Part shown: positions 1-64,000 of the stretch, one piece after another
How the letters are laid out: every line of letters starts with the position of its first letter
How positions within the stretch are numbered: position 1 is the first letter of the stretch
DNA from: Dictyostelium discoideum
Lineage: Eukaryota
DNA: 64,000 nt
NCBI GenBank assembly: GCA_000004695.1
Contig: CM000153.2
Coordinates: 1,472,001 to 1,536,000 of the forward strand
Reading direction: 5' to 3'
Made by a program: the position numbers and the translations under genes
Notes under the pieces: generated by a model
What the model was told of the DNA's origin: nothing
Seen by the model: only the letters and a program-made list of their open reading frames with translations
The model's database searches: none

Positions 1-174
1 GCTATTCAAAAAGTACACAGTCCTTAATTAATGATTATTTTAGAGAAGAAGAAGATGGTGCAACCATATCAAGTCAACATAGAAAAGAATTAGAATCTTC
101 ATTTGGTCATAAAACCATGTATGTACTAATAAAATAAAAATAAAATTTAAATAAAATAAAATTATTAATAATTG

Positions 175-216
<42 letters not shown>

Positions 217-1605
217 GGATTTTTTGGTGGTATAAGTTTATTAATTGGAAATATGACAGGACCTGGTATGGTTGGAATTGCATTAGTATTTCAAGAAGGT
301 GGTTGGGTATTAACATTGGGAGGATTTTTAGTAATTATGATAACGAGTACATTGGCAGGATTATTTATGATAGAGTCAATGGCATCAATACCTGGGAATC
401 CAAGATTTCAGCTACGTGTAGAGTTTACAATGCTTTGCAGATTTTATTTTGGAAAAGTTGGATATATTATAGCGCAAATATTTATAAATGTAGCATTACA
501 AGCGACAAATATAGCATCAATCATCGTTTGTGCACAAGTTATGGATAATACGGTGGATGCAATTTTTAAGAAAACATGTGGCCTTCAGGCATACCCAACC
601 ATTGAGTGGATATGTGTCAGTGGGGCATCGTCGGATTCATCTCCGTTTCCGGGGTATATGTTTTTTACAATTGGTTATTTAATTGTGTTGGTGATTATTA
701 TACCATTGGGATTTTTAAATTTAGATGATAATATCATCGTACAAGTGTTTGCTGTGATTTTAATGTTTACCCTTACTTCAAGTTGGGTGATATCGTTTAT
801 GATTAATGGTTTATCAGCTGATAATTTACCTTCGTTTGGCAGTGGGACGGGTATAGCACAGATTATGGGCAATGTTATGTTTAACTATGCCTATATCACC
901 ACACTACCATCGTGGGTGAACGAGTCGAAGCCAACGGTTAATATTAGAAAAGCGGTTTGGCTATCTGCCTCTGCTTCTACCGCTGTGTTTGTTGCAACTG
1001 GGATTTTCGGTGCTTTAGCGTTTGCACATATGCCATCATCCTCTGATATTCTCAGTGTTATCAATTCACATCATGGTAATATTTTGACTAGAATCTCAGT
1101 TTACGTATTCCCATTTGTTGTATTGGCAAGCTCAATTCCAGTATATAGTATCGTTGTGAGATACAATCTAATGCAAAATGGACTATTACCAAAATGGATT
1201 GCAAATGGTGTCGCTGTATTATTACCTTGGTTAGTGGTTATTCCATTCATGACTGGTGATGGTTTAAATTACATCTCAAATTATTCAAGTATTTTCTTTA
1301 GTTCAATTGCAAACTTTATAATACCTCTATTAATCTATTTGAAATCGATTCAATTTAGAAGAGGTCATAGAAAAATGACCCCAGAACAACAACAAATCCT
1401 TAAAACTTTAGTTGCCGAAACTATCGATTGGGAAGAGAATCATCATAAATTCACCTATTATGCTGAACATCATTCAATGTTTAAAGTTTTTGAAAAACTA
1501 AAAAGAATTCAATCTGCTAAAATTTCATTAACATGTTTAATAATTTTAGGAATTTTAATACCATTAGTAATTGTTACAACTTTTGTTTTTCCAAATTCTA
1601 ATTAA
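1..1605 (+). CDS. Transmembrane amino-acid transporter family protein (Aa_trans-like), 5'-partial; exons 1..118 and 216..1605 (intron 119..215, GTATGT..AG)
   Basis: The frame is open from window position 1 in frame 3 (..EEEDGATISSQHRKELESSFGHKT) and ends at a GTATGT donor at 119. The acceptor AG at 214-215 restores the frame of ORF 172..1605 (SGFFGGISLLIGNMTGPGMVGIALVFQEGGW..). The downstream product has about 10-11 predicted TM helices typical of AAAP/SLC38-like permeases. The MKKKKK start of the listed ORF is an artefact of the intronic poly-A. Confidence 0.6.
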
Positions 1606-1937
1606 AAACTAAAAAAAACTAAAAAAAAAAACTAAAAAAAAAAAAAAAACTAAAATCAACTTTTAAAAATATTTATATCAATATAATATTTTAATCGAAA
1701 TTAATAAATATAATAAATTATTTTTTTATTTAAGTAAATTAAAAAAAAACTAAAAACTAAAAATAAAACAAACTAAAAAAAAAAAATCTCATCGTTATTT
1801 TCGTTTTTTTCTTTAAATTTCGAATTTTTTGCATTTTTATTTTTTATTATTTTTATTTTATTTTTTTTTTTTTTTTTCATAAATAAAAAAACTATTCACC
1901 TTTTGTAAATAAAAAAAAAAAAAAAAAAATAAAAATA

Positions 1938-2783
1938 ATGAAAACAGAACATACAAGAAATGATGGTAGATGTGAAAATAGTATTAGACCTGTTGAATCA
2001 GAACAAGGATCATTAAATAAAGCAGATGGTTCTGCAAAATTTTCACAAGGTACATTTATCTTATATATATATATATATATATGTTAATATATTTATACAT
2101 CCCCCCTCCTCTCTATCAATATTTTATTTATTAATATTTTTTTTTTTTTTTAAAAAAAAATAATAATCTATAAATTAATAGATAAATCAAAAGTATTAGC
2201 AGCAGTTTATGGACCTATTGAGGTTAATAGTGCAAGAAAAGAGAAAATATTAAAATCATATGTTGAAGTTACATTTACACCAGCATTTGGAAATACAAAT
2301 TATATAGATAAAGAAAAAGAATTATTAATAAAGAATGCAGTTGAATCAATGATATTAACAACATTATACCCAAGAACACAAATTTCAGTGATTTTACAAG
2401 TATTTTCAGATGATGGATCTATAGTTAGTTGTGCAATAAATGCAGCATGTTTAGCATTATTAGATGCTGGTATTGAAATGAATGGTTTATTAGGTTCAGT
2501 TACACTTTGTTTTAATAATGATGGTTCAATTTATGTAGATCCTTCAACTGAAGAAGAGAATCAATCAAAAGCAATTGCAATCTACTCTTTCTCAAGTATA
2601 AATAAAAATATTGTCTTATCAAAAACTATTGGTACATTAACAGAGGATCAATATTTCAAAGGTTTAGACAAAGCAAGTGAATCATGTGATCTCATAATAT
2701 CATTTATAAAATTAGCTGTTAAAAATAGAATTATGGGTACAAATTATAATGAAAATGAAAATCAAAATCAAAATGAAAATTGA
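1938..2783 (+). CDS. Exosome complex RNase PH-like subunit (Rrp46/EXOSC5-like or Rrp41-like); exons 1938..2049, 2182..2783
   Basis: Exon 1 reads MKTEHTRNDGRCENSIRPVESEQGSLNKADGSAKFSQG, the RNase PH N-terminal motif (DGR..R.....G.l..adGSa....G). A GTACAT donor at 2050 is followed by an AT-rich intron containing a CCCCCCTCC tract, and an acceptor at 2181. Exon 2 reads DKSKVLAAVYGPIEV...ISVILQVFSDDGSIVSCAINAACLALLDAGIEM.., an RNase PH domain 2 fold. The product is about 238 aa. Confidence 0.7.
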
Positions 2784-2814
2784 AAAAAATAAATTTTTAA
2801 AAATTTATATTTAT

Positions 2815-4375
2815 TTATTTTTTTTTATTTTTTGATGATGATTGTGATGATTTATTTTCTTCATTTAATAATTGTTCATATTTATCATTAACTTCTTTTG
2901 CTTCATCTTTTCTATTTAATGCTTCTAAAGCTTGAGCTTTTCTAAGATAACCTTTTGGCCATTTTGGTGCGAATTCAATTGATTTCTCAGCATCTTTGAG
3001 TGCTTCTTCATAGTTTTTAAGATTGAATTGACATGCTGATTTATTACTATAGAGAGTATGAGCGATTAATTGATCTTTTGGTACATTTTCATTTAAGACA
3101 TCTTCGACATCGATTGCTAATTGATACCAATGAAGTGCAATTTCATAATCATGTTTATAGAATGCTTTATTACCATTGTTTTTCAATGCTTCTGGTGATG
3201 CTCTTTCATCGGCTCCACCAGATTTACCACCTTTACTCTTTTGTGCAGATTCTTTTGCTTTTTTAAATGATTCTGCATCCAATGTTAAATTTGACATTAA
3301 ATCTTCCAATTGTTTATTCTTTTTTTGTTTTGCCATAAGTAATGGTGTTAAACCATCACTATCCATCTTTAAAATTGCACCTTTTTCAATTAAACTCTTA
3401 CAAATTTCAATATCTTCTGCGTCAGTTGCAATATGTAATGGTGTTGTGCCATCATTTGCTGTAACATTTACATCTGATCCTAATTTAATTAATTCTAATG
3501 CTAATGATCTATTACCATATGCTATATTAAAAAATTATATTAATATATTTTTTTTTTTTTTTTTCCTACCCCAATATTTAAAAATATAAATTTAAATAAA
3601 TACCAATTGCAATATGTAATGGTGTCATATTATTAATATCTCTTGTATTTAAAAGTAATGGTTCACATTTAACTAATTCATTAATGATTTCTAAATCTCT
3701 TAAACCACAAGCAGCATGTAATACACTTCCAGATTCAGATTTTTCAACAGAAATCTTTGGTTTCTTTTCAAGTAATAATTTAATGATCTTTTTTTCATTA
3801 CTTAATACTGCCAATTGAAGTGGTGTATATCCTTCCTTACTAACTGTATTAATTTCACATCCTAAATTAATTAATTTCATTGCCATAACAACATTACCAA
3901 CTTTAATTGCTTTCATTAATGGTGAATATCCTTCCTTTATTATTATCATTTATTTATTATTATTTATTAAAAAAATGTTAAAATGTTAAAATTTTTATAT
4001 ATATATATATATATAAATAAATATATATATTGGTATATATATATATATATATAAAATAAATAGTATTTAAAATCTTACAAAATCAACAATATTAATATTA
4101 GCATTATATGAAACTAATAAATCAAATAATGATTCATAATTATGATAAGCGGTATAAAGTACAGCAGTTCTTTTGGCAGCATCATGTGAATTTAAAAGTT
4201 TATCACATTTTTCTTTGTCTTCTAAAGTTTCTCTAATTTTATTGATACGATTATTTACAACATCTTGTAAAAACTCTTCGATATCAGCATCAATTTTGGT
4301 TTTTTTTAATTTACCAGATTTAATTAATTCTTCAATATCTCTACTTTGTTCTTTATTTAATTTACTATTAATCAT
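2815..4375 (-). CDS. Ankyrin-repeat plus TPR-repeat protein; exons (minus strand) 4375..4079, 3934..3604, 3521..2815
   Basis: Three listed minus ORFs (4067-4375, 3578-3949, 2815-3366) join in frame. The first junction is ..ANINIVDF|GTAAGA...AG|EGYSPLMKAIKVG.., which runs through ankyrin repeats (TPLQLAV, TPLHIAIG). The second is a GTATTT donor at 3603 and an acceptor at 3522, giving AYGNRSLALELIKLGSDVNVTANDGTTPLHIATDAEDIEICKSLIEKGAILKMDSDGLTPLLMAKQ.. The gene continues into TPR-like repeats (NKAFYKHDYEIALHWYQLAI.., YEEALKDAEKSIEFAPKWPKGYLRKAQALEALNRKDEA). Confidence 0.7.
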
Positions 4376-4825
4376 CTTTTTTTTTTTTTTTTTAAATTAA
4401 TTATTTAATTAATTATTTTATATCTGATGAGAAAAACGAAAGATTCCTAAAAATAAAAATAAAAAAAATTAAAAATTTTTGGTGAAAACGAAAAAAAAAA
4501 ATAAAAAAATAAAAATTAAAAAAAAAAAAAAAAATAAAAATAAAAAAACCCAATTTCAATAATTTCTCAGAGAAATTCCATAATTTAATTATTTGTTTTT
4601 TTATTATTTTCTCAGGTTTATTTTCTATCGATATATTGGAAATCATCATTGAGTTTTTTATTCTTAGATTTTTAATATACAATAATAATTTTTTAACATT
4701 ATAATTTATATCAATATCACCAACCTTAAATAATCCTCACAAAAAATAAAAATTAAAATAATAATAAAAATGAAATAAAAAAACATTAAATAAAAAAAAA
4801 AAAGAAAAACTTAAAAAACACTCTT

Positions 4826-4857
4826 GACTTGTTTTTTATAAACCAGAACCAAAAGTA

Positions 4858-4894
<37 letters not shown>

Positions 4895-5125
4895 TATGAT
4901 GTTTAAACTGGGTCTGTGAACAATTAAGATTTGATAAACACCATTAGAAAAAAATTTCAATTTCAATAGTGTTTATCAAATCTTGATTGTTCACAGACTC
5001 AGTTTAAACATTATTGAAATTGAAATTTTTTGCAAACAAACTTGGTTTAAATATTACACTTAAAACAAAAAAAAAATAAAATAAAATGTCCTTTGACTGG
5101 TTCTGGTTTATAAACCAAACTAAAA
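4826..5125. repeat. Nested inverted-repeat / foldback (MITE-like) element
   Basis: Inner arms of 42 bp at 4900-4941 and 4969-5010 are reverse complements with about 2 mismatches. The 27-bp spacer (4942-4968) is itself repeated inverted at 5011-5033. The outer arms share an inverted 17-mer, tttataaaccagaacca at 4837-4853 and tggttctggtttataaa at 5098-5114. A T32 run lies between the outer and inner arms. Confidence 0.6.
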
Positions 5126-6032
5126 AACTTTTAACCTATATGATAATAAAAAAAAAAAAAAAAGAAAAAAAAAAAAAGTATTTACAAAAAAAAAAGAAAA
5201 AAAAAAAATTAAAAAAAAAAAAAAAAAAAAAAAAATTAAAATATGTTTAAATTGGTGTGAAAACATTTAAATTTAAATAAAATAAAATAAAATAAACTTT
5301 TTAGTAAATTAATGTTTCAACTCGTTAATAAAATATTAAATTTTAATTTTTCCATTTACAGAATATTCTTTATAAAATTTAATGAAAAAAAAAAAAAAAA
5401 AAAGTCAAATTATCTTTTTTTATTTTTTATTTTTTTTATTCATAGCTATAATAATAATAAAAAGTAATATTTTTTAATGTGAATAGTAATAATATAAATG
5501 TGAATAATAATAATTATAATAATAGTAAACTTGTTTTTAAAAATAAAAAAAAAAGGAAAAAAAAAAAAAAGGAAAAAATAAAAAAAAAAAAATATAAATA
5601 TAAAAAATTATAAATAGTTGAGAGGGTCATTATTGAATTCAAATACCACAGAAAGATTTTATTTAAAGATATTTAATTGAATTTGTTATTTTAAATTTTC
5701 ATTAGTATTTACATATGACACAACCAAAAATAACGGTTATTTTACCCCCTTTTCAATCGATATTATAGAAAAAACAGAATAATTAATTTTTGACTATTTT
5801 TAGAAAAAAAAAAAAAAAATTAAAAAAAAAAAACAAAATAAAAAATTAATTTTATTTTTTTTATTTAAATTGTTTTTTTTTTTTTTTTATATTAAAAAAT
5901 TAAACAAAACAAAAAAAAAAAAAATAAATTGATTTTTCAAATAATAATAATACCACACCCAAACACACTATTAAATTAGTAAAAAGAAAAAAATTAAAAT
6001 AAAATTAAATAAATAAAATAAAATAAATAAAT

Positions 6033-6404
6033 ATGGAACATCTTTGTAGAATTAACTGGAAAGAAATTAAAAATAGAAAAGAATTAGAAAAGGAAATTAT
6101 TGATTGGTGTGATAAAAATTATAGTGACATTAATGAATTAAAAAGAGTTGATGTTTTAACTTTAATAGAAACACATAATTTATTAGACAATAGTAAATTA
6201 TCATATGACCAAGAATCCGGATTCAGTAAGATTGAAATAACAATTGATGCAAGAGTGTTTTATGGAATTAAATCAAAATGGAATTTAACTTTTAATTTCC
6301 CAGAATTTGGTGAACATTGTATTTCATTACTTATTTCAAGATATTATGGAGAAATTAGAAAAGAAGATTTCTATAATTATACTCATGATATTACAATTGC
6401 TTAA
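6033..6404 (+). CDS. Hypothetical small protein (123 aa), single exon
   Basis: This is a clean ORF with Dictyostelium-like codon usage and no simple-repeat content (MEHLCRINWKEIKNRKELEKEIIDWCDKNYSDINELKRVDVLTL..). I do not recognise a domain, and coding status is not proven. Confidence 0.35.
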   Translation: MEHLCRINWKEIKNRKELEKEIIDWCDKNYSDINELKRVDVLTLIETHNLLDNSKLSYDQESGFSKIEITIDARVFYGIKSKWNLTFNFPEFGEHCISLLISRYYGEIRKEDFYNYTHDITIA

Positions 6405-6817
6405 ATTATAAAATAAATAATATTACCAAAATGGATAATAACTAGAATTCATAATAAAAAATAAAAAAATAAAAAAAAAAAGAAAAAAATTAATTCTATA
6501 AATATATATTTTAAAATAAATAATTAAATTTTTATTATAAATTTATTTTATTTTATTTTATTTTATTTTATTCTATTTTTCTTTTTTTTTTTTTTTTTTG
6601 TTTATAAACAATATATTAAATTGGTTTGCACACAAATAAAAATGGATTCTTTTTTTATTTTTATTTTTTATTTTTCAAAAATCTTTGGCATTAATATTTT
6701 TTTTTTTAATTTTTTTTTTTTAGTTTTTTCATTGTTTTGTAAATTTTTTTTTTATTTTCTTTTTTTTTATTTTTTTTTTATTTTTTAATTTTTATTTTTA
6801 AAAATTATCATTTAATA

Positions 6818-10847
<4,030 letters not shown>

Positions 10848-11629
10848 TATTTTTTAAATAATTAAATTAAAAAAAAGATAAAATAAAAAATAATAAAACA
10901 ATTAAAAAAAAAATTTAAAGATAAATTAAAAATAATCTTTATTTATTTATTTAAATATAATATTAAATATTTATTGGTGGGAATTAGTTGTTTTTTTTTT
11001 TTTTTTTTTATCAATAATAATGATAATAATAAAAAAAACTAATAGAAAAATAGAATATCCATTTTTAGGTTCATTAGTTTGATTTTCATACCAATAATAT
11101 TTTTTATAAAATTAAAAAAAAAAAAAAAAAAAATGATAGTACATGTATATATCACTCTAAAAGTAATGATAGAGTGTGTGTGTATATCAATAATAAAAAT
11201 AATAATAAAAATAATATTATAAATTGGAAATATTTGGTAGGTGGTTAAAATAATGGGTTGTAGGTGTGGTTGTTTTTTTTTTATATTACTATTTTTTTTT
11301 TTTTTCAGGTGTTTTTATTTAAATTGAATTCAATCACGTTAACATTCTCTGGCTAATATAATTACAAAGAAAACAAATTATACTATTAAAGAAAAGTGCC
11401 TTTTAAAATTTTAAAAATTATTTAAGATAAAAAAAAAAAAAATAAAAAAAAAAAAAAAAAAATACAAGCCTCTATAAATAGCCATGAAATTAGGGGTATA
11501 ATAACCCCAAATGGTTTTTTAATGTACAGTGCTAATTTAACATAAAAATATGCTTGTATGTCTTATAAGTAGTGTAATATATATTGGAAAAAAAATAAAT
11601 AAATAAATAATTAAATTATTAATTTTTTG

Positions 11630-11662
<33 letters not shown>

Positions 11663-11792
11663 AAAATTAAAATTAAAAACCAAATTCAACAAATTTAACA
11701 AAACAACAACAACAACAACAAAAAAAAAAAAAAAAAAACTAACAACAACAACAACTATTACACTAGTTCACAAAAAATTTTATTGATTAAAA

Positions 11793-12774
11793 ATGCTTTT
11801 CCATAAAACCTATGAACAAAGTTATTTCATTGCTTTATATGCTCATTTTAAAATTGGTGAATTTTATGATATTCACATTGATGGAAACAAAACTCCAATT
11901 CCATTCGTTTCCGAAAATGATTCGATGATGTTAAATCATTCTAGATTTTGTAGTAAGTATTTTTTATTTATTTAATTTTTTTATTTTTTTTTTTATTTTT
12001 TTTTTTTTTTTATTTTTTATAAAAAAAATTATCTAAACAATTTTATATATTTTTTTTTTATATTTTAATTTAAAAAAAAAAAAAAAAGATGGAAGTCTTG
12101 AATTTGTATTATTACATGGAAAGGTTAGAAGAAGAAGAAGTGAAAATGGCTTTTGGAGACAAAGTGGCCCATATTGTGATTATAATTATGGTAAATCATT
12201 TTTTGGAATGGGTAAAAGATGTTTTTCTTTCCAAAGTGATTTGATAAAAGGTAGAAAAATGTGGGAATATTCATTGTATTTCAGAGAATCCGATGGAACA
12301 AATGTAAAAGGATATAAAATAATTCTTAGACATTATTTATCCGGTATTAATAATAGAGATGAAGATATCATTCAAAGATTAAATCCAATTAGTATGTACA
12401 TTTCAATAAAACCAAAATCGAATTCATCAATTAGTCCATATATTTTAAAAGAATCTGATTTCATTAGAAATATTGAAGACATGTCAGATTATTTATATCA
12501 ATTTAAATTTTTAGAAAAAATTATTCATTCATCTCTAATTTATAATATCAATGATACAAATGAACTAAATGAATCAAATGAAAAAATATTATCAAAAAGA
12601 AATTGTCCGTTCTCTGATGAAACTTTAAAAACAAATAAAACAATTGAAAATGAATTAAATCAAAACAAAACTGATGATGATGATGATAATAATAATAATA
12701 ATAATGATGATAATGATGATAACTATAATAACAATAATTATAAAAATAACCCAAATAAAAAACAATGTTGCTGA
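11793..12774 (+). CDS. Hypothetical protein, paralogue A of a tandem pair; exons 11793..11952, 12089..12774
   Basis: Exon 1 is MLFHKTYEQSYFIALYAHFKIGEFYDIHIDGNKTPIPFVSENDSMMLNHSRFC with a GTAAGT donor at 11953. An acceptor at 12088 gives NGSLEFVLLHGKVRRRRSENGFWRQSGPYCDY...RKMWEYSLYF..ILRHYLSG.., in frame with ORF 12208-12774. The C-terminus is D/N-rich. Confidence 0.55.
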
Positions 12775-13716
12775 TAATTAAATAAAAATAATGATTAAAA
12801 CAAAAAATCAAATTAATAAATAATCAAAAAAAAAAAAATAGTAATAAATTAAATAAATAAATAAAACTTGTAAATATTTTAATAGATATATTTGGAGAGC
12901 CAAAATCTATATTTTTTAATTTATTATTATTAATTTATTGTTAAAAAAATATATTAATTATTTTATTATTAATGTTATTTTTTTGGTTAACCAAAAAATA
13001 TTAAATTAACCACCCAAAAAAAAAGTTTGTTTTTTTTTTTTTTTTTTTTTTTTTTGGTGGTAATTTGTTTTTCAAAATATTTGTTACAAATAAGCTTGTG
13101 TCTTTTCGAATTTTGAAAAGCAATAGGGGTGAGTGGGGGTAAGAGTGAGTGAATAAAATGTATGGTAATATTTTCAACAATAAAATAAAAATAAATTTAT
13201 TTCTAAAGTATATTAGAACATCACATCTCTTACATTTTTTTTTACAATGGATTTTTTTTTTTTTTTTACAAAAAAAAAATAATAATAAAAAAAAAACAAA
13301 ATCATGTGTTTTCATTCACTACCACTTGTGGGATTTAAATTTTGGTTACAAAAATAGAAGCAAAAAAAGGTTATCTTTATTATATATAAAAAAGTAATAA
13401 AATAAAAAAAAAAACTAAACAAATTGGAAATATTCATTGTTTTTTTTTTTTTTTCCCTTTGTTTTTTTTTTTTTTTTTTTTTTAATTTTTTTTTTTTTTT
13501 TTTTTTTGTATAAAAAAATAATTTTGTTTAATTAATTTTATTTTTTATTTTTTATTTTTTATTTTTTGTGTGCTTTTATTTTGTGTGCTTTTTTATTATT
13601 TGTTAACGTATATCTCAAAATTCACACATCCACCAATAAAATTGTTCCAAAAATATATTTTTATAATTTTTTTTTTTTTTTTTTTTTTTTTTCTTTTCAA
13701 CTGTCAATAATAAATT

Positions 13717-14237
13717 ATGTTGGATTATAGATCTTATGATATTAAATATATTTTATTAGTATATTGTCATTTTAGATTAAGTCAATACTTTGACATTTAT
13801 TTAAATGATGAACTAATAAATATTGTTTCGGAAGAGGATTCCTTGGAAAATTTTTCAAGTAATTTAAAAAAATTTAAAATAAAAAAAAAAAATAAAAAAA
13901 TAAAAATAATATTTTACTAATAAAAAAAAAAAAAAAAATTAATTTAATATAAAATAGGTGGAAAAGTTGAATTTGTATTTGTTGAAAATAAAATAAGAAA
14001 AAGAAAACTTCCAAAGAATACTGGTTATTGGAAACAAAATGGTACTGAAACATCTGTCCAATGTTCTAATTTACCAGAAAATATTGTTGGAACCAAAAGA
14101 ACTTTAACTTTAACAAATAATCAAGATGATAAAAGATTTAAAGTAATTTTTTATTTAAATTTTTTATTTAAATTTTTTATTTATTTTATAAAATATTTCT
14201 AATTTTTTTTATTATTATTTTAATAATTAAATAAACT

Positions 14238-14269
<32 letters not shown>

Positions 14270-14628
14270 CAATTTTAAAATAATAGCTCTGGGAATATTG
14301 TCTTCTTACTCAAAATAATCAAATGGGATATTGTGTTTTAATTCGTCATTATTTACGTGATCAAGATACTAGTAAAGTTCAAACTCAAAGATACATTTCT
14401 GGGAATGTTAAAGTTAGTATCAGACCAAATCAAAATAACCTTTATTTCAACAAATGTAATTTTGTTATCGACGAAAAGGATTTTGAAGTTATTGACTCAA
14501 TTCATTACTTTTTAAAAGTTAATAATTTTTCATTTGATGATGTTTATTTCTATGATAATTCATATCAAAATGAATCAAATAATAATAATAACAATAATAA
14601 TAATAATAATAATGGTATTATTGTAATA

Positions 14629-14699
<71 letters not shown>

Positions 14700-14784
14700 T
14701 AATAATAATAATAAAAACAATAGAAATAATAGAAATAATAATAGTAATAATATAAATCAATTAATTTGTATAAATAATGAATAA
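13717..14784 (+). CDS. Hypothetical protein, paralogue B of a tandem pair; exons 13717..13858, 13958..14142, 14287..14784
   Basis: Exon 1 is MLDYRSYDIKYILLVYCHFRLSQYFDIYLNDELINIVSEEDSLENFS with a GTAATT donor. Exon 2 is SGKVEFVFVENKIRKRKLPKNTGYWKQNGTETSVQCSN...DDKRFK with a GTAATT donor. Exon 3 is LWEYCLLTQNNQMGYCVLIRHYLRDQD.., equal to ORF 14323-14784. It aligns block-for-block with gene A (G.vEFV...K.R.R....G.W.Q.G, WEY, (I/L)(L/I)RHYL) and has a long poly-N tail. Confidence 0.55.
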
Positions 14785-14935
14785 ATAAGGTTTTATTGGA
14801 TGTTTTTTGTTTTTTTAGAAAAAAAAAAAAAAATACTTGCATTTTTCTTTTAATTCTTTTTTTTTTTTTAACTGCTACTAGTATTTATTTGTTTTTTTTT
14901 TTTTTTTTTTTTAATTATAAAAAAAAAAAAAAAAA

Positions 14936-17900
14936 TTATACAATATTATCATGATCTGATAATAATGATAATTTTTCAATTTTATTATTACTCTTTGAAG
15001 AGATTGTTGGAGATGATTCGAAAATGATTTTATTTTTCTTGAAAAGTTGTGATTGCTCTTTATGAATTCTTTGTCTAGTTTCTTCGGTTGTACGAGAATG
15101 AATTGGAATATCTGGTTTTTGATAAGTTTTTAAATGAAGTGAAGAAAGTACGACGCTGATTGAAGAGAAAGCCATTGCTAAACCAGCCATCATTGGTGGA
15201 ATTGAAATACCAAATGGTATGAGTAAACCAGCAGCTAATGGTATACCTAATATATTATAAAGTGTTGCCCAAAGATAATTGAAACGAATACGATTGAATG
15301 TAGTTTTCGATAAACTAATTGCAGTGATTACATCTCTAAGATCACTTTTAACCAAAACTATATCAGCTGCTTCGATTGCGATATCAGTGCCAGCACCAAT
15401 TGCAATACCGACATCAGCCTCTGCCAAAGCGGGACTGTCATTAATTCCATCGCCAATCATTGCCACTGTGTGACCCATCTTTTTCAATTCCATAACTTTC
15501 TTTGATTTATTCGATGGTAATACCTCTGCAAACACTTGATCGATACCAACCTGTTGAGCTATAGCATTTGCAGTTCTTGGATTATCACCTGTTACCATCC
15601 AAGTACAAATTCCCATCTTATTCAACTCTGTAATGGTTGCATGTGCTTCTGGTTTCAATTGATCAGAGATTGCAATATATCCCATTAATTGTCTATCAAT
15701 TACAACATAAACAACTGTATTACCATCAGATTCTAATCTTCTTACTTGATCTTCAATGTGTGATAATGTTCCTTCATCATCATCATCATCATCATTGTGG
15801 TGGTGGTTGTTGTTTATTGATCTATCCGGACTAATAGTTAATGTTGGATCATATGAAATACCTTCACTCTTTATCCATTTCAAATTACCAATCATAATTT
15901 CAATATTATTAGGTGCTAAAGTTGCACGAATACCACTACCAGTTATTGATTCGAATGATAGTGGTGGTGTTGTTGATTGAACATCACAAACTTCAAATGC
16001 ATAATTTACAATTGCGCCTGCTAATGGATGTTCAGATGCAGCTTCTGCTGATGCAACCATTTGAAAGAATGTTTTTTTATTTATTTTACCACTATTATTA
16101 TTACCATTGTTGTTGTTGTTGAGATTACCAAAAATATTTACATTTGATACAATTGGTTTACCAGTTGTTAATGTACCAGTTTTATCGAAAATGATTGCTG
16201 AAATTTTATGAGCTGTTTCTAAATGACTACCACCTTTAATTAAAATACCATTTTGAGCACCAATACCAGTACCAACCATAACAGCCGTTGGTGTAGCCAA
16301 ACCCAATGCACATGGACATGCGATTACAATTACAGAGATTGCATTTCTTAGAGCGAATTGAAATACTGAACTATTTGATGCTTTTATATAATCAGAGGCA
16401 ACACCAGATGAACCAGCAATTAACCAAACTATGAATGTTAATAAACCCAATGTAATCACTGATGGAACGAAATAACCACTAACTTTATCGGCTAAACTTT
16501 GAATTGGGGCTCTCTCTGTTTGAGCTTTTTCAACCAATTTAATGATTTGTGATAATGAAGTTTCACCACCGATTCTAGTTGCTTTCATAACTAACACACC
16601 CTTTTGATTTAATGTACCACCAATTAATTTATCACCAGATTTCTTTGAAACTGGTAAACTTTCACCAGTGATAATCGATTCATCTATATGTGATAACCCA
16701 CTAACTACAATACCATCGGTTGGTACTTTACTTCCTGGTAATACCTTTAAATAATCACCACGTTGAACTAAATCAATATCAATTTCTCTTTCTTCTAATA
16801 TAGTTGTTGTAGTTTTATTATCACTACCACCACCACCACCACCACCTTCATTTTGATCAATTGTTAATAATAATGCTTTTGTAGCTTGTAAACCCATTAA
16901 TTTTTTAATTGCTTCTGATGTTTTTCCTTTTGCAATCACTTCTAAATATTTACCTAATAAAATAAAAGTTATCAATGATGCAGAAGTATCAAAAAATGTT
17001 TTCATTCCAACTGTACTACCACCATCCTCTGAAGTATAATCCATTAACAATACCATTAAACTATAGAAATAAGCACAACTTGTACCCAATGCTACCAATA
17101 CATCCATATTGGCACCACCATGTTTTAATGATTTATAACCATTAACATAAAATCTTTTACCAACTAAAAATTGAACTGGTGTTGTTAAACATAACATAAT
17201 TGAATCTGCATAACTTATACCATGTAAAATATTATTTGTATATAAAAAATTGAAAACTAAATAATAATAATAATAATCATTTTTTTTTTTTTTTGGATAT
17301 TAGTATTATTTTGTATATTTTGGTAATTAATTTAATAGTAATAGTAATAAATAAATACATACAACTAATTTTATGTAAAACCATTCCAATTAAAAATACA
17401 GGTACAGTAAAAAATGTACTAAATATTAAATTTTTCTTTAATTTTTCAGCTTCTTCTTTTTGAATATTTTTAGTATCATCAAAATTTTGAGAAGGTATTT
17501 GAGCAGTGAAACCTACATCTTCAATATTTCTAATGATATCTCTAACACCAGTTAAATCTGGATCATATACAACTCTTGCCGTTTCCATTGCTAAATTCAC
17601 TCTACACTCGATTACACCATCAACATTTGAAACATAATTCTCTATAATTCCAACACATGATGAACATGTCATACCTCCAATATTTAAAACTATTGTATTA
17701 TTCTCTGCTTGTACTAAATGTTTAGCTTCAAATCCAACCATTGAAATTTGTTCAACTATATCATCTTCCTATAAAAAAAATTATAAAATCAATATTAAAT
17801 ATTCAAAAAATCATCACATTTTTATTTTTATTTTCATTGTCATCATCATCATCATCATCATTATGATCATATTTTATGATATTTTTATAATTTATTTACA

Positions 17901-18134
17901 TACACTTAAAATTAATGGATTAAATTTAACTTCAGCAGTTTCTTGAAGTAATGCAACTTGTATTGAGATTACACCTTCAACATTTGAAACAAAACTCTCT
18001 ATAATTCCAACACATGATGAACATGTCATACCCTGTACACTAAAAATGGCTTTTTTTTCTTTCGGTATTGATGCTCCATCTGGAAATTCTTCAACCTTTT
18101 TATCTAAAACTTCTAATTGAATGTAATCTCCCAT
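14936..18134 (-). CDS. Copper-transporting P1B-type ATPase with two N-terminal HMA domains (ATP7-like); exons (minus) 18134..17904, 17768..17363, 17256..14936
   Basis: Two HMA motifs GMTCSSCVGIIE fall on exons 1 and 2. Junction 1 is ..NPLILS|GTATGT...TATAG|EDDIVEQISMVGFEA. Junction 2 is ..VLHKIS+t|GTATGT...TTTAG|tt.FNFLYTNNILHGISYADSIMLCLTTPVQF (phase 1 verified). Exon 3 carries the TGES-like actuator, the CPC motif (IACPCALGLATPTAV), DKTGTLT, GDGINDSPALA, and C-terminal TM helices. The product is about 985 aa. Confidence 0.8.
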
Positions 18135-18230
18135 TTTTATTTATTTGTTGTTTTTTCTATATTTTTTCTATATTTTTTTATTTTTTTTTTTTTTGTTGGT
18201 TCAAAACTGATTGATAACAAGGTAATATTA

Positions 18231-18264
<34 letters not shown>

Positions 18265-18276
18265 CTTTTTTTTTAT

Positions 18277-18338
<62 letters not shown>

Positions 18339-18725
18339 GAGCTAATTATAATAATAATAATGTTATTATGTCAGTAATCTGTTTAATTATTATTATTATT
18401 TTATCTTTTTATTTTTATTTTTTTTTATTTTTTTTTCAAATATTTGAGTTTTATAGAGTGTGTGTGTTGAATATCTTAAGATGGATTTGGTTTTTTTTAA
18501 AAGAAAATAAAAAAAATAAAAAAAAAAATAAAAAAAAACTGGGTGAAGATTGTGTTTTAAAAAAAAAAATAAAAAAAAATAACAATAAAAGTTATTTGAT
18601 CAATTACAATAAAACTAAAAATTATATAGGTATTTTCAAATTTATAACAGTTTTAAAATTATAATCTTACTTTTTTTTTTTGTTTTTTTTTTTATTCCAA
18701 AATAAATAAATAATAAATAAATTAA

Positions 18726-18764
<39 letters not shown>

Positions 18765-18933
18765 GTTCACCTTTTTTTCACTTCTCCTTCTCCCTCTTCT
18801 TTGGTTTGGAAAAAAAAAATTAAAAAAATTAAAAAAATTAAAAAAATAAAGAAATTAAAAAAAAAAAAAAAAGAAAATTAAAAAAAAAAAAAAAAAAATA
18901 TTAAAAAATAAACGATATTTTTCCAACTTTTTT

Positions 18934-19262
18934 GAAACACAACAATTTTTGTGAGATTTCATTTTTTGTGGATTATATATTCTGTGGAAAAAAAAAAAAA
19001 AAAAAATAAGGAAATATTTTTTTTTTTTTTTTTTTAATTTTTTTTTATTTATTTTTTTTTTTTATTTATTTTTTTTTTATTTCTATTTTTAATTTTTTTT
19101 TTATTTTTTATTTTTTTTCCACAAATAGTGTTTGGTCATGTGAAAAAAAAAAAAAAAAAAGAATTATTGATTTTTGAATTTCTCTATACATTAAATATTA
19201 TTGAGTGATACTTGGAATAATAAATTGATTATCCTTTACATTAATAATATGTGAATTTATAA
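18934..19262. repeat. Direct repeat copy 1 (about 330 bp); pairs with copy at 20840..21197
   Basis: It starts gaaacacaacaatttttgtgagatttcattttttgtg and ends ..gaatttctctatacattaaatattattgagtgatacttggaataataaattgattatcctttacattaataatatgtgaatttataa. The second copy is near-identical apart from its internal poly-A/T region. Confidence 0.8.
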
Positions 19263-19644
19263 AAAAAAAAATAAAGGAAAAAGAAATATTAGTTTAAAAT
19301 TTTAATCAATCATATAATCTTATCATTTTTTATTTATCTTTATCCTATTAAAAGAATTTTTTTCATGGTGAATATTAGAACTAATTAATAAAAATAAATA
19401 TATAAAAAAAAAACTAAAAAAAAAAAAAAATAGAAAGAAAAAAAAAACTAAAAATAAAAAAAAAATTTTTAAACAAAAGAATCTTTTTTTTTTTTTTTTT
19501 TTTTCAAAAAAAGTTTCCAGTTTATTATGTTCTCATTTTGAATTTGAATCTAGAACTATATATTAAAACACATTTTCAATCAACATAAATTTGTTATTGC
19601 TGATGTTAATCAAATTACAAATTTAGTTGGTTATTTAGAACCAA

Positions 19645-19656
19645 TTGGAAAAAGCA

Positions 19657-19734
<78 letters not shown>

Positions 19735-19890
19735 GGTAAACCACTAACAGAATTTACAACAACAGTTGTTCAAACTCAAACTTCAAAATCTGAACCTGTT
19801 ACAAACTATTATTTACTTTGTGACATTTGGTACCACAAGATCAAGATTTTAGAAGAAAATTACAAACTGGTAAGTTTCTTTTTTTTTTAA
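19645..19890 (+). other. ORF of doubtful coding value that overlaps a (GTT)23 microsatellite and ends at a GTAAGT donor-like site; possible upstream fragment of the degenerate element
   Basis: The listed ORF reads MEKAI(V)26GKPLTEFTTTVVQTQTSKSEPVTNYYLLCDIWYHKIKILEENYKL, followed by gtaagt. No phase-compatible acceptor links it to the ORF at 20174. Confidence 0.2.
19659..19736. repeat. (GTT)n microsatellite; a second (GTT)n lies at 18278..18338
   Basis: This is read directly from the sequence. Confidence 0.95.
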
Positions 19891-19926
19891 TAAAGATTTT
19901 GAATACTAAGAATCTTGAAGTTTTAA

Positions 19927-20042
<116 letters not shown>

Positions 20043-20173
20043 TAATAATAATAAAAATAATACTAATCTATAAATAATAAATAAAAAAAATACTAATTTA
20101 TTATAAAAATTTTCTTTTTTTTTTTTTTTTTATAAATTAAATTGGTGATACATCTAATGAAATTTATGAAAGT

Positions 20174-20566
20174 TTGAAGAATCAATTAAAATATAGATAT
20201 GCGGATGGTAATATAAAAAAAGATTATTTAAATTTTATTTATTCAAGAGATTATTGTTATCAAGATTTGATTAGAGATAAAAAATCAAATGCTTCAGAAA
20301 AACAATTCAAAAGGAATTTAATTGATTTTTTACATAGAAATCACAACGAAGAGATTCAAATCTTGAAATCAAAAATCAATAAAATCAATGATAAAGATAT
20401 CAAATCGTTCTTTCAATTTGTTATAGTTTATTTTGGTTCTGCTCATTTTTCACATAGCTCTGGAGGTTGTCAAACTGGTTATGGGACAAAAAGAATCATT
20501 AAAATTTGGGAAGATTTAGGTTGTAGAGTTATATTGGTAGATGAAGTTTATACTTCACAGGTATGA
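20174..20566 (+). pseudogene. TnpB/Fanzor-like (OrfB_IS605-type) fragment covering the RuvC-II region through the conserved YTSQ motif; degenerate
   Basis: ..FVIVYFGSAHFSHSSGGCQTGYGTKRIIKIWEDLGCRVILVDEVYTSQV* aligns by eye with ISDra2 TnpB IIGTEHL...[38 protein letters not shown]. The positions S-x-S-x-G-x3-(F/Y)-x3-(I/L)-x-(I/Y)-K, G-x-(V/I), V-D/S-x-x-(Y/F)-(T/P)-S-Q are conserved. The catalytic Glu position reads Ala and about 14 residues are missing. The ORF starts with TTG, has no in-frame Met, has an in-frame stop just upstream, and shows no RuvC-I motif. After TSQV the sequence decays into AT-rich repeat. Confidence 0.45.
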
Positions 20567-20649
20567 ATAATTATATATATATTTAATAATATAAAAATGA
20601 AAATAATAATAATAATAAATAATAATAATAATAAATAATAATAAATAAT

Positions 20650-20828
20650 AATTTTTAATGGTAAAGTTGAGTTGTTCCCTTTATGTATATGTTAAATGCA
20701 CCAACATTATCACGATTTTTAATTCCATGAATTTTGCAACGTTTTAATTTGTAACATTTATTGAAACACTCGAGTTTTTCATTTGGTCCAACGGGACATT
20801 TTACACCTTTTACTTGCGAAAAATATTT
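20650..20828 (-). pseudogene. TnpB/Fanzor-like C-terminal fragment (zinc-ribbon remnant plus RuvC-III motif), convergent with the plus-strand fragment
   Basis: The minus-strand reading is (K)YFSQVKGVKCPVGPNEKLECFNKCYKLKRCKIHGIKNRDNVGAFNIYIKGTTQLYH*. The string NRDNVGAFNI matches the TnpB RuvC-III consensus h-D-R-D-x-N-A-A-x-N-I. The C..C..C..C arrangement is a degenerate zinc ribbon. The N-terminal YFSQV overlaps the C-terminal YTSQV of the plus-strand fragment at the protein level but with different codons, so these are two diverged partial copies. It abuts direct-repeat copy 2. Confidence 0.45.
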
Positions 20829-20839
20829 TTAGTTTTATT

Positions 20840-21197
20840 GAAACACAACAATTTTTGTGAGATTTCATTTTTTGTGTAAAAGAATTTGATTATATACTCC
20901 GTGAAAAAAAAAAAAATAAAAAAAAATAAAAAATAAAAAAAATAAAAAAATAAAGAAAAGAAGGAAGTCAAATAAGGATATTTTTTTTTTTTTTTTTTTA
21001 ATTTTTTTTTTATTTATTTTTTTTTTTATTTCTATTTTTAATTTTTTTTTTTTTTTTTAATGTTTAATTTCATATGAAAAAAAAAAAAAAAAAAAGAATT
21101 ATTGATTTTTGAATTTCTCTATACATTAAATATTATTGAGTGATACTTGGAATAATAAATTGATTATCCTTTACATTAATAATATGTGAATTTATAA
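20840..21197. repeat. Direct repeat copy 2 (about 358 bp)
   Basis: See copy 1. It has the same orientation and sits 1.9 kb downstream of copy 1. Confidence 0.8.
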
Positions 21198-21206
21198 TTT
21201 TTTTTT

Positions 21207-21257
<51 letters not shown>

Positions 21258-21284
21258 TTTTTTTTTGTATTTGATTTGATTTGA

Positions 21285-22129
21285 TTATTTAACAAAAGCT
21301 TCAGAAACATCTTTTAATAAAGCAACTCTTGTACGTGATAATTTAACACCTAAAATTGGGGCGGTGTAAGAGGCTTTTTCGGCGTTTAATAACTTTGCAT
21401 AAAAGAAATCCTTAAAGGCTTGATCCTTTTTGAAGAGTCCATTTGCGGGCATTGGTGGACCGAATTGAGGAACATTATCCTTTGAAACCACAGCCATTTT
21501 ATAGTAACGTTGATTTGGATCGGAATCCAATTTGACCGCCTTAACCAATAATACAACATGAACTTGACGAGAACTAATTGTGGTTGGTCTGTAGACGGTA
21601 TCACCGTCTTGGAAAACGATGACCACAATATCGTTACCGATGTGACGTTTTCTCTCCAATTGTTGTTTATCCTTTTCATTGAATGGTAGCATGCAAGAGA
21701 CATGATACATCACCTCATTGTTGTTCCAACGCTGATAGATTGAATGTGAACCGGTTGTACCAGTTCTAACGTCCAATCCCGCTCTAAAGTGTGTCCAACC
21801 CTCCAATGGAACACGATCACCAATAAAATCCAAAAACTCTTCAAACTCTGGACTAGTTTGAACGTTTGAAAACATTTCATCCTCTTTGTTTTGTCCTTCT
21901 TGAGCGTACAATATTCCAAATTTAAATCCTTTAATTGTTTGTTTCTCTTCAAGATTCATTAAAGCTTGTGATATTCTTGGATCTGTTATCAATTTTAATC
22001 CTCCATAATTATTACCTAATGCTTTCAATATATCGTATGGTGATGGTCCTGTTCTAAATATTCTTCTCCACCATGATGCTTTTATATTATCAACTGGTAT
22101 TTTAACTCTTTCATTACCCTTTTTTTTTC

Positions 22130-22200
<71 letters not shown>

Positions 22201-22732
22201 TAAAAAAAACACAAAACTATTAATAAATACACATATCTCAATAGTTTTTTTTTATTATTTTTATTAAATACATACAGCTTGAGTTCTAACTAATGCTAAA
22301 TAGTTTTTTGAATCTTTATCTAATACAATTGAAATACCAACTGGACCATTTGGTGATGCTGATGGTAATGAAAGAAAGTTATAGTGTGCTATTTTATTTT
22401 ATATTATATTATTTTTAGTGATAATCAATGGTTAGAAAATTTTTCAATACATATATGAGCTAAATATATTCTTTGAATCGTCATTGTTGTTGTTGTTATT
22501 ATTGTTATTGTTATTGTTGTAATTGTAATTGCTTTTGTTGATTAACAATGACTGATCACCAATTAATTTAATACATACCACAATTTAAAAAGTTATCTCT
22601 ATAATAAATTGAATCATTATCTGATAAATCAAATACATCATCCAATAAATTTGGAACATTGCAATCATATACTTGGGCGGGTTCATTTATGGATGACCCT
22701 TCAATAATATATCCTACAGCTGGCGCAATCAT
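21285..22732 (-). CDS. Rap GTPase-activating protein (Rap_GAP domain); exons (minus) 22732..22579, 22388..22276, 22118..21285
   Basis: ORF 21285-22028 contains a Rap_GAP core (FKFGILYAQEGQ..EDEMFSN...FEEFLDFIG...HIGNDIVVIVFQDG). The frame extends upstream to an acceptor at 22119 (GNERVKIPVDNIKASWWRRIFRTGPSPYDILKALGNNYGG..). The preceding exon is ..AHYNFLSLPSASPNGPVGISIVLDKDSKNYLALVRTQA|GTATGT. The first exon is MIAPAVGYIIEGSSINEPAQVYDCNVPNLLDDVFDLSDNDSIYYRDNFLNC(g)|GTATGT, with an in-frame stop upstream of the ATG. The product is about 366 aa. Exon 1 and its start are less certain. Confidence 0.6.
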
Positions 22733-23157
22733 TTTTATTGTAGTGGTAGTTGTTTTATTTTATTTCAAATTATTATCTTCTTCTAATGTAGGTATGTGTG
22801 AGTGTGTTATTGATAATGCTGTAGCTATGTTACTTTTTATTGTTTGTTTTTGGTAGTTAATATTTTTGTGTATATGCTGCTGTAGTTATTCCTATTTTAC
22901 TTGGTTTTTTTTTTTTTTTTTTTTTTTTTCTATAGTAGTTGCTATTGCTATTGTTATTGCTATTGTTTTTGTTGTTGTTGTTTAAATAAATAAATAAATA
23001 GTTGCTCCTTCTTCTTTTTGTTCTTCCTCTACCTCTTCCTTTATTATATGATTGTTTTTATTATTACACGTTTTTTTTTTTATATATTGTAAAATTAAAA
23101 TTTAAATTGAATTATCTATTGTTTATCTATTAGTTTGTTATTATTGAAATATTAGTA

Positions 23158-23201
<44 letters not shown>

Positions 23202-23357
23202 ATTTGTGTGAAATAAAGGTGAAGCGAGTTTGTGTGCACTTTTTCAAAAAAAAAAGAAAAAAAAAAAATACAAAATTAAAAAAAAAAAAAACAAGATAAT
23301 GTTTTGGGTTTATATTTATTACTCTCCAACACACACACTTTAAATGGTTTTTTATTA

Positions 23358-23404
<47 letters not shown>

Positions 23405-24440
23405 TTTTATTTTTTTTATTTTTTTTTTTTTTATAAAAATTGAAAAAAAAAAAAAAAAAAAAAATTGAAAAAAATAAAAAAATAAAAAAAAAAGAAAAAA
23501 AATAAAAAAAAAATAAAAAAATAAAAAAAATAAAAAAAGAAAAAAAAAAAAAAAAAGTCCCGTGTGATTATCAAAGTTGATAACGGTTTCAAATGTTTTT
23601 TTTTTTATATTAAAATATTACATTCCCAAAATAAGCCACCTTTTTATTTACTTTTAATTTTTTATTTATTTTTTTGTTTATTTTTTATTACAAACAATAG
23701 AGAGATAATTATATTTTATTTCTGTTTAAAAAAAAAAAAAAAAAAAAAAAATCGGAGTGAATAAACCTAATGAAAGCAAAAAAATTATATTTAATTAAAA
23801 ATAAAAAAAATAAAAATAGAAAAAAAAAAATAAAAAAAAAAAAAACAAAAAAATAATAAAAAAAAAAAAACAAAAAATAAAAATAAAAATAAAAATAAAA
23901 TTTTTTACGATCGTGGGTTTATATAAACTTAGATCTAAATTATGATGGCAAAGAATTATTTTACTTTATTTTACTTTTTTATTTATTTAATTTTTTTTAT
24001 TTATTTAATTTTTTTTTTTTATTTTATTTTTTATTTAATTTTTATTTATTTTTAAAATATGAAAGTGGTAATAATACTAGCAGTAAAATTAAAGTAATAA
24101 TAATAAAATCGATAATATGTAAAAAAAAAAAAAAATTTAAAAAAAAAAAAAAAAATTAAAAAAATACAAATATGGAAAAAGAAAAATAAAAAAATAAAAT
24201 AAAAAAATAAATTGTTAAAGGATTAAGTTATTATTTATAAGCCAAATTTTATTTGAAGGTGCACCATCTTTTTTGTTTTTTTTTTTATTATTTAAATTAC
24301 TTTTCAATTTAAAAGTATTATCTTGTCACTCGTTGAACAGAATCTTGTCCATACTAAATTCTTTTCCCATATTTTTTATTTTTTTTTTTTATTTTATTTT
24401 TTTTTTTTTCAATTTTCTTTTTCCATTATTAACTCTTACA

Positions 24441-24474
<34 letters not shown>

Positions 24475-25252
24475 AATTAACGAATTTTGATTTAACTAAA
24501 AAAATACAAATAGGGAAAAAAAAAAAAAAAAAAAACAGAGGAATTCAATTATATTTCCAATAACTAAATTATAATGAAAAGTTAAAAAAAAAAAAAAAAA
24601 AAATAAAATAAAATAAAAAAGGCAATTTAAAAATAGTTTGTAAAAAGTTTAATTATTTTATATTTTAATTTTATTTAATTTTTTATATATAATTTTTTTT
24701 TTTTTTATTTGATTTTTATTTATAAGTGCAAATGGGATCTGATGGGTCAGATTTTGCATCAGTGACGAGATAGTCACGTTTCTTTATAAAAAGATGTGTC
24801 ATTTCTTCATACCCAATAAACCAAATTTTTTAAAATAAACAAAATTGATTTTAATATTGGCATTATTATAATTTTTTTTATGGGTTTTTTTTTTTTTATT
24901 TTTTTTGGTGAAAGTTTCAAAAAAATTTTTTTTTTTTTTTTTAAATTTTTTTTTTTACTTAGTTAAATTTAGTAAAAAAAAAAATAATTAATTTTAATTT
25001 TAGGGGATGTCCCAAATTAAAAAAATTATGATTCTTAATGATTTTTTTTTTTTATTTTTTGTTTTAAAACATCGCCTTATAAAGATCAGGAGGTCATTTA
25101 ATTAAAAAAAAAAAAAAAAAAATAATAATAATATTTAAACTTATGTAAGAATAGTATTTTATTAATTTTAAATATTGTATTCTACCACCCAACTCTCATT
25201 GTAAAATTATAATAATAACATATTACTAATTTTTTTTTTTTATTTTAATTTT

Positions 25253-25313
<61 letters not shown>

Positions 25314-25377
25314 TTTAATTTTTTTTTTTTATTCTATTGTATGTTCACACACACATACTAATATTTAAATAAAAAAT

Positions 25378-26460
25378 ATGATACACATACTTAAATCAGT
25401 TAAAAAATTAAGACCATTGATTAATAATAATAATAAATTATTTTTTTCAAGTTCAACAACAACAACAACAATAATTAAAAAACCAGGAATTTTTAATAAA
25501 TCACAAAATATATATGATAAACCATTAAGAAGAGTATTTTTTAATGTACCAGGAAGTGATAAAAGGAAGATTGATAAATCATTAGCATTATCAGATACAA
25601 TTGATTCTATTGTATTAGATTTAGAAGATGGTGTATCAGTTAATAGAAAACAAGAAGCAAGAGATACCATCCAAAAAGCAGTAGTTGAAGAATCATTTGG
25701 TAAAGCAGAGGTTTTGATTAGAGTGAATTCAGTGGATAGTGGTTTATTAGAGGATGATATCGATATGATTGGAAAGATTTCATCATATATTGACGGTTTA
25801 GTTATACCAAAGGTTGAACATCCTGATCATCTCATTTACATCACACAATTATTAAGAGAGAAATGTGGTGAATCAAATGCAAATAATTTGAAATTTATGG
25901 CATGTGTTGAATCTGCCATCAGTTTAATTAATTTAAAAGAAATTTGTAATTATAATGAAAAAATGAATAGTAGCAATAACAATAATAAATCACAATTAAA
26001 TGCATTAATATTCGCAAGTGAGGATTATTGTGCAGATACAGGTATAACTAGAACACCAACAGCAACAGAATTATTATATGCACGTAGTAGTGTAGTTAAT
26101 CATGCAGTTGCAAATGGATTACAAGCAATTGATATGGTTTGTATAAACTATAAAAATTCAGAAGTATTAAAAAAAGAAACTCATGAAGGTGTTCAATTAG
26201 GTTTCCATGGTAAACAAGCTATTCATCCAAATCAAATCGATATCATCAATCAATCATTCCGTCCATCATTAGAGAAATTCAATTTTGCCACTAAAATCGT
26301 TGAACAAAATGAAATTCATCAATCACAAGGTAAAGGTGCTTTTGAAATTGATGGTAAAATGATTGATATGCCAATGGTAAAATGGGCAAGAAATATTCTC
26401 TCAATTGAAAACTTTTATCCACCAAGAGATTCAGAAGAAATTGAACAACAACAACAATAA
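25378..26460 (+). CDS. Citrate lyase beta-like / citramalyl-CoA lyase (CLYBL/CitE, HpcH-HpaI family), probably mitochondrial; single exon
   Basis: The sequence is RRVFFNVPGSDKRKIDKSLALSDTIDSIVLDLEDGV...EVLIRVNSVDSGLLEDDID...ASEDYCADTGI...GFHGKQAIHPNQIDIIN, the CitE/CLYBL signature. The N-terminus is basic/Ser/Thr-rich and presequence-like. Confidence 0.75.
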   Translation: MIHILKSVKKLRPLINNNNKLFFSSSTTTTTIIKKPGIFNKSQNIYDKPLRRVFFNVPGSDKRKIDKSLALSDTIDSIVLDLEDGVSVNRKQEARDTIQKAVVEESFGKAEVLIRVNSVDSGLLEDDIDMIGKISSYIDGLVIPKVEHPDHLIYITQLLREKCGESNANNLKFMACVESAISLINLKEICNYNEKMNSSNNNNKSQLNALIFASEDYCADTGITRTPTATELLYARSSVVNHAVANGLQAIDMVCINYKNSEVLKKETHEGVQLGFHGKQAIHPNQIDIINQSFRPSLEKFNFATKIVEQNEIHQSQGKGAFEIDGKMIDMPMVKWARNILSIENFYPPRDSEEIEQQQQ

Positions 26461-26489
26461 ATTACTATCTATCACCTTTCAATATTCAA

Positions 26490-26533
<44 letters not shown>

Positions 26534-26594
26534 CAATCCAATTTTTAAAATCAAAAGCAATAATAATAATAATAAACTTTATTTAAAATTAAAT

Positions 26595-27183
26595 TTATTT
26601 TTTAAAATCTTGTTTAAAAATGAATTCTTTAACAAATGATGATGAATTATTAATTTTACAAGATGATTCACATGTATAAATTGATAAAATACCAAAATCA
26701 ATATCAGAAGAATTATTTTCTAAACTTGAATCCATTCCTAAGAAATAAAGTAATTGTGGTAAAATTTGAAATTCGAATTTTCTATTTGAACCACAATTTG
26801 AACAGGTTGGAATTTGTGATGGTGCTTGATCAGTATCAGATACCCAAAGTATTGGATAATTTGAATGTTTTGAGTAACGTAAGATTTGATCTTGATCTTT
26901 TTCAATTATACGTTTAAAATAAATCAATGATTTATCTTTAATCTTTGTGAATGTTTCTTCATTAAATTCTGCTTTCTTTCCAGTTTCACTAACATAATCT
27001 TCAAATTTACTAATTGCATCAGCATCACCAGTCACTGTCTCACCACCACTATTCGTTGGTACTAACTCTTTACCAATTTCATTCTTATAAATTGCATTAC
27101 CATTCTCATCTAAATCAATATCATCTTCATCATTATCATCATCATATTCATCGTCATTATCATTATCATTATCATTATTATCA

Positions 27184-27214
<31 letters not shown>

Positions 27215-27943
27215 TATCATTTGTTGGTGGAAATTCTTTTAATTCTTGATTTTCAGTTATGATATCAAGTTCTTTAAATAAAAATTCTGATGCTCTTTTT
27301 CTTGGTAATTTTTTATCATTATCACCACTATTATCATTATCATCATTAATATCTTTTAATAATTTACATTGTTCACTATGACCTAATTGCCAATCTAATT
27401 GTTGATGTTCTTTACCACAATAATGAACTTTTTTACAACCACTACAATTTGATTTTGCAAAACAACCACAATATTCACATGTATTTTGTCTATTTTTAGT
27501 ATATTGTAATTGATTTTTATAAATATCATTATAATCTTGATCATATTTTCTTTCATCTGCATCCATTGGATAAAAATCATTTATTTGTGGTAACTGAGTT
27601 CTAATTGCAATATAATAACCACATCTTGGATCTTTACAACAAAATATATGAATCATACGATGAAAACTTTCTTCTTTTTCATCAATTGGTGCATAAATTT
27701 GCATCAAAAATGAAACTTGTTTTGAACATTTTTCACAAACTAATTCTTCTTTTTTTGGTATATTACTTAAATCTAACCATGCCTATTTATTTTTATTTAT
27801 TAGTATATATATATATATATATATTTACGTAAATAATAAATAATACATACTGGTTTACCACCAACTTTAGTTGGAAAATAATTACTTGTTAATTGAGATT
27901 TATCAAAATCTTGTTCTGTAAAACCTAACACTACATCCACCAT
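26595..27943 (-). CDS. Programmed cell death protein 2 (PDCD2) homologue with a MYND zinc finger and PDCD2_C domain; exons (minus) 27943..27851, 27782..26595
   Basis: Exon 1 is MVDVVLGFTEQDFDKSQLTSNYFPTKVGGKP|GTATGT (compare human PDCD2 [28 protein letters not shown]). Exon 2 begins AWLDLSNIPKKEELVCEKCSKQVSFLMQIYAPIDEKEESFHRMIHIFCCKDPRC. It contains the MYND finger CEYCGCFAKSNCSGCKKVHYCGKEHQQLDWQLGHSEQC and the PDCD2_C motif ..CSNCGSNRKFEFQILPQLLYFL...SIYTCESSCK. The listed ORF start at 27707 is a TTG inside exon 2. Confidence 0.8.
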
Positions 27944-27960
27944 TTTTATTATTTTTGAAA

Positions 27961-28012
<52 letters not shown>

Positions 28013-28215
28013 TGGGCAAAACCGAACGAAAAATTTTTTTTTATTTTTGGCGATTAAAAAAATGATTTTATTTTTGTTTTTTTTTTTATTTATTTTTAGT
28101 GATTATTTATTACATTAATTCTGAGAGAAAAGTTTTTATTTTATTTTTTTAAAAAACAGAAAAAGAAAAAGAAAAAAAAGAAAAAAAAAAAAAGTATAAA
28201 AGTTTAATCTAGCTA

Positions 28216-28250
<35 letters not shown>

Positions 28251-28254
<4 letters not shown>

Positions 28255-30171
28255 CTTTTTAATGGCATTAAAGATGAAATTGTATCTTTCCAATCATTAC
28301 AATCATTTGAAGAAGTTGAAAAAGTAATAATTTCAACAGGAGAGATTGAATTTGTTTTGATGTATAATTTTATATCGGAATAACCTGGATGATTTGGATT
28401 ATCAGTGACGATATCAATTTGGAAGCAGGTATCTAAGTTTATGTATTGTGAAGTTGGAATTTGTTTAGTTTCATCGAAATATTCCCTCATTTCACCATCG
28501 GTTGAGATTTCATAATATCTCTTTTCTAAAGTTTCTTGATTTGAACTACTAATTGATTTTCTCTTTAACCAACCTTCTTTGACAATCTTTGTAATTAAAC
28601 ATGGATTTGAATTTGATGATGATGATCTTGATCTTGTAATTGGTACACCTGTACTTAATTTTGAATTTCCATTATTATTGTTGTTGTTGTTGTTGCAATT
28701 GTTATTACTACTATTACTACTATTGCTACAATTACTATTACAACTATTATTTAAACTTCCACTACCACCACCACCACCACTACTATTACTACTACAACTT
28801 AATGGTGATGTTGGTATATTACTACTACTATTATTATTACATGTATTGTTTGTTGAAGATGAACCTGATGAATTTATTGATGAAGTCGATGAAGTAATTG
28901 ATGTGGTTGATGAAGTAATTGATGTAGTTGTTGTAGTAGTTGTTGATGCCATTGATGTTGGGAATGATATACTTCTATTTCTTTTAGATTTATTATTAAA
29001 ATTTCTAAAATAAAAATAAAAATAATAATTAATAATAATTAATAATTAATAATATATAAAATATGGTAATGGTAATAATTACCTTTCGTCATCAATTTCT
29101 AAATTTGACATTAATTTAGTATTTTCTGAATTAACTTTTGAAAGTTTTTCTTGTTCTCTAATAATCTTTTGACCTAATACAAAGTTTTCAGCTTTTAATG
29201 CATCAATATCTTCTTTTTTATTACCATTAGATTCAAGTTCTTTGATTTTATCTCTTAATACAATTACCTCATCTTGTAATTTCAAAAGTGATCTATGATC
29301 ATTAATTTCATTTTCTAATCTTTTTTCTAATGCTCTAAAATAATTATAAATTAGAATTAGAAATAAAAAAAAATTAAAAAAAATTAAAAAAAGTAAGAAA
29401 AGAGGGGTATTAATAAAAGAGGTATTTTTTTTTTTTTTTTTTTTTTCTTTCTTTTTTTCTTTTTTTTTTAAAATAAATATAATTACTTTTTATCTTTCAT
29501 TACATCTTGAATTTGTTTTTGTAATTTATTTACAATGAATTCTTCTTCTTGTTCTAATTGATTTTCAAGATCGACTTTTTCTTTCATAATCTATAAAATC
29601 AAGTATAACAAAATTTATATATATATAAAAAAAAAAAAATTAATAAATAAAACATAAAAAAAAAAAAATATGTAAATAAAATAAAAAAAGTGAAAAACAT
29701 ACAGTTAACATTTTCTTTTGAAGAGTATTTGTAAGGTATTCTTCCTCTTGTTCCACTTTTAAGGCAAGTTCTTCCTTTTCTTTTTTCAATTGATTCAAAT
29801 ATTTCATAAATTTATTAGTAATATACTCTTCTTCATTCTCTGTTACTATTTGCTAAATAAAGGTAATTTGTAAAAATGATTAATAAAAAAAAAAAAAATA
29901 ATAATAATAATAAAAACAAAAAATATAATATAATAATAAAAAAAGGAAAAAAAGTAATATGTTAATATAAAAAAAAAAAAAAAGTGTAAAATATATATTT
30001 TAATTAAAAAAGAAAATAAAATAAAATTATAATTACAATTCTTGCATGTGAGTCTCTTAATTGTTTTAATTCTTCTACTAATGTTCTATTTCTATTTTTT
30101 TCTGTCAATAACTGTCTTTGAAGATCTTCAATTATTTCTTTTGAAGATTTCTCTGCTGCATTACTGTCCAT
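28251..30171 (-). CDS. Coiled-coil protein with Ser/Thr/Asn-rich linker and C-terminal PH-like domain; exons (minus) 30171..30037, 29852..29703, 29590..29487, 29334..29083, 29004..28251
   Basis: The five exons join in frame. Exon 1 is MDSNAAEKSSKEIIEDLQRQLLTEKNRNRTLVEELKQLRDSHARI|GTAATT. Exon 2 is QIVTENEEEYITNKFMKYLNQLKKEKEELALKVEQEEEYLTNTLQKKMLT|GTATGT. Exon 3 is IMKEKVDLENQLEQEEEFIVNKLQKQIQDVMKDK(K)|GTAATT. Exon 4 is ALEKRLENEINDHRSLLKLQDEVIVLRDKIKELESNG...LEIDDE(R)|GTAATT. Exon 5 is NFNNKSKRNRSISFPTSMASTTTT...KIVKEGWLKRKSISSSNQETLEKRYYEISTDGEMREYFDE.., a PH-like GWLKRK motif. All phases were checked. The product is about 464 aa. Confidence 0.65.
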
Positions 30172-30274
30172 TTTGAAGGTTTTTTTTTTTTTTTATTTTA
30201 TTTTTTATTTATATAAATTGAGAAACAAAAGTTTGTAATGAATGGAGATTATATTTCTATAGGTTGTTTCTCTC

Positions 30275-30318
<44 letters not shown>

Positions 30319-30421
30319 GAATCTATGTGTTACTTTTTTTTTTTTTTTTTAATTTGAAATTTGTTAATTTATTTTATTTTATTTTTTTTTTTTTTTTTTT
30401 CTTTTTGATTTTTTTTTTATT

Positions 30422-30456
<35 letters not shown>

Positions 30457-31026
30457 TTATTTTTTATTTTTTTTTTTTTTTTGATTTTTTAATTTTAAAA
30501 GAAAATAATTATAATAATATTTGCTTATTTTAACGAAATTTCATAAGTTTTTTTTGAATTTGAGTAATAATAGCATTTGTTTCACCTAAAGCAATAACGA
30601 GATTTTCTTTTTTTTTTTTTTTTTTTTTATTTTAAACCCTAAAAAAAATAAAATTAAAGAATTATAATATTTTTTTAAAAATTATTAATAAAATTAATTT
30701 TTGATCGCTCTGAGATTTAATTGAGTGTTGTATAACAAAATTTGATTTAAATTAAATTTTGTTATACATTTCTAAACAATTTTTTTTAAATTTTATTTTA
30801 TTATTTTTTTTTATTTATTTTTTTTATTTTTTTATTTTTTTATTTATTTTTTTATTTTTTTTATTTTTTTTGTTTTTTTTTTTTTTTATTATTATTATTT
30901 ATTATTTTTTGGTTGTAAGAATCTATAAGAAGATTCTCGAAATTGTTATTAATCTAAATTAATTAATAATTAATATTTCATGAAAAAAAAAAAAAAAAAT
31001 AGGGTGGTCTTGATTATTTTTTTTTT

Positions 31027-31092
31027 TTTTTGGCGCGAGGAGCACAATATATTTATAAAAAAATATGTGCGTTAAAATTATCGCGCCAAAAA
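31027..31092. promoter_or_regulatory. Pair of inverted E2F-like GC boxes (TTTTGGCGCGAGG ... ATCGCGCCAAAA) about 470 bp upstream of the RNR large-subunit ATG
   Basis: These are the only GC-rich hexamers (GGCGCG at 31032-37, CGCGCC at 31082-87) in more than 1 kb of roughly 90% AT intergenic DNA. They are arranged as an inverted repeat 44 bp apart and match the E2F consensus TTTSSCGC. Confidence 0.4.
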
Positions 31093-31560
31093 AAAAAAAT
31101 AAAAAAATAAAAAAAATTAAAAAAAAAAAAAAAAAATAATAAAAAAAAAAAAAAAAAATTTATTTTTAATTTTCCTCAAACATCAATAATATATAGCAAT
31201 AAACTAAATAAATAAATAAAAAAAAAAACAACAATCACTTTTTTTTTTTTGTTTTTTTTATTAAATATTTGTTTATTTCTTATAATAATCTCTCCTTTTT
31301 TTTTTTTTTTTTTCCCTTTCCTCATTGTTTTTTTAAATCCCTAAAAAAGTTAAATTAATAAAAAAAAACAAAAAAAATAAAAAAAAAAAAAAAAAAAAAA
31401 GTAATTTTCCACTAAAAACGTTGGTTACAACCAACACTCCCCCCTTAACAACAAATTTTTATTATTTTTTTTATTTTACTAACATTGTTATTAAAATTTA
31501 AAATTTTTATATTAGATGATAAGTAATAGTATTAATGTAACTCCAAATAAAGAGTCAAAG

Positions 31561-34100
31561 ATGTATGTTGTAAAAAGAGATGGTACAAAAGAAAATGTAA
31601 AATTAACATTAAATAAAACTATTTATAAATAAAAAAAATAAAAAAATAAACAATAAAACTAATAATAAAAAAAAAAAAAAAATAAAGGTATCATTTGATA
31701 AAATTACATCAAGAATTTCATTTTTATGTGAAATGGAACCAAAATTAAATTCAGATATAGTTGATCCAATTGAAGTAGCACAAAAAGTAGTTAGTGGAGT
31801 ATTTCCAGGTGTAAAGACTACAGAATTGGATAATTTGGCAGCCGAGACAGCAGCATATATGTCAACACGTCATCCAGATTATGGTATTTTGGCAGCACGT
31901 ATTAGTGTATCGAATCTTCATAAACAAACTTCAAAGAGTTTTGTAGAGACAGTTAAGAAACAATATGAATTCATTAATCCAAAGAGCAATTTATTGGCAC
32001 CATTGGTCAGCAAGGAGCTCTATGAAATCGTAATGAAACATGGTGAGAGATTGGAGAGTGTCATTGATTATTATCGTGATTTCGATTACGATTTCTTTGG
32101 ATTCAAAACATTGGAACGTTCCTATCTTCATCGTATCAATGGTAAAATTGTCGAGCGTCCACAACACATGTTGATGCGTGTCTCCATTGGTATCCATGGC
32201 GAAGACCTCGAATCTGCCATCAACACCTACAAACGTTTGTCTGAGAAATTGTTCACTCATGCCACACCAACTCTATTCAACGCAGGTACACCATCACCAC
32301 AAATGTCATCTTGTTTCTTGGTTCAAATGAAGGAGGATTCAATCGATGGTATTTATGACACTTTGAAACAATGTGCACTCATTTCAAAGAGTGCCGGTGG
32401 TATTGGTATTGCAGTTCATAAGATTCGTGCTGCTCAAAGTTATATTCGTGGTACCAATGGTACAAGCAATGGTTTGGTGCCAATGCTTCGTGTTTTCAAT
32501 GATACTGCTCGTTACGTCGATCAAGGTGGTGGCAAGAGAAAGGGTGCCTTTGCCGTTTACTTGGAACCATGGCACGCTGATGTCTTTGAATTTATTGATC
32601 TAAAGAAAAACACTGGTAAGGAAGAGATGAGAGCTAGAGATCTATTCTATGCTCTTTGGGTTAGTGATATTTTTATGGAACGTGTCGAACAAAATGGCGA
32701 TTGGGCCCTCTTTTGTCCAAATGAAGCACCAGGTCTTGCTGAAACTCACTCAGAGGAACATCGTGCTCTCTATTTGAAATACGAAGCAACACCTGACCTC
32801 CCAAGACGTGTCATTAAAGCTCAAGAACTTTGGTTCGCCATTATGGAGTCTCAAGTTGAAACTGGTACTCCATTCATTTTGTACAAGGATGCCTGTAATG
32901 CTAAATCCAATCAAAAGAATTTAGGTACCATTAGTAGTAGTAATCTTTGTACCGAGATCATTCAATACACATCACCAGATGAAATCGCCGTTTGTAATCT
33001 TGCCTCTATAGCACTTCCAAAGTTTGTTCGTCAAAAAGTAGGCTCAACCGATCCAAAAGAAAAAGAGTTTGACCATCAATTCCTATTTGAAATCACAAAG
33101 TTAATAACCGTCAATCTTAACGTTATCATCGATCGTAACTATTATCCAGTGGCTGAGGCTAAAACTTCAAATCTTAGACATCGTCCAATTGGTATTGGTA
33201 TTCAAGGTTTGGCCGATGTTTTCATTAAAATGCGTATGCCTTTCGATAGTGTTGCCGCCGCTAAATTAAATGTTGAAATCGCCGAAACCATTTACTTTGC
33301 CGCTTTGACTGCCTCTCATGAATTGGCGATCCGTGATGGTACCTATGAATCTTTCAAAGGTTCACCAGCTTCCAAAGGTATCCTCCAATTTGATATGTGG
33401 AATGTTACACCAAGTTCTCGTTGGAATTGGGCAGAGCTAAAGGATAACATTGTCAATAAGGGTGGTTTACGTAATTCACTCCTCATTGCACCAATGCCAA
33501 CCGCTTCAACAAGTCAAATCCTTGGTAACAATGAATGCTTTGAACCTTACACTTCCAACATTTACAGTCGTCGTGTTTTAGCAGGTGAATTCACAATTGT
33601 CAACAAACAATTACTCGAAGATCTCATGGAATTGGGCATTTGGTCACCAGAGATGAAGAATCAAATCGTTGCTGCACGTGGTTCCATTCAATCCATCGGT
33701 GGCATCCCTGATGATTTGAAAGAACTCTATAAAACAGTTTGGGAAATCCGTCAAAGAACTCTCATCGATATGGCTGCTGATCGTGGTGCTTTCATCGATC
33801 AAAGTCAAAGTTTCAATGTTTTCATTGCTGAACCAACCTTTGCTAAACTCACCTCAATGCATTTCTACTCATGGAAGAAAGGTTTAAAGACTGGTATGTA
33901 CTATCTTCGTACTCGTCCTGCCGCTGATGCAATTCAATTCACTGTTGATCCAATCGTATCTCAAACTCCAAAACCAGTTGAAAATAATATAAACTCAACT
34001 ACACCACTTAAAACTCCAACTAAAACTCCAAACTCTTCAAATCGTATCTCTACTAGTCCAACTAATAATTTAACAAGTCCAATTCGTTTTAATATAACCC

Positions 34101-34138
<38 letters not shown>

Positions 34139-34219
34139 AATAATAATGAAGATGATTTGGCTAATTATGATGGTATGACTTGTCGTCGTGAAGAAGGTTG
34201 TTTAGTTTGTGGTAGTTAA
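31561..34219 (+). CDS. rnrA: Ribonucleoside-diphosphate reductase large subunit (RNR R1); exons 31561..31596, 31688..34219
   Basis: Exon 1 is [12 protein letters not shown]|GTAAAA. Exon 2 is [15 protein letters not shown]..., near-collinear with human RRM1 ([27 protein letters not shown]...). It has an ATP-cone, the catalytic core ([41 protein letters not shown]) and the C-terminal ..CLVCGS tail. The upstream ATG at 31516 is out of frame with stops. The symbol is a guess. Confidence 0.85.
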
Positions 34220-34684
34220 AAAAAAAAGAAAAAAAAAAAAAAACAATCAGAAAAGATTTAAGAAAAAAAAAAAAAAAAAAAAAAAAAATCAGAAAAGATT
34301 TAAGAAAAAAAAAAAAAAATGAAAAAAAAAAGCAATTTATGTTAAAACAATTTTGTATAAAAAAAAAAAAAAAAAAAAAAAAAGAAAATTAAATATTTTA
34401 ATAATAATAATATAATTTAATAATCATCAAGTTATGGAAAAAAAAATAAAAAAAAAAATAAAAAACAAAAAAAATTTTTAAAAAAAAAAAAGGAGATTTT
34501 AAAAATGATCCACCCAAAGACAAAGTTTGTAAAATTAATTATTTTGATTATAAGAAATGATTCGTGCCAAAGATTTTTATTTTTATTTTTTTCTTTTCTT
34601 TTTTTTTTTTATTTTTTATTTTCACTTTTTTTTTTATTTTTTATTTTTTTTTTCATGCAAATCTGAAGATTTTTGATCAATTTC

Positions 34685-34715
<31 letters not shown>

Positions 34716-34776
34716 GAAATTATTTTTTAAAATAAAAAAATCATAAAATTAAATTTAAAGATAATAATAAAAAAAA

Positions 34777-35852
34777 ATGAAATTTATAACATTTCCAATT
34801 TTATTTTTAATTTTTTTAAACCTTTTAAATTATATTCAATCACAATCAATTCAAAATAATAATTTTTTAAATATATTAGAAAATGATACAGCAACAAGTT
34901 TACTTAAAAATGTTTATAATATAACAATTGATAAAAGTATAGATATTTGCAAGTTTAGGGGATTTTTTAAATGTGGTCAATATGATCCTTATCAACCAAA
35001 AATATATTCAATAAATTATATAAATTTACCTCAACATAGAATAGGTGTTAACCATATAATTGAAGAGGATTTAACAGTTTTTACACATCTTTCAATTTTA
35101 AAAGTATCAGGTGGAATTCAATTATCAACTTCATTTTTTGATAATATTACTAAATTAAATTATTTAACTGATATGTATGTATTTATAAATTATTTTTTTC
35201 CAGTTTTTTTTTATTTAAATTCTTTTTTTTAATTCTTTTTTTTAATTAAAATATAAAGAAATATAAATAATCAAAGTCAACCAATTTCAAATAATACAAA
35301 ATTACCAGAATCATTAAATAAAGTATTTTTTAATTATTTATCAGTTAAATTAGGAAATGGTTGGTTTGAGTCAAATATAACTGAATTAACAATAGTTAGA
35401 CCTCAAATTGGATATGGGTTACCAAATAAATTAAATAAATACAATGATAGATTATTGAAATTAAATTTAGCTTTAACTCATTATTATCCAAGTTTACCAT
35501 TAAGAATGGGTCAATATTTATTAAATCTAACATATTTAGAATTTGCTATTTTCAATGACATTTCTTTAAATCAAGATTATAAGAATTTTACTATTCCAAC
35601 TTTTACAAACCCATTTAAAAAACTTGATAAATTTGTTGTTATTTTTTATAACAGTAGAGAAAAATATCAAATATTTAATATAGTATCGTCATTTTTAAAT
35701 TTATCAACATCTTTAACAAATTTTCAAACATTTGGTTTGGGTTTTGAAATTTCACCAAATATTAGTTTACTTGATTTTTCTTATTTAAATCCAGGTTTTA
35801 ATTTGTAAGATTCTTTTTTATTTTATGCATTCCAAAAATAATTACAATATTA

Positions 35853-35884
<32 letters not shown>

Positions 35885-37678
35885 AAAAAAAAAGTAATAT
35901 CGAAACTTGTAGTTTAATTGAAAAATGTAAAAATAATTGCTTTAAATTACCAGAAAGTTCATCATTAAGAACATTTGGATGTTCATATAATATTAGTTTA
36001 ATTAATTTTAATAATATTTCAAGTATAGAGGTGCAATATAATAATTTTCTTCAAAAATTACCAACCAATTTCAATGAAACAAAATTAAAAAATTTAATAA
36101 TTCAAGATTCAACAGTAAGTATATTAAATGTTTTTTAATATTATTAATATTTTTTTATAATTGTAAATAATAATAATTTATTTTTTATTATAATTTTAGA
36201 TTTTTGGATCAATTCCAAAAAGTTATTGTTCAATTAGTTCAATTAAAATTAATTATTTAAAAATAGATGGAGAAATACCATCATGTTTTCAATGTTTGGG
36301 TGGTGAAAAAGGTGGTGAGATGATATTACCAAATCAATTTTTAGATTTTGGTTACTATGTAGATCCAGTCTGTAAAAACTTTAAAGTATTTGAAACCTTT
36401 GATAAAGTATTTTTAGTTGATACAAATGGTACTAATATTTATATAACTGGTGTCGATTTGGGATGGGATATTAAAAGTATCAGTAATAATGATAATAATA
36501 ATTATAATAGTAATAATAATAATAACAACAATAATAATGTCTATTTTATAATACCAAATAGTAAATTTGTAATTGAAATTCCAATTGGAGTTGGAGTTAA
36601 TCATTCAACTACTTTTACATTTGAAAATACAAAAATTTCAAAAACTCTTTATTATAATTATAAACCACCAATAATTTCACATTATTCTTGTTTTACTGAT
36701 GAATATGGTATTGAAAAATTGGTTCTATATGGTAGTGGTTTCGATTTTACTGGTAATGGTAATATACTTTTAGTTAATAATAATTTTCCATTCATTACTT
36801 ACACTGACATTGAAAGTGGTACTATATCATCCCCATATTTTGATTTTATTCATCAACAACTAGTCGAGGGCCAAAGTTATAATTTTACAATATCAGTTGG
36901 TGGTCAAAAATCAAATATGACTACTTTTTATTATTTTAAATCAATTACTATTAATAACGAAAACAATAATGCAACTATAAAATTAAATAACACTGGTGGA
37001 TTCATTCAATTGAATGGTACATTCTCAACATTTGATCGTAATTTAGTATCAGTTAAAATTAATGGTATTCCATTGAGAGTAGTAGATGTTACAAATTCAA
37101 CATTACTTTTAATTTATCCACCAATAACTCTAATCAATAGTAATTATAATAAAACTGCAAATTATAGTGGTTTAAATTTAATTTTAAATGTTGGTGGACA
37201 TCAATATAAAACTATTATTGATTTTATTTATAATCCTGATGCATCAAATGAAACAGATAAAATATTCCCAATTCCAAGACCACCACATATAATAACACCA
37301 AATCCAACCACACCAAATAATACAAGCAATGAACCAATTCCAAATCCAACGGAACCAAATAATACAAGTAGTGAACCAATTCCAATACCAATACCAAATA
37401 ATATAACAACAGGAGGAAATAATAATACAACCACTGGTTTTGATACAATTACAGAGGGTGGGGGTTTCACGACAACAGTGGATAAGGTAATATCCAGTAG
37501 TCAAACTATAACAGGTAATGGGATAACTACAAGTACCAACATCAATGGTGAAATAGTTAGTGGAGCAACAACTAATGGAATAACACAAAATAGACCTACA
37601 GGATTTGAGATTTCAACATTTTTATTAACAACCATCTCATTCGATAATAGTGTAAATAATCACAAAAAAAATAAATAA
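34777..37678 (+). CDS. Secreted/cell-surface glycoprotein with leucine-rich repeats, IPT/TIG-like domains, Pro/Thr/Asn-rich stalk and hydrophobic C-terminus (GPI/TM-like); exons 34777..35174, 35259..35804, 35895..36114, 36200..37678
   Basis: There is an N-terminal signal peptide, MKFITFPILFLIFLNLLNYIQSQS. Exon 1 ends ..LTD+at|GTATGT and the acceptor at 35258 continues I-NINNQSQPISNNTKLPESLNKVFFNYLSVKLGNGWFESNITELTIV.., LRR-like. A GTAAGA donor at 35805 is followed by exon 3 FNIETCSLIEKCKNNCFKLPESSSLRTFGCSYNISLINF..QDST|GTAAGT. Exon 4 is IFGSIPKSYCSISSIKINYLKIDGEIPSCFQC.., then beta-rich IPT/TIG-like segments (VSVKINGIPLRVVDVTNSTLLLIYPP), repeated TPNNTSNEPIPNPTEPNNTS, many N-glycosylation sites, and the C-terminal FEISTFLLTTISF. 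Confidence 0.6.
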
Positions 37679-37746
37679 AATTCCAAATTAATTAATTAAT
37701 TATTATTACTTTTTTTTTTTTATAAAATTTTAATAGTTTATATTTA

Positions 37747-37779
<33 letters not shown>

Positions 37780-37860
37780 AAGAAATGAATATTATTTATT
37801 TCCTTGGAGGTGGGAAAAAAAAAAAATAGATTATAATTGTTTTGTTTTTTGTTTTTTTTT

Positions 37861-48159
<10,299 letters not shown>

Positions 48160-48613
48160 TTTATTTTTTTATATTTTTTTATATTTTCTTTTTTTATTTA
48201 CTAATTTTTTTTTTTTTTTTAATATTTTTTTTTTTTAATAATAAAATAAATAATTAAAAAAAAATAATAATGGTCGAATATTAAAAAAATAAATAAATAA
48301 AAAAAAAAAAGTATAAAAAAAAAAAAAAAAAAAAAAAATTAAACAAAAAAATTTGAAAGATATAAAAAGAATAAATATATTTTTAAAAATTAAATAAAAA
48401 TTAAAAAATTAAAAAATAAAAAAAATAAAAATAAATAAAAAAAAATAAAAAATGATAGCCAACAACTTTAATTGGAGTTGTGTGCTAAAGAGTGGTGTGT
48501 GTTTAAAAAAAAAAAAAAAAAAAAAAATAATTATAAAATAAAATAATAAAATAAAATGAAATAATACAAAATGAGTGATGATTAAAACATATATACGAAA
48601 AATATAAAATAGA

Positions 48614-48647
<34 letters not shown>

Positions 48648-48953
48648 TAATTTATAAAATAAAATAAAATAAAAAAAAATTAATTAAAAAAGGAGAAAAT
48701 TAAAAAATTATAATTTAAAATTTTATTTTATAAAAGAATAAAAATAATAATATTAATAATAATAATAAAAAAGGAAAATAAGTGGAGCTAAAAAAGGGTT
48801 GTTTGTTGTTAAAATTACATCGTTAAACTCTGTATGAAATGAGAAACAAAAAAAAAAAAAAAACCTCAGTTTTTAAAGATTTATTTATTAAATTTGATTT
48901 TGACACACTCCTACATACATACCCCACCAAAAACACAATCAAACTAATTTCTT

Positions 48954-48962
<9 letters not shown>

Positions 48963-49021
<59 letters not shown>
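48963..49021. repeat. T59 homopolymer followed immediately by a short GC island (gttaaccccggaacccccacac)
   Basis: This is read directly from the sequence. Confidence 0.9.
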
Positions 49022-49022
<1 letters not shown>

Positions 49023-49552
49023 TTAACCCCGGAACCCCCACACTACTGATGATAATAATAACAAAAATTAACACCATGCAAACCATAAAAAATATAAAAA
49101 TAATAAAAAATTATTAATACAAAAAAAAAAAAAAATTAAAAAAAAGTTTTATAAGAAATAAATGAAAATCATCACAACACTCGTGTATTTGAGGTGTGAG
49201 ATATATTTTAAATAAAAAATAAAGAAATGAAAAAATCAATCAAAAAAAAAAAAAAAAAAAGTGATGGGAAAGTGTTGAGTTTGAAATGGATGATCGAGTA
49301 AAATAAAAAATAAAAATAAAAAAAATAAAAAAAAAAACTGAAAAAACTCTTTGGAAAAAATATCTTTTGGAAAAATGAAAATAATTTTCTTTTTTTTTTT
49401 ATTTTTTTTTTTTATTTTTTTTTTTTTCTCATTTTTTTTTTTTTTTAAATTTCATTTCCGCAATTTGAATCACTCTTTCACTTTTTTTTTTATTATTATT
49501 ATAATTATTATTGTTATAATTTGTATTATTATTAAAAAAAAAAAAAAAAAAA

Positions 49553-49783
49553 ATGAAATCAATTTTTTTGATTTGTTTATTAGTCATTGCAAGTTTATTC
49601 ATTGGAAATAGTTTTGCCAATGATTCAATTAAAGCAGATGCACTCGAATGTGAAATGTGTAATTTCGTTACTGGATGGGCAGAAGAATTTGTTACTAAAA
49701 ATGCAACAGAACAAGAAATCATCCAAAAATTAGAAGATGCATGCAATATATTACCAAAAGAATATGCTCAAGATGTATTTATC

Positions 49784-49827
<44 letters not shown>

Positions 49828-51257
49828 TTATTACTCACACACTTTCGTTTTTTCATTTTTATAATTTTTATTTTTATTATTTTTATAATTTTTATAATTT
49901 TTATTTTTAGTGTGTTGAAATTATTAATAATTATGGTGTTTTAATGGTTAGATTATTAATTAATAGAGAAAGTCCAGAAAATGTATGTTTAATGATGGAA
50001 TTATGTTCAAAATCATCAAGTGAATTAATAATGCCAATTAATGTTGTTGCTGTTGGAGATGAAGTAGATAATGTTGAAGGAAGTGGAGAATGTTTAGTTT
50101 GTGAATTTATTTCAGAAAAGATTGTAACTTATTTAGAAGCAAATCAAACTGAAACTCAAATTTTACAATATTTAGATAACGATTGTAAACTCCTTAAATC
50201 TGATAACTGGATTTCAACATGTCAAAATTTAATTCAAGAATATGAACCACAAATTATTGCAGTTGTTGAAGGATTCATGGCACCAAGTGAACTTTGTCAA
50301 AAAATTAAATTCTGTTCATCATCATCATCAACCAATGATTTCGATTTTATTGGTAGTAGTACAACTGATTGTGAAATTTGTACATTTATTTCAGGATATG
50401 CTGAAAATTTCTTGGAAGAAAATAAAACACTTGAAGATATAATTAAAGTTGTTGATGATTTCTGTAAAATTCTTCCAGCTGCTTATAAAACTGATTGTGT
50501 AGCTATGGCTTCTAATTATATTCCAGCAATTATTAAAATGTTGGAAAATGATAATTCACCAGGTCAAGTTTGTCAAAAACTTAATCTTTGTCCAGCACCA
50601 ACTCCAACTTCAACACCTTCAACAATCAAGATTGATGTGAATATTAATAAATGTGAAATTTGTGAAACTGTAATTGGTTTTGCTGAAAAATATTTAGGTT
50701 CAGCATTAGATTCTCAAACTGTAAAGACATTCCTCCAAAATGAATGTAACAAACTTCCAGGTGTTGTTGGTGATGTTTGTAATGAAGTTGTAAATGAATA
50801 TCTTGAATTTGCAGTCACTCAACTCGAAGCTAAATTTAACCCAACTGAAATTTGTCAATTATTTTCATTCTGTACTGCTGGATCTGAATCATCAGATGCA
50901 TCTGAAATCAAAATTAATAACAACTCATATATTGATTGTCAAATTTGTGAAGTTTTAGCAAATTTCGTAGTCTATGATAAGAATTATACAACTCATTTCG
51001 AAGATAAACTCAATAAATTATGTAGTTGTTTATCTCGTAGTTTAATTGAACCATGTCTTAACTTTGTTTCACAATATGGTTCTGATCTTGTACAAATCAT
51101 CGTTCAAGGTGGTGAATCAGCTGCTGAGGCTTGTAATCAAATAGCTCAATGTCCAACCTCTTCAAGTTCATCATACTCTGGTTCTGCTTCAGGTGCTTCC
51201 TCAGGTTCTGCTTCAGGTTCTGCCTCAGGTTCTGGTTCAGGTGGTTATTTATTCTAA
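49553..51257 (+). CDS. Saposin-B domain protein (prosaposin/amoebapore-like, Apl-type) with five SapB domains and a Gly/Ser-rich C-terminal tail; exons 49553..49774, 49911..51257
   Basis: The signal peptide is MKSIFLICLLVIASLFIGNSFA. The first SapB domain is split by the intron (CEMCNFVTGWAEEFVTKNATEQEIIQKLEDACNILPKEYAQD|GTATTT ... AG|CVEIINNYGVLMVRLLINRESPENVCLMMELC) and restores the 6-Cys pattern. There are four more SapB units: CLVCEFISEKIV..C..C..C; CEICTFISGYAENFLEENKTLEDIIKVVDDFCKILP..; CEICETVIGFAEKYL..; CQICEVLANFVVY... The tail is SGSASGASSGSASGSASGSGSGGYLF. Confidence 0.75.
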
Positions 51258-51364
51258 AAAAAAAAAAAAAAAAAAACTTTAAAAACTTTTAAAAACAAAT
51301 AATAAACACAAATACTTTTTTTAAAAATATTTTACATAATTATATTTATTTCTATATTTTTTTT

Positions 51365-51980
51365 TTATTTTGAAGAAACTAATGAAAAAGTTGTATCTAT
51401 TGATGATTTCATATTTAAAATTTTAAAATTATTTTTTTGAAAGAATTCATTTTTTTCAGGGATTGAATAAACTTTTAATTGATCAATTGAATCACCAAAA
51501 CCTAAACAACCATGTTGACCAAAACCCCAACCGTAAAATATACCATTTCCATTCTCATTAATTGGTAATGAAACACAATGATCCGATCCAAATGAAATAT
51601 GTCTAGTACCAGTACTATTGGTTAATGTATTTAATAAAGTTGGAATTAATAAATCATCTTTTTGATTTGAACCTAACCCTAATTTACCATCACCACTCGA
51701 GCCCCAAATATAAACATTATTATCAGATAAGATTGCAGCAGAAACACAAGAACCACATGAAATATCTAAAACTTTTAAATTATTTGGAATTTTAATCTTT
51801 GTAATTGGTGAAACTTTTGTTTTAATTCCAGTACCACATTGACCATGCTGATTTGAACCCCATGATAATAATTCACCATCTGATGTTAATAATAATGTAT
51901 GACCCCATCCACTTGATAATTTTTTAATTTCAATATTATTTAATGATTTATTTTCAATTGGTTCAATAATTAATTTACCA

Positions 51981-52011
<31 letters not shown>

Positions 52012-52669
52012 GTAGAATTCCATTACATTGACCACGATCATTCATTCCAAATATATAAACACCATTATCAACTGTTGAAACTATTGAAAAATCAAAACCA
52101 CATGAAATTGCATTGACTTTTTTGCCTTTTAAAATTTCAATTTCTTTTGGTTGATTAATAGTTTCAACAATAGAATCTTTATTATTATTATTAGGGATAT
52201 GACCACATTGTATTCTTGAATTCCAACCAAACGAATAAGTTTTATTATTATTTGTTGATATTATTGTATGAAATGAACCACATTCAACATTTTCAATTTT
52301 AATTTCTTCTTCTTTTCCTTGTTGTTGTTGTTGTTGTTGTTGGAATATTAATTTATTTTCTATTGGTTTAAAATGATTTATAAAATTACCTAATCCTAAT
52401 TGACCAAATTTATTTTCACCCCAAACATGAATGCTATTATCTTTTACAAGTAATGCATGATAAGATCCAGTTTTAATTTTATCATTCTCTGTTAAAATAA
52501 TATCTTTGTCGAATTCGATTTGTTTTGGTGTGAATTGCTCAACTACCTTATCACCTAATCCCAATTGACCACACCAACCACTACCAAATGAAAATAGTTT
52601 TATACCATTAGATAATGATGATGTTTGATTTGTATTTTTAATTAAACTTTTAAAACTTAATTTAAACAT
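51365..52669 (-). CDS. RCC1 (regulator of chromosome condensation) repeat protein, single exon, 434 aa
   Basis: It carries at least six RCC1 blades: SFGSGWCGQLGLGD, VWGENKFGQLGLGN, SFGWNSRIQCGH, IFGMNDRGQCNG, SWGSNQHGQCGTG, IWGSSGDGKLGLG, YGWGFGQHGCLGFGD. Confidence 0.8.
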
Positions 52670-53707
52670 TTCCTTTTTTTAAAAATTGAAAAATAAAAAA
52701 AGGTTGAGAAAAATGAAGCCTAAAAAAATTTAAAAAACATAAAACGAAAAAAAAAATGTGAAAAATTTATTTTTGTTTAGAAAAAATAGTATTGTTTTTT
52801 TTTTTTATGCACCTACCCCTATTAAAATAACTATTTAGCAAAAGTAATTGGCAATCATTTATCAATATTCAAATTTGACATAAAAAATAAATAAATAAAT
52901 ATACCAATTAAACCATATCAATTATTTGTTTTTTTTTTTTTTTTTTTTTTCTGGAAATATTTTTTAAATAAAATATATTCCTCTGGTTGTTCTTCAAAAT
53001 AAAAAAAACAATTACAAAAATGAATGATATCATTTTTGGTAAATTAAAATTTATATTTAATTTTAAATTTTAAATTTTTTGGTTAAAAAAAAAAAAAAAA
53101 CAGAATGACTATATTCATTTTTTTTTAAAAAAAAAAAAAAAAAAAACAGAATGACTATATTCATTTTTTTTTTATTTCTATTTATATTATTTTGTGTATT
53201 TTTGAGAGTTCTAGTTATCTATAGTCAATTCCAAAAAAAATAAAATAAAATAAAATAAATAAAAAAAATTAAAATAAATAAAAAAAAATAAATAAAAAAA
53301 AATAAATAAATAATTAAATAAATAATTTTTTTATTTTTTTTATTTTTATTTTTATTTTTTTATTCATCATTATTTCATTTTTAAAATTAAATAATTTAAT
53401 TAAATTTGTATAAAAAACCTTTTTTAAATTTTTTTTTTTAATTTTTTTTTTTAATATTTGAATAAAAAAGTGAGAAAAATTTCTTTCGTTTCGCTAAAAT
53501 TAAAAAAAAAATAAAAAAAAAAAAAAAAAAAAATTAAAAAAAACTTTTGTCGTATTCTTTTTTTTTTTTTTTTTTTATTTTTTTAAATTTCCATTCAGTT
53601 ATTTTTATTTTATTTTTTTATTTTTTTATTTTTTTTCTATTTCGGATATATATAAATTAATTAATTAATTAAATTAATTAAATTAATTAATTGGAAAAAA
53701 AAAAAAA

Positions 53708-56700
53708 ATGAAGAATATTACAAGATTGTCAGAATTTAATGACTTAATTGTTGATGGTAATGGAGATTTTAAATTATTTTCAATTGATCAACAAAGTAAT
53801 GTAGTATACTTTATAACCGAGAATAATCAATTAATTATTTATTCACCATCAACCAAAAAGGTTTCAATGAGAATTGAATTAGATGAACAAGATATATTAA
53901 GTGAAGGTGCTAAAGTCATCTCAATTCAATTCATTCCTGATTTAGATGCTGTTTGTATGGCTTCAAATAAAGGTGATATTTTAATGTATTCAACTTCAAA
54001 TGGTGAAGTAAGTAAAAAAATTAAAAAATAAAAATTAAAAAAAATAAAAATAATTAAATATATATCTGACCCCCCCCCCCCCCCCCTTTACCAATTTTTT
54101 TATTTTTTATTTTTTTATAGCTTGAATGTGTTGGTATTATTGGATCTGGTATTACATGTATGTCATGGAGTCCAGATTATGAATTATTTATTTTGGCAAC
54201 AGAGAGTGAAACACTTATTCAAATGACAAAAGATTGGGAAATGATTAATGAAGTTTCAATTAATTCATATTTACCAGGTAAACCAAAAACAGCAACAACA
54301 ACAACTAATAATAATAATTCAAAAAATATAAATAAAATACCAATTATAACATGGAGAGGTGATGGTCAATATTTTGCATGTAGTAGTTATGAAGAGGATA
54401 TTGGTAAAATTCAATTAAGAATTTGGGAAAGATCATTACAATTACATAGTATGAATGAATCAGATGTTACAGGATTAGAGAATCAAATTTCATGGAGACC
54501 AAATGGTTCAATGATTGCAGTTAGTCAAAGATTAGAACAAACCAGACATGATATATCATTCTTTGAAAGAAATGGTTTAAAACATGGTGAATTTACATTA
54601 AGAAGTAAAGGTGAAATTCAATCGATTCAATGGTCAAGTGATTCAGAGATTTTAGGTATTCAATTATATTTAGAGGATGAAAAAAGATCAGTATTACAAT
54701 TATGGCATCGTAGTAATTATTATTGGTTTTTAAAACAAGAGATTCAATGCGGTGATAGTAATAATAATAATACTAATGAAAGAATTGTAAATATTCAATG
54801 GGATTTATCATCACCAATTGTTCGTGTATTAACACAAATTGGTCGTTTTAGTGAATATCGTCTTTGTTGGGATTATGATGTTTCTCAAGGTTCAAGTGAA
54901 AATAATCCAACCACTGTTGTAATGGTAGATGGTAATCAATTGAAATTGACACCATTCCGTCGTTTGGTTGTCCCACCACCAATGTCGGCCTACTCTATTG
55001 AACTACCTGATAGATTGAATTGTTTGGGTTTTTCATTCAATCAAAGTACCTATCAATTATCAGTAATGGTCGATCAATCTATACTCATTTATACACCAGC
55101 AACACTACCACCAACACCAAAGGCCACACTACCAAAGATTAAATCGGCCAATGGTTTATTAGCACCATTACCATCGGATTTTAAAGCAAACTTACCAAAT
55201 TATTCAATTGCTCCAACATTAACCTCTAGAGTGGTAATTGATAGATCCAAATTACAACTCCACAAAATTCGTCATTTCCTTTGGTTAAACGCCTCAACAT
55301 TCATTGGTGTCGAGAGTAAAACTAATCAAAATTCAGATTCAATCGTTGAGATTGTTTTCAATGTTTCTAGTGGTGAACTCGAGAATATCTATCGTACAAG
55401 TGTTTCAACAAAGATCTTACGTTTAACTCATCATTTACAATCATTGGATCAATGTTTATTTGAAAGTATAGATGGTTATCTTCACCTTTACAATTGTTCA
55501 ACATCAGCATCATCAGGTGGTAATTTAGAACAACCAACTTCAATCTCACCATTCATCTATCAAGAGAATATCTTTAAGTTTCCAACACCATGTCCATGGT
55601 TTTCATCTTGTACAATCAATCAAGAGGATTCAGTCGTTGGTTTAAATGATAGAAATAAACTTTACATCAATCAAAGTTTACTTTGCACAGATTGTAATTC
55701 ATTTGCACTTCACAATAAATTCCTATTGTTCACCACAGTATCACATGTACTTAGATCAGTATCATTATTAGCACCACCACCAACTCAACCATTAACCTAC
55801 GTCCCAGTTTCAAATGTAATTGGTAATTATGTCGGTCATAAATCGCAAGCATTACAACAGCAATCGAATTACGATGATTCAATCAGAGATGTTGAAAGAG
55901 GTTCACGTATCGTTGCAGTTGTACCACACGATACTCGTTTAGTACTTCAAATGCCAAGAGGTAATTTAGAGGCCATTTCACCACGTTCACTCACTTTAGC
56001 AACCATTCGTGAAATGATTAACAACCATCAATACCTTTCTGCCTTCTTAACAATGCGTAGAAATCGTATCGATATGAACTTTATTTACGATCATAATCCA
56101 ACCGATTTCATTCGTCATATTGAAGAGTTTGTTGACCAAATTCAACAAATCGACTATTTAAATCTTTTCATCTCTTCATTACGTGATGAAGATACCACCA
56201 AAACCCTATTCATTGATTTAGAGACTAAACATTTATTACCACCAACCAATGTGGTTAAACCATCCTCCATCGTTGTTGGTAAGGTTAATTTAGTATGTGA
56301 CTCATTGCGTAAGGTATTTATGGAGAAGGATTCAATCAAATTCAATTTACCAATCCTTACAACCTATGTAAAGAAATCACCACCTGAATTGGATCAAGTC
56401 TTACGTTTAATTCAATCATTACGTGGTGAAGAAATCAATGAACAAGGTGAAACCATCGTTAATCGTTTGGCAGAGGAATCATTAGATTACATTGTTTTCT
56501 TGGTTGATGTTAATAAACTCTACGATATTGCTTTGGGTACATACGATTTTGAATTGGTGATTATGGTTGCTCAAAAATCTCAAAAAGATCCAAAAGAATA
56601 TATCCCATTCCTTCAAGAACTTCAAAAGATGGAGAAATTCTATCAACGTTATTCAATCGATAAATATTTATCACGTTGGGAATTAGCACTTTATAATCTT

Positions 56701-57993
56701 TCAAGAGCTGGTAAAAAATATCAACAAGATTGTTTAGATTTAATTATTTCAAATAAAATTTATAAAGAAGCATTAGTTAATTATGGTGGTAGTGCTGCCG
56801 ATAGTGACGATAATTTAATTGAAGAAAAAGATGAAATGTTTAAAAAAGTTTTAAATATTTATGGTGATTATTTATTAGAATCTAATCAATTTGAAGATGC
56901 CGCCTATTTATTCTTACAAGCCAATCAAGAAAAGAAATCAATCAATGCATTTAGAGATGCAGGTTTATGGGAAAATGCAATCTCTCAAGCCAATAAATTA
57001 TCCTATACAAAGGAACAATTGAATCAATTGGTCATTGAATTATCGGAAATCTTAAAACGTAATTCAAAATTCCAACAAGCTGCTCAATGTTTAGAGAAAT
57101 TCCAACTTATTGATCAAGCAATTCATATGTATTGTGAAGGTTATTATTTTAATGAAGCATTATTATTGTCATCATCATCATCATCATCTAATCAAGAAGA
57201 AGAACAACAAATTAAAATTAAAAAATCATTATTAGATTCATTATCAAATCAAATTAATGAAATTAATAATAATTTTGAAAAATATGAAAAGATGTCAACT
57301 AGAATTGTAATTGTTCGTACAAATAAATTAAATTATGTACCATTGTTATTACCAAGAGGTCAAGGTGATTTTGAAACTGGTTCAATGATGTCTGGTATGA
57401 GTGGTATGTTTAGTGAAGGTGGTATGTCAGTTAATAGTGCTCTATCGAATGTTACTACCTCTTCTTATGTTTCAACTTATTCTCAACAAACTGGAACCTT
57501 TTCAACCGCTACTAAAACTCGTTTAAAAAAGAAAGATAAGAAGCAAAAACCTCAAAAAGTTCGTATCACCGGTAAAGAAGGTTCACCATATGAAGAGGAT
57601 TATTTAGTTGATCAAATGAAGAAATTAATTCCTTCCTCATCTCAACAAGAATCAATTGGTCGTATCATTAAAGGTTTGGTTCTTTTAGGTCTCTTTAATG
57701 ATGCTCGTCAATTATCAACTCTTTATCAAAAATATTTAAATCTTATCGATTCTTCTTTAGATGATTTATCTGCTTCTGCTACTGCTATCTTACCAGAAAA
57801 TAAAAAAGAAAAAGAAAGAGAACAAAGATTACAATTAGAACAATTAGAAGAACAACAACAACAACAACAATCACAACAACAACAACAACAACAACAAACT
57901 TCAACTACTTCTAATAATAAGATTATAACATTAAATATTAAACAAGTAGTAGTTTCAAGAGATAAACCAAATTGGAATTTAACAATTTTTTAA
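53708..57993 (+). CDS. elp1: Elongator complex subunit 1 (ELP1/IKBKAP); exons 53708..54007, 54121..57993
   Basis: Exon 1 is MKNITRLSEFNDLIVDGNGDFKLFSIDQQSNVVYFITENNQLIIYSPSTKKVSMRIELDE..GDILMYSTSNGE|GTAAGT. Exon 2 is LECVGIIGSGITCMSWSPDYELFILATESETLIQMTKDWEMI..., collinear with human ELP1 (..[42 protein letters not shown]..; VTWRGDGQFFAVS vs ITWRGDGQYFACS; FFEKNGLLHGHFTL vs FFERNGLKHGEFTL). The product is about 1390 aa. Confidence 0.85.
54070..54086. repeat. C17 homopolymer inside the ELP1 intron
   Basis: The intron sequence is tatatctgaCCCCCCCCCCCCCCCCCtttacc in a roughly 85% AT context. Confidence 0.9.
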
Positions 57994-58926
57994 ACAAATA
58001 AATAAAATAAATAATTAAAAAAAAAAATAATAATAACCTCGTCCCAATTCGGGATATGTTCTTGTTTTAATTTTTATTTATGTATTTTTGTTTGTATTAT
58101 TTTTTTATTTATATTAATATAATTAGTGTTGAACGAGTAGTAATGAATTAGATGTTCAGGTGCATAAGTTTTCATTAACTCAGAGTTCCACACACATAGA
58201 TAAATTTTTCTAAATATTTTAATTATTTCTGTGTTTTCTCTAATTGAGGATCTTTAATCTGCATTATTCAAAGATGATCAAAAAAATATTGATGGTTTTG
58301 GAACACATTTCTCTACACCAATTTACATCCATCAAATTAACTATTATAAATTGATTTGAATTTATCATATAATCTTTTTAAGATTCTGAAAAAAAAAAAA
58401 AAATTTTTTTGTTATTATAGATATTAAAATTTCGACGTTAAGGCGATTAAAAGTAATTCATGAGGAGGTGGTTCTGGCAGCTTTTTTTTAATTATATTTT
58501 TTTTTCTATGCAACACCCCTTTTTGTTATAACACCCTATGGGGTTTAATTTATTTTTTTTTTTTTTTTTTTTATTTTATTTTATGTGGTTTATATTAAAA
58601 AGATATTTCTGTTTACCACACTTCTAAATTAATTCGATTTAGGAAAGTTTTAATAAAAAAATTAAAATTTAAATTACTTAGGATTTAATTAAAAAAAAAA
58701 AGAAAAAAAATAAAAAAAAAAGAAAAAAAAAGGATATATCTGATATAACCAAAATTAAAAAAAAAAAAATAAAGGATATTAAACTATTTTCTCTCTAATA
58801 TTTGTATTTTTTTTTCTATTTTTTTTTTTTTTTTTTTTTTAAAATTCTTTTCTTTACTTAATTTCCAAAAATTATTAATAAATTATCAATTGAGATAATG
58901 GAATTATTATACCAAAATTAATTATA

Positions 58927-58961
<35 letters not shown>

Positions 58962-58964
<3 letters not shown>

Positions 58965-60138
58965 AATCTTCTATATTTTAGGATTTTCATATTATTTTTT
59001 ATTTTAATATTAGTATTAAATACTAATGGTCAAATTAATAATAAACCAATTTTAAGATTTAAAAAAGATAAAACTTTTAAAATTGTTCAATTTACTGATA
59101 TGCATTATGGATCAGGTTCTCAAAAAGATATTGATACTGTAGAAATGCAAGGTAAATATTTATATCTAAATTTTATTTTTAAATAAAAATAAATTAATTA
59201 ATAATTGATATTATTTTTAAAATTAAGAAAATGTTTTGGAAATTGAAAAACCAGATTTTGTTATGTTTTCAGGTGATATGATATCTGGATATTTACCAAT
59301 ATTTTCATTAGATATAAGATTTTATGATTATTATTGGGAGAAATTTACAGCGCCATTAATAAAAAGAAATATACCCTGGGCAATTACAATGGGTAATCAT
59401 GATGCACAGGGACCATTGATTTCATCAGATTTAGTAGTGAAAGATCAACAATTTCAATTATCATTATCTCAATTAGGTCCAAATGGAATTCATGGTGCTT
59501 CAAATTACTATTTAAATGTTTTTTCATCGGATTACAATGAAACAACCTCTGAAAATCCATTATCGGATAGGGATAAATATATATCATCATTGATTTATAT
59601 TTTCGATTCTGATACTAAACAATGTAATAAATTAGATTGGGGTTGTGTTCATGAGGATCAAGTAGACTGGTTTAAAAATGTATCAAAATCAAATAATAGA
59701 AAGAATTCTGTATCATTTATTCATATACCTCCAATTGAAGTTATTGATCTTTGGAATCGTCATGATAAAGTTTACGGTTCATTCGATGAGAAATCTTGTT
59801 GTTTTAATAATAAAAAATCAAGATTTGTAAAAGCATTATTGGAAAATAAAGATGTTAAAGGATTATATTTTGGACATGACCATAAAAATGATTTTCATGG
59901 TGATTATCATGGAATGGATATGGGATATGGTAGAAAATCAGGTGCTGGATCATATAGCTCAGAGAAACCATTAGGTGCCAGAGTCATTGAATTAACTGAA
60001 AATCCATTCACATTAAATACCTGGATAAGAGAAACAAATGGAAATAAAATTATACAAACCAAACCTCATAAAAAACGTCATTATAGTTATGGATGTAGTT
60101 TAAAAAATAGTAATTATAAATTTAATATCAAATTATAA
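58962..60138 (+). CDS. Secreted calcineurin-like metallophosphoesterase (Dcr2/PAP-like); exons 58962..59151, 59228..60138. A possible alternative 3' end is exon 2 truncated at 60109 plus exon 3 at 60265..60422
   Basis: The signal peptide is MNLLYFRIFILFFILILVLNTNGQ. Exon 1 ends ..FKIVQFTDMHYGSGSQKDIDTVEMQ(g)|GTAAAT. The acceptor at 59227 continues ENVLEIEKPDFVMFSGDMISGY...AITMGNHD...FIHIPP...GHDHKND (phosphoesterase motifs GDxx, GNHD, GHxH). See findings for the optional C-terminal TM exon. Confidence 0.7.
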
Positions 60139-60184
60139 ATTAAATTAACCAAACTATATCAACCAAACTAATTTTATTAATTTT

Positions 60185-60215
<31 letters not shown>

Positions 60216-60511
60216 CTCCCAGAATATTCGACCAACCAAATTATTTTAATCATTTCATTTTCAGTTACATCATGTATAGTATTTTTCTCACTTATTATAT
60301 TATCATTTATTATTTTTAAAAAGTTTAAAAAAGGAAATGATAAAAAATTGAATAAATCAAATGACAATGCATTTAATAATAATAATGATATTAATAATAA
60401 TAACAAAGTTAATTCTCAATAATATTTTTGTAGAAATGTAAATAATTAATAGTTTAAAAAAATAATAAATAGTTTGTATTTTATTTGTTTATTTTGTTTT
60501 GTTTTTTGTTT

Positions 60512-61425
60512 TCAAATTGATTTTTCAACTTTATCAATTATATTTGTGGATTCTATTATAGTACATTCATTTACAGTTTTTAAGTTTAAGCTATTCATCT
60601 TATCCAATAAAGATTTGTTTATACAAAGATTATTGTTATTATTATTGTTATTGTTGTTGTCAGAGTTTATAGTATTTGATAATTTTGATTTTAAAACTTG
60701 ATAATTGTATTCTAAAACTTTTCTTTTTTGATTAATATCCGCTATACTTTCAATATTCTTTGAATCTGTCTTTAAATTGGTATTTATTGATTGTAATAAT
60801 TTTATATCTTGTTTTGTTGTTTGTATTTTATTTTTAATTTGATCATTTTCATTTATTAATTTTTGAATATTAACTCTTAAATCTTCCATCTCTTTATCAA
60901 TAATATTTGATTTATTATATAATTTTGAATTATTATTATTATTACTATGACTATTATTATTATCACTATTATTTTTATTTCTATTATTATTATTATTAAA
61001 AATATTAATTGGTTGTTGTTCATCTGGTAATATTAAATCCTCTGGTATATTTAAAATTGATGATAATAGATATTCTTCATATTTATTTAAATTTTTTGTA
61101 AAAATTTGTTCAAGTAATTCCCAAACATTATTAGTTCCCTAGATAAATTATTAAAAAAAAAAAAAAAAAGTTGGTAAATAAATAATAAAGTTAATTTAAT
61201 ATATATATATATATATATACCTCTTGTATTAATTGTTTAAATTCTTGATTATTATTAAATAAAGGATGGCCTAATAAACAACTTTCAATGAAATCTGCGC
61301 TATCTGCACAATAGTCGTGTGTTGATTCATGAACGTCATCAATGAAACTATATGGGTGAAATTTAAAAAAGTCTGCTTCTCGCTTTAAATGATTTTCATC
61401 ATATAATAAACTATCTTCGTTATTA

Positions 61426-61501
<76 letters not shown>

Positions 61502-61541
61502 CTTTTAATTCTTTATCTTTATTATCATTATTTTCATTCAT
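60512..61541 (-). CDS. Hypothetical coiled-coil protein with poly-N tracts; exons (minus) 61541..61221, 61138..60512
   Basis: Exon 1 is MNENNDNKDKELKD(N)n EDSLLYDENHLKREADFFKFHPYSFIDDVHESTHDYCADSADFIESCLLGHPLFNNNQEFKQLIQE|GTATAT, where the donor lies in a (TA)n run. The acceptor CTAG| at 61139 continues GTNNVWELLEQIFTKNLNKYEEYLLSSILNIPEDLILPDEQQPINIF...MEDLRVNIQKLINENDQIKNKIQTTKQDIKLLQS.., equal to ORF 60512-60889. The frames match. Confidence 0.55.
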
Positions 61542-61587
61542 TTTCTATTATTTGTTGTGATAAACGTTGAAATAAATTTGGAATTAA

Positions 61588-61618
<31 letters not shown>

Positions 61619-61911
61619 TGAAAAAAAAAAAAAAAAAAGGAGGGAAAAAATAAAATTGATCATGGAATATCAATGTTTAAAATTGTGATAAAAATACAAA
61701 TTTATTAATTATTATAATTTACAAATGAATTGGTTTTAGTTTTTTTTATATTATTATTATTGTTGTTTTGAAGGTTATTAATATTACTCCCCTTTTCTTT
61801 TCTCTCTATCTGTCTGTCTCTATTATTATTATTATCATTATTATTCATTATTATTTATTATTTATTATTTATTATTTATTATTTATTATAAAATTGGTTT
61901 AGTAAAATAAA

Positions 61912-62350
61912 CTACCTAAATTCATAAATTGGAAAACAATTTTCAACATCATGAAATAACTCTAAAGATTGAAATTGTTCACTTGAGACATGATAATAGT
62001 AACCTTTAATTGAACCAGTGGAACGCTGATAAGAGATATAATAGAATCCCTCATAGGAAGCACCTTCAATGGTTCTTACACGATGGTCAGGTACTAGAAA
62101 GTACTCTTTCCAACGCATGAATAAATGATCACTATTACTGAAATCTGGTTTGAATTCGTCCTTATTGAATTTATGTGAATATTCTTTTTGAAATGCTGGG
62201 AATCTCGACCAATGTTTATAATCAACTTCTACATCTGCATCCCATTTTCTCGTTAAAAATGAATATTTATCTCCAACTATTTCTGCTTCAAAAAATGTTG
62301 TTAAAACTGGATATTTCTGTTATAATAACAATAATAATAATAATAATAAT

Positions 62351-62396
<46 letters not shown>

Positions 62397-62726
62397 TTAA
62401 TATTAATAAAGGTATTTCTAAATTTATAATTATATATATAATATAAATATATTACCTCTGTCAATCCTGATATTGTTAAATAACCTGATAATATTGAATT
62501 TTTAAAATCGACATTTTTAATATCTACATGAACTGGATATGATGTTCTTTCACTTTTTTGAACTCCTGAGAAACGACTATATAAAATATATATAAAAATA
62601 ATATTAGTATATATATTTTTATTTATTATTACTATTATTTATTATTTATAATTTTTATTTTAATTTACCTTCCGGGATACAACGCAAATTTGATTTGGTC
62701 ATAGTCCTTTAATTCTTCAACTGCCA
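61912..62726 (-). CDS. GID4/VID24-family protein (glucose-induced degradation protein 4 homologue, CTLH E3 substrate receptor), 5'-incomplete model; exons (minus) ?..62669, 62576..62456, 62316..61912
   Basis: The spliced product is ..KVAVEELKDYDQIKFALYPG+S|[82 protein letters not shown]...DHLFMRWKEYFLVPDHRVRTIEGASYEGFYYISYQRSTGSIKGYYYHVSSEQFQSLELFHDV. It is nearly collinear with human GID4 ([90 protein letters not shown]...[34 protein letters not shown]). Donors are GTAAAT at 62668 and GTAATA at 62455. The initiator exon was not found, because an in-frame stop precedes the first recognised exon. Confidence 0.7.
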
Positions 62727-62902
62727 CTTTTTTAAAAATAAACCTTTGTGTTCATAAAATATATTTATGATATGAACACCTGATTTCTCTTTGAGTTTTA
62801 TTTTTTATTTTTGAAAAAAAAAAAAAAAAAATATATGTAAAATATAAAAATTAATTAGAAAAAAAAAAAATTTTTAAATAAAAAGATTTTAAATTCCCTT
62901 TT

Positions 62903-62936
<34 letters not shown>

Positions 62937-62960
62937 TTAAAAAAAGATATTTCACCTTAA

Positions 62961-63004
<44 letters not shown>

Positions 63005-63646
63005 GTGTTAATTTTTTTTTAAATTTTTTTTAAATTTTTTTTTTTATTTGGGAAGGTGAACGTTTTTTTTTTTCTAATTAATTTTTTTTTTTTTTTTTAT
63101 TTTTTTTATTTTTTTTTACGTGAGGCTTTTTTTTTTTTTAAAAAAAAAAATTTTTTCCTTTTTTTTTTCTTTTTTTTTTTTTTTACACGATATCATTGTC
63201 AATATAAAGGTAGGAAGAACTTATATGTTTTTATTTCTATTTTTATTAATTTTTTTTTTTTTTTTATTTTATTTTATTATTAAATTGAACATAAAAAACA
63301 AAAAAAAATAATAAAAAAAAAAAATAATAAAAATAAAATAAAATTATAAATAAATAATATCAATTACCAAAAAAGAAAATTACGATTTCTTCAAACACAC
63401 ACAAAACACACACCCACAAAACACACAATGAAATTATATTTAAAATTTTAATAATATTATTTGAAAAAGATATCTTTTCTTTTTCTTAAATACCCAATTC
63501 TCAACCATTTACCAAAATTAAAAAAAAATAAAAAAATAAAAATTTTTTTTTTTTTAAAAAAAAATCACTCACACATAATATTATTTTTCCTTTTTTAAAA
63601 TAAAATAAAATATTAATACTTAAATTATTTTAATTAAAAACAGAAA

Positions 63647-64000
63647 ATGCCTTCATTCGCTGATTTAACTACTGAAAACGGTCTTGTCGAATTAAACAAA
63701 TTTGTCAGTGACAAAACTTACATTGTTGGGTAAATATTAATTTTTAGGGAAATGAAAAATATTAAATTGATTAAATGATGATTAGAAAAAAAAAAAAAAA
63801 CAAAGAAAGAAAGGGAGAGAGAATAAACATTAGATTAAACATTAGAATAATATATTAATCAAATTATTTATTATTTATTATAGTTTTGTTCCATCAAGTG
63901 CTGATGTCCAAGCCTTCAACTTAGTTAAAACCGCACCATGTGCCACTAAATACCCACATGCTGCCAGATGGTTCAATACCATTGCCTCATACAGTGCTGC
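63647..64000 (+). CDS. efa1B: Translation elongation factor 1-beta (eEF1B-beta), 3'-partial; exons 63647..63729, 63884..>64000
   Basis: Exon 1 is MPSFADLTTENGLVELNKFVSDKTYIV(gg)|GTAAAT. The acceptor at 63883 continues G-FVPSSADVQAFNLVKTAPCATKYPHAARWFNTIASYSA, which is the eEF1B-beta N-terminal GST-like region (compare human [52 protein letters not shown]). The symbol is a guess. Confidence 0.8.

Follow-up and report, generated by a model that had tools for sequence, protein, structure and literature searches.

Introduction

Fanzor1 proteins are the eukaryotic branch of the TnpB/Cas12 family of RNA-guided RuvC nucleases. Within the dictyostelids, Fanzor1 proteins carried by Sola2 elements have been described as DFa-1 to -4 from Cavenderia (Dictyostelium) fasciculatum and PPa-1 to -7 from Heterostelium (Polysphondylium) pallidum (Bao & Jurka 2013, PMC3627910). 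These proteins are 945-1827 aa long and contain RuvC-I, large N-terminal regions and a zinc-ribbon insert of ~200 aa, while the elements that carry them measure 10-15 kb and have 12-22-bp terminal inverted repeats (TIRs), 4-bp AT-rich target site duplications (TSDs) and a Sola2 transposase (PMC3627910). Fanzor1 was catalogued in D. fasciculatum and P. pallidum and not in D. discoideum (PMC3627910), and a full-text literature search returned no other paper containing both 'Fanzor' and 'Dictyostelium'.

We analysed a 64-kb stretch of D. discoideum AX4 DNA (hereafter the window), which is extremely AT-rich (GC 15-30%). Two peptides encoded in it on opposite strands share with the DFa/PPa Fanzor1 proteins the block F(I/F)G(S/N/A)A(K/H)FSHN(S)(R/G)G ... 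(I/V)(N/D)E.(N/Y)TS(R/K/Q), followed by (N/H)RD.N(A/V)(A/G).NI. Both also have a non-acidic residue in place of the canonical RuvC-II Glu, retain the Glu before YTS and contain spliceosomal introns, and the profile-profile probability is 96%. The window locus differs from these elements in that only ~200 aa of the C-terminal region are left, split and partly inverted, with neither TIRs nor a Sola2 transposase and with a flanking duplication of ~0.35 kb in place of a 4-bp TSD. With TnpB (IS200/IS605, e.g. ISDra2) and Cas12f, the window locus shares G..V..VD..YTSQ.C leading into the TNB/zinc ribbon and the RuvC-III motif D.NAA.NI; at the family level, the PF07282 match and the Cas12f chains that were the sole PDB matches reflect the same likeness. 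Unlike TnpB/Cas12f, the window locus lacks the canonical RuvC-II Glu and has a Fanzor/TnpB2-type rearranged site, and it is eukaryotic and intron-containing, with no RuvC-I, WED or REC and no guide-RNA scaffold detected. Fanzor2 (IS607-type, e.g. ACa-1 of Acanthamoeba, ApmFz2) carries the motif GCRVVLVDESYTSKTCGGC, which resembles GCRVILVDEVYTSQ of the window (15 bits), but this match is far weaker than that to Fanzor1, and ACa-1 is without the GSAKFSHNSRG block typical of dictyostelid Fanzor1.

Judged by its sequence, the relic is a new, decayed member of the known Fanzor1 family, which means that D. discoideum, the model species, retains fossils of this family; no new mechanism is implied. 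We consider it probable that the locus is the inert relic of a Fanzor1-type gene that was split, had its 3' part inverted, and lies in an insertion specific to AX4. The features of the locus are collected in Table 1.

Table 1. Features of the Fanzor1-like locus (window coordinates) and positions of the dispersed paralogous unit (coordinates of each fetched locus).
Feature	Position	Strand	Evidence
DR1, upstream copy of duplicated host intergenic segment	18932..19262	.	blastn 18915-19262 vs 20823-21197; aligned to ACTFIY single copy
Left part of AX4-specific insertion; (GTT)n 19655-19735, (AAT)n ~19930-20060	19263..20069	.	Absent from syntenic L005, L006, L007
AT-rich stretch, start of homology to paralogous copy L001	20070..20140	+	L001 5149-5253 vs window 20070-20180, 79%
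5' Fanzor1-like fragment: helical linker, RuvC-II strand (FVIVYFGSAHFS), alternative Glu, YTSQ; DDB_G0284143 ORF; no Met	20141..20560	+	P0100 match E 3e-12; Fanzor1 tblastn 20363-20563; hhalign
Conserved phase-0 intron, 5' part (GTATGA...), after YTSQ	20561..20618	+	Homologous to L001 intron; ACTFIZ copies share intron position
AT-rich junction, left breakpoint of inverted piece	20619..20654	.	No L001 homology; only low-complexity inverted repeats
Inverted 3' Fanzor1-like fragment: zinc-ribbon/TNB remnant, RuvC-III motif NRDNVGAFNI, stop codon	20655..20830	-	L001 5577-5734 vs 20830-20674, 92% inverted; P0100 E 8e-7
DR2, downstream copy of host segment, continuous with RapGAP gene 3' flank	20837..21197	.	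blastn and alignment to ACTFIY single copy
Copies of the ACTFIZ C-terminal unit	L002 9963-11206; L003 9969-11228; L004 9753-10720; L008 10410-11736		

Reading frames of the locus

Translation of both strands recovered the two peptides at the positions and on the strands given by the first-pass annotation, and it bore out the absence of an in-frame Met and of a RuvC-I motif noted there. The plus-strand frame is open from 20141 to 20563 (listed as ORF 20174-20566), contains no Met and ends ...FVIVYFGSAHFSHSSGGCQTGYGTKRIIKIWEDLGCRVILVDEVYTSQV at a stop codon. On the minus strand, 20828-20658 translates to KYFSQVKGVKCPVGPNEKLECFNKCYKLKRCKIHGIKNRDNVGAFNIYIKGTTQLYH, with the stop codon at 20657-20655. 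A second copy of either peptide was not found in the 64-kb window. The plus-strand ORF translates, without a mismatch, to residues 6-127 of the hypothetical protein DDB_G0284143 (D. discoideum AX4), the annotated first exon of which lies ~1.8 kb upstream of the frame in low-complexity DNA. Our literature search found no paper mentioning this gene.

Homology of the two fragments to Fanzor1

The link to Fanzor/TnpB was detectable only via relatives of the window fragments. When each fragment was searched alone against Pfam and NCBIfam, no TnpB model was reached, and phmmer of the reconstructed single peptide against PDB gave no match. Among 1.84 billion representative proteins, an HMM search matched only P0001 (AX4), P0002 and P0003; a profile search added P0004 and P0005, and a cluster look-up added P0099 and P0100. 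Apart from P0001, these relatives come from two assemblies labelled "Dictyostelium cf. discoideum", with locus-tag prefixes ACTFIY and ACTFIZ. All five family members tested matched PF07282, the Cas12f1-like TNB domain formerly named OrfB_Zn_ribbon (curated cut-off 26.3 bits), P0003 scoring 29.1 bits. The window pieces, from which the first Cys-bearing segment is missing, scored 20.7 bits when joined by hand and 25.6 bits with the L001 bridge, both below that cut-off.

A PDB search with the family profile returned Cas12f chains only (8j3r, 8j12, 8j1j, 7wju, 8dzj; E ~0.006), the match covering ...G..VI.vd..YTSQrC..C. Against the published Fanzor sequences (Additional file 3 of Bao & Jurka 2013, PMC3627910), hmmsearch with the family profile gave 29.5, 28.7, 19.8 and 15.0 bits, the first three being dictyostelid Fanzor1, and none of 2100 shuffled decoys was reported. 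In the reciprocal direction, tblastn of Fanzor1 against all fetched loci fell on window 20363-20563 and on the equivalent positions of the paralogues. Alignment of the family to the dictyostelid Fanzor1 alignment with hhalign gave a probability of 96.35% (E 1.5e-9, 92 columns). By eye, VYFGSAHFSHSSGG...LVDEVYTSQ of the window is the same block as ...F(I/F)G(S/N/A)AKFSHNSRG...(37 aa)...INE(F/Y/C)(N/Y)TS(R/K) of dictyostelid Fanzor1 (PMC3627910). The AlphaFold2 model of P0004, built from a 6-row alignment, had a pLDDT of 35.6 and was unusable. The matches to PF07282, Cas12f and Fanzor1 profiles, together with the decoys, the reciprocal tblastn and the hhalign result, support the descent of both peptides from a TnpB/Fanzor-type RuvC protein, specifically Fanzor1, an assignment that draws on roughly 90-110 aligned residues. 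The TnpB/Fanzor-like origin proposed on first inspection was thereby upheld through the family profile, neither fragment reaching a Pfam TnpB model by itself.

Catalytic residues and domain content

At the canonical RuvC-II Glu position the window has Ala (FGSAHF), which had been taken as a sign of nuclease death, and the shortening by about 14 residues nearby had been taken as a sign of decay. Neither interpretation held. Dictyostelid Fanzor1 proteins read GSAKF, GNAKF or GAAKF at this position, with the same spacing as in the window (PMC3627910), so that this spacing is typical of genuine Fanzor1. Jiang et al. (2023, PMC10530073) reported that all Fanzors replace the canonical RuvC-II Glu with an inert residue and have an alternative Glu ~45 residues downstream, which is essential in ApmFNuc. 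In the window, the alternative Glu is the E of VDEVYTSQ, which is invariant across the family alignment; at the sequence level, the rearranged RuvC-II, with its non-acidic canonical position and alternative downstream Glu, is present. In Fanzors, finding Ala, Gly or Pro in place of the canonical RuvC-II Glu is no evidence of inactivation.

The minus-strand piece carries the RuvC-III motif NRDNVGAFNI, which aligns with HRDDNAFGNM of P0100 and FNRD(K/V)NAARNI of Fanzor1. RuvC-I (catalytic Asp, ..IDPG..) was absent from the window and from the copies L001-L004 and L008, and tblastn with Fanzor1 queries spanning RuvC-I aligned to the RuvC-II/YTS block only. Upstream of 20141 no Fanzor resemblance was found for the N-terminal WED/REC region. 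What survives is the C-terminal third of the protein only, in which the helical linker is followed by the RuvC-II strand with the alternative Glu, a partial zinc ribbon and RuvC-III. For the guide RNA, there was no Rfam match, and folding of the 3' region of the window gave z = +2.2, with no structure above shuffles and no guide-RNA scaffold detected.

The two pieces as probable halves of one gene

The C-terminal third appears to have been broken, its 5' piece lying on the plus strand and its 3' piece inverted ~95 bp downstream. We compared both pieces with the collinear ACTFIY paralogue L001, in which both gene halves lie on one strand. Window 20363-20618 matched L001 5247-5499 at 89% (89.5%) identity, and window 20830-20674 matched L001 5577-5734 in inverted orientation at 92% (91.8%). 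In L001 a GT...AG intron directly follows YTSQ, after which the exon begins KCPTGVILANKEIEKKYFSQV...; the more distant ACTFIZ proteins read YTSQ-RCCKCVIPTEDILM-SMFPNC... and have an intron at the same place as L001. Along P0100, the plus-strand fragment corresponds to residues 66-170 (E 3e-12) and the minus-strand fragment to residues 187-241 (E 8e-7), so that the pieces are adjacent and do not overlap, and what is missing is a 16-residue segment with the first zinc-ribbon cysteines. In multiple alignments, MAFFT misplaced the short minus-strand fragment unless a long relative was included.

The first-pass annotation had read the pieces as overlapping at Y(T/F)SQV and had concluded that they were two diverged partial copies lying tail to tail and not an inversion. 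Because collinear relatives place YTSQ and YFSQ 16 residues apart, these motifs are successive positions of the protein with no overlap between them, and the pieces would be complementary halves of one gene copy. Two independent partial copies, the first cut short at the 3' end and the second at the 5' end, seem unlikely. The opposite orientation of the pieces, the disappearance of the ~80 bp expected between them and the presence of paralogous copies elsewhere in related genomes would all suit such a pair, but the supposed overlap does not exist, the reference gene is partitioned between the pieces with a gap of just 16 residues, both resemble L001 to a similar extent, and both sit in one block that is wholly absent from three relatives. 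A single gene copy that broke and had one part inverted would be the simpler account, and three points favour it: the pieces complement each other exactly, they have diverged from L001 to a similar degree, and they occur together in a single insertion. In such a broken copy, the ~80 bp lost between the pieces would have held the intron's 3' end together with 15-16 codons, among them those for the first zinc-ribbon cysteines.

The minus-strand stretch 20831-20900, immediately upstream of KYFSQV, was considered as a remnant of the bridging exon KCPTGVILANKEIEK on the basis of a gappy alignment, and was rejected since it is host flank, found again in DR1 and at the relatives' empty sites.

An insertion specific to AX4

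Syntenic loci were fetched via the RapGAP orthologue from three related genomes (L005, ACTFIY; L006, ACTFIR; L007, ACTFIW). In each of them, the match to the window, followed from the RapGAP side, breaks off at ~20826 and resumes at ~19262, so that the block 19263-20836, including all Fanzor-like sequence, is absent in 3/3 related genomes. This block sits between the RapGAP gene and the copper-ATPase gene and is flanked in AX4 by two copies of a ~330-360 bp direct repeat (DR1 and DR2), which are identical in their unique stretches and differ by indels in A/T runs; the duplicated segment is single-copy in the three relatives. Since the relatives lack the block and hold the repeat once, AX4 carries an insertion of ~1.57 kb within a host duplication of ~0.35 kb, a feature that distinguishes it from its close relatives. 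On its right side, the insertion ends directly against the 5' end of the inverted piece. In the left part of the insertion (19263-20140), no Fanzor1 or Pfam match was found, and similarity to any fetched locus was restricted to low complexity.

Inverted repeats at the breakpoints consisted only of A/T-rich low-complexity sequence, with no TIRs; the window contained no transposase ORF, and no tRNA genes were found as a targeting cue. Transposition of the Sola2 type does not fit, because a ~0.35-kb duplication without TIRs stands against the 4-bp TSDs and 12-22-bp TIRs of those elements (PMC3627910). The block more likely arose when a complex repair or duplication event picked up pieces of DNA as a patchwork. 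We infer that a single, already-truncated paralogue would have been copied into the locus by one such event, which would also have inverted the 3' end of the copy; the inversion may instead be older than the insertion, or the pieces may have been captured separately. Synonymous divergence in the RapGAP exon between AX4 and the three related genomes was 0.05-0.075, and between the relic and L001 dS was ~0.18 (8-10% of nucleotides). Because the dS of the relic exceeds that of RapGAP, L001 is a paralogue and not the source, and the likely donor is an unseen AX4 copy.

The neighbours of the insertion are a gene for a heavy-metal (copper) P-type ATPase with an HMA domain (17892-18134, minus strand) and the RapGAP gene (21285-22028, minus strand), the product of which is a GTPase-activating Rap/Ran-GAP domain-like protein 3; the two genes keep the same order and orientation in 3/3 related genomes. 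The minus strand of both repeat copies contains a short ORF fragment (MKSHKNCCVS...) that might be confused with relic sequence. Two (GTT)n microsatellites, both perfect and at least 21 units long, lie at 18277-18339 in host DNA and at 19655-19735 inside the insertion, where the repeat gives rise to a poly-Val ORF (19645-19890), the non-repeat part of which (GKPLTEFTTTVVQTQ...NYYLLCDIWYHKIKILEENYKL) was without any match.

Paralogous copies in related genomes

A full-length Fanzor was not found in any D. discoideum-complex genome. In the ACTFIY paralogue L001, 183 bp are deleted, a 1-bp shift breaks the frame and a stop comes early; among the ACTFIZ copies, 22 bp are deleted from L002, and L004 is truncated at its 5' end. 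The L001 pseudogene lies between 385-bp direct repeats (4240-4617 and 5853-6237) that are 93.8% identical, each of which holds a complete U1 snRNA gene (4413-4574 and 6033-6194; Rfam RF00003, 81.6 and 85.9 bits).

ACTFIZ contains at least five dispersed copies of a 1.2-1.3-kb unit that codes only for the C-terminal third of a Fanzor1-like protein. Their coding parts are nearly identical, and the copies have a sharp common 3' end (...AAATATAAACAATGAATAAA), variable 5' ends and two retained introns; neither terminal inverted repeats nor target duplications were evident. In L008, the segment 11500-11740, which spans the ORF end and the 120 nt up to the repeat boundary, folded with an MFE of -42.9 kcal/mol (z = -3.0; 1/200 shuffles as good), the copies being too alike for covariation. 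This fold sits at the position expected for a Fanzor guide RNA.

A C-terminal-only 'mini-Fanzor' (linker, RuvC-II, TNB and RuvC-III) that was spread or kept as a unit in the D. discoideum complex is a doubtful proposition. Such a unit would be either a non-autonomous mobile element with a guide-RNA-like 3' structure or a domesticated protein, and the AX4 locus would then be a recently mobilised and subsequently scrambled copy, not the end point of slow decay.

Decay of the locus

We regard the locus, as far as sequence can tell, as a non-functional Fanzor1 relic, a genomic fossil. It appears dead because RuvC-I, the N-terminal half and a start codon are all absent, because the gene is split and because the first zinc-ribbon segment is lost; RNA-guided DNA cleavage would not be expected, since RuvC-I is missing. 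The decayed state proposed in the first-pass annotation was thus borne out, on these grounds and not on that of the RuvC-II Ala. Between the window and L001, dN/dS was 0.31 for the 5' piece (6 synonymous and 8 non-synonymous changes) and 0.87 for the 3' piece; the overall value was 0.57 (38 changes: 11 synonymous, 27 non-synonymous), and these changes are too few to decide. The value for the 5' piece may reflect some past constraint.

A nuclease-dead short protein that was domesticated, with DDB_G0284143 or a C-terminal-only family expressed in a nucleic-acid-binding or regulatory role, is very improbable. The annotation of DDB_G0284143 as a gene, the low dN/dS of its 5' piece and the common C-terminal-only extent of the ACTFIZ copies, some with open frames (e.g. 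P0100, 280 aa), speak for it. They are set against a frame with no Met whose annotated first exon is remote and of low complexity, a locus missing from three close relatives, the deletions, frameshift, early stop and truncation in L001, L002 and L004, the overall dN/dS and the lack of any paper found on the gene. The gene model of DDB_G0284143 would instead be an annotation artefact at a locus that is now inert, and this orphan gene is reassigned as a pseudogene fragment. A chance likeness of AT-rich, low-complexity ORFs to TnpB motifs is scarcely credible, for although neither fragment alone reached a TnpB Pfam model and the single-sequence PDB search was empty, the family-level matches to PF07282, Cas12f and Fanzor1 came with decoy controls and reciprocal tblastn.

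Elsewhere in the window, a GC spike at 31733-34219 (0.40 vs ~0.22) coincides with an uninterrupted ORF of 828 aa, which from its motifs we take to be the large subunit of ribonucleotide reductase, by its look an ordinary conserved gene.

Follow-up and report, generated by a model that had tools for sequence, protein, structure and literature searches.

The 64-kb window, by which we mean the whole stretch of Dictyostelium discoideum DNA analysed here, carries the gene rnrA on its plus strand (31516–34219), with a first coding exon at 31516–31596, an intron at 31597–31687 and a second exon at 31688–34219 that includes the stop codon. We confirm the original assignment of this gene to the large subunit of ribonucleotide reductase (RNR): the protein shares 95% sequence identity with a D. 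dimigraforme protein, the representative of the cluster (90% identity) to which D. discoideum RnrA belongs, and it contains the Pfam domains ATP-cone, Ribonuc_red_lgN and Ribonuc_red_lgC. The rnrA coding exon has 40% GC (32001–34000) compared with 15–30% elsewhere in the window, and the best matches of its product after Amoebozoa are RNRs from Bacteroidota (∼70% identity). Both features could reflect codon bias linked to high expression, an ancient transfer of the gene between eukaryotes and Bacteroidota, or a combination of the two. On the minus strand, a divergent gene encoding a DUF2046/PH coiled-coil protein starts with an ATG at 30171, and gene models of relatives place its start at the equivalent position. 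The intergenic region between the two genes is 1344 bp long and has a GC content of 12.8%, in a window whose overall GC content (∼20%) is that of a dictyostelid. No non-coding RNA or tRNA was detected in the window by Rfam or ARAGORN, no other replication genes were found within the 64 kb, and a six-frame search for RRxYD/NVLEG-type motifs located no e2f or DP gene there. Farther downstream, positions 37861–48159 on the minus strand form a single open reading frame of 3432 aa; the loci orthologous to it encode products of 3421–3746 aa with no Pfam hit on record.

Two short GC-rich boxes in inverted orientation are located 426–488 bp upstream of the rnrA ATG (31516). The 11-mer TTTTGGCGCGA is found at 31028–31038 on the plus strand, and an exact inverted copy occupies 31081–31091 on the minus strand. 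Both boxes contain the E2F consensus TTTGGCGC, an exact match to TTTSSCGC, at 31029–31036 (+) and at 31083–31090 (−), where the plus strand reads GCGCCAAA. The original prediction had the sequences of the boxes right but misplaced three of their four ends by a single base: the left box TTTTGGCGCGAGG spans 31028–31040 (not 31027–31040), and the right box ATCGCGCCAAAA spans 31080–31091 (not 31079–31092). The spacer between the 11-mers (31039–31080) is 42 bp long and AT-rich (21% GC). The spacer harbors an inner palindrome formed by GCACAATAT..ATATGTGC, which is specific to D. discoideum, and a conserved CGTTAAA box (31070–31076). A tract of 15 T (31017–31031) adjoins the left site and supplies the TTT of the consensus; a T-run is also present at the equivalent place in the D. 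discoideum-complex loci L012, L011 and L008. Its mirror image, a tract of 12 A (31088–31099), adjoins the right site and runs on as an A-rich stretch to ∼31160. As poly(dA:dT), the T15 tract probably disfavors nucleosomes.

The boxes are rare. Exact copies of TTTTGGCGCGA are limited to these two in the 64-kb window, and allowing one mismatch yields three matches compared with 0.12 expected. TTTSSCGC itself occurs three times in the window (0.68 expected), in the two boxes and at 33296 within the rnrA coding sequence. In other species, the same codons again contain this third match, which is thus present for coding reasons. The boxes had been described as the only GC hexamers of the intergenic region, which is nearly correct: a CCCCCC run is also present at 31439–31444, yet SGCGCS or SCGCGS hexamers are confined to the two boxes across the entire window. 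When we simulated the intergenic region (1344 bp, 12.8% GC) with a first-order Markov model, two or more TTTSSCGC matches appeared in 0.09% of the simulations (P = 0.0009).

Between the boxes and the coding sequence, we locate a putative core promoter at 31280–31313 (+), consisting of a TATA-like element TTATAATAAT (31280–31289) followed by a run of 18 T (31296–31313) that is conserved in D. citrinum and D. dimigraforme. Dictyostelium promoters are typically laid out as a TATA box plus oligo(dT). From this arrangement we conjecture that transcription starts at ∼31320–31345, which would place the E2F pair ∼230–315 bp upstream of the start. The rnrA leader probably contains an intron (31401–31515), as judged from a GT at 31401–31402 within the 5′ splice site GTAATT, a TACTAAC branch site at 31477–31483 and an AG at 31514–31515 that immediately precedes the ATG. 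D. citrinum and D. dimigraforme share the 5′ splice block AAAAAGTAATTTTCCACTAAAAACGTTG of this intron unchanged, and D. purpureum has a comparable GTAAAAT...TTTTATAG arrangement ending 7 nt before the rnrA ATG. Several other candidate features of the intergenic region were discarded. An ORF-like stretch at 30520–30600, considered as an additional gene, and an AT-rich hairpin in the middle of the region (GTGTTGTATAACAAAATTT...AAATTTTGTTATACA, 30725–30770) show no conservation in D. citrinum or D. dimigraforme. The DUSE-like CCCTAAAAAA words at 30637 and 31341 are not conserved either, and a Class-I-RNA-like motif following a GTTGGTTACAACCAAC hairpin (31420) is only partly conserved and lies inside the probable leader intron.

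We compared the rnrA locus with those of 11 other genomes, using the conserved KRDG codon of the ATP-cone as an anchor. In the D. discoideum complex (a second D. discoideum isolate, D. cf. discoideum, D. citrinum and D. dimigraforme), identity to the window over the intergenic alignment columns is 85, 77, 69 and 63%, respectively. Both sites are present in all four relatives, with core-to-core distances of 51, 51, 49 and 45 bp compared with 51 bp in the window, and the boxes are close to being the sole G+C clusters of these intergenic regions, the remaining ones being short C-runs. The left site is kept as TTTGGCG[C/G] in the four other loci, and the GCGCCAA of the right site is invariant in 5/5 sequences. 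Bases outside the 8-mer vary among the five close relatives while the consensus is retained: the left box reads GGCGCGAGG, GGCGCTAGGG, GGCGGGGCGGG, GGCGCGAGG and GGCGCCAAA, and the right box TCGCGCC, TTGCGCC, TCGCGCC, ATGCGCC and TTGCGCC. The last of the left boxes, from D. dimigraforme, is a self-palindromic double site, so that this species has the palindrome TTTGGCGCCAAA plus a second site. Selection has maintained the consensus and the inverted arrangement ∼45–51 bp apart, and not the 11-bp palindrome or the potential to form a hairpin.

Consensus sites recur in more distant dictyostelids at a similar place. Measured from the KRDG codon, they are found between −509 and −545 in the window, D. 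citrinum, D. dimigraforme, P. violaceum, C. fasciculata and the b paralogue of A. subglobosum. P. violaceum has GGCGCGCCAAAAAAA at −535 in the palindromic form GGCGCGCCAAAA, C. fasciculata has TTTGGCGCCAATTT at −516 in the palindromic form TTTGGCGCCAA, and A. subglobosum paralogue b has TTTTGGCGC at −535; in H. album the site GGCGCCAAG is farther upstream, at −800. The expectation per dictyostelid rnrA promoter is 0.01–0.07 consensus sites per kb. Over the ∼10-kb dictyostelid loci, strict-consensus matches are nearly confined to the region upstream of rnrA and to the one coding-constrained match inside the gene. In Balamuthia, an amoebozoan outside the dictyostelids, TTTCCCGCC is located ∼210 bp upstream of the ATG, a match that is not significant by itself in DNA of 42% GC. 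The gene upstream of rnrA varies by lineage (a DUF2046/PH gene, a Rad51 paralogue, EF-Tu or a methyltransferase) while the site keeps a similar distance from rnrA, which indicates that the sites travel with rnrA. The gene model of C. fasciculata rnrA (L006 4001–8060, 942 aa) begins ∼1.4 kb upstream of the ATP-cone start (∼5380) and probably takes in spurious 5′ exons; the palindromic E2F site of this species (4885–4896) falls within the model.

No consensus site is present upstream of rnrA in D. purpureum, T. lacteum and A. subglobosum paralogue a, and the element must therefore be dispensable or replaceable in these three promoters. D. purpureum retains only AAGCGCT at the equivalent position, and the T. 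lacteum locus has no strict E2F site anywhere, including upstream of spc25. When T. lacteum Spc25, the product of an RblA-repressed gene, was used as a query, it returned only itself and no D. discoideum homologue. We note that in D. purpureum (L002 2181–3067 (−)) and T. lacteum (L004 2663–3532 (−)) a Rad51-family paralogue is divergent from rnrA, so that in these two species, both without the E2F consensus, a DNA-repair gene shares the rnrA intergenic region.

The regulation of rnrA has been characterized at the level of expression. Strasser et al. (2012) sequenced mRNA from a disruptant of rblA, the retinoblastoma orthologue, and from cold-synchronised cells (PMC3386910). In their Table S2, rnrA (DDB_G0284071) is repressed by RblA 5.14-fold during growth and 13.04-fold during development, and its profile is scored as ‘max late G2’ and ‘max mid devel’, that of cell-cycle genes (PMC3386910). 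Dictyostelium has a single activator e2f gene (DDB_G0284129), a DP gene (DDB_G0276799) and rblA (DDB_G0290551); the authors proposed that RblA represses S-phase genes directly, together with E2F/DP, and described Dictyostelium cell-cycle control as plant-like in several respects (PMC3386910). Theirs is an expression-level study, with neither a per-promoter map of E2F sites nor an E2F-site column in Table S2 (PMC3386910). In the literature that we searched, no description of E2F sites in the rnrA promoter was found. E2F sites are a very well known class of element and rnrA was already known to be Rb-regulated; the phylogenetically footprinted sites at rnrA are new.

The consensus match, its rarity and its rnrA-tied conservation are established by the comparisons above, and an rnrA mRNA that depends on RblA and peaks in late G2 is established by the expression data (PMC3386910). 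We consider it quite probable that the boxes are sites for an E2F/DP heterodimer, which would time rnrA to the cell cycle through RblA. The original reading of the boxes as E2F sites is well supported, given the exact consensus, its conservation in most dictyostelid genomes examined and the Rb dependence of rnrA (PMC3386910). We infer that E2F/DP occupies the boxes and that both of them are used, perhaps cooperatively. During most of G2 and in differentiating cells, RblA would be bound to E2F at the boxes and would hold rnrA transcription down. In late G2, in an organism without G1, and again in the mid-developmental round of replication, RblA would be inactivated, and E2F/DP could then drive a burst of rnrA transcription just before M/S. 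The flanking poly(dT) and poly(dA) tracts may keep the sites accessible throughout. Two observations speak against this reading: the consensus is missing from three dictyostelid rnrA promoters, and the distance of 426–488 bp to the ATG exceeds the start-proximal position typical of animals and plants, unless the leader is long. A damage-responsive role of the boxes, also suggested originally, may find indirect support in the UV-inducibility of Dictyostelium rnrB (PMC3424546) and in the induction of tobacco R1a by UV-C through E2F sites (PMC3161108).

Other explanations for the boxes can be weighed against the same data. The GC core could be read by a different factor, for example a regulator of RNR in response to DNA damage or replication stress, with the likeness to E2F sites being incidental or partial. 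Many eukaryotes induce their RNR genes upon damage, Dictyostelium rnrB responds to UV and DNA damage as an immediate-early gene (PMC3424546), and further conserved boxes, CGTTAAA and the HSE-like AGATTCTCGAA, adjoin the sites. However, the word that is deeply conserved among dictyostelids is specifically TTTGGCGC(C), complete with its T-tract and with the palindromic doubling that is typical of E2F sites. In addition, loss of RblA strongly de-represses rnrA, and the Strasser table gives rnrA a ‘max mid devel’ cell-cycle profile and not a ‘repair’ one (PMC3386910). The boxes (GGCGCGAGG and ATCGCGCC) also lack the cores of the fungal MCB (ACGCGT) and SCB (CRCGAAA) motifs of MBF/SBF. A different factor thus appears improbable to us. 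The sites might also serve the divergent DUF2046/PH neighbor, or both genes as a bidirectional element: the two genes have the intergenic region in common, the pair is symmetric and E2F sites work in either orientation. We regard this as very unlikely, as the neighbor's ATG is ∼860–920 bp away from the sites compared with 426–488 bp for that of rnrA, and as the sites remain with rnrA in other dictyostelids that have a different neighbor there. Moreover, genes with adjacent identifiers (DDB_G028405x–028409x) are not among the RblA-repressed rows listed in the available part of the table (PMC3386910).

The inverted repeat as such could be a DNA cruciform or an RNA hairpin that serves as a small RNA, a terminator or a structural element. 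Folding of the 81-nt window segment as single-stranded DNA gives an outer and an inner stem (−23.8 kcal/mol, z = −6.8), and a good fold is also obtained for the second D. discoideum isolate (z = −4.8). The z-scores over the five sequences of the complex are −6.8, −4.8, −0.8, −3.5 and −0.8, however, and D. cf. discoideum and D. dimigraforme (z = −0.8 in each) have lost the capacity to form the hairpin although both keep the E2F consensus. Arm changes among the relatives are non-compensatory (in L012, T.T replaces a G-C pair), only one site, lone or palindromic, occurs in more distant species, and Rfam places no RNA family in the window. A stem arises automatically from any two inverted TTTGGCGC sites with T and A tracts, and a functional hairpin seems to us extremely unlikely. 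Finally, short motifs do arise by chance, and three dictyostelid rnrA promoters are without the sites; to dismiss the boxes as GC-rich words devoid of function would nevertheless require a coincidence of P ∼0.001 in this intergenic region alone, together with a recurrence of the motif, similarly far from rnrA, in four or more independent lineages that all have the low expectation per kb given above. The probability of such an accident is close to negligible.

Two further conserved boxes are found in the vicinity of the predicted E2F sites. The CGTTAAA box (31070–31076) is 6 bp from the right site and unchanged across the five close relatives, whereas the spacer has otherwise diverged; read on the opposite strand, the box is TTTAACG and resembles a Myb core. 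The left site is preceded, at a distance of ∼90 bp, by an HSE-like word of three perfect units, aGAAgaTTCtcGAAa (30929–30941). All five D. discoideum-complex loci (the window, L008, L001, L011 and L012) have the core AGATTCTCGAA of this word unchanged, and the core also occurs ahead of rnrA in D. purpureum (L002:3682–3693), where the neighboring gene differs. The HSE-like pattern is not rare, with two matches in the window compared with 1.1 expected, and this box may be a second control element of rnrA, possibly for stress. As a more speculative and rather unlikely extension, the E2F pair, CGTTAAA and AGATTCTCGAA could form one composite module that is read by a DREAM-like RblA/E2F/Myb assembly and that also carries the stress or DNA-damage induction of RNR. 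If so, the near-constant distance of ∼450–490 bp to the coding start would represent a start-proximal position before a long, intron-containing leader, and the promoter would offer a handle on the late-G2 timing of S-phase genes in a cell cycle without G1.

Rb/E2F control of Dictyostelium S-phase genes is known from genetics and RNA-seq, and the literature searched ties no cis-element to it. As short and isolated sites in extremely AT-rich DNA, the rnrA boxes provide a clean entry point for studying binding by E2F, DP and RblA, and late-G2 timing without G1. If they are E2F sites as predicted, they would extend the link between E2F and RNR from animals and plants to Amoebozoa, and would support its ancient origin.

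Several well characterized systems resemble the rnrA promoter. Within Dictyostelium, rnrA is a listed member of the RblA regulon, repressed by RblA and with expression peaks in late G2 and mid-development, according to Table S2 (PMC3386910). Tobacco RNR2, RNR1a and RNR1b have E2F sites upstream or in the leader that confer S-phase-specific transcription (Chabouté et al. 2000, 2002; Lincker et al. 2004; as summarised in PMC3161108), and those of R1a also mediate induction by UV-C (PMC3161108). Tobacco and Dictyostelium thus share E2F-consensus sites upstream of an RNR gene. In tobacco, however, their function was established by mutagenesis and binding, whereas for Dictyostelium rnrA it is deduced, and the RNR1b site is in the 5′ leader; the Dictyostelium sites are 426–488 bp from the ATG. 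In the vertebrate R2 genes (RRM2 of mouse, human and zebrafish), an Rb-family/E2F site brings about periodicity mainly by repression outside S phase (PMC3161108). Such a repressive site parallels the behavior of rnrA, which is de-repressed when rblA is lost, but the R2 promoter has a single, start-proximal site with CCAAT boxes and belongs to the small subunit, whereas rnrA has two inverted, distal sites and encodes the large subunit. A CDE/CHR (DREAM) element was considered and set aside, as no CHR (TTYGAA) follows the boxes: neither TTTGAA nor TTCAAA occurs within 30990–31130; TTTGAA is found near the site in several distant orthologues, which is weak evidence in AT-rich DNA.

Inverted paired or overlapping E2F sites are a feature of the adenovirus E2 early promoter and of the DHFR and E2F1 promoters. 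The rnrA sites resemble these in being an inverted pair with T-tracts pointing outwards. At 51 bp core to core, the spacing in the window far exceeds that of the adenovirus E2 pair and of the overlapping cellular palindromes, and no factor conferring cooperativity is known. The rnrA promoters of D. dimigraforme, C. fasciculata and P. violaceum contain an overlapping palindrome of the form TTTGGCGCCAAA / GGCGCGCCAAAA, like that of the DHFR promoter.
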